Origin: Mobula hypostoma
Taxonomy: Eukaryota
DNA length: 64,000 nt
Assembly (NCBI RefSeq): GCF_963921235.1
Contig: NC_086108.1
Location: forward strand, 76,882,001-76,946,000
Direction of reading: 5' to 3'
Position 1 is the first letter of the stretch. Each line of letters begins with the position of its first letter. The notes under the pieces were generated by a model. It did not search any database. It was not told the origin of the DNA and worked only from the letters and a program-made list of their open reading frames with translations. The position numbers were made by a program, and so were the translations under genes. This document shows positions 1-64,000 of the stretch, piece by piece.

Positions 1-480
1 GGTCACAAACGCAGTTCACTTTATACCAATGATCCATCCCCTGCTGCATCTGTTGGTCACATCATTCAGGGGTGGCAAGTGCATGATATCAGAGAGTGAG
101 TAACACACCCACGTAAAACTGCATTGAGTGAGCATGTAGTAGTGGCAGGTATTGCTAACATGTTAACTCGATCATCTTAAATTGAACAAGCTAAAATCAA
201 TCCAAAAAATTCAAAAAGCTACCATGTATTGATAAAGGTAGTCAGACATGTCCCCATAAACTTGAGTCAAGCATCCAAGGGAATGGACAGAGAGCACGGA
301 CTTAATATTTTGTGGCAGAAGCAGTGAGAGTTATCCAAGCTACTTCTGCCCCCTAAAACAAGAAATATGGATTAATTTAAATGACTTTACTCATTTATTT
401 CTCTCTGTTAAGGATTAACCAATCTAATACAAAAACTATCTCAAAACATGACTCAGTTGTGGGACGTTACAGTAAACTTT

Positions 481-636
481 GTGGGACACCAGATTAATGT
501 AATGGTTAGCACAATGTTATTACAATTCAGGGCGCTGGTGTTCAGAGTTAATTTCCAGTGGCTTCTGTAAAGATTTTGTCCGTTCCCCACCTAACCATGT
601 GGGTTTCCTCCGGGTACTCTGGTTTCCTCTCACAGC
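481..636 (+). mobile_element. V-SINE/HE1-like SINE, partial
   Basis: tRNA-like head plus TGGGTTTCCTCCGGGTACTCTGGTTTCCTC V-domain. Confidence 0.7.
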
Positions 637-1636
637 AACTTTTACATGGTTCTTTTATTTTGAGGAGAAAACAAAACATGCAAAGTCAACGCCACTCATG
701 CCTGTGTTTCTGTGTGTGAATGAGAAAAAAGGTATTGTTGCAGTTCTTAACTGGTAAGTTAAGTCTGTAAGTCTGTTTTAAGTGTTTCATTATTGAACAT
801 TCAATTTTGGGCATCCCCTTCTCTATAGCGCTCTAACAATTTTAGATCTATCATGACCTCTGTTATAACACACATTGATTTGGTGAAACCTTTACTGTGA
901 AGGAACAGCATTATATTTGTTAATAATAAAATTAAATACGGATGAGTATCAATAGACAAGTGAATATGAAAGGTTCATTCTGCCCCTTCTATATTTTAAA
1001 TAGGTTCATGCCGTTGCTTAAGTAATGGAAAATACATCTAATCATTTATAGTTGTATTTTGAGAACATTATTTCTTGTTCTTAACATGCTCTTATAAAAG
1101 TAACTCTGATTTAATATACTACTTCTGAACACTTATATATGTTACCAAATTGCCTTTTCTTTAACATATAGGCGACTGTAACTTAAAATCCCAAATGACG
1201 TTCCAAGATTAAACTACTGAAACATGAAAAAGAGGCCTTTCTGCCTTCAGGTATATGCTGGCATTTTGTAAGAGTATTCCAGGTAGCTCTAAACCTTGCA
1301 TTTTCCTCATAGTTCTGCATTTTCTTCTCCTTCAAATATCCAACTAACTTGTTTTTGGAAGCCTCTGTTGTCTATATTTCCACCAGCATTTCAAGCGGTC
1401 AGTTCTAAACTATGCATTAAAGAAGTTTTCTCTTCTGTCACTTGAGGCTTTTTTTTGGTCATCAAAAATCTGTGACCAATCTGATACCTCTCGCTTTCAG
1501 CAATGTAAACAGTTTCCTCTCATTCACTTTGTAAAGACACTGTATGAATTGAATACTTGGATCAAATCACATCTGAAACTTTTCTGCATCAACTCCAGTT
1601 GTTCTGGTCCATCTGCTGTATTTAAGTAAACTCCTA

Positions 1637-3233
1637 CAGTGGCATACAAAAGTTTGGGCACCCCGGTTGAAATTTCTGTTACTGTGAATAGCTAAGCGAG
1701 TAAAAGATGATCTGATTTCTAAAAGGCATAAAGTTAAAGATGACACATTTCTTTAATATTTTCAGCAAGATTACTTTTTTATTTCCATCTTTTACAGTTT
1801 CAAAATAAAAAAGGAAAAGGGCCCGAAGCAAATGTTTGGGCACCCTGCATGGCAGTACTTAGTAACACCCCCTTTGGCAAGTATCACAGCTTGCAAACGC
1901 TTTCTGTAGCCAGCTAAGAGTCTTTCAATTCTTGTTTGAGGGATTTTCGCCCATTCTTCCTTGCAAAAAAGACTTCTAGTTCTGTGAGATTCTCAGGCCT
2001 TCTTGCATGCACTGCTCTTTTGAGGTCTATCCACAGATTTTCGATGATGTTTAGGTCGGGGGACCGTGAGGGCCATGGCAAAACCTTCAGCTTGCACCTC
2101 TTGAGGTGTCTATTGTGGATTTTGAGGTGAGTTTAGGATCATTATCCCCTTTTCATTTTCAGCTTTTTTACAGATGGTGTGATGTTTGCTTCCAGAATTT
2201 GCTGGTATTTAATTGAATTCATTCTTCCCTCTACCAGTGAAATGTTCCCCGTGCCACTGACTGCAACACAAGCCCAAAGCATGATTGATCCACTCCCATG
2301 CTTAACAATTGGAGAGGTGTTCTTTTCATGAAACTCTGCACCCTTTTTTCTCCAAACATACCTTTGCTCATTGCGGCCAAAAAGTTCTATTTTAACTTCA
2401 TTAGTCCACAGGACTTGTTTCCAAAATGCATCGGGCTTGTTTAGATGTTCCTTTGCAAACTTCTGACGCTGAATTTTGTGGTGAGGACGCAGGAAAAGTT
2501 TTCTTCTGATGACGCTTCCATGAAGGTCATATTTGTGCAGGTGTCGCTGCACAGTAGAACAGTTCACCACCACTCCAGAGTCTGTTAAATCTTCCTGAAG
2601 GTCTTTTGCAGTCAAACGGGGGTTTTGGTTTGCCTTTCTAGCAATCCTATTAGTAGTTCTCTCGGAAAGTTTTCTTGGTCTTCCAGACTTCAACTTGACC
2701 TCCACCATACCTGTTAATTGCCATTTCTTATTTACAGTACAAACTGAGGAAATGGTTACCTGAGAACGCTTTGCTATCTTCTTATAGCCTTCTCCTGCTT
2801 TGTGGGCATCTTTTATTTTAATTTTCAGAGTGCTAGGCAGCTGCTTAGAGGAGCCCATGGCTTCTGATTGTTGGGACAAGGTTTGAGAGGTCAGGGTATT
2901 TATAAAGCTTTGACATTTGCATCACTTGGCCTTTCCTAACGACGACTGTGAACAAGCCATAGCCCTAACAAGCTAATTAAGGTCTGAGACCTTGGTAAAA
3001 GTTATCTGAGAGCTCAAATCCCTTGGGGTGCCCAAACTTTTGCATGGTGCTCCTTTCCTTTTTTTTCACTCTAAAACTGTACAGAACAAAAATAATACAC
3101 TAATCTAGCTTAAAATGTTGAAAAGAATTTTTCATCTTTATGATTTTTGGAGTTCAGTTCACCTTCTACTCACTTAACTATTCACAGTAACAGAAATTTT
3201 GACCAGGGGTGCCCAAACTTTTGCATGCCACTG
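1637..3233 (-). mobile_element. Full-length Tc1-family DNA transposon of IR/DR type
   Basis: TA flanks at 1635-1636 and 3234-3235. Ends CAGTGGCATACAAAAGTTTGGGCACCCC and GGGGTGCCCAAACTTTTGCATGCCACTG. Inner direct repeats near 1829-1846 and 3026-3043 define about 210-bp TIRs. Contains a transposase. Confidence 0.95.
1852..2858 (-). pseudogene. Tc1 DD34E transposase, inactivated
   Basis: GRPRK motif. First catalytic motif reads WTNE (D to N). A small deletion gives a stop at 2142; downstream frames still read [16 protein letters not shown] and AVILAKGGVTKY, with further frameshifts. Confidence 0.9.
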
Positions 3234-3529
3234 TATGTCCCTGGAAGAACCTAGGAAGTCCTTTTATCTAAAACATTCACAGGTTTCCTAAAGTGTAACA
3301 CTACTGTCAAACCAGTGTTTAAAGTGGCACTCCTTCTGTGCCACAAAAGCATAAATTTCCTTTGCCTTTTTGACTTTTCAACTATTTTCTCACCTTTCTT
3401 GCCATCTTCAAAAATATATTGTATATACAGGCCGTATTGTTCCTGGGTTTGTTTAGCATTATACATTTCAGATTATATTGCCTCTCTATTCTTACTACTG
3501 AAATGCGAACAGTTTTCCACAATAATGAA

Positions 3530-3670
3530 CACAAGATATTCTACAGATGCTTAAACTCCACAGCAACATAACACACAAAATGTTGGAGAAACTCAGTAGG
3601 TCACACAACATCAATGGAGAGGAATAAACAGTCTACATTTCAGAACAAGGCCCTTTATAAGGACTGGAAA
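3530..3670 (-). repeat. Penelope pLTR-end derivative
   Basis: cacacaaaatgttggagaaactcagtaggtca...agtctacatttcagaacaaggccctttataaggactgg. Confidence 0.65.
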
Positions 3671-4266
3671 TCTTCTGCTTGTCTGTTAATTCTATAAGCA
3701 TACCTTGGCCCACTTAAAGTTTATCACCTTTCTCACTTGCCGTCAGCTGCAATTTCCATTTTTTAATGTTATCTATATGTTTTGGAAAGTTGCCCCATAC
3801 GTTTAAGCACACACCAAATTACATCAAGAGAAGCATAGGTTTTTGTAACCAATTCCTGAAGAATGCCATTGTATATGGTCCTGTAAATAAAGATATTAAG
3901 AATTTAGATAACTTTGTTAAATGTTCTAAAATTATATTATTATAAGCACAAGTTTGATCAAAAATCACAAATGATTGCTGCCTTCTTTGTGTCATTGAAA
4001 GATGGAGAAAGCAGCCAACTCTTGTATTTGAGACATGACAAACTTTGGGACAATTGAAGAAGACAAAAATACAGGTGTTATGGTTAAGCAGCTATCCAGC
4101 TTGCTTTTCATGCCACATGTTGGATGGCTAAAAAGTGAAAAATTAGCAAGGCCAATATGTTGTCTCAGGTAGAAAGATTGTTATTGCTAAGACATTAGAG
4201 AGAGCTTTAGAACATGCAAAGTTTATAGTGAAGGGGATATAATCAAAATATTGCCTATATTTTTGC

Positions 4267-4548
4267 AGTTAGCACAATGTGTTATAGTACAGGAGGCCCA
4301 GGTTCAATTCCCGCGCTCCCTGTAAGGAGTTTGTATGTTCTCCCTGTGACCACATGGGTTTCCTCCGGGTGCTCCGGTTTCCTCCGGGTGCTCCGGTTTC
4401 CTCCCATCGTCCAAAGATGCATTGGTTGGTAGGTTAATTGGTCACTGTAAATTGTCCTGTAATTAGGCTAGGATTAATTTGGGATTGCTGGGTGGCATGT
4501 CTCAAAGAGCTGACACGTCTATTCCGTGCTGTATCTCAATAAATTAAA
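4267..4548 (+). mobile_element. V-SINE/HE1-like SINE with duplicated V-core
   Basis: GGTTCAATTCC B-box; GGTTTCCTCCGGGTGCTCC twice in tandem; ends gctgtatctcaataaa. Confidence 0.8.
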
Positions 4549-4724
4549 ACCCTTGGTAGAGGATTTAAGCTTTTTCTCCAAAAAAGTGGAGGAAGTGTGA
4601 TAGTAGAAAGGAACGCCGAGATTATTAAAACTTCTGGAATAAGGGCAAAATTGAAATAATTAATGAGAAAGTCAGTTGAAATGCATGGTTAATTGATAAA
4701 TTCAGCTCAAATTTGGCCTAGGGT

Positions 4725-5500
4725 AGTGATTGAGTGGTGTTTTCTTTTGATTGGAGGTTTTTGACCAGTGGTACTTCAGAAGGTGCCGGGAGCTCTACTG
4801 TTAGCAATACATATTTATGATCTGAATGAAAATGCAGGAGGTGTAATTAATTCATTTTCAGGTGAGACAAAAATTGGTGGAGTTTGAATAGAGTAAAGAT
4901 TGTCAAAGGACAGATCAGCATATAGGTCATTTGGAAATTTGGACAGAGAAATGGCTGAGGAAATTTTATATTGACATGTATGAATTGTTACCTTCCTGGA
5001 GGTCAATTGTAAGAGGAATGTGTACAGCAAATGGCAGGATCTTTAGGAGCATTGATGTACAGAGGAATGTTGATGTGCATGTCTGCAACTTCCTGAAAGT
5101 TGAATGCATATAGATAGGGTGATAAAGAAAGCATAGAGCATGTTTACCTTTATCTGTCAAGGCATTGAGTGAAAAAATCAATTAGTCGTGTTGCAGCTAT
5201 AGAAAACATTACTTAGGCTCTATTTGCAGTGTGGAATTGCAGTTAGCAAATTACAGGAAGAACGTGGGTTTTGGAGAGGTGCAGAAGAGGTTTACCATTA
5301 TGTTTCCTGGACTGGAGTGTATTAGCTACAAGGTGAGATTTGACTAACTTGAATTGTTTTCTGTGGAGTGCCAGTGGCTGAACAATGACCGAAAATTGTG
5401 AGAGGCTATCTATAGATAGTCTGAGTCTTTTTCCAGGGATGGTAATGTCAAATACTAGATGGCATAAATTAAAGGAGAAAGTTTAAAGGAGATATGTAAA
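4725..5500 (+). mobile_element. Degenerate CR1 3' region
   Basis: Decayed similarity to the RT C-terminus of the other CR1 copies (gtgcagaagaggtttacca...ctggactggag). Confidence 0.65.
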
Positions 5501-5506
5501 GGAGAA

Positions 5507-5885
5507 GGGCAACATGGTAATGTAGCTATTAGCATGATGCTATTACAGCACCAGCATTCAGTGATTGAGGTTCAATCCCCACCACAGTCTGTAAGGAGTG
5601 TGTACGTTCTCCCTGTGGTTTCATGGGTTTCCATTGGGTGCTCCATTTTCCACTCACATTTCAAGGCTGTATGGGTTAGGGTTATTAAGCTGTAGGCATA
5701 CTAAGCTGGTGCCAGAAACTTGGCAGCACTTGCGGGCTGCTCCCAGCACATATTCGGATTGTGTTGGTCATTGACGTAAATGACACATTTCACTGCATAT
5801 TTCCATGTGGACCAAATGCAGATGGATAAGATTAGTTTAATTTGGCATCGTGGTTGGTGCAAACATGGTGCACCGTACTTTTCTA
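5507..5885 (+). mobile_element. V-SINE-like SINE
   Basis: Head GGCAACATGGTAATGTAGC...GGTTCAATCCC and degenerate V-domain. Confidence 0.65.
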
Positions 5886-6804
5886 TGTTTCTATATAATT
5901 GCAATATTTGAGGGAGGATAAGAATACAGGGTTTTAAGCTCTGTTGTAGAATGAGCAAGAGAGATGAAATGGGGCAAAAAGCTACATGTTAATGTTCCAC
6001 AACCTTTTGTGGTAGGATTTTAAATGCCAAAATAATTTTTAACAACTGGAGTTTGAACCAGTAATAATGACAAAGAGATGTGTATTGTAGCCACAACAAA
6101 GGCAAAATGGAAATTTTATTTTGGTTGCATTCGTACTACTCTCTAGATCATGATAATTCTGTCCGGCAAAAAAAGTGGAGTAAATAATTAATGTGACTAT
6201 TGAAGAATGACTGCTAAGCAAAGGCTGTAACATATTCATAACTGGTTGTTGTTAAAACAGAAGAAAATGATCAATTTTGAAGGTATTAGCATGAAACAAG
6301 ATGATAAAGTCACTTGGCCCTAACTCCATGTTATCATGAGAAAAGTAAGAAATTGATCAGGGGATCTAACCACATTTTTTCAATTTTTAAAAAAAATATA
6401 AAAATGTTGTTTTGACGTGGAAAAGTTACTGATATATTGTCTTTATGGATGGAAAAAAGAACATGCATGAATCAGTTAGTCTAATATTAGTTCACAGTCC
6501 ATTCTTTGAGATCAAAGTTAGTAAGAAATACCAGATTTAATCTAAGATAACCAACAAAAATCTGTTAACACCAAGTGATTTCACAAATTTGATAAAAGTG
6601 ACAGAAAACTGTTATTGATTGAATAAAGAGACTACAGTAAATGTAAACATAAGAATTTTTAGGAGGTATTGCTAATGTAACTCAAAAGAGTCTTATTGGA
6701 AAAAATTGAGAAGCAGAATAAGATAAAATACAGCAATCTGAAAGCTTGTTGTTCAATAGACTGGAAACAAAATTTGGGGGTCGCAGGAGACTGATGAAAG
6801 CCAT

Positions 6805-7530
6805 ATTCCTCTTCGGCAGTCCTTTGTGATTGAGAATGACTTGCCTCCACTGAGATGTTTGATGAGGCCAATGAGTAATTCAAACTCATCAACAGAAGGA
6901 GTAGGAGGTGCCTGACAGGGTGAGTGAATGAGTAGTTTAGGCCACGTTTCTGGATGCACCTGATGCATAGACCCTTTGTTAGCCATATTTTTCTGAATGC
7001 TCCATCTCTACTTTGAGTACTCGGAGGCCAGAGATTCCAAGAGTCAATGGAGTTATTGGACTTTTTCAAGGAGGCTTTGAGAGTGTTCTTCAAAATTTTG
7101 CTGTTTGCCTGCCAATCTTTTCCTGTGACAGAGTTTGAAACTCATTGGCTGTTTTCAGGAGGCAGGTAGATGGACAAATGATTGATGTACCCTGTTTGAT
7201 GGAGCCAACTGAGTGTAATTCGGACCACAAACTAGGAGAAAGCATTGATGTTAGTTTGCTATCCATCCAATGAAGTTGAAAGATTTGGAAGAGAGACCAT
7301 TGGGTAGTTTATTTCCTGAGCATGCTGGAGATGGTCCAAATCTTCGAAGCACATAGGAGGTTAGAGAGCCTTGCAAACCATAACCAGATTTGAGACTGTG
7401 ATCATCAGAAACATAATTCCTCAATAGGTCAAAAATTGTGCTTGCCATGAACATTTATATTATTGGAGGGCAGTTTTGTGCAGCAGGAGCCAGTTGGTAA
7501 ATTACCTTTGCCTTGTGAATGTTGAGAATA
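6805..7530 (-). mobile_element. Degenerate RTE-clade LINE 3' part
   Basis: Minus-strand peptides KNTLKASLKKSNNSIDSW and LNIHKAKVIYQ resemble recalled RTE ORF segments; GGACTGCCGAAGAGGA-type 3' end. Confidence 0.55.
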
Positions 7531-8139
7531 TAAAATGAACTTTCATATGCTTTATTGAACAAATGAATAATGACTGGGAACTTAGCCTCTGGGCATAAAC
7601 AAACACAAGCAATATCTGAAAATTCTATCATGGTTGTTTAGTTTGGGGAGGTCTTGATTCTAGATTAGAGTTGTTATTGGCTGAATAATTTCCCATTCAT
7701 TCTAAAAATGATCTTACTCTTGTAGTAATTTCATAGAAGATGAGGTGCAGTATTGTGATGTGAAAGATTGAAATATTCGGGTGATGACATAGCCTTGACT
7801 GGCAAGTGTCTTCACTGAGTTTGTCTGTGATGTAATAAGAAGGTATAAGAGGTTATAATCTTGATATTTACTGATGACAATCCAGCAGGATATCTGTGTA
7901 CTTGAACAAAAACTTCAGGAAGTTACAATTTGGTGGATTAGACAGACAAATGGAGAGAGGGAGGAGCAGCAGTGGAATTGATTTTGAATTACTTTTGCGA
8001 AGTGTCAGCCCTGAATCAGAGAGCTAACTTGAATGCTTCCGTAGAGAAGTGCAGCATAGAAACTGTAGAAGTATTTAGTTCTGTGCCTTGGAAGGTAGGT
8101 GCAATAACAGGCAGCACTATTGTCATTCTGTTAATATTG

Positions 8140-8403
8140 GGGCAGCACAGTAGGGTAGTGGTTAGCACAAAGCTTTGCAGCACAGGTGACCTGGGTTCAA
8201 TTCTCAGCGCTGCCTGTAAGGCATTTGTACATTCTTCCCATGACCCGGTATTCCTCCCATAGTCCAAAGACATACTAGTTGGTGGGTTAAATGGTCATTG
8301 TAAATTGTCCCGTGATGAGGCTAGGATTAAATCTGGAGATTGCTGGGTGGTGTGGCTCAAAGCGCCAGAAGGGCCAGTTCCACACTGTATCTCAATAAAA
8401 AAA
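8140..8403 (+). mobile_element. V-SINE/HE1-like SINE
   Basis: GGGCAGCACAGTAGGGTAGTGGTTAGCAC head, GGTTCAATTC box, same tail as the 4267 copy. Confidence 0.75.
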
Positions 8404-11400
8404 ATGATGGCATGTGCATACATTCTAGACCTACGGGATCTCTTAGCTACAGAGATCCCAGGGTGGCTTACTCTGAATGCATAAAATTGACTGGAAAGTT
8501 AATTATATTGATCATCAGAAATGGGACACTGCAGTATTGTTGTACAACAAAAGTGGGCCTGAAGCTTGTTGAATACAACAGGGACTTAAAACACTTGAAA
8601 TTGAGCTATGTTTCTGGGGCTGTGGCCTCACTTCACCCTAAGAGAAAAGGACAACAATACAGAAAATAGTGGCTGAAAGTGGTGCTGTTCATTTCCACTC
8701 TTATAAGGTGGAGAATTGCTGAATATGAAACTTTAAGTTCAAAATCCAATTATTCAATTGGTTACGCATTGAACATTTGTGGTTTTCAATTAATCATTTC
8801 TTCTTCACTCAGCCGTGCTTAAGGTAAGTCAATAATTTCCCTGATAAAATAGAAACAGAAAATTTAAGTGCAGGATTTTTCTCATTTTCCTAAAATTCAT
8901 TGACTTTGGTGAATGTGAATTTGTGAAGGCTGATCAGCACCCAAAATGTTGAAGAAATCCATTATCATTTTTAATTGGGTTACCTCTTGTACACAGAGCA
9001 TTATTGACATTATTAGACAAAAACCCATAACAGGCTTTTACAGACATTTGCAAAAAGCTGAATTCTAACTATCAGTACAATCTGTCCCTCTGCTTCCAAC
9101 AGATTAATTATCAGAAGAGTTGACATCACCTCCCATTTAGTGTAGAATGCTCTTTTTATTCTGCTATTCAATTGCACAGGTTTCGGGATTCACAACAACA
9201 CCATAGAAAAAAAAGATAATCTGCACTTTCTGTTTTCTCTGCTTATCTTTTCTTTTCCTTTTTTTCCCCTCAAACTGTTACTCTCTTTTTGACTTTTAAT
9301 TGTTACTGGGAGGTCATAGACCCTCCGCTCCTTTAGAGGTAGTGGATTGGGGATTTTATTTTCCTAAATCCAGCAAACTGGATTAAAAGAAAGACAAAAA
9401 AAGATCCACATGGGCTGCATCATATACTGTATATCGGTTTAAAAAGAAACAAGAAGCATTAATGTGCAGTTGGGATAAGGGAATTCCAAGTGTATTTTAT
9501 ATCAGGGAACACTCCTCCTTCCCTCTTTCTCTCTTCCTCCAACTCAATTACACGTTCCACTTCCATAATCCACTTATTATATTAGGCTAGCTTTATATTA
9601 GCAACTTCTTTCTGTCCCTTTGGTTTGAATGCTGCTTTAAAGCATAATGTCCTAGAGGAGCTTAGCACTGCATGTCTTCAAGAAACACCTTCAGTGCTCA
9701 TTTCAAGGCATCCGGCCATCTGCCAATGAAGGTGGATTTAATCTTGTAAAATTAAATTTTGCTCCGCTGACATACTCTTAGGCGTCTGCGGCTGAGCGCT
9801 GTGGACAAACTGAACATGACAGGAGCATTGTTTTTTGTCACATCTACTGTGTTGATCTTTTCAAAGTCTCATAAAAATTTATTGATGTCCCTGTTTGCAG
9901 CCTAGGATATTAGTGTCTGCAGCACAGATATGATTTGATCTGTCTTCCCTTATTGGCGACCAGCGCTTAGCAATGCTTTTTAATACTTGCTGTCTTATAA
10001 TCAGTCATTCCCAAACTTGCAAGGCGGATGCAGTTAAGATCTGGCCTTTATAGTAAGCTGCTTTGCCCCTGAGGCTGATGGCTTTGGCACTATAAGTATG
10101 TAATTTTTGTATAATATATTCACAAGTTGATAGATGTACATACCAGCATCTACATCTTTGAACAGTTAAGTGCTGTAATGAGAAAAGAAAAACAGTTACA
10201 AATTTGATGTGACAAAAAAATCATTACATCTCATTGGTCTGTTTTCATTTGTTAAAAAATGATCTACATCTACTATTGTATAATTACTTTAATAAAAAAT
10301 TTATTTTCAACTCATTTTCTAAAGCTGTATAATTGTTTCAAATTGAACTTGTCTAAAAGGAGAAATTTCATAAGAGATTAGATTGAAACTTCAATAATTT
10401 AAATGTATAATTGAAGAGTTTTACTCAGGGTAATTAATAAGAAATTCTTCACAGTTACAATGTAGATGAATACATCCTATCTGTTTTATAGAAAACTAAT
10501 CAAAACACACTGAACACTTTCCAAATAGGCAATGTCACAATCTATCATAAATTCTGTCTTTTTGTCATTATTATTGCTTTTTGTATATAAGTCTATGGAG
10601 TTTGTTGATTGCACGGTACTTTGCTGTCTGTAAAATCTTAAACTGTGTGCATTCCTGAAATTCAGGCTATGTTAATGAGAAGGATGGTAATCTTATTGGG
10701 AATGGCATTTTTGGGAGAGAATGAATACTGTTGTCCTACTAATACCCCCATCCTCAAAAATTCATCCATAATTTCTCCAGAGAAGTAAAGTAATTCATGG
10801 AGAATACTAGTGAAGTCAATGCATTATTACTGAGGACACAAATGCTTACCTTGCTGTCATCTTCTGTGAGCTGCAGTGATGGAGTACTTCAGTGAACATG
10901 CAAGTAGTAAGCCATAAGGTTGGTGCCTGTGAATTCCTAATCCCAGTTATTTTTATGTAAGGAAGGACTACAAAGACTGGTTAGTGCTTAAAATAATATT
11001 AGGCATTTCTCTTGCAAATTTGATGGTAATCTCTTACAGAAGATGATTAGCAAATGTCTCCTGCATAGTTGTTTAGAGGTACATTTACTGAATGGAGATA
11101 TTTAGAGATGAATACAGTTCAAATTTTCTACAAGGAAATGCTGTCCCATGTCCATATGCATCTTGTGCCAGCACGACCAGGCTTCACATATCCTTCCCAC
11201 CATGGCATTCCCCTACCACATATTTAGCCTCACTGCATCATAAAGAAGCTAAGATAAAAGTAAATGCTGTTCCCACGTGGAAAAGCCGAAGTCACATTCA
11301 TTGGGGAGCTTGGAAGCAAATAGCATAAGTTTCCTTTTAACAGTATTGATTTACGGAATGTTGAGAAGAAAATAAATCCCTTTAAAAGTCGAGTCTTGAT

Positions 11401-12017
11401 ATTTATGAGAATTGAATTTTGAAAATGTTGGAATTGAGAGGAAGTATTATTTTTGGAGATGGCACTATACTTCATAATGAAGTATAATCATCAAAAATGG
11501 GTAGCAATTGACTATAGTATATTCTATAATTATTATTACTATAATGATATATATGAACTCTTGATCAATTAATACTGCTTTTGTTCTTTATGAAAAATAA
11601 TTAATATCTCTTTACATCCTGTCCGATGAATTACTTCACCTGTTTATTACTGTTAATTGAATGTTTTGACAAATTATATGTTTTAACTGGCCAAATTACA
11701 GTACAATGGATAAAAATATCATCACTTCGATTGTTTGTGTGATCCCTCTAACAGCTGTAAATTATCTGTGATAATGGAGTATGGTGTGTTTGTAGAGCCT
11801 GGCCATGCTCTGTCAAAGTGCTGTACCATGGAATGATAAGAAAAGGTTTTACACTATTAATTCCCGAAAAGATTACATTCCTGTCTTTGGCCTGTCATCA
11901 GGTGTCCAAAGGAGTGAAGGAAGGAAATTCAGTTAATCTTGGGATCTCCCAGCAGCTGGCTTAAAAATAAAGCCTGTGGAGTGTTGTTTATGGATACCAG
12001 ATCAAAGTCTGAGCTCA

Positions 12018-12330
12018 GAAAGTTCAAACTTCAAAGTAAATTTATTATTGAAGTACATGTATGTCACCATATACAACCCTGAGATTCATTTTCTTGTGGG
12101 TGATCGCAGTAATTACAAGAAACACAATGGAATCAATGAAAGACCACATCCACCAGGATGGACAAACAATCAATTTGTAAAAGATAACAAAATGTGCAAA
12201 TACAAAAGAAAAAAACTAATAATAATAATAAATAGTTAGATGGATAGATAAGCAATAAGTATCGAGAACATGAGACGAAGAGCCCTTGAAAGTGAGTCCG
12301 TAACTAATGGGAACAGTTTAGTGATGAGGT
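12018..12330 (-). mobile_element. 3' UTR fragment of a Rex1/Babar-like LINE
   Basis: aagttcaaagtaaatttatta...gtacat.tatgtca.catata.aa.cctga.attcatttt shared with the 3' end of the element at 57245. Confidence 0.65.
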
Positions 12331-12849
12331 GAGATCTGCTCCAGTTACAGCCTTGGGATAGAAAAGACAGTATGAGCGTAGATGAAATCAGATACACCTT
12401 GGAAAAAAAAATTAAATAATGTAAATATATAATATTCAAAAATTTTCAGTATGTAAATCTCACATAGTGAGTGTATTTGAGAAACAGTTTGGAAAAGAAC
12501 AACATGCGTACTATAATCCTCCAGATGAGGCAAAATAATTTTTAACATATAGTTGCCTTTAACTCCATGATCTTTCTGGAGGTGATCCTATTCCCTTACC
12601 AGTATTCTTTCTACTGCTGCACTGCATGCTCCCCAGGAAAATGGGGATTAAACTACAAATAAATAAAAGCAAACGGTTGCTATTTGCACAACCAGTCAAT
12701 GGAAGGGACTTTGTAGTAGACTTTTTGAGGTGGTGGGAGGTAGGACTCAAGTAGCGATGGCAGCAGCTAGAGAATGAGATGGCGATGGTGACTTGAATAA
12801 TCACAATTTTTGTTCGACATATAAATCTTCATTTAACTTTGTTTTATTT

Positions 12850-13330
12850 TTATTTGATTATTCCAGCAATTTTCAAAGGCTACTGAAATCCTCATTAATG
12901 ATCACAAGGATAAATTAAGGGTATAATGACAGACAGTCGCATCGGTTTGAAGAGGGGCAGGATGAATGATCTGCTGCCCCATTGGTGAAAAAAGTTGCAC
13001 TCTGTTACTGAGCAGCCTGTGCCTGTTGGGAGGTGTCAAAGCAAGTGTCCTTTTCAAGTGAAAAGACTACTGACGCTTCCTTGCATCTCCGGCAGCTCGG
13101 TAATTCTTTTTGTGGAGAATCATAGGCCCAAACCATTTATGTTAAGCAGATTATATACTTTCTCTTGAATTGCTTTTAGTTAGATCCCAGAGGTGGTAAT
13201 AGAAAGGATGCTATCTCTTTTAATGTGCTATCAAATGACTCAAAGTAATATTGCACAGACCTCTAAATCAATGTGATAACTGACCTTTATAATGCAATTC
13301 TTAACTTTGTCTGCTAAATCTATTTTAAAT
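12850..13330. promoter_or_regulatory. Candidate conserved non-coding element
   Basis: No recognisable repeat; dense TAAT/ATTA and TGACAG motifs. Conservation not tested. Confidence 0.3.
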
Positions 13331-13741
13331 ACCCTGGAATTTTGATACTTTTGTAAAAATGTTGCACAGCTCTAGATGCCGATAATCTTAAGTTCCAATT
13401 TTGTTCTTTCCTTCTGCTAAACAGAAGTAATATCAGTTTGACAAGTATGCTATTGGACAGCTGATGTGCTTTCAGATGAGATGCAATTTATTGTGTGATG
13501 TGTTATACAGAATCTGCCAAAACACATATTTGATTATTTTGCACAACATGCAAATAATTACAGTGTACTTTGCAACAGTTTGCACCTAAGGGAGATTTAA
13601 AAATGATAATGCCAGGTAATGTAATGAATAACAAAATCTGTTAGCATGTTGTAATATTACTCATGCAGAAAATTAACTGGAACTATGTGCAAGACATAGA
13701 CTGCAATAAAGTGAAATAATTATTTCCTGTTTCTTCAACAG

Positions 13742-13787
13742 TAAGCACTCCATGTTGAAGGACAGCACACTCCAAGGGACTGTGAAG
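13742..13787 (+). CDS. RNF220: RNF220 internal coding exon (46 nt; equivalent of human exon 4)
   Basis: Acceptor tttcctgtttcttcaacAG, donor GTAAGT. One nt plus 15 codons KHSMLKDSTLQGTVK, versus recalled human KNSLLKDAMAPGTPK. Ends in phase 0, compatible with the next exon. Confidence 0.85.
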
Positions 13788-14089
13788 GTAAGTGAGCCTA
13801 AGCAAATGTTAAAATGGAAGTCATAGAAAAAATGGATGAAGTGAATGAAGTAACAAAAAGGAGAATAAAATGAAGAATAGAGAGAACAGAAATTGAAAAA
13901 AAAGGATGGCGAATAAAGTGCAAGAAATGAGCAAAGTGCAAATGTAAAAGGCAGCTGGAAATCTAAGAATTATATAATATTTCAAGAAAGGAGATGAAAG
14001 AAATAAGTCATGGGATATATAAATAGCAATAGCTCAAGGAAAGGGAGAAGACAAGAAAAAAATTGAGGAAAAGAGCCTTTTAACGGACA

Positions 14090-14480
14090 TGAGAACAGTC
14101 GGACCCTGAAGTGCTTCATTTCTAGTTAAGTTAGAATTAATTCCTTGTTAAACAAGCACTCTTAAAGGACTTTCAGCTGCCTCAGAGTGGGATTAAGAAT
14201 CAGAAAATAATCGCAGGCCATCATCAATCCTGTATAAGAACGGAGTGTTAAAATGCAGCACCATGAGACAGCTAACTTTTGGCAGCTACTGTAACCTTTA
14301 TTGCAGAAATCTTTTCTTGAATTTGGTGCCGCTTTGAGAATATTCAATTCAAGGGCCTTTAAAAGGAGAATTAAAAGCACTTACTGTTTTTACAAGAATA
14401 GCCTTCTATCCTCTGGAGCTGAGGCTTTTCCTTGCTTGTAACACATGGACTAGTTTAAGCTTAACTCAGTGAAATTACAT
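14090..14480. promoter_or_regulatory. Candidate conserved non-coding element
   Basis: GAATTAATTC and CTTGTT-A-AACAAG palindromes, GGATTA and ATCAATC motifs. Conservation not tested. Confidence 0.3.
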
Positions 14481-15939
14481 ATAAAACAATTAAAATGTCA
14501 ATTCCTTTTTTCAAAAAAAGTAATGTATTAAATGTATCCATTTGTAATTAACCAATTGCTTTATAAGAAAGAATTAATAGCATGGAGAATATTTAACATG
14601 ATTTTGTTACATGGCACCAAAACTTTATGAAAGTATGCCTTGATGGTAAGCGCTGCTTAAAATTTATTTATGGTAATATATTTTAATTTTCCATTTTCCT
14701 CAAAAAAACTCTGCCTGTTTCTTCTTTCTCTTACTCCTCGATGAATCCTATTTCTTTAGAAGGTAGCATTCCTCAGGCAGTAAAATGGACACACAATGCA
14801 TTTGTTCCTAGTGTTTACAAAAGCTTTGATGCTGAGCATCTGAAGGTAAGTTAACAGCAGGGCACATCACCTGGCTTCTTTAATAACATGCTTCCAGTTT
14901 TGCTGGAAAGTTAACATGAACAGGAAATCTGACCATTAATGCAGGTATGCTCAGTATCAGTTGGAGGACTTCAGCTGCATCCTCTATAGGACCAGTCAGC
15001 CAGTCAACTTCTATGACTGTAGCCCACAGCTGGACCCTGGACAGTTCTTCAAAGGGTATTCTTTCTCCACGGATAAAACTCAGCTAGATAAAATAATGTT
15101 GCACAGAATCAAAATACGGTTTTCAAATGCAGCACAACTGAATCTGGCTCACTTCAGTCCACGTGAACTTCATGGTCTGCCCTCAGACCCAAAATCACTT
15201 GTTTTAATAAATTGCTGTTTTAACACCGTGTATTCCTATTTGTCCACCCTTGCTGAGAATAGTTCACATTTATGTAGAGTTAAGGCATGCAGGTATTCTT
15301 AAAGAACATTTTTATTTTGGACATCTGCCTCGGAGTTTTCAAGTTCCAGAGATGAAAATGTTATGTTAACAGGTTTCACTGCTCTACGGTGAGCTGTGGA
15401 ATCGAAGAGCTAGTTGACTAAGAAATGTTAACACTTGAATATGGAATTCTACAAATTATGAATGAAAGGTAGTGATGGGCAGCTTTTAATCATTCAGCCA
15501 CAGGGCTCTACTAAATATGAGAATGAGGAGATTTTTTTTCCCTGTTTCTTTTCATCCTTAAAAACATTAGGAATTAACTTTTGGCAGGTTGTCAACCTCA
15601 AGCAAATGATTTGTTACCACAAATTTTAATAGTTGAATATTCTGGGAAGTTTCCAAAACTGAGTTCCCAATGAGCACAAGAAAATTTCCTTAGGTTTTAT
15701 TTTAGAAAAGTCAGAGTTGTTTTGTTACCCAATCGAGAAAGCCTGGGGTTCCCATGGAATTTGGGCTTGTTACCATATATTACGTATCAAGAGAAAAAGA
15801 CCAGAAAGCTATGTAACGATGATGCCCTGATAAAAGGCTTATACATGGCATAAGATAAGCACAATAAATGGCTTCAGAATTTTCTAGCAGATAGAGAAAG
15901 TATATTGGCTACATATTTGAAAATACAGTATTAACAAAC

Positions 15940-16260
15940 AGAGGCATATTGCAAACTGTAGACATTAAGGAAGTCTTGCTGCAATAATAAAAGGCCCTGG
16001 TGGGTCTGCATTTGGAACATTATGTACAGTTCTCTAAGGAAGGATACACTTACAATAAAAGGAGTGCAATGAAGGTTCACCAGACTGATTTCTGCAAATG
16101 GGAAATGACCTGTGAGGATAAACTAGTCAGGCTGGGCTTTTATTTTCCAGAGCTTAGAAGAAGGAGATATAATTTAACTGAAGCATACAAAGTTCTTACA
16201 GTTCCAATAAAAGGATGGTAATTCCCTTGACTAGAGTGTCTCAGAAAAGAGATTATGGAT
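15940..16260 (+). mobile_element. Degenerate CR1 fragment
   Basis: LHLEHYVQF...LGFYFPELRRRRYNLTEAYKVL resembles CR1 ORF2 C-terminus. Confidence 0.65.
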
Positions 16261-17387
16261 TCAGTATTTTCAAAAAGCTGGTACATGCACAATGCGTTGA
16301 ATACCTGCCTTCTGTGCTGTATTATTGTCGATTCCAAAAAGCAGAGAAACAGAAATTAATGCAAAATCTTAAGTTGTCTACCGCTTTGTCCCAATCCTTT
16401 TATAGGCTTCAAATAATTTGTTGAGCTTCATCTCATAGGAGATAAGATTCAACTTGGAAGATTTCAAAAGGTTATAATGTGATGTTTTGTGTAATGAAAT
16501 TTAATTTGTCAAGTTGAGATGAACAATATCCAAATTGTAGCATGCAGTCCATAGATTATGTTTATATTATATTTAGTTACATGCAACTAAACAATTATTA
16601 TTGTAAATATCAAGCAAATCAGGCAGAGAGGTAAACAGTTAATATATCAATTTGATGATGTTTCATTGGGTCTGGGATAAACTTCTCTTTCCACAGCGGT
16701 CTAATTGCGGAATACTTTCAGCATTTTCTGTTTTATTTCAGATTTCCAGCATTGTAGTATTTTGCTTTAGATTAACTACATGTAATTAGAAATTAGGACC
16801 TGTTTGCAGATAAAAGACTTTAATGTTTACATAGCAGAAGGACAATTTAGTTCTATGAGATTTCGAATTCCTTTCAGTGAACTGAAAGGCTTGTGTTTTT
16901 ACATATCAAAATGCTACATTTGAATCAAATATTATTTAACTGGAATCTTTTGTACTCAAATAGTTGCAGTTTTGCAGTTTAAATTTAATATAGACAGCAG
17001 ACATCCACTATGTTCTGAATTTATGTCTGCCATAGATAAATTGCTTTAATGACTTAATCGATCTACATCAACAGTCATCACCCATCTAGTCCGATACAAG
17101 CTTATGTGGCCTCTGGGTTTCTGCAGCTCTACTCCTAAAAGATCAGTGCTGTTTGATTTGTGACTTACCTCACTGCATTTAAAACATCTGAATTAATTTC
17201 TTGGATTTCTGAGGTCTGCTTGGTTAACCTCTGCTCCAGTCCTGGGAGAGCTAAATAGTTGAGTTACTGAATGGCTGGTCCATGGGGCAGTGTTAGGCCT
17301 CCCACCAGAGTTTGCAGACTTAAAGCATCCTGCCTTGTTACATACTTGCCACTTTTCACAGTGGTCAGAAAATTCCCATCCTTGATT

Positions 17388-17734
17388 CACAAACAGGAGA
17401 AAATCTGCCGATTCTGGAAATCCAAGCAACACACACAAAGTGCTGGAGGAACTCAGCAGGCCAGGCAGCATCTATGGAAAAGAGTAACCAGTCGACATTT
17501 TGGGCCAAGACCCTTCAGCAAGACTGGGAAAAAAAGATGAGAAGTCAGAGTAGGAAAGTGGGGTGAGGGAAGGAAGAAATACAAGTCCCCCCCGCCACCA
17601 CCTTCTTACTCTGTCTTCTCATCTTTTTTCTCCAGTCCCGATGAAGGGTCTCGACTGAAAGCATTGACTGTTTACTCTTTTCCACAGATGCTGCCTGGCC
17701 TGCTGAGTTCCTCCAGCATTTTGTGTGTGTTGCT
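17388..17734. mobile_element. Miniature inverted Penelope-pLTR derivative (non-autonomous) with decayed hammerhead motifs
   Basis: Two inverted arms (about 17425-17570 and 17590-17734) homologous to the pLTR 3' end, with an approximately 35-nt extension on one arm only. Confidence 0.8.
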
Positions 17735-19959
17735 AAGACTCCTATAAGCCTTTGTTTTCCAGTCTACTGTGCCTTGTATCTTCAGTTTGGAAAACCATTA
17801 CCCCATACTTACATTTTTGATAATCATATCTTTTGCCTCCATTTTGACTTACTTCACCATTGGGGAACATAATCGCAGCAACCATAAATTGGATTGATGT
17901 TTGTATAGGACTTTTCACAGAACATAAAACACTATGGCACAGGAAAAGGCCCCTCAATCCATGATGTTGTGCTGAACTAATGAGACTAATCATGCCTAAT
18001 TAGACAAATTCCTTCTGGTCGTACATGGTCCATGTCCCTGTACTCTCTGCATTTTCATATGTCTACCTAAGAACCTCTTAAATGCCTCTATTATATCTAC
18101 CTCCACCATCACCTCTGGCAGCAGATTCCAGGCATTCCGCACCCCCCCCCCCGCCCGCCCTCGGGCAGAAGATGCAAAAGCCTAAGAACATATACCACTA
18201 GGTTCAAAGACAGACCTCTTGATCTCTTAATCTACTTTGTCATGGCCTGTGAACTTTATTTGCACTGCACTTCCTCTGTAGCTGTAACCTTATATTCTGC
18301 ATCCTTTCTTCCCCTCTTTTGTATTATCTCGTGGCACTTATATATGGAATGATCCATCTGGATGGCTTGCAAACAGAAGTTCTTCACCATATCTTGTGGG
18401 TGTGACAATACAAAACACAAATCAAGTCTGATGAATGTGTGATTCAAATCTGCTAATGATCCTCATTCTGCTAAGAAACAATAAGAAATTATATTGTTAG
18501 AAAGTGAGTATCTGGGTAATTCTGTCTCTAAATAGTCACAATACCATCTTTTGTCTCTTCTGTCACATTTATGTGCCAAATAAGAGGCTGTCCTTGGGTA
18601 CTAATCAGGTTCCAGACATCCAGAAGTCAATTTTGTCCGTAAATTGGAAAATATACTTATATCCCTGGATATGGTTTCCATACCTCCACAGTGTTAAGTC
18701 GTAAACACATGAGACTGAATAGAAAAAAGAAACAATTTCTTAAAGTGGAGCGAGAGAGGAAGACAGCTCTGCCATTTTTAGGAATGAATGTGAACATAAA
18801 CAGTAGACATTTGAATTTCATATTATTACGAGTCCTTAATCATATGTAGGGAGCATCCATAATTCAGGCATTTGCAATGCAAGGATGGCTTAGAAAGTAT
18901 AAACTCTTCCTACCACTTTCTCCATACTTGTCTTATTTGGAATTCGAGAGGCTTGGCAGCTTTAATTGCTTTTACTCATGAGCGCTGCCTCTTGGTACAT
19001 GTCCAGCGTTATCTCAGTTAAGAAACATCTTGACCCCCTGTTTAGGCATAATGTTTAAATTCATCAACCAGGACTTCTTACACCATGACTAAGCATCTCA
19101 TTTACACTTTCTGTAAGGTACTGGAAATAGTTAGTAATTTAAGTGATCAACAATTCTTTAACAACATACCTTAATTCCCAGTTTCTAAGGAGCACAAAAA
19201 CAGAAATCTTTATTGATGAGTTCATTACTACACTCATTGCTCTTTATTGTTGAATTACTGACAAGGACAGGTGTGAAGGCACAGCAAATGCAATCATGCC
19301 TGCACATTCACAAGAAATTATATTGGCCAACCAAACTCATTGTAGTCTGCTTTGGCTCTTGTATCTCCTGTGTTATACCTTCAAATTCTCTCAGTCTAAC
19401 TCTGTCTGTATGCCTGCCAATCCCTTGTCTACTGCAAACCTACTCCAATTTATCCATAAAAGTAAAATAAAGTTAATGCTGGCAATTTGAAATAATTTGA
19501 GAAGATGCTAGGAGCTGCTGAAATCAGTTTGATCAGGACTTCTAAAAGGTAATTTTGTAAAAAGTTCACTCTATTTCTCTCTGTACAGATGTTGCCTCAA
19601 ATGCTAACTTTTTCCAGCATTTTCTGTTTTTATTTCAATCCACACTAAGTTAGAAATCTTACAATGATGTGGTGCAATGGATATACAAAGCTAATTGTAC
19701 AGACCTGTGTACCCAATAAAAATCCTGAACCACCTTTGTCTCTTGCTAATTTACTCTACTTCATTTTAACCAATTCTGCCTTCATAGGTTTTCGTTTATT
19801 TATGTTTAATCCTGATTCAGATTTAAGTTTCTCACTCGCAAACTGAATGATGTGAAATTCTACGTGCCTTTAACATTCTTCCCTAGAGAGTCCACTGTTA
19901 TTAATTATCCTGTCTCATTTACACATGATTCAAGCAGCTTGCCCCCTCATTGGTTCCAT

Positions 19960-20442
19960 AAAGTATCGCAGCTTTATAAAAATCAAGTTAGACCATATAT
20001 GGAGTATTGCATTTGATACCGGTTGCCCCATTATAGGAGAGATGCTGAGGCTATAGACAGGGTGCAGAAGTTGTTTGCCAGGATACTGAGTGGTTTATAG
20101 GTCATGTGATATATGGACAAACTTGGGTTGTTTTCTTCGAAGTGGCAAAAGCTGAGGGGAGATCTGATTTTTATAAGATTATGAGGGGCATGGACAGCCA
20201 GTATCTTTTCTCAAGATTGCAATGTCTAATACCAGAGGGCATGAATTTAAGATGACACGTTCAACTGAGATATGCAGGGAAAGTTCTTTTGCATAAAGAG
20301 TGGTAGATGACTGGAATGAGCTGCCTACAGTGGTTGTGGATTCAAATACAATGGGGCAATTTAAGAGACATTGTGTAGGGAGAAGGAATTAGTTTAGTTG
20401 GACATTTGATTACTAATTTAATTAGTTCAGCCTAACACCATT
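19960..20442 (+). mobile_element. Degenerate CR1 3' fragment
   Basis: ggagtattgc...gggtgcagaag...tggaatgagctgcc similar to the other CR1 3' ends. Confidence 0.7.
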
Positions 20443-20582
20443 ATGAACATAACGCCATTAGTTTCAAGGTAAACATGGAAAAGGTAGGTCTAGTCTTTGT
20501 AAATCCGAGCATTGAGTATAGGAACATACATCAAAGTTGCTGGTGAACGCAACAGGCCAAGCAGCATCTATAGAAAGAGGTG

Positions 20583-20624
20583 CAGTCGACGTTTCAGGCC
20601 GAGACCCTTCGTCAGGACTAACTG
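20583..20624 (-). ncRNA. Minimal type I hammerhead ribozyme in Penelope pLTR (second, inverted copy)
   Basis: Exact reverse complement of 22866-22907. Confidence 0.8.
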
Positions 20625-20915
20625 AAGGAAGAGTGAGTAAGGGATTTGAAAGTTGGAGGGGGAGGGGGAGATCCAAAATGATAGGAGAAGACAGGAGGGG
20701 GAGGGATAGAGCCGAGAGCTGGACAGGTGATAGGCAAAAGGGGATAGGAGAGGATCATGGGACAGGAGGTCCGGGAAGAAAGACAAGGTGGGGGAGTGAC
20801 CCAGAGGATGGGCAAGAGGTATATTCAGAGGGACAGAGGGAGAAAAAGGAGAGTGAGAGAAAGAATGTGTGCATAAAAATGAGTAACAGATGGGGTACGA
20901 GGGGGAGGTGGGGCC

Positions 20916-22488
20916 TTAGCGGAAGTTAGAGAAGTCGATGTTCATGCCATCAGGTTGGAGGCTACCCAGACGGAATATAAGGTGTTGTTCCTCCAACCTG
21001 AGTGTGGCTTCATCTCCACAGTAAAGGAGGCCATGGACAGACATGTCAGAATGGGAATGGGATGTGGAATTAAAATGTGTGGCCACTGGGAGATCCTGCT
21101 TTCTCTGGCGGACAGAGCGTAGATGTTCAGCAAAGCGGTCTCCCAGTCTGCGTCGGGTCTCACCAATATATAAAAGGCCACATCGGGAGCACCGGACGCA
21201 GTATATCACCCCAGTCGACTCACAGGTGAAGTGATGCCTCACCTGGAAGGACTGTTTGGGGCCCTGAATGGTGGTAAGGGAGGAAGTGTAAGGGCATGTG
21301 TAGCACTTGTTCCACTTACACGGATAAGTGCCAGGAGGGAGATCAGTGGGGAGGGATAGGGGGGACGAATGGACAAGGGAGTTGTGTAGGGAGCGATCCC
21401 TGCGGAATGCAGAGAGGGGGGGGAGGGAAAGATGTGCTTAGTGGTGGGATCCCGTTGGAGGTGGCGGAAGTTACGGAGAATAATATGTTGGACCCGGAGG
21501 CTGGTGGGGTGGTAGGTGAGGACCAGGGGAACCCTATTCCTAGTGGGGTGGTGGGAGGATGGAGTGAGAGCAGATGTACGTGAAATGGGGGAGATACGTT
21601 TAAGAGCAGAGTTGATAGTGGAGGAAGGGAAGCCCCTTTCTTTAAAAAAGGAAGACATCTCCCTCGTCCTAGAATGAAAAGCTTCCTCCTGAGAGCAGAT
21701 GCGGCGGAGACGGAGGAATTGCGAGAAGGGGATGGCGTTTTTGCAAGAGACAGGGTGAGAAGAGGAATAGTCCAGATAGCTGTGAGAGTCAGTAGGCTTA
21801 TAGTAGACATCAGTGGATAAGCTGTCTCCAGAGACAGAGACAGAAAGATCTAGAAAGGGGAGGGAGGTGTCGGAAATGGACCAGGTAAACTTGAGGGCAG
21901 GGTGAAAGTTGGAGGCAGAGTTAATAAAGTCAACGAGTTCTGCATGCGTGCAGGAAGCAGCGCCAATGCAGTCGTCGATGTAGCGAAGGAAAAGTGGGGG
22001 ACAGATACCAGAATAGGCACGGAACATAGATTGTTCCACAAACCCAACAAAAAGGCAGGCATAGCTAGGACCCATACGGGTGCCCATAGCTACACCTTTA
22101 GTTTGGAGGAAATGGGAGGAGCCAAAGGAGAAATTATTAAGAGTAAGGACTAATTCCGCTAGACGGAGCAGAGTGGTGGTAGAGGGGAACTGATTAGGTC
22201 TGGAATCCAAAAAGAAGCGTAGAGCTTTGAGACCTTCCTGATGGGGGATGGAAGTATATAATGACTGGACATCCATGGTGAAAATAAAGCGGTGGGGGCC
22301 AGGGAACTTAAAATCATCGAAAAGTTTAAGAGCGTGAGAAGTGTCACGAACATAGGTCGGAAGGGATTGAACAAGGGGTGATAAAACAGTGTCGAGGTAT
22401 GCAGAAATGAGTTCGGTGGGGCAGGAGCAAGCTGAGACAATAGGTCGGCCAGGACAGGCAGGTTTGTGGATCTTGGGTAGGAAGTAGA
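20916..22488 (-). pseudogene. Penelope RT + GIY-YIG endonuclease ORF (5'-truncated, single frameshift)
   Basis: YFLPKIHK, GRPIVS, GVAMG and RYIDD RT motifs. Adding 1 nt in the G8 run at 21416-21423 joins the RT to a linker with CKWNKCYTC and to VIYCVRCSRCGLLYIGET (GIY-YIG). Confidence 0.9.
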
Positions 22489-22865
22489 TTGGAGGTTGGA
22501 GGAACAACACCTTATATTCCGTCTGGGTAGCCTCCAACCTGATGGCATGATCATCGACTTCTCTAACTTCCGCTAAGGCCCCACCTCCCCCTTGTACCCC
22601 ATCTGTTACTCATTTCTATGCACACATTCTTTCTCTCACTCTCCTTTTTCTCCCTCTGTCCCTCTGAATATACCTCTTGCCCATCCTCTGGGTCACCCCC
22701 CCCTTGTCTTTCTTCCCAGACCTCCTGTCCCATGATCCTCTCGTATCCCCTTTTGCCTATCACCAGTCCAGCTCTCGGCTCTATCCCTCCCCCTCCTGTC
22801 TTCTCCTATCATTTTGGATCTCCCCCTCCCCCTCCAACTTTCAAATCCCTTACTCACTCTTCCTT

Positions 22866-22907
22866 CAGTTAGTCCTGACGAAGGGTCTCGGCCTGAAACG
22901 TCGACTG
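22866..22907 (+). ncRNA. Minimal type I hammerhead ribozyme in Penelope pLTR
   Basis: AGTC-CTGACGA-AGGgtctcggCCT-GAAA-CG-TC-GACT: intact CUGANGA and GAAA core, stem I AGTC/GACT, stem II AGG/CCT, palindromic ACGT stem III. Predicted cleavage after C22902. Confidence 0.8.
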
Positions 22908-23687
22908 CACCTCTTTCTATAGATGCTGCTTGGCCTGCTGCGTTCACCAGCAACTTTGATGTATGTTGCTTGAATTTCCAGCATCTGCAGAATTCCTGTT
23001 GATTGAGTATAGGAGTTGGGATGTAAAGTTGAAATTGTATAAGGCATTGTTGAGACCAAATTTAGAGTATTGTGTACAGTTCTGGTCACCGAATTATAGG
23101 AAAGTTGTCAATAAAATTGAGGGAGTACAGAGGAGATTTATTAAAATGTTGCCTGGGTTTCATCTCCTAAGTTACAGAGAAAGGTTGAACAAGTTAGGTC
23201 TTTATTCTTTGGAGCGTAGAAGGTTGAGGGGGGACGATAGAGGTATTTAAAATTATGAGGGGGATAGATAGAGTTGATGTGGATAGGCTATTTCCATTGA
23301 GAGTGGGGGAGATTCAAACAAGAGAACATGAATTGAGAGTTAAAGGTGAAAAGTTTCAGGGTAACATGAGGGCGAACTTCTTTACTCAGAGAGTGGTAGC
23401 TGTGTGGAACGAGCTTCCAGCAGAAGTGGTTGAGGCAGGTTTGATGTTGTCATTTAAAATTAAATTGGATAGATATATGGACAGGAAAGGAATGGAGGGT
23501 TATGGGCTGAGTGCAGGTTGGTGGGCCTAGGTGAGAATAAGAGTTCGGCACGGACTAGAAGGGCCGAGGTGGCCTGTTTCCATGCTGTAATTGTTATATG
23601 TTATATTGTATATGGTCCTCGAGTTGAGATTCTAAATTTGGGTAAAGCCAATTTTGATGGTATCAGAAAGGAACCGGTGAGTGTGAA

Positions 23688-23950
23688 TATTTATTTATTT
23701 ATTGGGATACAGTGCAGAATAGGTTGTTCCGGCCTTTTAAGCCATGCTGGCCAGCAATACCCTGATTTAATCCTAGCCAAATCATGGGACAATTTACAAT
23801 TAACCTACCAATTGGTAAGACTTTAGACTGTAAATGACTTTGGAGCACCCGGAGGAAATCCATGTAGTTACGGGGACAACGTACAAAGTTCTTATCGGCA
23901 GTACAGGAATCGAACCCCTGCCACCTGTACTGTAAAGTGGTGTGCTCCCA
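23688..23950 (-). mobile_element. V-SINE/HE1-like tRNA-derived SINE
   Basis: Minus strand has GGGGTTCGATTCC B-box, ATTTCCTCCGGGTGCTCC V-domain and a (TAAA)n tail. Confidence 0.75.
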
Positions 23951-25746
23951 TGATTGGAATAGGTTGTTTTCTGGCGATGGTGTACTTGGTAAGTGGGAGG
24001 CCTTCAAAGGTGAGATTTTGAGAGTACAGGGTTTGTATGTTCCTGTTGGAAGAAAGGCAAGGATAACAGGTTTAGGGAACCTTAACTTCCAAGAGATAAT
24101 GAGGCCCTGATTTTGAAGAAGAAGGAGATGCATTGCAGATAGAGACAGGAAGAAACAAATACCCTTATTTCCTCAGAGTATAAAAATGCGAGAGAACACT
24201 TAAGTAGGAAATCAGGGGGGCTAAAAGAAGACATGAGGTTTCTCCAGCAGACAAGGTGAAGAAGAATTCCAGGGGCTTCTACACGTATACTAAGAGCAAA
24301 AGGATACCAAGAGACAAAATTGGTTATCTTGAAGATCAGAGTGGTTATCTATGTGCGGAGCTGAAAGAGATGGGGGAGGTCTTAAGTTGATTGTTTTTTG
24401 TATCTGTATTTACTTGGGAGATGTACACAGACTTTGTAAGTCCAAGGAAATGCAGCAGTGAGGTCATGGACCCTGTACAAATTACAGTGGAGGAAGAGGT
24501 GTGTGCTGTCTTAAGGCAAATTAGGGTGGATAGATCCCCAGGGTCTGACAAGGTGTTTCCTTTTACCCTATGGGAGGCTGGTGCAGACATTGTAAGAGCC
24601 CTATCAGATATTTCAAACATCTTTAGCCTGGAGTTAGGTGCTGTAGAATTAGAGGATAGCTAATGTTCAGTTGTTTAAGAAAGAGTGTAAGAACAAGCCA
24701 AGAAATTTTGAGCTGGTGTACCTGACATCAGTAATGGGAAAGTTATTGGAAGGTACTCTAAGAGACCAGATATATAAGTATTTGGAAAGTCAGGGACTGG
24801 TTAGGGATAGTCAACAAGGCTTTGTGTGTGGTAAGTCATGTATAACCAATCTTATAGAGTTTTGGGAGGAAATTACCAGGAAAGTTGATGAAGGTAAATC
24901 AGTGGATGTTGTCTACTTTGAGTTTAACAAGGCCTTTCACAAGATCCCACATGGGAGGTTGGTCATGAAGTTTCAGTGCCCTGGCATTCAAGATGAGGTC
25001 ATAAATTGGATTAGACATTGGCTTTGCGGAAGAAGCCAGAGAGTGATTGTAGTTGGTTGCCTCTCTGACTGAAGGCCTGTGACTAGTGGAGTGTATCAGG
25101 GATCGGTACTGGGTCCATTGTTGTTTGTCATCAATATCTGGATGATAATGTGGTAAACAGGATCAGCAAATTTGCAATGACACCAAGATTGAGGTGCAGT
25201 GAACAGCAAGGAAGACTATAAAAGCTTGCAGCAGGATCTGGACCAGTCGGTAAAATGGCTTGAAAAATGGCAAATGGAATTTAATGCAGACAAGTGTGAA
25301 GTGTTGCACTTTGGGAGGGCTAACTAGGGTAGGTCTTACACAGTGAGAGGTAGGGCACTGAGGAGTGCGGTGGAACAGAGGGATCTGGGAAGACAGATCC
25401 ATTATTCCTTGAAGGTGGCATCACAGGTGGATAGTTTTGTGAAGAAAGCTTTTGGCACATTGGCCTTCGTAAATCAATGTATTGATACAGCAGTTGGGAT
25501 GTTATGTTGAAGTTATATAAGACATTGGTGAGGCCTGCTTTGGAGTATTTTATGCAGTTTTGGTCACCTAACTAAAGGCAAGATGTAAATAGATTGAAGG
25601 AGTGCAGAGAAAATTTCCAAGGATGTTACCGGGACTTATGGACCTGAGTTAGAAACATAGAAACATAGAAAATAGGTGCAGGAGTAGGCCATTCGGCCCT
25701 TCGAGCCTGCACCGCCATTTATTATGATCATGGCTGATCATCCAAC

Positions 25747-28746
25747 TCAGAACCCAGCCTTCCCTCCATACCCCCTGACCCCTGTAGCCACAAGGGCCAT
25801 ATCTAACTTCCTTTTAAACATAGCTAATGAACTGGCCTCAACAGTTTGCTGTGGCAGAGAATTCCACAGATTCACCACTCTCTGTGTGAAGAAGTTTTTC
25901 CTAACCTCGGTCCTAAAAGGCTTCCCCTCTATCCTCAAACTGTGACCCCTCGTTCTAGACCTCCCCAACATCGGGAACAATCTTCCTGCATCTAGCCTGT
26001 CCAATCCCTTTAGGATCTTATACGTTTCAATCAGATCCCCCCTCAATCTTCTAAATTCCAACGAGTACAAGCCCAGTTCATCCAGTCTTTCTTCATATGA
26101 AAGACCTGCCATCCCAGGAATCAATCTGGTGAACCTTCTTTGTACTCCCTCTATGGCAAAGATGTCTTTCCTCAGATTAGGGGACCAAAACTGCACACAA
26201 TACTCCAGGTGTGGTCTCACCAAGGCCTTGTACAACTGCAGTAGTACCTCCCTGCTCCTGTACTCGAATCCTCTCGCTATAAATGCCAGCATACCGTTCG
26301 CCTTTTTCACCGCCTGCTGTACCTGCATGCCCACTTTCAATGACTGGTGTATAATGACACCCAGGTCTCGTTGCACCTCCCCTTTTCCTAATCGGCCACC
26401 ATTCAGATAATAATCTGTTTTCCTATTTTTGCCACCAAAGTGGATAACTTCACATTTATCCACATTAAATTGCATCTGCCATGAGTTTGCCCACTCACCC
26501 AACCTATCCAAGTCACCCTGCATCCTCTTAGCATCCTCCTCACTGCTAACACTGCCACCCAGCTTCGTGTCATCCGCAAACTTGGAGATGCTGCATTTAA
26601 TTCCCTCATCCAAGTCATTAATATATATTGTAAACAACTGGGGTCCCAGCACTGAGCCTTGCGGTACCCCACTAGTCACCGCCTGCCATTCTGAAAAGGT
26701 CCCGTTTATTCCCACTCTTTGCTTCCTGTCTGCTAACCAATTCTCCACCCACACCAATACCTTACCCCCAATACCGTGTGCTTTAAGTTTGCACACTAAT
26801 CTCCTATGTGGGACCTTGTCAAAAGCCTTTTGAAAATCCAAATATACCACATCCACTGGTTCTCCCCTATCCACTCTACTAGTTACATCCTCAAAAAATT
26901 CTATGAGATTCGTCAGACATGATTTTCCTTTCACAAATCCATGCTGACTTTGTCCGATCATTTCACCGCTTTCCAAATGTGCTGTTATCACATCCTTGAT
27001 AACTGACTCCAGCAGTTTCCCCACCACCGACGTTAGGCTAACCGGCCTATAATTCCCCGGTTTCTCTCTCCCTCCTTTTTTAAAAAGTGGGGTTACATTA
27101 GCCACCCTCCAATCCTCAGGAACTAGTCCAGAATCTAACGAGTTTTGAAAAATTATCACTAATGCATCCACTATTTCTTGGGCCACTTCCTTAAGCACTC
27201 TGGGATGCAGACCATCTGGCCCTGGGGATTTATCTGCCTTCAATCCCTTCAATTTACCTAACACCACTTCCCTACTAACATGTATTTCGCTCAGTTCCTC
27301 CATCTCACTGGACCCTCTGTCCCTTACTATTTCTGGAAGATTATTTATGTCCTCCTTAGTGAAGACAGAACCAAAGTAATTATTCAATTGGTCTGCCATG
27401 TCCTTGCTCCCCATAATCAATTCACCTGTTTCTGTTTGCAGGGGACCTACATTTGTCTTTATCAGTCTTTTCCTTTTTACATATCTATAAAAGCTTTTAC
27501 AGTCCGTTTTTATGTTCTCTGCCAGTTTTCTCTCATAATCTTTTTTCCCCTTCCTAATTAAGCCCTTTGTCCTCCTCTGCTGAACTCTGAATTTCTCCCA
27601 GTCCTCAGGTGAGCCACTTTCTCTGGCTAATTTGTATGCTACTTCTTTGGAATTGATACTATCCCTAATTTCTCTTGTCAGCCACGGGTGCACTACCTTC
27701 CTTGATTTATTCTTTTGCCAAACTGGGATGAACAATTGTTGTAGTTCATCCATGCAACCTTTAAATGCCTGCCATTGCATATCCACCGTCAATCCTTGAA
27801 GTGTCATTTGCCAGTCTATCTTAGCTAATTCATGTCTCATACCTTCAAAGTTACCCCTCTTTAAGTTCAGAACCTTTGTTTCTGAATTAACTACGTCACT
27901 CTCCATGTTAATGAAGAATTCCACCATATTATGGTCACTCTTACCCAAGGGGCCTCTCACGACAAGATCGCTAATTAACCCTTCCTCATTGCTCAAAACC
28001 CAGTCCAGAATAGCCTGCTCTCTAGTCGGTTCCTCGACATGTTGGTTCAAAAAACCATCCCGCATACATTCCAAGAAATCCTCTTCCTCAGCACCTTTAC
28101 CAATTTGGTTCACCCAGTCTACATGTAGATTGAAGTCACCCATTATAACTGCTGTTCCTTTATTGCACACATTTCTAATTTCCTGTTTAATACCATCTCC
28201 GACCTCACTACTACTGTTAGGTGGCCTGTACACAACTCCCACCAGCGTCTTCTGCCCCTTAGTGTTACGCAGCTCTACCCATATCGATTCCACATCTTCC
28301 CGGCTTATGTCCTTCCTTTCTATTGCGTTAATCTCTTTTTTAACCAGCAACGCCACCCCACCTCCCCTTCCTTCGTGTCTATCCCTCCTGAATATTGAAT
28401 ATCCCTGAACGTTGAGCTCCCATCCCTGGTCACCCTGGAGCCATGTCTCTGTGATCCCAACTATATCATAATCATTAATAACAATCTGCACTTTCAATTC
28501 ATCCACCTTATTACGAATGCTCCTTGCATTGACACATAAAGCCTTCAGGCACTCTTTTACAACTCTCTTAGCCCTTTTTAATGCTTGCCCTGGATTTGTC
28601 GGCCTGCCACTTTTACTTTTCCCCTTTGTACTTTTTGCTTCTACGCTCACTTTACACCCCTCTGTCTCTCTGCACTGGTTCCCATCCCTCTGTTGTGAAC
28701 TAACCTCCTCACACCTAGCCGCTTTAATTTGATTCCCACCCCCCAA
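25747..28746 (-). CDS. CR1 ORF2: APE endonuclease + reverse transcriptase
   Basis: NARS, ITETWL, YRPP, MGDFN and SDHN endonuclease motifs; SPGPDG, NYRPVSLTS, YLDFQKAFD, GVPQGSVLGP and KFADD RT motifs. The listed start is a TTG; the real start is uncertain. Confidence 0.93.
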   Translation of the reverse strand: MGGGNQIKAARCEEVSSQQRDGNQCRETEGCKVSVEAKSTKGKSKSGRPTNPGQALKRAKRVVKECLKALCVNARSIRNKVDELKVQIVINDYDIVGITETWLQGDQGWELNVQGYSIFRRDRHEGRGGGVALLVKKEINAIERKDISREDVESIWVELRNTKGQKTLVGVVYRPPNSSSEVGDGIKQEIRNVCNKGTAVIMGDFNLHVDWVNQIGKGAEEEDFLECMRDGFLNQHVEEPTREQAILDWVLSNEEGLISDLVVRGPLGKSDHNMVEFFINMESDVVNSETKVLNLKRGNFEGMRHELAKIDWQMTLQGLTVDMQWQAFKGCMDELQQLFIPVWQKNKSRKVVHPWLTREIRDSINSKEVAYKLARESGSPEDWEKFRVQQRRTKGLIRKGKKDYERKLAENIKTDCKSFYRYVKRKRLIKTNVGPLQTETGELIMGSKDMADQLNNYFGSVFTKEDINNLPEIVRDRGSSEMEELSEIHVSREVVLGKLKGLKADKSPGPDGLHPRVLKEVAQEIVDALVIIFQNSLDSGLVPEDWRVANVTPLFKKGGREKPGNYRPVSLTSVVGKLLESVIKDVITAHLESGEMIGQSQHGFVKGKSCLTNLIEFFEDVTSRVDRGEPVDVVYLDFQKAFDKVPHRRLVCKLKAHGIGGKVLVWVENWLADRKQRVGINGTFSEWQAVTSGVPQGSVLGPQLFTIYINDLDEGIKCSISKFADDTKLGGSVSSEEDAKRMQGDLDRLGEWANSWQMQFNVDKCEVIHFGGKNRKTDYYLNGGRLGKGEVQRDLGVIIHQSLKVGMQVQQAVKKANGMLAFIARGFEYRSREVLLQLYKALVRPHLEYCVQFWSPNLRKDIFAIEGVQRRFTRLIPGMAGLSYEERLDELGLYSLEFRRLRGDLIETYKILKGLDRLDAGRLFPMLGRSRTRGHSLRIEGKPFRTEVRKNFFTQRVVNLWNSLPQQTVEASSLAMFKRKLDMALVATGVRGYGGKAGF

Positions 28747-28751
28747 CCATT

Positions 28752-29075
28752 CTAGTTTAAAGTCACCTCAGTAGCCCTCGCTAATCTCCCTGCCAGGATA
28801 TTGGTCCCCCGAGGATTTAAGTGTAACCCGTCCTTTTTGTACAGGTCACACCTGCGCCAAAAGAGGTCCCAATGATCCAAAAACTTGAATCCCTGCCCCC
28901 TGCTCCAATCCCTCAGCCACGCATTTATCCTCCACCTCATCGCATTCCTACTCTCACTGTCGCGTGGCACAGGCAGTAATCCCGAGATTACTACCTTTGC
29001 GGTCCTTTTTCTCAACTCCCTTCCTAGCTCCCTATATTCTTCTTTCAGGACCTCATCCCTTTTCCTACCTATGTC
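28752..29075 (-). CDS. CR1 ORF1 C-terminal fragment (SGNH esterase-like)
   Basis: DIGRKRDEVLKEEYRELG...VVISGLLP...DGLHLN motifs typical of CR1 ORF1 esterase; truncated at the GxND block. Confidence 0.85.
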   Translation of the reverse strand, partial: DIGRKRDEVLKEEYRELGRELRKRTAKVVISGLLPVPRDSESRNAMRWRINAWLRDWSRGQGFKFLDHWDLFWRRCDLYKKDGLHLNPRGTNILAGRLARATEVTLN

Positions 29076-30229
29076 ATAGGGAAAAGTTGAATAGGTTAAG
29101 ACTTTATTCTGAAGAATGTAGATTAAGGGGAGATTTGATAGAGATATACAAAATTATGAGGGGTATAGATAGGGGAAATGCAAGCAGGCTTTCTCCACTG
29201 AGGTGGGGTGGAAGACGAAATGTTTAAGGGGAACATGAGGGGGATCTTCTTCATTCAGATGGTGGTGAGAGTGTGGAATGAGCTGCCAGTGCAAGTGGTG
29301 AATGTGGGGTCAATTTCAACATTTAAGAGAAACTAGGGTAGGTAGATGGATGAGAGAGGTATGGAAGGTTTCAGTCTGAGTGCAGGTCGATAGGACTGAG
29401 CAGATTAATGTGTTGGCTCAGAATAGATAGTCTGAAGGTTCAGCTTCTGTGCTGTAGTGTTCTATGACTCTGGTTCTTTAATACTGTGGGCTGAAGGGTC
29501 TGGTCTTGTGCTGTACTTGTCTTTGTTCTATTGTTTTATGTAACTGCTTCAGCTGCACGCAATAAACTCTTCCTCAGTGCTAAGTTTGCTGATTTGATTT
29601 GCCCTGTCCATATGAAGATTAAAGTTGCCTTTGATTACAGTGCCTTTGTTGCAAGACCCCATTATTTCTTTATTTACACTCTGCTCTAGAATATAACTAC
29701 AGTTGGGGAGTGGCCTGTAGACCATTTTCTTTCAGTGACTTCTTCCCTTTACTTATTAATATTTCCACCAAACTAATTTTACATCTTCATCTTCTGACCT
29801 AAAACTATTTCTCAGTACCACATTGATCTCACTTTCATAAACAAAACCATTGAACTTCTTTTCCCTTGTTCCCTACCCTTCTGAAATTAAAGTACCTTAG
29901 AATTTTAGTTTTAACATTGTAACCTTATTGCTACATCTCCATGGTGCTATAAGGTAATATAATTTACTTCTATTTGTGCTATGGATTTGGACAAGGACAG
30001 CAGGCCCATGAAAGTAATGAAAATTAAATATATATTGCAGACTCTTAATTGTTGCTGGACGTTATCTTGGTGTTTCTACCTAATAATACTCTGGAAGTCC
30101 CTTCCTAGCAAGAAGTTCATTAAGGTAGTTTACTACCACCATTTTGAATACATTGTAGAGGACCCTGCCAGCATTTTTCACATCCTGTAAATGAATTAAT
30201 AGTCTTTTCTTAAATTATTGTGCAGTACA

Positions 30230-31140
30230 TTGTTATGAGGATTTAGTGGGATCCTTAACTGTGCAGCCATTCAATACTAGAAAGGACACTTAATACACAT
30301 GCTATAAGACTAGAGATTTTGGCCACTGAATAATAACCACTTTGAGGGAAAAGTACCGAAGAATTTGTCTAGGCAATGATAGAAGAAATAGAAGTGGAGA
30401 ATAAGTTTTTATTGGAGCTGAGCTTTTCTTTCATTTAATATACTGGCAACCTGGTAGACACAGAAAAAAAGATAGGGAGAGAGAAAGACTTCTTTCAGCC
30501 GTCCATAAATGAGGGGATAGCATTTAATAGTCTCAAATGGCTGCCTTAAAGGGAATTCAGTTAACAAAATGTCAGAGGGAAATGCACTTCCATTCACTTT
30601 ATGACACATGATCCTGCACACGAAGGGAAACAATATTTACAATATGCTAGCAATTTCAATTCATTTTAGAGATGTACGACAAAGATTAATTTGTGGGATA
30701 GAAAATGGCAAGGGAAAGATGTCTAATGCTTCTCTTTAAAAAGGAGCTGTCTTGAAGTCAGAGGTGTTGCAGCCACCAGGCTTGCAAAGATTAATTGCCT
30801 CTCTGCCATTAAGCCTAAAATTAGCTGGTGGGGAACATCATGTAAAAGGTTGAAAAGCCATGAATTATTATTTTTAAGCTCCTACCTTTAGAAGATACTT
30901 TTCCCTCTTGCAAATGTCACTTCTGCTGAGCTAGCTGGTTGTGTAAAAGTTATGTTTTTTAATCATGCTGCGCAAATTATTTTTTTGATTAATTTTTCCT
31001 CGCTTTTATCGTTTCTCAGCCTCTTAGCACAATTGCTGACCTGCACAACACCCTTTCTTCAAGTACAGAAAGAAGAAAAGGAGGGTGAGAACAGGTGATG
31101 ACTCAATGAGGGTCCCTGATTTTCCACTTCTATAGATCCC
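30230..31140. promoter_or_regulatory. Candidate conserved non-coding element
   Basis: CAAAGATTAATT occurs twice (near 30680 and 30785) with further homeobox-type motifs; repeat-free. Conservation not tested. Confidence 0.3.
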
Positions 31141-31876
31141 AGTGTGGCAGAGACATGTCAAAGATATTGAGTGTTCTGGTGATACTGCAAAAGACTTTGT
31201 CCTTCACTGTCTTCTGGTGCTGTATCATTATAAGTATCTTCCATCAAAATGCTTTTAACATTTGCTTTCCCTTCAAACAGTGTGAGCACTATAACTGAGA
31301 TTTTTTTTTCCCTCTGCTGATTTTTACAGGGAGAACTTGAGCTTTGAAGTGTCTGTTTTTGAGGTGATCCTACCATCCTTCCTGCCCTAAAATGACATAT
31401 GTGGTGCCTCAGTATTTTTATGGGGTAAATGACATCAGAGGGTACCCACATGCAAGCAATGAATGTCCATTGCAAATATACATGACACTAATGCTCCTAC
31501 CTTGGAGCACCATGCTGTAGTTCATGCCCTTTTAATATCAGATGGCTGGGCTTGTGTTCCATAGCAAGCCTGAATCCACCCTCACTTGAGATCTTGTTCT
31601 TTTTTACCTTCTGGCTGCTGCTATGATCTCCAAGTGTTTTGCGACTTCAGAATTTTTTTCAGGTTTCTATAGGAGGTGGTGTGGTTTGTACCAAAGAACT
31701 TTTCACCAAAATGCTTCGTTGGAACTTGCCACCCGCTATAGTCACAAATAGAGTAGGCCTTTATTACCAGATGCCGTGAAAGTGCTGTAAGAATGAGCTT
31801 CTATGTGCCTAGCTCCTTCTTGGTTGAAATATTTGTGACATCTCACTTTACATTCTGCTGTTTACACAAATATGAT

Positions 31877-32987
31877 TGTAACCCCCCTGGCCAGCCTCAG
31901 GGTCGCTCAGCTCGCTGTCATCTAGGGAAACAGCCCTTGGCCCTAACAAACTGGGTAATAGTTTGTGTGGATGCTGTGTGATGTACCCCACCCCGCTCAA
32001 ATAACAGACAATACACCAGATACGATTAAATGATTTACAGTTTATAGATCGTACTGGAACTATATTATAGTCATAGTCGTAGTCATAGTCATACTTTATT
32101 GATCCTGGGGGAAATTGGTTTTCATTACAGTTGCACCATAAATAATAAATAGTAATAAAACCATAAATAGTTAGACAGTAGTATGTAAATTATGCCGGGA
32201 AATAAGTCCAGAACCAGCCTATTGTCTCAGGGTGTCTGACCCTCCAAGGGAGGAGTTGTAAAGTTTGATGGCCACAGGCAGGAATGACTTCCTATGACGC
32301 TCTGTGTTGCATCTCGGTGGAATGAATCTCTGGCTGAATGTACTCCTGTGCCCAACCAGTACATTATGTAGTGGATGGGAGACATTGTCCAAGATGGAAT
32401 GCAACTTGGACAGCATCCTCTTTTCAGACACCGCTGTCAGAGAGTCCAGTTCCATCCCCACAACATCACTGGCCTTATGAATGAAATATAAAAGGAAAAT
32501 AAAAGGCGCCACACTTATCAAAGTTCAATTTCTTCATGCACAAACAGTTAGAGCTCAGGACCCTCCTTCTTCAACCTGCGTTTCCCCTCGGACCACCTCA
32601 ATCTGCCGCCTGGGACCAACAACGGTGGTCGACCGGACGTTCCACACGAGTCTGTCTCCATCTCCTCTCCTCGCCGAACACCCTGGACCTCGGACTCCTG
32701 CTCGGGGTCTGACCCTGTTAGCGGACTCACAGCACCTGGTCCATCCTCTGTCTCTCTCCCCCGCCTTCTTCCCAAAAACCCGCGCATCACAATATCTTAC
32801 AGACACACAGAAAGCATAACAACTATCCCAATTGGTTCTCTTATCAGTAACATAATCCAATCAAATTGCTAGCGGGAGGACTCTCTCAGCAGTTAACATA
32901 ACAAAGAAGTCGTTTCAATTATAACATAACAAAGAAGCCATTTTAATTAGACTACGCAGTAATATAAAAGAGAAGAAACCCCTTACA
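31877..32987. mobile_element. Solo LTR (about 700 bp net), interrupted by a LINE fragment
   Basis: TGTAA...TTACA termini, 4-bp TSD TGAT at 31873-31876 and 32988-32991, GC-richer than flanks. Confidence 0.8.
32069..32482 (-). mobile_element. Young Rex1/Babar LINE 3' fragment
   Basis: (GACTAT)n tail; near-identical to 35026-35440; KASDVVGMELDSL...RKSFLPVAIKLYN. Confidence 0.85.
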
Positions 32988-34889
32988 TGATTATTTAAAG
33001 AAAACTAGTCATATCTTATTCCCTTGGGTGGGGAAAACATGAGATAAGACAGTATCAAGCTTCCCCAGTGATACTCATTGCATGCACATAACTTGCAGGG
33101 TGTACGTCCTATACAAAACTAAATTGGATTCCATTCCTTCAGCATCCTTGTGGTATGTCAACATAGTGATCAGTGTCTGGCAGCTATGAAGATGCTTCAT
33201 TCTGTAGCAGTCTATTGCAATGTGCTTTAGCAAGCACAGTGTACCAAAACGTGATGGCTATTGTGTAACAAGGGCTTTCTACTGACGATATGTCTGATAA
33301 TTCTGATACGTAACCCCACACTAGCAATCTTATATTTGGTGTTATGAAGGCCATCAGGCTACATGATATGCCTTACAAAAGGACATTGGCAGACTGAAAT
33401 AGCACTTACTGCTTGGATCATTTTGGAGCAGCTCTGCAACTCTCAGCAGGGTAGATGTTAAGATTTGTGACCGAACAACAGTAAACCAAGGTTCAGTAGC
33501 TTTGTAGGGGATGGAGAAAGAGGGAAAGAATCAATCCAGTTAGCCTCCTTCTGCCTGTGCAATCTATGAAGAACTGATTTGAGATCTCTGTTGCTAGTTG
33601 TAACTCCAGCACCCAAAGCACTATTGTTCCTTCTATTGCTCAACAACATAGCTTCCATTTGGCCACAATGCTAAATATAAGCTACTAGAGACTCAACAGA
33701 CAACATCATGGCATGTTGCATAGCAAAATGAACAAGTCATTTGTGCTGTTCCTTTGGTGCCTGTCTTTTCTTGTTCGAGTTCTGCTTTGCCAAGCTCCCT
33801 CGGTGGTCTGCTGGGAGGTGGGGGGTGGTGGCGGATATCCTACAGGAAGCTCATAGACAAGTGTGGGGTCCTGCCGATTGTGGTTTGGCACTAAGTCAAC
33901 CTGCAAGAGAAAGGGAAGCATGGGTGAGTGATGGATTTGAGTAACGTGGCTATCATGGTGATAAACCCTGGATATAAGTCATAGCAGTGTTAACTAAGCA
34001 TTGGAACATATGAACTTAAGTGCAGGTCTTGACTGACAGTGGTAGGTGAGTGATGGGGCTATTTTCTGAGTCCAGTGGCAAAAGTGAAGTAGATAGGAAA
34101 CGACACATTAGAAAATGCATTCATTGACCTCAGCTGCTCGTATGAGGTCACTGAACTTCTTTCAGCAGTGCACACAGAGACTCAGTGTGTGACTCTTGAT
34201 ATTAATCAAGATGGCTTTCTGCTCCTACTGTTAATGCATTGTTTTTTAAGGGCCACCTACATGTTCTACCCCGTGTTCTCTTCTCTGCCCTCAGCAATTT
34301 CATGTTTCCTCCTCCAAGGCCCTCAGTAGATCATCTGTAAAGCTCGGAGGCTGCTCTCTCCTATATTGTTTCATTTATTACAATTTCTCGGGTCAAATTC
34401 TGTTGTAGAATGTCTCCAGTACCTGCTGCACCCAAAACGCTCCTTCCCTTTACGGGCCAGAGGCTAGCTGAAAGCAATGCAAAAGAGCTTTAAATGGGCA
34501 GTTGTGAAACCTACTGTGCAGCTATTACAGGCTGGATGCTGAAATCATTATACCTAGCAAGCAGCATTGCTGTCAGTGGTTGTGAGTGAAATGCATTTCA
34601 GGATTCTGATTAAGAGTCATAGACCTGTATGTTGACTCTCCCTCTTCCCACAGATGCGGCCTGACCTGCTGAATATTTCCGCATTTTCTGTTTTGGTTTT
34701 AAATTCCAGCATCTACAGATTTTTTTGATTATGTTCAACAGGATCCTCATGTTTTCAGTCATTACCCCATTTATTTTGAAATATATTTTTCAAAAGATCT
34801 TTCCTTAGCCCTCTTCCAAACTTATGACTATTATTGGGTCCTTCCAACCTCTCCAAATCAGTGAAACAGTCACATTTTGGAAAATTATA

Positions 34890-36458
34890 AACTTGGTGGC
34901 CACTTTGTTAGGTACAGGAGTGGAACCAGGAGTGGTTTTCTGCTGCTGTAGCCCATCCACTTCAAAATTCAATGTGTTGTGCAGTCAAAGGTGCACTTCT
35001 GCACACCACTGTTGTAACGCATGGTTAGTCATAGTCATAGTCATACTTTATTAATCCCGGGGGAAATTGGTTTTCGTTACAGTTGCTCCATAAATAATAA
35101 ATGGTAATAGAACCATGAATAGTTAAATAGTAATATGTAAATTATGCCAGTAAATTATGAAATAAGTCCAGGACCAGCCTATTGGCTCAGGGTGTCTGAT
35201 CCTCCAAGGGAGGAGTTGTAAAGTTTGATGGCCACAGGCAGGAATGACTTCCTATGACGCTCTGTGTTGCATCTCGGTGGAATGAGTCTCTGGCTGAATG
35301 TACTCCTGTGCCCACCCAGTACATTATGTAGTGGATGGGAGACATTGACCAAGATGGCATGCAACTTGGACAGCATCCTCTTTTCAGACACCACCGTCAG
35401 AGAGTCCAGTTCCATCCCCACAACATCACTGGCCTTACGAATGAGTTTGTTGATTCTGTTGGTGTCTGCCACCCTCAGCCTGCTGCCCCAGCACACAACA
35501 GCAAACATGATAGCACTGGCCACCACAGACTCGTAGAACATCCTCAGCATCGTCCGACAGATGTTAAAGGACCTCAGTCTCCTCAGGAAATAGAGACGGC
35601 TCTGACCCTTCTTGTAGACAGCCTCAGTGTTCTTTGACCAGTCCAGTTTATTGTCAATTCGTATCCCCAGGTATTTGTAATCCTCCACCATGTCCACACT
35701 GACCCCCTGGATGGAAACAGGGGTCACCTGTACCTTAGCTCTCCTCAGGTCTACCACCAGCTCCTTAGTCTTTTTCACAGTAAGCTGCAGATAATTCTGC
35801 TCACACCATGTGACAAAGTTTCCTACCGTAGCCCTGTACTCAGCCTCATCTCCCTTGCTGATGCATCCAACTATGGCAGAGTCATCCGGAAACTTCTGAA
35901 GATGACAAGACTCTGTGCGGTAGTTGAAGTCCGAGGTGTAAATGGTGAAGAGAAAGGGAGACAAGACAGTCCCCTGTGGAGCCCCAGTGCTGCTGATCAC
36001 TCTGTCAGACACACAGTGTTGCAAGCACACGTACTGTGGTCTGCCATGTGAGTTACTACCACCCTCCTGGCAAATTAAACTTAAGTGTGGCCATTCTCCT
36101 CTGACCTCTCTCATTAACAAGGTGTTAATGCTCACAGAACTACTGCTTATTGGACTATTATTTTGTTTATCGCACTATTCTCTGTAAACTCTAGAGACTG
36201 TTGTGTGTGAAAATCTCAGGAGATCTGCAGTTTCTGAGATACTCAAACCACCCTATCTGGCGCTCGTAATCATTCCATGGTTAAAGTCACTTAGATCATA
36301 CTTATTCCCCATTCTGATCTTTGGCCTGAGTAATAACTGAACCTCTTGACCACGTCTGCATGCTTTTATGTATTGAGCTTCTGCCACATGATGGCTGATT
36401 GGATATTTGTATTAACAAGCAGGTGTACATGTGTACCTAATAAAGTCTAAACTGTGTG
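34890..36458 (-). mobile_element. Internally deleted Tc1-derived element hosting the Rex1 copy
   Basis: Degenerate TIRs TA-aacttggtggccactttgttaggtaca and tgtacctaataaagtctaaactgtgtg-TA; body continues across the Rex1 insertion (ggtt|atgtgagttact). Confidence 0.7.
35026..36046 (-). mobile_element. Young Rex1/Babar LINE, 5'-truncated, RT C-terminal half open
   Basis: GAPQGTVLSPFLF, KFPDD (canonical FSDD/FADD), YKYLG, LYFLRRLRSF; (GACTAT)n tail. Confidence 0.88.
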
Positions 36459-36759
36459 TATTTTTGTTGCTTCCCTCCAGGAATGCTGAAAATATAAATG
36501 TAATCCTAAATCATGTTATTCAATTTTAATCCTTAAGCTTAAAATAGTTTAAGATCTGCTAGTTTCTTAAAATAAAAAAAAGCCTTGATGATTCAGATCA
36601 CTGTAAAGGGGAAAGCAAGGAGCTGAACCCATGGCAATTTGCGTAGCATCACAATAGGTCTACAACAGAGGTAATTTCACTAGCTGTCCACTCGTCCTTG
36701 GACCACGTGGACAATAGAAATACCTACAGATATACATGCCTGAACAATAGCCATACCTA

Positions 36760-37040
36760 CATCAAAAGAAAGTGGGAACATACAGGTACACTGGATGAAT
36801 TTCTCCATTGATAACAATTAGGAACTAATACACAGTTTTATAGTAATGTAGTTGTCTTGATAGCATTTTAATTTGTTCTGTATTTCATTTAAATACATAA
36901 TTGTTACTCAATTAAACTATAGTTTGTTTTTTTGATTTCTTTTCAGCTATTTCTATGAAACTTCAGCTAATTGGAGCAGCCACCTAATTGGACCAAAATG
37001 TATTGGTCCCAATGTGTCCCAATTAACTGGAATCCACTCT
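36760..37040. mobile_element. Partial copy of the pogo/Tigger-like MITE family
   Basis: Homologous to 48860-49051; ends gtcccaattaactggaatccact. Confidence 0.6.
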
Positions 37041-39479
37041 ATATATTTCTTACTGTAATTTATATAGGTTTTAAAGTCACATTTTGCACTGTACTGCTGT
37101 CACAAAACCACAAATTTCATGACACATGCCAGTGATATTAGTCCCGATTCTGATTCTGAGTGTCATGTTGATTAGTTATTGTAAATCTAAGGTGACAGTT
37201 TGTGGAACTCTTGGATTCATGAATTTTCAGCAGTTCGGAGTTGTGTTTCTGTTTTCTGCATCTATGTGAATTTTGACATTGTTCGGCTTGGAAGGTATTC
37301 TGATTCCCATTCTGTGGTTTGCAGCTGCATAGCAATCATGACCACATTTTACAACAGTTTAACTAACAATCATTACTATAAAGCCAAATAAAAAGTCTCT
37401 CAGAAACCACAGCTCCAAACTGTGGAATTGAAGAACATAAGCAAATGTCATAAATTCAGTTCTGGCAATCATTTGTTCTTCACAAGTACTTTAATCAGCT
37501 TAAATGAAGCTTAAGCAAAGGCTTATGAAAATATTCTGACAAAGGTTGGTAATAATATATTTACAACACATCCCTAGATTTGAAAGGATTCCAGCATCAA
37601 TTGGGCTTCCTCTTAAATATAACTTCCATCTTCTTCATTTGTGGGCAATTCAATTATGGCTGTTTTCCTTCAGTTGGGTGTTACTACTTCTGATGCTACT
37701 AATACACTTTACATCATCAATGAGTTTGTGATTAAATGGTCAGAACTTGCCAGGTGAAAACGTTTGGTCTTGCTGCACACTCTGCATGGCTGAGCAACGA
37801 AGGGGCAAATGACAGGGCCAACACCTGGGACTTAACATATTGGGAGCTACAGAACCAAATATTTATTTATGTGGACCAATTATGATTGAACAAAGCAGCC
37901 TGTGCCATCATTAAAATAGCTGCTTCTGCAGTGTTGAATTTGAGCACATATATCCAATGAACAGCCAATATGGGATTTGATAGAAAGGGCCAAACTAGTT
38001 TCCAATGATTTTAATAATATTTTGCAGTCCAGGTCACTGTAAACCAAGAAATCTTTAAAATCAATGCAGTATTAATCTCTTTCCACTAGATGCCCCCATC
38101 AGTAAATGCCTCTGCAAAAGATATCAGTGACAGTGGTTAAAATCATGTTGACCTTTCCTTCATGTTACTCCTTCTGTCCAGTTTTGGCCTGCTGAATATT
38201 TTACACTCAGGTCTGAGTGAATGCTGTTAATTCCAGCAATACTCTGATGCTAACATCATCTAACCGCCACATCCTTATTGAGTCGAGTGCCACAACGAGC
38301 AACTGCAACCATTGGTCCTCATGAAAAATGGAATATGCTTTATGGCATTGGATGATTGATAGTGCCCCATTTCTGCACTGCAGTTCAAAATAACAATATT
38401 TATTGTTAAAAAAATAAAATGCTAAAATTGTAACAACTGCCCTATGTCCCTTTTTGTCATCAGAGAATAATCGATTATTCACCCAGACAACCTGCAACTG
38501 TTTGGCATTAAAAGATCTATTATTTGTGACACTCATATAATGCACACAGCCACAGAAAGACAGTATTATTTGGTATCAGTGGCTCTTACACTTCCACTTC
38601 GCATGCAAGGGAGGTGTTTGGAAGCGAGCAGCTCCACAGTATTTAAGAATAGTTTATTAAGCCGAGCTGTAGCTGTATGTAGAAAAGGGCTTGAGATTGA
38701 CATGTTTGGGATTAGTTCGGCCCTACATTTTTCAGAGGTCGTCTCCATGGATCTCGGAGGCTGTGAAATAAATGGGCCTTGCTTTAGCAGCTGGCCAAAA
38801 GTATGAAACCAATACATAACATTTAATTCCACTGTCTGCATAGGGAGAATACCGATTATTCAGTTATTTGATTAATACAGGAATGAGCTTCTACTTGACT
38901 AAAACTATGGTGGACTATTAATCATTTGACCTCTATTTTAAGTAAAAAGGCTTTGGAAAAGAAAGGAATTAATTTATATTGCTAAAATACTACTATGGCG
39001 CATTCTGGACATCACTCCAGTCGCATGACTGAAGAAGAGGGATTCTATATCAGTTAAAGTTAAAGTCAAAGTCTTACCATCAAGTCTTCTTTTTACAAGT
39101 TATAAGTACTTTCACTTCATTTTCTGTTGATTAAAAATATCTGATATTCTGCTAAATAAACTGCTGATCTCACTGGGAGAGAGGGATCCACAAAGAACAA
39201 CTGTTTGGCTGTGACCTCTCAAGAAATTACTGAATACTCGTTGTGAGTTGATATAATTCACAAAACATCCAAGGCTACTAACTTCACTAATTCAGCTCTC
39301 ATATATCATACCGTCTCTGCTTGTTTCCCTTATGATATCATTAACATTTATTATTTAAAACTGAAGTTGATTAATCGGCATCAAAGATAAAAAAATAAAC
39401 TATTTCTTATTTTTATTATTGATTTTTAAAAATAGATTGGGACTATAAACTTTTTAATTACTGTAGTATGGCGCAATTC

Positions 39480-40000
39480 TTGTTTCCCATGTGTAATGAC
39501 AATGTATTTAGTTAGAACATTAATAATAAAAGTAATGATTTATTAAAATGTTGGGAAATATACAACTGTGTGCCCAGAGGACACGTATAAGTTACAGGCT
39601 GTCTGACATCAGAATGATTTTATTTGAATGATTGGGAGCAGAGTGACAAGGATGCTTCTAACACTTACTGCAATGTTATGAAGATAGGCTGACAGAATTT
39701 GACGTTCTCATTGAATAAAAAAAAGATATGGCGTGAATCAGGTCTTTAAAATGCCGTGAGGCAGGGATAACGTGGATATAAGCAGGTTATTTAACTTAAA
39801 ATTTGATTGTACGTCTAGAGCACACAAGTACAAAATTGACACGCCTCAAGCAAGACTAGAGATTAGAAGAAATTGTTTTTCCCCTCCACACAATTGTAGA
39901 TATGTAGAACAGATTCCTATCAAAAACAGTTAATGTTACATTGATTAAATCCTTGAAAAATACCAGGATGATATATCTGACTGTGAAAGGGATTGAAGAT
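39480..40000 (+). mobile_element. Highly degenerate CR1 3' fragment
   Basis: Decayed equivalents of CVQFWSP, GHKYK and RRNCF segments. Confidence 0.45.
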
Positions 40001-40519
40001 TATAGGAATAAGATGTGCTTAGATAATAATTCTAAGAAGTCAAATAGGACAAGTCTTCTTGAAACCAATAGAACTGGTGTGGCTATAAGATATTTTAGAT
40101 GGATATCCCGTATTTTTAGGCAAACAGTCTTTGGCCCCAGGAAAAGATTATACAATAAGTTTTCTTTTCATGGAAATAATTATTTACCCCTCTCAGCACA
40201 TAGAAAAGCTCAGAAGAAAGGAATTTGATTTTTCATGGTTTTGGGCCCTTCAGAAAGGATAGACTTAATCGAGCAAGTTGGTTTTCCTTGTTTCATTTTG
40301 ACTCTATATGTTATGACTATCATCATACGTTATTGATGTACAATAGATTATCACTTTGTATATATTAGTATATTTTGCACACAGTTAACTGGAAACTCCA
40401 AGTAAATGCGTATTTGTTTCAGATTTAATTTTGGTTGAGGTTTTCAGAGTTACCACATTATTTCCCAGAACACACATTTAGAACTGTTAGCTAAAGCTCA
40501 TGTATCTGAAGACAAATCA

Positions 40520-41800
40520 AAAGCTGGGAAACTGGCTGAGCAGCAGAAAGCAGAGGGATAAGTGAAGATACTCAAATGAGTATCTGACTAATGGGGTCCG
40601 GTGAGGATATGCATTAGGGCAACAACTATTTATGGTATTTATAAATAACTAGGTTATTGAAATAGAAAGCTGATGACATAAAGATAAGGAGCACTGTAAG
40701 TGCTGTGGATGGAAGTATAAAATGATATGAAGAGATGGAATAGATTCAGTAAATGAGCTAAAAAGTAGTTATATGGATATCAACATAAGACAAGTTTGAG
40801 GTCATCCAGTTTGGACCCAAAAAAGCTGGACTACAACACTGGCTAAATGGTGAAAAACTAAAAGCTGTGATTGTCCAAAAATCCATAATGTCAGGTACAG
40901 GAAATAATGGAAAAAAAACTAATGGCTTACTGACCTTTAGATATGGTAGAACAGAATACAAGAAGGTTTTGTCAGAGTTATGAAAAAAAACACACCTTAA
41001 ATATTGTGAACTGTTTTGGTCACCACATTTTAGGAATGGTTTATTAGTCTGATAAAGAAGTGCCGAATAAACTTAGCGATGATACTGTTGTTGCGTGAAT
41101 GAAGTCACCGGAGAAAAGATATGAAGCAGCCCCTTTATTCGACAAAACAAGGTACAGCAGGCATCAGATTGAGACCCTGTTGGTGGAAAAATCTGCTTGG
41201 CCTAGCCCTACATAACATTATGTGCTAAAGATCAAAGAAAAATTCAGGACAATTCAAACAAATCCATATTAATAATGCTTTTTCTGAACCACCCTCCTTC
41301 GCACCCATATTATAGACACCAAATACACAGAAATAACAAATTTAAATCAGCATTGTCTACCCATTTTTCAGAGTTGAATTTTAGATTTAATCTTCAATGC
41401 ATATTCAGATCTGAAGGTTGCTCCCTGAAGTCAGTATTCGCTTTATGTTGTAACCCTAAAAACACCCTATCAATGCCTTGACACAGGGTTAAAATATGAG
41501 CGAGATTACACAAGTTAAAGTTGTATTCGCTGAAACTTAAAAGCTAAAGTAGGAGCTAGTCAATGTTTTCAAGGTATTAAGGGATAAAGAGAGATAAATA
41601 ATATCTGTTGGCCGAGGAATTGAGGACTTGGGGCCACATTCTAAAAACTGCGAGAGATCTTCCAGGATGAAGTTAAGAAACATTTATGCAAAGTATGGTC
41701 GGCTACTGGTCGCAATTCATACCCAGTTATATTTTAAATTTTAAATCTAAGATTGGTTAACAAAAATCCAGAGAAGATAGTAAAGGTTATAGGGTTGCAT
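40520..41800 (+). mobile_element. Degenerate CR1 RT/3' region with an internal insert of about 390 bp
   Basis: tggctgagcagcagaaagcagaggg, tttataaataact, gctgatgacataaagataagg and ttttggtcaccacattttagg are decayed CR1 RT motifs. Confidence 0.6.
41080..41472 (-). mobile_element. Possible solo LTR
   Basis: TGATA...TATCA termini and minus-strand AATAAA near one end; interrupts a CR1; no convincing TSD. Confidence 0.35.
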
Positions 41801-43018
41801 AAGGTTTGATCACAGATCAATATTGTTAGCTGTATTTTCTAGCTCTCCAGCTCTAGCTCTCCATTTTCACTTGAATTAATAGATGTATGTGGTGCTCTTG
41901 TTCCAGAATAATTTTAGAAAACACAGAAAGCAAATGTCCCTGCTTTAAAAACTCTCAAGTTAACTCTAGAGAGATTTAAATTGTATCCTGTCTGTTCAAT
42001 CAACCTTTTCGAACCACTTTAATACCACACTTAAGTTATGCTTTAATTTTGGCTGCTTATGAATCCCGGCTTTTAATTAGAACTAGATCCTTTTTCCAGC
42101 TTTAAATTGTTCAACCAGTTTTGCATGTTCCAGCTACATAGGCTCTGATCTCTGGCATTCTACCCCTCTTTCCCACCTCCAAAATCACAACAGAGCTTTC
42201 AGTCATCTTTTCTACCGACTCCAAATGAAACTTGGTATCTAATTTTATTTTACAACTCTCCTATAAAGTGCCTCACAAATGTTATGTAAATAGAAAATTA
42301 CTCTATAAATGAAAGTTGTTGTTAAACTCCAGATAGTGTTTTGCAAAAGAAATCTTTGTGAAGCCATCTTTGTAAAACTTCACATTGGCTTTCATGGGAT
42401 TAACATCATCTTCTGATTCCCAAGCTGTGATTCACAACTTTATCCACTGCAAGCAGAAACTGAGCTGTAGCAGTTTCCAGGCTTGCTGCATAAATTCACA
42501 TAAACAAGCTTTTTTTTAATACATTCAAAGCCTTAAAAATACTTTTACAGCCTGTTATCTGCCTTTGCCTCAGTACATAGGTGGTGCTTGTAAACTTTTA
42601 ATCTTGCTGGCACGTTGGTAAGAGTACATGGGTAAACAGGAAGGAAAATCAGTAGAGGACACCAGAAAGTGCATATATCATAAGCGATAATTTGAATGTA
42701 AAAGTTGATATCTATCTTTTTCATTGAGAAATTATGAAGTTTTATAATATAACAAGAGTAACAACACAAAACTCTGGGTATTTCCTTCTGAGGAAGGGAA
42801 GTAAGTGCCAGTAAGACATTGTGAGTGATGAGAAGAGCCTGCCCTGAGACATTGCCAGAATCATTTGCACTCTGGTGCTGTGCATTCTTATCAACATTTT
42901 ATTTATAATATTAAGCATTTCTAAAATCTGCATGTTTTGTTTTTCATTTGCAGGGAAGACATGAGTGTTGCATTGTAAGTGTTGTGTTTTTAACAAATAT
43001 TCTTTCCTTTTTCTACAG

Positions 43019-43114
43019 TCAGTTTTGCTATCAGCACCAATTAAAAGGGAAGGGGAATCACCTACAGCATCACCTCTCTCTGCAGACGACACTCATCACT
43101 CAGACAGATACCAG
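43019..43114 (+). CDS. RNF220: RNF220 internal coding exon (96 nt; equivalent of human exon 5)
   Basis: Acceptor tctttcctttttctacAG, donor GTGGGA. Encodes SVLLSAPIKREGESPTASPLSADDTHHSDRYQ, versus recalled human SLLLSASIKREGESPTASPHSSATDDLHHSDRYQ. Phase 0-0. Confidence 0.93.
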
Positions 43115-45079
43115 GTGGGAAAAGGCAAGGAATGGCATCCATTGATGGTTGTAAGGACCCAGGTGCAAAGTGACTCATGCATATCTGGACAATGATCCAA
43201 CTATTTGATTTCTTTTAAAGAGGAGAGATATAAGAATCAGGAAACCCTTTTCAAAAAGGATCTCATCCATTTGATTTATATAAAGAATATTATATATAAT
43301 ATAGAGAATGTTACATGTTAATAGGACTTACTTTTCAATCAGGACATCATTTACATGGGAAACCTCATCAGCAGGGGCCATTTTAAATAGGAATTCTCAC
43401 AGCTGAATTCATTAATAAAAAATCAAAATCTTACAAGGAGTAAATGACAAAAGGAGAAAGTGAATCTGAGGTCAGTTCTATGAATTCTGGGCAAAATTTC
43501 AAGTAATCAACAATTATGGTTATCCTCAAAATAATAAAAAAATCAATAGAATGCTAATTCATCCTGAAAAGTTGCATAACCTCGATCACATTAGTCAAAG
43601 AGGGTCATTGAAGCAAGTTGATTCCATCATTTGCAATGAATAATTTTTCTTTTATTAGCCATATTAAAGATTCTGATATCCAGCTGCCTTTGACCTGAAT
43701 GTAGTAGCCACTGAAAAATATCATTTCAGTGGTAGGAATAAATAAATATCCCGCAGCAAAAGCAGTGTGTAACACTGTTCGTCGTGTCAACTGGAAAACT
43801 AAAAAGCAATTTTCATGGCATGTGAGTTTCAGGAAAAGGACATTGGCCTAGAAATTCAATCACATAGTGCCTGCTTTTTTTTTGTATTGAAATGTGATGC
43901 AAAATTGTGATAGCATGCATAATGCAATATATCATCACTTTCAATCGTAAGGTTCCATGCATGTGGTAGGCACATGCACAAAACACATGGAGGATGCAGG
44001 GGTGATGTCAGGAGTTGTGCAATGCATCATTGAAACCTCCTATTTCTTATTGATTTATGCATATCCAATTAATAAACAGCTTAGCCACACATAAGAAATC
44101 AGGCCTAAACAATGGCCAACTCTTAAACTTATTCTGTTTAAAGGGATTTCCAGTTATTTGCTAGTCTTCTGAGCAGTCAGTCAAAGCAGAGCTTATCGAA
44201 ATCTCAAGATGCCATGCCTCTAGCGATTTGGAGGTGAACCCGCATTCTCTCCAGGGTGAAAGTACAGGTAATATGTTTGAGGCCCTGCTGGGCCTCCATT
44301 GTGACCAGGAGCAAGATGAGAGAAGAACCTCTTGTTCTATTTTTTTCCAGAAGTCAGCATTGAACCTCAATCTGTCCAAACTGCAAAGCACATGGAAGCT
44401 AAGAGTGGTGACAGAGATCTATTACCTGCTCCATGCAAAACCTCAGTCATACACACATGTGTGGATTGCTCTACCTGCATATACAAAGAATACTAATGCC
44501 CTGTTTTTACAGCCCCTAAATCTTTCTATTCACAGTTTACTTCTCTTCTGCTCCTGCTGACTAATGTTTCAGTAATGGAAGCATATGCAACTGATATTAC
44601 TAGGGCATCTGAAAAGAGACAGGCACAAGATGTGGTCATGATTAGAGAAGAAGACATATAATAAGACATTTGTTTGAACCACTTGATCCTTAAGAGTATA
44701 GGGGGTGAGTAGGAAGTGTGATGTGAAAAGCAGGAATGGAAATAAATTCACCATCACCCTGAGTGAAATGTAATCCTTCACCGGACACTGTCTTAAGTAC
44801 TGGTAGCACCCACTCCTCCAAATGGCTCAGGCCGTGAGCTTCAGTTTGCTGACAGAGTCTGTGATTGTTACCCCATTCTGCACGAGAGAGCTACCTATGT
44901 TAATGAAGGTGTCATCAAGTCATAGAGCGAGGCAGTATGGAACAGGCCCTTTGCCCTCCTCCCTCATGTTCATGCTGACTATCAAACACTCAGGTTTACA
45001 TCAATCCTACCCCCACCCATTTTATTCTTGCCGAGTTCCTATTCATTCTTTCCCCAATCAGATTTACCACCCAGCTACA

Positions 45080-45260
45080 CACTACGGCAATGTGCAGTGG
45101 CAACTTAACCTACCAACCCACACACATTTGGAATATGCGTGAGGAAACCAGAGCGCAGCGAGGAAGCCCGCACAATATCTGAGGAAAGAAAACATGTAAG
45201 CTGCCTGCAGACAGTGTATGAGGTCAGGATTGAAGCTGCAGCACAGAAACTGAAAGCCAG
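45080..45260 (-). mobile_element. Degenerate V-SINE-like fragment
   Basis: gaggaaaccagagcgcagcgaggaagcccgcac resembles the reverse complement of the V-domain. Confidence 0.5.
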
Positions 45261-48200
45261 CAGCTCTGCTGGCTGAGCCAGTGTGCTGCCTTGCATGCAC
45301 TGTTGTATGCCATCACTGAATCGTGTGTGAAACAAAGGAAGCGTGGAGCAGTGAGTGCATTGGATGTTGGGAGATGGGGTTTGTTGTACTTTACACTTGA
45401 ACGCACTTGAGGCCACTAATCTTTCTTCTGGCACCTGCTCCTCAGGACATGACATGTGGTAATCTCACATTGCACCTCCTGCTGCTTTCTTACCTTCACT
45501 GGTATTTGTTGCGGACCGAACATGAACGACCACTCTCCAAATGAAGAAGGTGCCTGTGTCCCAAATTTCAGCAGCGATTGAATTCAGTACTCAAGAGGCA
45601 AAGGCTTGGTGTAAGGTAGTGCAAAATGGCTTCAGTGCAGGATAGCTCTAGCTGGTGCACAGGACACCCAAAATTGTTCACCAGTAATGTACGCCAACGT
45701 GCAAAACCTTGCGATTGGTGCCTCCTAAAACAAGTTGTTGTGTTAGGTATACAGTTGAAGATTATGCACTAATTGAACAAGCCCTGATTCCTCCATAGAG
45801 CAGTCTTCTGCTGCATACTATAATGAATTTCTAGGTTGCCATGTTACTAGCTTTATTTTTGGAAGGATTAGAGAATGTACTCAAATCAGAGAGGTATCTG
45901 CAAGAGCAACGGTGCAGGGGATCTTAGATTGCTGAATTCTTCTGAGAAAATTAGCTGAATAAAAATCAGATAACTCCAAGGCAGCCTCAACAAGAATTGC
46001 AGTGGTACGCTGGATCTGATTCCACTTGCTCTGTGATTATCAGTGAGCCCATGCCCATTATTCAGTCTGTTCCATTAATCATTCTGCACTGGCTTGATGT
46101 GTTTTCTAAGAATCAACTTGACTGCAACATTGAGAACTTGGGAATGGGTTTCCTGGCTGTACCCAAGGTACGCAGGAAAACAGAGAAAGTTTCACCGAAT
46201 AATGAAAATCCTTTATAATTAAAGGGATTGCTGAAGTACAGGCAACATCTTTCCTTCATTTGTTGCAAACTTATCTATTTACATGGTGAGATGAGATAAA
46301 AGTTTAAAAGGTAAGAAAAGAAGGCCATTAAGAAGATGACTTATAATTAAAACAAACTATTTTAATTTTTACATGTTCTGGACAAAATCTAAGTTTTTAT
46401 GGTTTGAAATATGGAAAATAGCTGGCTTAAAAACAAATGAAAAATAATATATGAACATTTTTCTAAAAAAAATTTGCTTAAAAATGAACAAAAATAAATA
46501 TTTAAACATGATCCTTTGAATCAAAGTTTTGAGCTGCAACATTGATGCTCAAGCATCAGAGCTCTCCACCTACCCCGCACAACCAACCGTCCGTTTTGTA
46601 TCTTGGATAGTGAGTTTTAGCAAAGCTATTCCATCTCAGACACTGTGATAGTCAAAGCTGATATGTTCTCAGCTGGAGTTTACACTCTCACTTTCAAGAC
46701 ACTGGATAATGATCAAGATTGGAAACCCGAGTTGATTTACCTTTCCATAGCTCAAGAGTTCCGAGACCAATTACAGTGCACCTACTGTTGCTGTGGCTCA
46801 TGTCAGTTAACTCAGTTCAAACCATGTTCTGTATGGCCAGCTACCATTCCCAATGGTACTTTTGTCAGGTCAGTCGTCAGAGGAACAGCAGAGCTGCAAA
46901 ATCAAGTAAAAAAAAATCAGCACAAATAATGACTATATGGCATACTTTTTTGGTGAGAGTTCCAGCTGTTCTACTTGTACAACATTAGCATTTTCATGGA
47001 ATGTGTAAACCTCATGCAGAAGCATCACATTTTTATCTGAAGTTTTTAGCTGTCAAATTAACGTGTGGAAATAAAACACCATCCAATGCTAATTTATTTG
47101 TTTGATTGAAAAATGTATTATTTTAATAAGACTGGCATATCTTGCCCTTCTTCGCAATTAAGGTTTTGTGTAAATATCTTGTCTTAAATACAAATTTAGT
47201 CTTCCCCATTAAATATAAATATCGTAAAAAGGAACTTACTTTTCCTAGGCAGTATTCTTCCATATTGTAATGCAAATATTTGCCCCCATTTTTAAAAGTC
47301 TCCTACACACAGTACTAGGAAATGCACTCAGATATGGATTCTGTTTTCCATGAGCAGGGTGCGCAAACCTGATTTACTTAAACTCAAGTATTTTAGGCAA
47401 ATTTGGAAACTGAGCCACCTGTATGTGTGCATAGGGGTAACTTGCTGGAGCTTATTCAATAAAATCTCCAGCACCATACACAGTGAGCTTCCTGCTACAT
47501 CACCATTCGGTATTACCTTGAAAAGTTTACCTGTAAAGATCTGAATGAGAGGAATGCCAAGCCCAGTGACAGATCTACCCTCCAAGATGAACTAATGAGC
47601 TGGACTGGCTGGTCAATTATCAGCTGCCCCATGCTAGTCTGTCTGACCTACTGTCGAGTATCTGATGTACTCCTGTGGTTTAATTTGGTTCCAAATTTCT
47701 ATTGCTGTGCATATTATCTGGGTTACACCTCAAAACCTGAGGGATCCTATTATGCAATCACCTTGACACCAAGGTAACCTTGCCTAGTGACATCAACCCT
47801 ATTTTGACCCAATATGAGAATTGTTTGACTACAGAGTCTAGTCCTGTATTATTTTACCAAGTAAAAAAAATTCAGAAGTTGTGTGATTTTGCAAAAATGT
47901 GTTTTGTTTATTTATGTGTTACTGAATTTTGATTCTTTTATGTTTCTAAGTTCTGTAAAACGTCAGCCCTTAATGTGGAATTCTGTGCTCTGTTTTTATT
48001 GATGAAAGTGATGTTATGTATAGCAGGAAACGTGTTTTGGAATGTTATGTAAATGTACAACAGAGGATTCAGTTAATTACGATCAACACTATAATTCATT
48101 CATGAAAGCACACCTTTAAGGAGAAATTACCTCTGTCAATGTTCTTCATGTTGTGTCACAAAGAAGACAAAATGAGAACATGATATTCTTCTTGAGCTGC

Positions 48201-48303
48201 TTAATTTACAGTAAGATCAGAGTCACTAGGAAGGATCTGGGGAGGACACCAAGGGTTATACATGGCTGTATTTTAAAACATTGGATCAGGTAAAGGAAAT
48301 TAA

Positions 48304-49051
48304 CACTGGATTCTGGTTAATTGGGGCAGCAACTTACTTAGGGTAACAAAAACTGTTCGAGACAGTAGCTGGGATACCCTTCATTTATTTGGGATACCAT
48401 GTCGCTTAATTGGGGAGACAGTTGCCAAACAGTTTCTGGCTAGCGTGCACTTGCATGGCCATTAGCCATTACACTGTGCTTAGAGCGAACAGTTATAAAT
48501 AACATCAGTTGCACGTGCTTGTGTTCATAAAGCAGGGATTCTTGTCACTGAAAGTTGGCGAGAAATAAGCAGCAAGACAATTCGGAACTCTTTTGCTCAC
48601 TGTGGTTTCAAACATTAAGGCCTGGATATTCCAAAAATGGCTGTAACGAAAACGAAGCGATTTCTCTACTTCAATAAGATAGGATCTATGAAGAATTTGA
48701 AGGTATCGACAATCATGGTAAATGTTACAATGGGAATGAAATTTGGAGGATGCAATCATCGATAGCCTTGTATGAATGCAGTCCATTATCAGCACCAGAT
48801 GGCTGCACTGATTTTGTTCATTTACAGTCAATCAAAAGAACAATTAGAAACTAATTCACAGTTTTATAGTACTGTAGTAGTGTTATTGATTATGTTCTCA
48901 TTTGTTCTGTATTTTATTTAAATACATAATTTATCACTCAGTTAAACAATAGTTTGACTTTTTCATAGCTTTCTAACTATTTCCATGAAACTTTGGCTTA
49001 TTGGGCAAAATGTTCTGGTGTTGATGCGTCCCAATTAACCAGAATCCACTG
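48304..49051. mobile_element. Non-autonomous Tc1/mariner-pogo (Tigger-like) element
   Basis: TIRs CACTGGATTCTGGTTAATTGGG and CCCAATTAACCAGAATCCACTG, followed by TA. Confidence 0.75.
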
Positions 49052-51719
49052 TATATTATTGGGTAAAAATGAAGAAGGTGAAAGGAAGAGGCCATTGCCA
49101 ACACATTAAATTGATGAAGGGAACAAAGGGGTTAATTTTGAGAAGCAATTTTTATTGAATCAGAATTGAAGCACAAGATTGAATGCAAGCAAATGTAGCT
49201 GAAATCTGCATGTAAATTAAGCAATAGCCAATTTATTAACAAATGCAACTCTATGATTGAAACAAATAGAAAGTTTATTATGGTGAAATATTTTTTAAAA
49301 AATGACCCACTCCATTAATCCAAAGATATAAGAAAGGTTACTGAGATGCTAAATTAAATAGTGAACTAGATGGGCTTTCCCCTACCTTCCTGTGTACTTT
49401 AGGCTTATTGTTCACAGCACAGAATCAGAACTTTGAACAACTGTTTTATTTAGTAAAATACAGCTTACTTTCAATACATGTACAAATGGGAAACTTCCCA
49501 CTCCATTACATTTGTGGTTGTTATCACTTCTCCAACAGTACTGCTAATGTTGTTGTACTTTTGTCAAGTAAATGGAAATTTATCAAAATTTCTAACTCAA
49601 TGGCATTGCGGAGCAGCAATTTTATTCTAAAACAATCAGGCGTACAGAGAATATTACCACTGTCTTCAGCTCATATAATTTTGAATCATTTATGTCAATA
49701 GACAGAGATATGATTGCTCATGAATCTGAGTTCAAGAAAAGGTACTCTTGAGAGTTACCGTTCAGAATTTTCTAGGACATAGACTGCAAGGATCTTTGAT
49801 AAAAGTAATTGTTAAATTACAGTAAAATGTACATTAGCAATGGTGCAGAGGAGTCATAACAGAACAATATCTGAAATGAGGGATTTTGAATTTATATAAA
49901 GTCAAGAAAATCCATGGAAAATCTATGATTGTTGAGAGAAGATTAACGGGGATCGAACAACCTAAGTTACGAATGCTTCACTAAACTAAATACGAGTGTC
50001 TTTCAGGAACGTCAAAAAAGTAGAGGGCTCAGATTTGAGAACGAGAGTAAGAAACAGGTTTAATATCACCAGTGTGCATCATGAAATTTGTTGTCTTTGC
50101 GGCAGCGGTACAATGCAATGCATAATGATAGAGGAAAAAAACTCTGAACTACGGTAAGTATACATATTTAATAGTTAAATAACTAGGGCAAAAATAAAAA
50201 AAAGTGGTGAGGTAGTGTTGATGGGTTCAATGTGTATGCAGAAATCGGATGGCAGAGGACTAGATATTTGGCAAAAGAAACAGAGGAGTTCAATTTTTAG
50301 TGTAACATGATATGCATGGAGTGGCAGCAAGAAAATCAATAATCTCAAAAGGGAATTGGAGAAATAAATAAATAAATATCACATAACGTATATATCCAAT
50401 TCCCTTTAGAGATTTATTTATATATATATTTATATTTATATGAACAATAATATAGGGCCATTGGAAAAGAGCAGGAGTGCAGGACAAATTGGAGAATGCT
50501 TTCATATTGCTGATGTAAATGTGATAGCCTAATGGTCTACTGTTCTTTATGATTCCATAATACTAACACGGTGAGTGAACAAGAAAACTTTGTGCATGTG
50601 GCCTAATTAGTATTTGAGTATCTCAGTAAGTGAATTATTAGATGCTCACCACTTTTAATTATAAATAGTTTGGATAATTGATGCTCTCTTGTTGTTGATG
50701 AAAATGTGTGTTTTACTGTGTTGTGCTATCATTAATCTCTCACATGTGGAAGGAATACAGTGCCTGAGAATCTTCTCTCTATGAGGAACATTTATCTCCG
50801 TAACAACCTCATCAGTTGTCTGTAATCTTATGTTTGCATGATATTCTCCCTTTAACCATTTCTTTCAGGCTATAATTCATGAGTATACTTAATAGAATTA
50901 TGATCTGAAAATAATAACTCATTCTTTTTACCTTCTTTCATATTTTACTTCAGGGCTCTGTATATTGAAATGCCACCTAGTTGTTCACCATCAGGGAAAA
51001 TAATAACTTGTGTATTTAGGAGACCCTTTTCAGTGGGTGGTTTGTTAACTGAGGAAGAAATCAAAAGACATTGACACTTGGGCCTATCACATTGGAAACA
51101 TTACTGCTAAATTTGTGATTATATGGATATGCTTGCAAAACAATTGGGACAATATTTGCAATTTAAAAGTGGTTCAGAATCAAAACAATATATGAGTTTC
51201 GTTGATGGACAAGAATGAAGAAGAGGATACTAGGCATATTAAACTAAATGGCATTCACTCTCTTGTCTGTCGTTGATGATAAATGACTGGTATTCTTCAG
51301 ATCATACTGAATACTCAACGTCATGCTAAAGTCATCTCACCACAAAATATTTAATAAAATAATATATTCTAGTTTTTTAGTGGATTAATTTTTTGCAGTG
51401 CAAACTATATGCACTCTACCAACTTAATCTTGTAATTTACTTGGTGTGATATTAGTCTGGATGTAAACGATAGAAAAACAGTTGTCTCTTTCTTCTATTT
51501 GAAACTATTGGCATGTTATTTGTAAAGTTACTTATCATTTAATGAAAAAATGTAGCTATTCTTCCGCAATTTTAACAAGCACTAGCAATTCAAAGTGGAT
51601 CTTTCTGTTCATGACATTCGCTTAAAAAGTTGAGGCAATTTTTCCAATTGTTTCCAATGTTGATAATAACAAGTTTATTTTCTGCCCGAAATACATAAAA
51701 ATATTTTAATACGTAATTT

Positions 51720-51970
51720 ACAAATGCACGACTTGCTGCGAAGTGGGTAGCACAGCTGTAGGATGCTGGTTTGCTGCCACCTATCGACCGGTCGCCGCCC
51801 GTGCGCTTTGTGCTTTGCACTTTCACCTTTCGCTGGCGGTCACGTGACCCTGCGTTCTCCGAGGCCTGGTGTAAGCTGAGCAAGATGTAGCCTCTTGGTT
51901 TGAATCTAATGACATCCTCTCTGTTTCTGTGAACTGCACGGAACGGATTATAACGGTGTGCAGCGTCCAG
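51720..51970 (+). promoter_or_regulatory. CpG-rich putative internal promoter with palindromic E-box GGTCACGTGACC (USF/TFEB-MITF-type)
   Basis: Local CpG enrichment outside any recognisable repeat. 12-bp palindrome GGTCACGTGACC at 51838-51849, palindrome CGACCGGTCG at 51785-51794, GC-box-like GCCGCCC. Confidence 0.6.
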
Positions 51971-51981
51971 GTGCTACATTC

Positions 51982-52074
51982 ATGCCAAGTAATATTGACA
52001 GGTTATCCCATTTCAATCCTGCCATGGACCCAGCAGGAGTGGAAGATCCAGAACACACCAATGGCAAGGAGGAA
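51982..52074 (+). CDS. RNF220: Putative alternative first coding exon of a short RNF220 isoform (MPSNIDRLSHFNPAMDPAGVEDPEHTNGKEE)
   Basis: In-frame ATGs at 51982 and 52024 (the latter in a GCCATGG Kozak context), upstream in-frame TGA at 51910-51912, donor GAA|GTAGGT at 52075. A 153-nt intron would join it in phase 0 to the exon at 52228. Lies directly downstream of a CpG-rich patch. Confidence 0.55.
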
Positions 52075-52227
52075 GTAGGTTTTGTTTACATCCTGTGTAG
52101 TTGAGCAATGAGAGAATCCACTGCAATCCATCTGATTCAGGCATATATTTCACTTATATTCAGATTGCATCTTACAGTTGAAGTGCTTCCTGTTTATTTT
52201 TCACCTTTCTTTTCTGTTTTTCTTTAG

Positions 52228-52270
52228 ACATTTTTGCGAGTAAGGTCCAACAGGCAAGCAAGGCTGAATG
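52228..52270 (+). CDS. RNF220: RNF220 internal coding exon (43 nt; equivalent of human exon 6)
   Basis: Acceptor ttctgtttttctttAG, donor GTAAGG. Encodes TFLRVRSNRQARLN plus 1 nt, versus recalled human TFLRVRANRQTRLN(A), which directly follows ...SDRYQ. Confidence 0.93.
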
Positions 52271-52664
52271 GTAAGGTTATGTTGTAATGCAACTTTTTAA
52301 ATACTGATCTGGGGGAAATTTTCTTTTTTGGAAGATGGAGGGAGGTATTTTAATTAAAGCAACATTCTTTGATTAAAAAACTTATTGTCATCAAGCTGTA
52401 AGTTTTCACTGTTTGCTATGATCTTGAATATTCCATTTGACGTTGTAGTAAGCATACTTTATATTGAGTAACTTTTTTACCTTCTATTTTGAATGTAAGG
52501 AATTAATGCACAAGGATTTCAAGTGTTTATTTTCAACATCAACCCTTTTTGGGGTTAATTCATCCTTAGTTTTAAGTGATCTCACACTTGATTCCCATGG
52601 CATTCTGTTGACTTTGTCTTTTTCTGACATCTGATTGAAACAGAAATAAACCTGATGACAGCAT

Positions 52665-52740
52665 TAACGTGTCACGTGAGAGCATTGTTTAAGAATAAAA
52701 ATTAAATTCTACCTGGCTTGACGCAACTCTTGACGCAATC
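52665..52740. promoter_or_regulatory. Intronic E-box (GTCACGTGA) plus tandem CTTGACGCAA bZIP-type sites
   Basis: GTCACGTGA at 52671-52679; CTTGACGCAA at 52717-52726 and 52729-52738. Confidence 0.35.
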
Positions 52741-53030
52741 TAGGATTCGCTAATCCAAACACCACTGTAATTATGTGGATCTTAATGAAGCATTTGAACA
52801 TAAAGTACAGAAAAGATACACCTGAAAATCTCAACTTTTAAAAAGTTGATTTGTCATTAAGCTAATCAATCTGGTGTAGGTAATGTATTGAGTTAGGCTG
52901 GTATGGCATATTTTTGATCAAAACTCTTAGTATCCTAACAAATTTCTTGTAACTGATCCACCTCAAATCAAACTTGACATATACAATGTTGAATCCTTGG
53001 GGTTTGGGTTAACTAGCTAGATTTAAATCT

Positions 53031-53182
53031 GAACACCAGAAATTCTGCAGACGTTGGAAATCTGAAGCAACACACAAAATGCTGGAGGAACTCAGCAGGT
53101 CAGGCAGCATCTATGAAATGAATAAATAGTTGACATTTCAGGCCGAGACCCTTTTTCATGACCTGCATTTGTGCGTGTTACT
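53031..53182 (-). repeat. Penelope pLTR-end derivative
   Basis: acacacaaaatgctggaggaactcagcaggtcaggcagcatctatg...gttgacatttcaggccgagaccc. Confidence 0.75.
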
Positions 53183-53965
53183 TTAGATTTGAGTCTCTAC
53201 AATCGCCGACACTACCAATTTCTACCCTTCGACGTGTGGTCACTGTTCCTACTGCACCTGCTTCAGCTCATCTGTTCATGAAACTCTTATCAATACTTTT
53301 GATATTTTGGGGTGACTAACTTTTTTTGTGACATGGAAAATGGTCTTGTGTAGTGTGGTTAGGATCTGCACAAAACTATCTTGCGCAGAGTGTGGATAAG
53401 GTCTGGAGTGACTGCTAGGTGTAATTGTTGAAGTAGATTCCTTTTTAGCATTTGGAGGGAATTTCGGTAAGGGTATGAAACGAAAGGATGTGAGAGTTTA
53501 TAGAAGACAGAAAAAGGAGACGGTTTAGAATGGGTACGGACATAATTGGTTGAATGACAGTTTTCTGTGCTGCAAGCATTATGTGATCTAGTGGATTACC
53601 TCATCATAACCTTAAAGGGCTGTGACCTAGAGATGCACTTCAGAAGCTTGAACGTAAAAAATCTTATTTGACAGTCCAGTGGATTTCTATCCAACTACTG
53701 TGATCTGGGTTGTACCACCTTAATACAAAGTTTTAAAACGAAACCTCGGCTGCCTTCTTGGGTGAAATATTATCCCTTCCATCTTGGCAAATGTTTATCC
53801 CCTCAATCTTGATGACTAAAACTGACCTTGGGTCATCATCTTAGTGCGTTTTCTGAAAAAGCATGCCTCTGTCACCTGTGTTGACCACCATCATTCTGTC
53901 TTCTAGAATTGTGAGGTCATTCAAAATTCTGCTGCTAATGTTCTAGATCGTAGTGAATTCTATGA

Positions 53966-54120
53966 AAGAAAATGGACAGTCAGTGTTTCAGATCGAGACC
54001 CTTGGTCCCGGCCTGAAAAGCTAATGGTCTATTTCCCTCCATTGAAGCTTCTGGACCCTCAGAGTTTTTCCAGTGCCATTTGTGTTGCTACATTTTCTCG
54101 CATCTGCAATCTCTTGCATC
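53966..54120. repeat. Degenerate Penelope pLTR-end derivative (short inverted form)
   Basis: cagtcagtgtttcagatcgagaccct...cggcctgaaaagctaatgg...gcatctgcaatctcttg. Confidence 0.55.
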
Positions 54121-55670
54121 TTCATACCAAATATTTTTAAGTGGTATGATCCAATGAGATGCCTTGGAACAACTTGCTGTGTGTGTGTATATTCATTTAA
54201 TGTAAACGTTTCCTTACACTAATTCTGGCTATTGTTATCTACACTATTAACCAAGGTTTTCCTAAAAAGATGACATCAAGTTCAAGATGCAACTTTGTAT
54301 GAAAAGGAAAGAACCTCTATAACTGTTAAAGAATTTGAGTGGAATCTCCTATCAGAGTTCAGATGGCATATATCAGCTAGCTGGGCTGTGCTCTTCCAGA
54401 ACATAACATCATATGATCTATTAATTAGATCATTAGTGTTTATGCAGCCACATGGAGTCTTTTTGTTGTAAACATTTGCATTGGGTTCATAGACTGTGAA
54501 TTAATTGTAGTTATCTTCTATCATCAATGGGCAATTTTTCTTTTGCGGTTGTCCATGCTTCAGTGAGGCTAAGTCACTGCACTCATTACCTCACTAAAAT
54601 GATCATCCCTGAGAAATGAAAACCTGAGCCTGTGTCCCCAACACAAAAAATCTGGGCCCTATTCATATTCTCTGCATGCAGAATGTCCTGATTTAAAAAA
54701 ATAGTTTTAACTATCTTCTGGTAGTAGAAAAAATACTGAAAAATATTCAATATTCCAGATCATTTCTTGGATGATAGCATTAGTAATAAAACAAACTTGA
54801 ACATGCTGGATGCTGTAATTGCCTTTAATTGGCTATCTTAATTGATACAAGATAAACTAATTAAAATTTTAATCATGGGATTAATTGCAGTTTTTTTGAA
54901 ACAGGCTAGCAGGTGCAATTCTGTATGTGTAGACATATGGTGAAATATTTCAAATTTTGCTTTATTTCTTTAATTATTATGTTCTCCACTTTGAAATTCT
55001 TTATCTTCATTATTAAGAAGAGTTGTGACAAAAATAACCTGCCTGAGAAATTATTAGTAGGCAGAATTTCATTGAAAAGTGTAAGCAGCTTTATTGGAAT
55101 CCCATATTAATAACGGTGAAAAGTACCTGCAATTTATTGTCGGTGTTTAACTGTTGAAGTGGAATGGGTCTCGGTAGTCCTGCTCACTGGACTTCTCATT
55201 TGTTATTGAGAAATGGAGGTGATGAGCCACATGGAGTGATGAGGGCAATATCTAATTATCCTGCCAGCTGGAATAACATCAGTGCTTCCACCAGCACAAG
55301 TGGTAGCAAAAGGGTAAAATAAGCAGTTGAATTGATGGAATTGCCCCAGTGGCTGGCTTTTTTTAGTTGTAAGCAATATGGTCTGAATTGCGCAGAATGG
55401 TGGTGTATGGATTTTTAGTATGTTTTTGAGTGTCCTTTTGTTCCTGCCCATATTAAAGAATTATATACAATTATTTGCATGGCCATTTGGGTAATAACCT
55501 GTGGTTGGCTTTTTGGGAATTCTTGCTGTCCATCTCTCATATTTTAATTGACACTTATTTCCATTGTTAACTTATGTCAGTGTTATACGTTTTGAATCCT
55601 GGAAAGTGAATAGAAAAGGAAGTTGAACTCTATATCTAAAGTAATTGCAGAGATATTCTATATTTTTATT

Positions 55671-55802
55671 AGTCCTGCCGAAGTGTTTTGGCCCAAAATG
55701 TTGACTGCACTTTTTTCCATAGATGCTGCCTGGCCTGCTGAGTTCCTCCAGCATTTTGTGTGTTGCTCGGATTTCCAGCATCTACAGATTTTCTCTTGTT
55801 TG
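55671..55802 (+). repeat. Penelope pLTR-end derivative with mutated hammerhead core
   Basis: agtcctgccgaagtgttttggcccaaaatgttgact...gatgctgcctggcctgctgagttcctccagc. Confidence 0.75.
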
Positions 55803-57244
55803 TCCATATTTTTAGTTGTCATTTTATCTGTACGTATCAATAGTCCCACAATTCCTCATCCCTTTTTGGGCAGCTACTTCATTACGATCAGGACAACTTT
55901 CATTGCTTCATTACTACAATACTGTATAATAGGAACATTCTGTGCTGAATAGACATGACTGAGATCTTAAAGGAGTGTAGGAAATTAGCAAAGACTTCTG
56001 TAGGGTACCTTTGGCTTGTTGGTGCGGAGAATAAGTATATGCTTGTCAGGTCATTTGCATGTTCTTCAGACTATTCCGAGTTTTTAATGCACCCATGTTC
56101 CTTCATTACCAAAACGCCTGTTTATAAATGGAGGAATAACATGGAATAGAGATGTTCTTTTCTCTATATGAGAAAGGCTTCTATTCTCTATATAAGTAGG
56201 GGTTAGATTGATCTTAGAGTAGGTTAAAAGTACAGCACAATATCGTGGGCCGAAGGGTCTATACTGTCTGTTATGTTCTAATAATAATATATTATCTGAA
56301 TTATACTTTTAGTGGCTTTTCACAGTGCATTTTTGCATGCATGTTGAAATTAAAAGTAAGATCTCAAGAGTATCGAACTTGAGCTCAGATCTATTTTGAT
56401 CTTATATTTCCTAGGTATTAAGTTTGACTTTCATTTCCAACTTGTAGTTTTGAAAAATGGTACATATTCTGGATTACATCTATAAGAAAGTTGGCTAAGA
56501 GTATTATGAGACTAATATAATCAAGTGCATAAATAAGTTCAAGAAAATAATGCCTGTATGGTTTGTTGTTGTCATTTTTTAATAAAACATCAGAATAATT
56601 GTACATGCTGGGAATTTAGATTAAAGGAACAACAGATGCTATAGATGAGGTAACACCTGTGGTGAAAAGAAGATAATTACTGCAGAAAGTTCAATGAATA
56701 ATATGTTAACCGTGTCATCCTCCCTTCACAGATGCTGCTTAATTTTGATAGCACTTTTTGTGTTGTCTTCTCCATAGGAACAATCACAGCTTAAGGAAGG
56801 GATGATGAGTTAGAAGTATTATCCATTATAAACTGAAGACACAATTCTAAAGATGTACAAGTACAGGAATCTGATGATATATGAGCATAGGTCGTTGGAA
56901 ATAGCAGGGCAGCTTGAGAAAATAGTTAAACAGGCCTGATATCCAGGGTTATATAAATGGAGGCATTGAATAAAAGAGCAAGGAGGTCTTGAGCCTTCAT
57001 AAAGTGAGAACTGAGCCAATGGCCTCCTTTGCTGCAAGTAGTTCTGTGAAATGAGACTATTTAAGTTGAATTAAAGAATAAAAATGGGATAGAAACACTT
57101 GGGAATGTAATTGAAGATGGGTGAGAGAGAGAAAGAGTGAGAGAAGTGCTGGAGCAGTTATGATGGGGTATTTTAGTTCTATTAACTATGGGAGAGTCAG
57201 TATAAATATGACAGAAGGCATAGCCTTCCTAAATTGTACTCAAC

Positions 57245-59990
57245 AAAAGTTCAAAGTAAATTTATTATCAAAGTACATATATGTCATCATATATAATCCT
57301 GAAATTCATTTTACTTGTGGGCATACTCAATAAATCCAATAACCATAATAGGATCAATGGAAAACCACACCAACAGGGCAGACAACCAGTGTGCAAAAGA
57401 CAGGAAACTGTACAAATACAAAAAGAAAGGGAAAAAAACAACCAACCAAACAAATAATAGTCCTTGAAAGTGAGTTCATAGGTTGTGGGAACAATTCAGT
57501 GATGGGATAATTGAAGTTACCCTTCTGGTTCAATAACCTGATGGTTGAGGGGCAGTAACCGTTCCTGCACCTGGTGGTGGGAAAGGCTTTACCCACGATG
57601 GACTGGGCTGTATCCACTACTTTTTGGAGGATTTTCTGTTCAAGGGCTTTGGTGTTTCCGTACCAAGCAGAAATGCAGCTAGTCAATATACTCTCCTCCA
57701 CACATCTGTGGAAGTTAATCAAAGTTATAGATATCATTCTGAATCTTTGCAAACTCTTAAAGAAGTCAAGGCGCTGTCATGCTTTCTTCGTAACTGCTCT
57801 TGTTTGCGGGGCCCAGGACAGGCCTTCTGAAGTGATGACACCGAGGAATTTAAAGTTTCTGACCCCTTCTACCTCTGATCTCCCGATGAGGATTAGCTCA
57901 TGGACCTCTGGTTTTCTCCTCCTGAAGTCAATAATCAACTCCTTGGTCTTGCTGACATTAAATAAGAAGTTGTTGTGGAACCACAAATTTTCAGTCTCTC
58001 TCCTGCATGCTGATTGGTCACAACTTTTGATTCGACCTACAATAGTTGTGTCATTAGCAAACTTAAATATGCCATTAGAGCTGTGCTTAGCCTCACAGTT
58101 ATGTGTAAAAGTGAGTAGAGCAGGGGCTAGGCACACAGCCTTGTGCTGCACCTGTGCTGATGGCGATTGTGGAGATGTTGCCAATCCAAACTGGGGTCTG
58201 CAAGTGAGGAAATCGAGCATCCGATTGCACAAGGAGGTATTGAGGCCAAGGTCTTGAACTTTATTGATTAGTTTTGAGGGGGTGATGGGATTGAGTGCCA
58301 AGCTGTAGTCAATAAGCAGCATCCTGATGAATGCACCTTTGCTGTCCAGATGTTCCAGGGTTGAGTGAAGAGCCAATGAGATGGCATCTGCTGTGGATCC
58401 GTTGTGCTGGTAGGCAAATTGGAGCGGATCCAAATTGGTTCTCAGGCAGAAATTGATATGTTTCATCACCAACCTTTCAATTCATTTCATCACTGTGGAT
58501 GTAAGTGGTATTGGATGATAGTCATTGAGACAGATTACCCCGTGCTTCGGCACTGGTATAATTGAAGCTTGCCTTAAGCAGGTGGGTACCTCAGAATGCT
58601 GAAGTGAGAAGTTAAAGATCTCAGTGAACACTCTAGCCAGCTGATCAGCTTGGGTCTTTAGTACTTGGTCAGGTACCCTACCTGGGCCGGATGCTTTCCA
58701 TAGGTTCACCCTCCTGAAGGATGCTCTCACACTGGCCTCAGAGACTGAAATCACAGGATTATCAGAGGCTGTGGGAGTTGTTGATGGTTTTTCCATGTCT
58801 TGACGGTCAAAGAGAGCATAGAAGGCATTGAGCTCATCTGGAAGCGAAGCCCTTTTGTCACCTATGTCACTTGATTTCACTTTGGCAGAGGTAATAGCAT
58901 TCAACCTTGCCACACCTGTCAACTATCCTTCATTGATTCAAATTTAGTCCGGAATTGTAACTTTGCCTATGAGATGGCTTTCCGGAGATCGTGGCTGGAC
59001 CACTTGTAACTTTCTTGATTGCCAGATTTGAATATCTTTAATCTGGCCCTCGGCAGGTTGTGGAATTTATGGTTCATTCAGGGCTTCTGGTTGGGGACAC
59101 ACTCATTTACGACTTTTTATAAAGTACCTGACAACTGTGCTGTTTTCATTCAGATCCACAGAAGAGTTCTTGCACACAGCCCTGTCCACCGACTCGAAAC
59201 AATACGTTAGCCACTCCTCTGTCTCCTGCAACTACCCCTTTGTTGTCCTAATATCTGGAGCCTTGATCTTTAGCCTCTGCCTGAATGCAGGACAGCCAAA
59301 TGATCCAATTTCCCAAAGCGTGGTCTGGGCATGGAATGGTAGGCATTCCTTATCTTAGTATAGCAGTGGTCTAGTGCGTTGGGACCTTTGGTGCTACAGG
59401 TTATATGCTGATTTCTTCTAAAAAGCATAATTGAAATCCCTAATATGATTTGAAATATGTCAGGGTGGACTGTTTCTTTGGTGATGGCATCATCTGGTGC
59501 AGTATCTCAAGTGCCTGATTACAGTCAGCTGTTGGTGCTGTGTAAACTGCAGTCAGGATCACAGAGGAGACGTACCTTGATAAATAGAATAGTCAGCATT
59601 TAATAATTAGGTGTTCAAGGTTGAATCGCTAAGAAAATCGCCACATTGGAGCACCACAAAAAGTTTATCATGAAACACACATCTCCACCTTTTGCCTTTT
59701 CTGAGTCAGCAGTTCGGTCCATCCTGTGTATAGAGAGCTTCAGGTATGATCGCTGTATCTGGCATACTGTGAATAAGCCATGTCTCGGTAAAACACAGAA
59801 CTCAATAATTTCTCATTTCCCTTCAATACAGCAAATTTGCCCGTCAGGTCTTCAGTTTTGTTCTCTAGTGACTGCACATTTGCTAACAAGATGCTTGGTA
59901 GAGGGGGCCTCATTCCTCTGCATTTCAATCTGGCTTAGAGTCCCTCACCGCCTACCCCCCTCCCCCTGCCTCGCTTCTGGCCATGGCGAT
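57245..59990 (-). mobile_element. Long degenerate Rex1/Babar-like LINE (endonuclease to 3' UTR, with deletions)
   Basis: RPPLPSILLANVQSLENK (EN start), [29 protein letters not shown] and ESILTSCISAWYGN in several broken frames. Confidence 0.85.
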
Positions 59991-60014
59991 GCACCTTTGT
60001 CCTTTAAAGGTGCC

Positions 60015-60670
60015 ATTCTACAGAGGATGTATGGAGAGCATCTTGAGCAACTGCATCACTGCCTGGTCTGGAAATTGTACTGTCTCGGATCGCAAGACCC
60101 TGCAGCAGATAGTGAGGTCAGCTGAGAAGATCAGCGGGGTCTCTCTTCTCGCCATTACAGACATTTACACCACACGCTGCACCCGTAAAGCCAACAGCAT
60201 TGTGAAGGACCCCACGCACCCCTCATACAAACTCTTCTCCCTCCTGTCATCTGGCAAAAGGCACCGAAGCATTCGGACTCTCACGACCAGACTGTGTAAC
60301 AGTTTCTTCCCCCAAGCCATCAGACTCCTTAATACCCAGAGTCTAGACTGACATCTACTTCATTTATTATTATATTGTAATTTGATCTCTACTGTGCCTA
60401 TTTTCTTGTTTATGATTTATTGTACTGCCCTGCACTGTTTTGTGCACTTTATGTAGTCCTGTTTAGGTCTGTAGTCAGGTGTTGTTTTTGTGTTGTTTTA
60501 CGTAGTCTAGTGTAGTCTTGTGTTGTCTCACTTAGTCTAGTGTAGTTTTGTGCTGTTTCATGTAGCACCATGGTCCTGGAGGAACGTTGTTTCATTTTTA
60601 CTGTGTACTGTACCAGCAGTTTATGGTCGAAATGACTGTACCAGCAGTTTATGGTCGAAATGACAGTACA
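60015..60670 (+). mobile_element. Rex1/Babar-like LINE 3' fragment
   Basis: FYRGCMESILSNCITAWSGNC...NSFFPQAIRLLN; 28-bp tandem duplication at 60608-60663 at its 3' end. Confidence 0.8.
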
Positions 60671-61129
60671 AAGCAAATATTAAAAAAACCTGCTTGCTTG
60701 AGAGTTAAGTCTGCTGAGTCCTTTACAAGATCATGAAATCTGTAGTTCATAGGGTCGATTGAAAAGTATGTTGCTTAAAGGGTAATTACATGCTGCAGAT
60801 TGCAGTGAGTGAGAATAATTCAAAAGAGGTATATTTAGAAGTATTGTATGTAGCCTGCAGAAATCACTGTGTTCACCGACACCATACTTGGTTTGTAGGT
60901 AAACCAACAATTGGTGGGGTTGGGTTATTGGGAATTGATTTGGTTTTATCAAATATAAAATGCCAGAACTCCTTGACAGGTCAAACAACATCTTGTAGAG
61001 AGAATAGAGTTAGTGTAATCAACCTGAAACACTGACATTTTTTCCCCTTTCTACACACATTGTGCGACCCACCATTTATTCCAGCATTTCCTGTTTCCAG
61101 AATCTGGCGATTTTATTTTTCTTTAGGGA

Positions 61130-63720
61130 ATGAAACTGAGCAGTTGAAAGAAGCATCAGTGGAAGATTGTTTTTATTGTTGTGATCATAATTCAGTTAGG
61201 TTTAACATAGTTATAGAAAAGGACGAAGGTAAAATAGGGTTAAAGGTTCAATATTGGGATAAGGTCAACTTAATTGGGCTGAGAAATGATTTACTAAAAG
61301 CGCACCAGAAATAGCTGCTTGAAGGTAAATCAGTCTAGGAGCAATCGCAGGCATTTTAGAAGGATATTTTAGGGCTCCAAGTAAACGTATTCCTGCAAAG
61401 AAAAGCATGTGATGCCAAACCTGGAGTCCCTGGATGACCAGGTGCATAGAGGATAAGGTCAGGCAAGAAAGGGAGGTTTATATGAGACACCAAGAAATGA
61501 ATACCACAGAAAACCTGGAAGTATATGGAGAGTTTTGAAGTGAAATTTGAACGGAAAATTAAAAGGCCATATAATAGCAACACGGGATTTATTATAAATC
61601 AGGAAATTTATGGTGCATGTTAAAAAGGTTATATAGTAATTATGGAAGACGTATAGACTGGACCAACCAAATAGGTAATAATAGCTCAGAAGACAAATTC
61701 ATAGACTGTATGCCTTTCTTGATTAGCATTTTGAGGAACATACATCTTACTGTAGATAAAAGTATTTTGCATCAAGATGGATTAACTAAAATTCCAATAA
61801 GAGGGCTTTTAGAGAAAAATATTAAAGTCGAGTTTGTCACATGTATAAGATAATGTATATATGTGCATAGGTACAATGATAAACTTACTTGCAACAGCAT
61901 TACAGGCACACAGCATCATATAAGCAGCAATCACAAGAAAAACATAAAACATTTTTAACAGGAAAGAGCACAATTACAACTAAAACAAGTGCAAAAAGTA
62001 GTTCAAGTGGTCACAAACTGTAGTGATTAGGGTTGTGCCAGTTGGTTCATGAACCATATGATTGAAGGGAAACAGCTGTTCTTTATGAACCTGTTGGTGT
62101 GAAATTTCGGTACCTTCTGCCCATCGGTAGCTGTGAGAAGATAGCATGGCCCCGATGGTGTGATTCCATAAAATCAGCCAATGGAGGGAAGCGATGTGCT
62201 CATGGTATTGGGCAGAGTCTGCTACTCTATACAGTTTTTTATGTTCCTACACTTTTGAATTGCTGTACCCAGGACCTGATGTTCTGTATTGCAAGTTTTG
62301 AATGAGCTGACTGTGGAGATGATAGATGTACTAGTTGTTATCTTTAACATTCCATAGAGTTTAGAATGTTTGTAACAAATTGGAAGGGAATAAATGTAAC
62401 CTCAGTTTAAAAAAAAGGTTGAAGAGAGAAAACGATGAACTATAGACTGGTAAACAGGTGATGGGAGTTAAAAAAAAAGCTAGAATCTATTAATTAGAAA
62501 GTTTACACCGCACTTGGGGAGGAGGGAGTGGGAGGAGCAGTGAATGGATTGGGTGGGTTAGCCTTGGATCAGAATCAGAAGCAAGTTTAATATCACCAGT
62601 ATTTGTCGTGAAATGTATTAACTTAGTGGCAGCAGTACAATACATGACAATAAGAAAAAAATAAGTTGTGTGTGTGCATGTGTGTATGTATATGTGTGTG
62701 TGTGTGTGTTTACACACACACACACACTATTTATAATAGTTCAATTAAAAGCAGTGCAAAAGTGAGGTAGTGTTCATGGGTTCCATTTTCATTTAGGAAT
62801 CGGATGGCAGAGGAGAAGCAGTTTTTCCTGAATTGCTGAGTGGGGAAGTCCTTAATAATGGACGGTGCCTTTCTGAGGCACCACTTCTTGAAGGTGTCTT
62901 GGATACTACGGAGGCTCGTACCCAAGATGGAGCCGACTAATATTGCAGCTTTTTTGCGAAAGAGAAATTAAGTTTGCCATATAACATACTGATATATTAA
63001 TATTTAACATACTGCTACACGCAAAGGGCTAGTTAACAGGCAGATAGTAAGAATAAATGGATGGCTTTCAAGTTGGGAGGCTGTAACTAGTGGGAAACTG
63101 CAGTGATCAGTGCCTGGGCACTAGTTATTCACAATTTATGTCAATGATTTGGATTAGGAGACTATGTGTAATCTAGGTTTGCTGATGATTTTATGCTGGG
63201 AGGTATTGTTGCTTATGCTTTGGATTTGGCAAGAGTTTAAGGGATATGGGTAAACTATAACTTATAAGCATGCAGGAGCCCATTAGCCCAATTTCCTTAT
63301 TTCCCTGCATTTCTCACTCCTCATATAGGAGCATCCAGGAGTTCCCATCTGTTAAATGGAGAGAACATGCTCACTTTACTCAGACAGCAATCCGGATTGA
63401 ACCTGGCTTCCTAAAACTTTGAGGCTTAGAAATTGAGTCTTAGAATGTAAGATTGGGAGGTTTTCCTAGAACTGCTTATAATGCTAATTAGGCCATGGCT
63501 GAGTCAATCCTCCACATTGTAGGAGAGATGAGATGGCATTTAAGAGGATATAGAGAAGATTTATGCGAATGTTGCCAGGACTGAAAATTGTAACTATGAA
63601 GAAAGGATGGGTAAAATTGAGTTATTTTCCATGGAACTTTTTTCAACTGGCACAAGTTTAAAGGACCAAATGGCCTTCTCCTGTATCATCAATTCCCAAT
63701 GGTTCTTTCTATGATTCTGA
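61130..63720. mobile_element. Mosaic of degenerate CR1 (+) and Rex1-like (-) fragments
   Basis: CDHNSVRFNIVIEKD (CR1 EN end), gtaactagtggg...tttgctgatga (CR1 RT), NCFSSAIRFLN (Rex1-like end, minus), (GT)n/(AC)n at 62668-62727. Confidence 0.6.
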
Positions 63721-64000
63721 TTTGTTTACCTGCAATCATTTGAGTATTCTGCCAGGAAGTTGGGGATTTTTGATACTATTTGACATTATTTAGTATAAAT
63801 TGAGATATGGATTTATAGCAAGTTCATTTGATTAACTCTTGAAGTGAAATTAGAGTGCCTTTGCACTGCTTTATTTTTTATAGTGAAATCAGTGTTTATA
63901 GTTTTTGAGAGGGAGAGAGCGACTGAGACTCTCATTCTACAGGTGCTGACTGACATGTATTTAAGTTTCCCCTGAATTCAAGTTAAGTTTCATTTTAAAA

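Follow-up and report, generated by a model that had tools for sequence, protein, structure and literature searches.

A conserved slippery heptamer where ORF1 meets ORF2 in a young CR1 family from a ray is a probable site of programmed -1 frameshifting

The second protein of LINEs such as L1 and SART1 is usually attributed to reinitiation. Canonical vertebrate CR1 elements end in short tandem repeats and lack poly(A). In the available part of PMC13343379, poly(A) is described as unique to Zenon. Programmed -1 frameshifting (-1 PRF) uses heptamers defined as X_XXY_YYZ (PMC3542737, available sections), and U_UUA_AAC is placed among the most shift-prone of these in the accessible text of PMC5009743. 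The word "frameshift" is absent from the main text of two CR1 papers, PMC13343379 and PMC3905857, as far as that text is available. A literature search whose coverage did not extend to the classic CR1 papers found no paper on CR1 frameshifting; the matches checked concerned retroviruses or decayed copies.

The window analyzed here is a 64,000-nt stretch of the Mobula hypostoma genome (NC_086108.1, positions 76,882,001 to 76,946,000). It carries a young CR1 copy that lies within an older CR1 of the opposite strand (similar to L078), which resumes at 25651 and 29078. The features of the element itself are as follows.

25650..29080, minus strand: young, 5′-truncated CR1 LINE copy (99.85% identity over 2021 nt to the full-length copy L002)
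25650..25672, minus strand: 3′ terminal short repeats, (TTTCTATG)2-3, without poly(A) (sequence)
28752..29078, minus strand: ORF1 3′ remnant, the last 108 codons of an SGNH/GDSL esterase domain, ending ...ATEVTLN* (Pfam PF13472, E 6.8e-10)
25747..28767, minus strand: ORF2, 1006 codons in the -1 frame (ORF and domain search)

ORF2 consists of a linker of ~70 aa, an APE endonuclease (residues 93-279) and a reverse transcriptase (residues 566-783), with Pfam matches PF03372, PF14529 and PF00078. With its esterase ORF1, APE-plus-reverse-transcriptase ORF2 and short tandem 3′ repeats without poly(A), the element is, judged by sequence, a vertebrate CR1 LINE. A genome search returned 1341 candidates, 40 of which were scored, all at ~100%. 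Full-length ORF1p, as encoded by L002, has 311 aa and is 99% identical to a Mobula hypostoma protein; homologs occur in sharks, rays, coelacanth, frogs, reptiles and birds. The window copy has neither the promoter nor the 5′ two-thirds of ORF1, so the mechanism proposed below concerns the full-length copies of the family and not the window copy itself.

The two reading frames meet at a short junction with the following features.

28755..28761, minus strand: slippery heptamer U_UUA_AAC in ORF1 phase (sequence; exact in 14/16 lineages)
28752..28754, minus strand: ORF1 stop UAG, directly 3′ of the heptamer, read as CUA (Leu) in the -1 frame (sequence)
28768..28770, minus strand: UGA ending the -1 frame, two codons ahead of the heptamer (sequence)
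28748..28750, minus strand: out-of-frame ATG, 8 codons in the third frame, unable to start ORF2 (sequence)
28141..28143, minus strand: first in-frame ATG of ORF2, codon 209 (IMGDFN), inside the endonuclease (sequence and Pfam match)

These positions bear out most of a preliminary description of the locus, which had reported TTTAAAC at 28761-28755 followed by TAG at 28754-28752, in X_XXY_YYZ phase with the zero frame and with a -1 ORF2 open from the heptamer. Its further claims, of about 1000 ORF2 codons (1006, 28767-25747), no ORF2 AUG until about codon 200 (codon 209, at 28143, within the Pfam endonuclease match) and an 8-codon ATG frame at 28748-28750, likewise agree with the sequence. Since the ORF2 frame is open from 28767, it overlaps ORF1 by 16 nt, as had been claimed, and the UGA upstream in the -1 frame would restrict any shift to the final codons of ORF1. 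The window holds 587 words of the form X_XXY_YYZ among 128,000 positions, a rate that gives an in-phase word inside a 16-nt overlap a chance of ~1-2% for one family. Stop-codon readthrough was considered and rejected, as in 16/16 lineages a new frame-0 stop follows after 1-34 codons.

The preliminary description had called for an alignment of junctions from other elements. Sixteen of 20 clusters (7 ray and 9 bird-like) had a readable junction; L036, L084, L097 and L108 were dropped as unreadable. The majority codon of each lineage was tallied, anchored on the DGLH motif and the ORF1 stop. Both among diverged ray families and among bird-like elements, the -1 phase was kept and the heptamer was exact, in 14 of 16 lineages that are kin and not independent; the two lineages without it, L092 and L093, are each a single decayed copy. 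The wobble base ahead of Leu was T (U) in all 16 lineages, under Ala, Gly, Asp, Thr, Cys and Ser. The pre-stop Leu codon was UUA in 15/16 (14% elsewhere), and the Asn codon was AAC in 15/16. Control Leu codons were TTA in 1/16 lineages (the Leu of DGLHL) and 0/16 (the Leu that precedes the stop by 14 codons), and codon usage (TTA 75/551 Leu, AAC 113/264 Asn) gives a chance of ~0.023 per lineage. Identity between ray and bird-like sequences just upstream of the junction is only 38-52%. Heptamer conservation in these alignments thus goes well beyond the 1-2% chance expectation. Retention of the heptamer letter for letter from rays to bird-like elements suggests that the copying enzyme is likely made by a one-base slip of the ribosome.

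An entirely different explanation is chance, or an assembly or mutation artefact in which a single ORF was broken by one indel in the window copy. Some decayed copies do have fused or shifted frames. However, the junction is common to 30/30 near-identical family copies, the window's own included, and its layout recurs in bird-like elements and six further ray families, which refutes an artefact and makes this explanation exceedingly improbable. Across multi-copy families, the -1 frame carries the endonuclease in 30/30, 25/36, 18/32, 14/20, 12/15 and 2/4 copies.

Termination-reinitiation would instead have ribosomes restart on ORF2 within a few bases of the ORF1 stop, at an AUG where one is present (UAAUG as in SART1, or UAG-NN-AUG) and elsewhere, as proposed for L1, at a non-AUG codon, with the conserved letters serving as a termination or restart signal that merely resembles a slip site. 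In 7/16 lineages an in-frame AUG was found no more than 2 nt from the stop (-1 codon 4 or 5), compared with an AUG frequency of 2%: as UAAUG in the ray family L175-L194 and in L112, and as UAG/UAA-NN-AUG in L081, L082, L090, L092 and L120. Three further lineages have TTG at -1 codon 5. Since AUG at the stop is far above 2%, reinitiation may run in those seven lineages; a mixed case, with ancestral frameshifting and reinitiation added in some lineages, was counted under frameshifting. Published work on LINEs, in the parts available, points the same way: for SART1 and L1, reinitiation is the accepted mechanism (PMC2881922), translation of L1 ORF2 is described as starting independently of the ORF2 AUG (PMC5009743), and ORF1 has been lost in many CR1s (PMC13343379), so ORF2p can work unfused. 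In contrast, 9/16 lineages have no in-frame AUG at the stop. The window's family is one of these (30/30 copies), and none of its 30 copies has an in-frame AUG anywhere upstream of codon 209, the endonuclease match starting at residue 93. A family AUG upstream of the endonuclease had been named beforehand as grounds for refutation, as had a heptamer or phase that is not conserved, and for the most part these grounds fail: the window's family has no such AUG, and 14/16 lineages keep the heptamer and its phase, while the seven lineages above do have an AUG at the stop. Neither the LN/GN/KN pattern of the protein tails nor the fixation of the wobble T, UUA and AAC is predicted by reinitiation, and a TURBS-like UGGGA lies 40-90 nt upstream in only 3/16 lineages (at 117 nt, out of range, in the window's family). 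Reinitiation is an unlikely route to ORF2 in this reading of the junction.

The C termini of ORF1 proteins extend the comparison to deeper groups. Asn is the last residue in 131 of 156 esterase ORF1 proteins (25 do not end in Asn), compared with an Asn frequency of 4%. The residue before it is Leu in 116, Gly in 8, Lys in 2 and another residue in 5; Leu, Gly or Lys (126/131) is what X_XXA_AAC, with UUA, GGA or AAA, predicts for such tails. Gln needs a purine-ending codon. Gln precedes GN in 7/8 proteins and LN in 0/116. At the protein level, the QGN-ending group fits G_GGA_AAC; it may be one clade. DNA of this group was not found in the Mobula hypostoma genome, viral contigs, plasmids or prokaryote genomes. 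The prokaryote-genome search returned L215 and L216, weak SGNH matches of 26-27%. No CR1 relatives were found in viral contigs or prokaryote genomes.

The same tails bear on whether the motif is kept for a reason other than decoding, such as a C-terminal Leu-Asn constraint or a DNA or RNA binding site, with ORF2 expressed by another route, for example splicing, a promoter inside the element or a near-cognate start codon within the linker. A protein-only test for the wobble T is weak in the LN group alone, where buried helix positions likewise lack K/E/Q/M/W. A bias towards pyrimidine-only residues is also seen at internal xLN sites (47 versus 15). The G motif described below and the heptamer could, moreover, form one protein-binding element. 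But constraint on the protein leaves synonymous codons free to vary, and Asn stays C-terminal although tail length ranges from 22 to 39 aa. Splicing is opposed by the stop, which is UAG in 10/16 lineages and UAA in 6/16, leaving the AG acceptor unconserved, and by a region without a pyrimidine tract. A non-decoding origin is accordingly a poor candidate, and frameshifting remains the preferred reading.

Sequences 3′ of the heptamer were compared for a stimulator, and one conserved feature emerged.

28735..28744, minus strand: two-patch G motif GGGGG-R/W-N-GGG, candidate stimulator, 10 nt after the heptamer (column tallies, 16 lineages)

The G-rich tract noted earlier at 6 nt after the heptamer is present in the window copy, but the part conserved among the 16 lineages begins at 10 nt, at 28744-28735. 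The patches, at +10 to +14 and +17 to +19, are kept in 14-16 of 16 lineages; -1 codon 7 is GGG in 16/16 and codon 9 in 13/16, compared with 119/394 Gly codons in ORF2 bodies. Folding of the downstream sequence, as had been suggested, gave neither a hairpin nor a robust G-quadruplex. Pseudoknot-free folding found no conserved 3′ hairpin (z -1.5 to +1.9 in 15/16 representatives, one being too short; -8.5 kcal/mol, z 0.4, in the window's family), and a two-tier G-quadruplex was predicted in only 3/15 representatives. A duplex scan for a long-range partner of the G motif gave no shared 3′ partner. A C-rich patch ~650 nt upstream in some families was rejected as a partner, being the Pro codons of a conserved VPLxN motif. 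Given these predicted folds, which contain no stable stem-loop 5-9 nt downstream, the junction is not classed as classical structure-stimulated -1 PRF. It does have a short, unstructured, conserved motif at about 10 nt, as in PRRSV-type frameshifting.

Together, these comparisons suggest that the junction is probably a programmed -1 frameshifting site in a young CR1 family, which would yield an ORF1p-ORF2p fusion. Most ribosomes would terminate at UAG, releasing the 311-aa ORF1p. In a minority, tRNA-Leu and tRNA-Asn on UUA AAC would re-pair on UUU AAA, read CUA and continue, giving a product (...VTLN-LEWLGGG...) of ~1,313 aa that joins esterase, endonuclease and reverse transcriptase. The expected junction peptide is ATEVTLNLEWLGGGNQIK or its LK form; tandem slippage would give ...VTLKLEW in place of the ...VTFKLEW proposed earlier. 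FKL spans the junction in four frameshifted database proteins (P0037, P0058, P0141 and P0273). A weak search found no intact natural in-frame ORF1-ORF2 fusion, and 4 longer fusion matches were rejected as apparent gene-model chimeras. The shift would fix the ORF1p:ORF2p ratio, as for gag and gag-pol in retroviruses. The two-patch G motif at its 10-nt spacer might stimulate it, probably either by way of a protein bound to it or as a weak G-quadruplex, and slow termination at the adjacent stop could perhaps help slippage.

More tentatively, esterase CR1s, the chief retrotransposons in many vertebrates, may have made their reverse transcriptase as an ORF1p fusion by -1 frameshifting for >400 million years, driven by the G patch at 10 nt and not by a hairpin. 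The patch would be bound by protein (a host G-tract binder, or ORF1p in feedback) or act as a natural G-quadruplex, and deeper lineages would use G_GGA_AAC or A_AAA_AAC. If CR1 does shift frame in the manner of retroviruses, the LINE with the widest spread among vertebrates produces a fusion resembling Gag-Pol, CR1 annotations give ORF2p a wrong start, and the esterase ORF1p, a protein little understood, is linked covalently to the copying enzyme. The signal is a short, conserved stretch of 30 nt and is directly testable.

Compared with canonical vertebrate CR1 in the available text of PMC13343379 and PMC3905857, the element shows no architectural difference: it has the same SGNH esterase ORF1, APE-plus-reverse-transcriptase ORF2, short 3′ repeats and frequent 5′ truncation. 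What is new is the decoding signal. SART1 (UAAUG) and L1 (PMC2881922, in part) are likewise bicistronic LINEs, and UAAUG or a near AUG recurs in 7/16 CR1 lineages; the window's family lacks such an AUG, and SART1 and L1 are not described there with a slip site. Viral -1 PRF at U_UUA_AAC (coronavirus IBV type) and retroviral gag-pol (PMC3542737 and PMC5009743, sections available) share an in-phase heptamer ending a structural ORF and a polymerase in the -1 frame. In CR1, by contrast, the host is a non-LTR element, the stop abuts the heptamer, and a G motif at 10 nt takes the place of a predicted hairpin at 5-9 nt. Engineered reporters for G-quadruplex-stimulated -1 frameshifting also place G tracts after UUUAAAC, with an optimum of four G3 tracts at 6-8 nt instead of two conserved patches at 10 nt; natural cases are left open in the accessible part of that work (PMC3919603). 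In protein-stimulated frameshifting at PRRSV nsp2 (PMC4937337, in part), a short, unstructured, two-patch motif has the same 10-nt spacer and lies within 21 nt of the slip site; the patches are C in PRRSV and G in CR1. The CR1 motif may be a natural case of a stimulator type so far known from engineered reporters alone or, in the form of C patches, from arteriviruses.

The minus strand at the ORF1/ORF2 junction of the CR1 copy reads ...GAG GTG ACT TTA AAC TAG AAT GGT TGG GGG GTG GGA.... Features in the window are as follows.

2142-2921, minus: fragment of a Tc1/mariner (Sleeping Beauty-like) transposase with 259 aa of open frame (ORF and Pfam)
20916-22609, minus: RT and a downstream ORF that we take to be a GIY-YIG endonuclease, with a frame break; probably a Penelope-like element (ORF and Pfam)
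23002-25651 and 29078-29481, plus: older decayed CR1, split by the young element, without a clear target-site duplication
~25650-29080, minus: young CR1 copy, 5′-truncated within ORF1 (genomic comparison)
to 25747, minus: ORF2, open −1 frame of 1006 codons (ORF reading)
28750, minus: start of an ATG in the third frame, 8 codons open (sequence)
28754-28752, minus: ORF1 stop (sequence)
28761-28755, minus: candidate slippery heptamer (sequence)
28770-28768, minus: TGA bounding the −1 frame upstream (sequence)
35179-36174 and 57777-58847, minus: RT fragments with PF09004, presumably Rex1-like (ORF and Pfam)

Re-reading the minus strand reproduced every coordinate of the preliminary description. 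The heptamer lies in the ORF1/ORF2 overlap with the stop adjoining it, and the third-frame ATG closes after 8 codons, both as claimed; the −1 frame, put at about 1000 codons, has 1006; and ORF2, said to lack an AUG before about codon 200, has its earliest ATG at codon 209. The ORF1 remnant matches GDSL/SGNH esterases, and ORF2 encodes an endonuclease (residues 93 to 279) and an RT (566 to 783) by Pfam.

The element belongs to canonical CR1. The window copy ends 3′ in (TTTCTATG)2-3 and is nested in the older CR1 of opposite strand. A 401-nt junction query found 1341 candidate genomic loci, of which 40 were scored (~100% identical). All 30 fetched copies, the window copy included, have the same junction; 11 retain the full ORF1 frame, and ORF2 is open to the locus edge in 29. 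Because they were chosen by junction and are near-identical, these copies establish only that the layout is no accident of the window copy. ORF1p, 311 aa long, matches a Mobula hypostoma protein at 99% identity. The family's 5′ UTR consists of tandem ~170-bp monomers in 1 to 3 or more copies (full-length copy L002, 373-611; L030, 30-611), presumably resembling rodent L1 promoters.

Further ray families were retrieved with three diverged ORF1 proteins, and 54 loci came from metagenome contigs; "bird-like" denotes a best match to bird or bird-type ORF1 proteins. The ORF1 end was readable in 151 of 194 loci (excluded: 31 with no C-terminal match, 6 whose match ended early, and 6 at a contig edge). 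Clustering on upstream DNA without the heptamer gave 20 clusters, with ray and bird-like clusters 38 to 52% identical. Sixteen were kept because one or more of their copies could be read cleanly from the ORF1 motif DGLH to a stop 24 to 31 codons on; of the four without such a copy, L036 and L084 carry TTTAAAC near the expected place, L108 carries it out of register, and L097 has TTTAAAA. Most of L083-L134, contigs of one metagenome assembly, stop within or just past CR1 ORF1, probably because of how the contigs were assembled or filtered.

Aligning the junctions, as the preliminary description had proposed, gave the whole heptamer as majority codons in 14 of 16 lineages. The base preceding Leu was T in all 16, under six amino acids, and TTA (Leu) and AAC (Asn) were each the majority codon in 15. 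Control Leu codons vary, with TTA in 1/16 lineages in DGLHL and 0/16 at position −14. Given how these elements use codons, T, TTA, and AAC would coincide by chance with a probability of 0.023 per lineage, or ~5e-4 if rays and birds alone are taken as independent; chance is hardly credible as the source of the motif. Within families, clean copies retained the heptamer in 30/30, 23/26, 12/18, 11/14, 13/14, and 4/4 cases, a loss that follows family age as neutral decay would.

In a first protein search, 69 of 83 ORF1 proteins with DGLH ended in Leu-Asn (LN), from sharks, rays, coelacanth, frogs, turtles, squamates, and birds. With 134 more proteins from a profile search, the set came to 254, of which 156 had the motif and a 20- to 45-aa tail. 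Asn was terminal in 131 of the 156, with tails of 22 to 39 aa, and is therefore tied to the stop and not to fold register; that some unrelated constraint explains the motif is quite improbable. The residue preceding this Asn was Leu in 116, Gly in 8, Lys in 2, and another in 5; only Leu, Gly, Lys, and Pro are compatible with X_XXA_AAC. One residue further back, pyrimidine-only versus purine-only codon endings stood at 29:2 before LN and 0:7 before GN or KN (16:1 versus 0:6 after dereplication; Fisher p 7e-5). This bias matches what U_UUA_AAC and G_GGA_AAC predict, with support weaker than the p-value, since the group ending Gln-Gly-Asn could represent a single clade, internal xLN sites show a bias too (47:15), and the comparison uses protein only. 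FKL spans the junction in four frameshifted database proteins, among them a member of a distant family whose tail is 31 aa long. Some distantly related esterase ORF1 proteins (P0169, P0194, P0214, P0217, P0112, and P0119) have QFFH, LKDF, LGFC, RFFR, or EFFR as their C-termini, which could conceal the U-type slip sites G_GAU_UUU, G_GGU_UUU, and U_UUU_UUY. NCBI lists a shark-type CR1 ORF1 protein (P0022) under Pseudomonas aeruginosa as an SGNH hydrolase, which is probably contamination.

Reinitiation could also yield ORF2. An in-frame AUG lies within 2 nt of the stop in 7/16 lineages, as UAAUG in one ray family (7/7 open copies) and L112 and as stop-NN-AUG in five bird-like lineages, an arrangement of the type described for SART1 in the portion of PMC2881922 consulted. 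This AUG may arise incidentally from the conserved N-W-K-G pattern that follows the stop, or it may be a genuine second route. The earliest in-frame AUG of other ray families falls at codon 19 or 39, or is missing ahead of the endonuclease; AUG position is therefore not conserved, whereas the heptamer is. TURBS-like UGGGA (as defined in the available text of PMC3542737) occurred 40 to 90 nt upstream in only 3/16 lineages, and reinitiation alone is an unlikely source of ORF2. Ray family L175-L194 has U_UUA_AAC plus an overlapping UAAUG in the ORF2 frame, and its ORF2 linker is close to that of the window family, suggesting recombination or recent gain or loss of the AUG.

We consider −1 frameshifting the probable main or ancestral route to ORF2. 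From the anatomy of the signal and its conservation, both observed at CR1 junctions, we infer that tRNA-Leu and tRNA-Asn would slip −1 in tandem on the heptamer and that reading would continue via CUA, giving a minority product of ~1,313 aa (311 + 1002). The full-text literature searched, outside which lay original CR1 descriptions, supplements, and most subscription papers, held no report of CR1 frameshifting. Frameshifting has been proposed for a few other non-LTR elements, and a CR1 case may already be in print. "Frameshift" is absent from the main text of a 2026 vertebrate CR1 survey (PMC13343379) and from the available text of the esterase structure paper (PMC3905857). "CR1" is absent from the first 300,000 of 449,034 characters of the Atkins review (PMC5009743), a portion that treats L1 ORF2 expression as initiation.

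Folding of the downstream RNA, a check proposed in the preliminary description, revealed no hairpin conserved among 15 representatives (z-scores −1.5 to +1.9); a two-tier G-quadruplex was predicted in three. These were one real copy per cluster, preferring heptamer-bearing and longest-open copies, one of 16 being too short. Two G patches, at +10 to +14 and +17 to +19 after the heptamer, occur in 14 to 16 of 16 lineages. They are GGG Gly codons in 16/16 and 13/16 lineages, versus 119/394 Gly codons elsewhere, so constraint acts on the RNA. The G motif is a candidate stimulator; the lineages examined had no long-range pairing partner in common. The CR1 junction is predicted to work like viral −1 frameshifting, and we do not place it in the classical hairpin-stimulated class because a hairpin was sought and not found. 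Engineered G-quadruplex stimulators have an optimum of 6 to 8 nt and four G3 tracts (PMC3919603, available text). In the PRRSV signal, PCBP/nsp1beta bind a pair of C patches that follow a 10-nt spacer (PMC4937337, in the part consulted). The CR1 layout, likewise two patches at 10 nt but of G and not C, resembles, by analogy only, the PRRSV signal more closely than the engineered stimulators.
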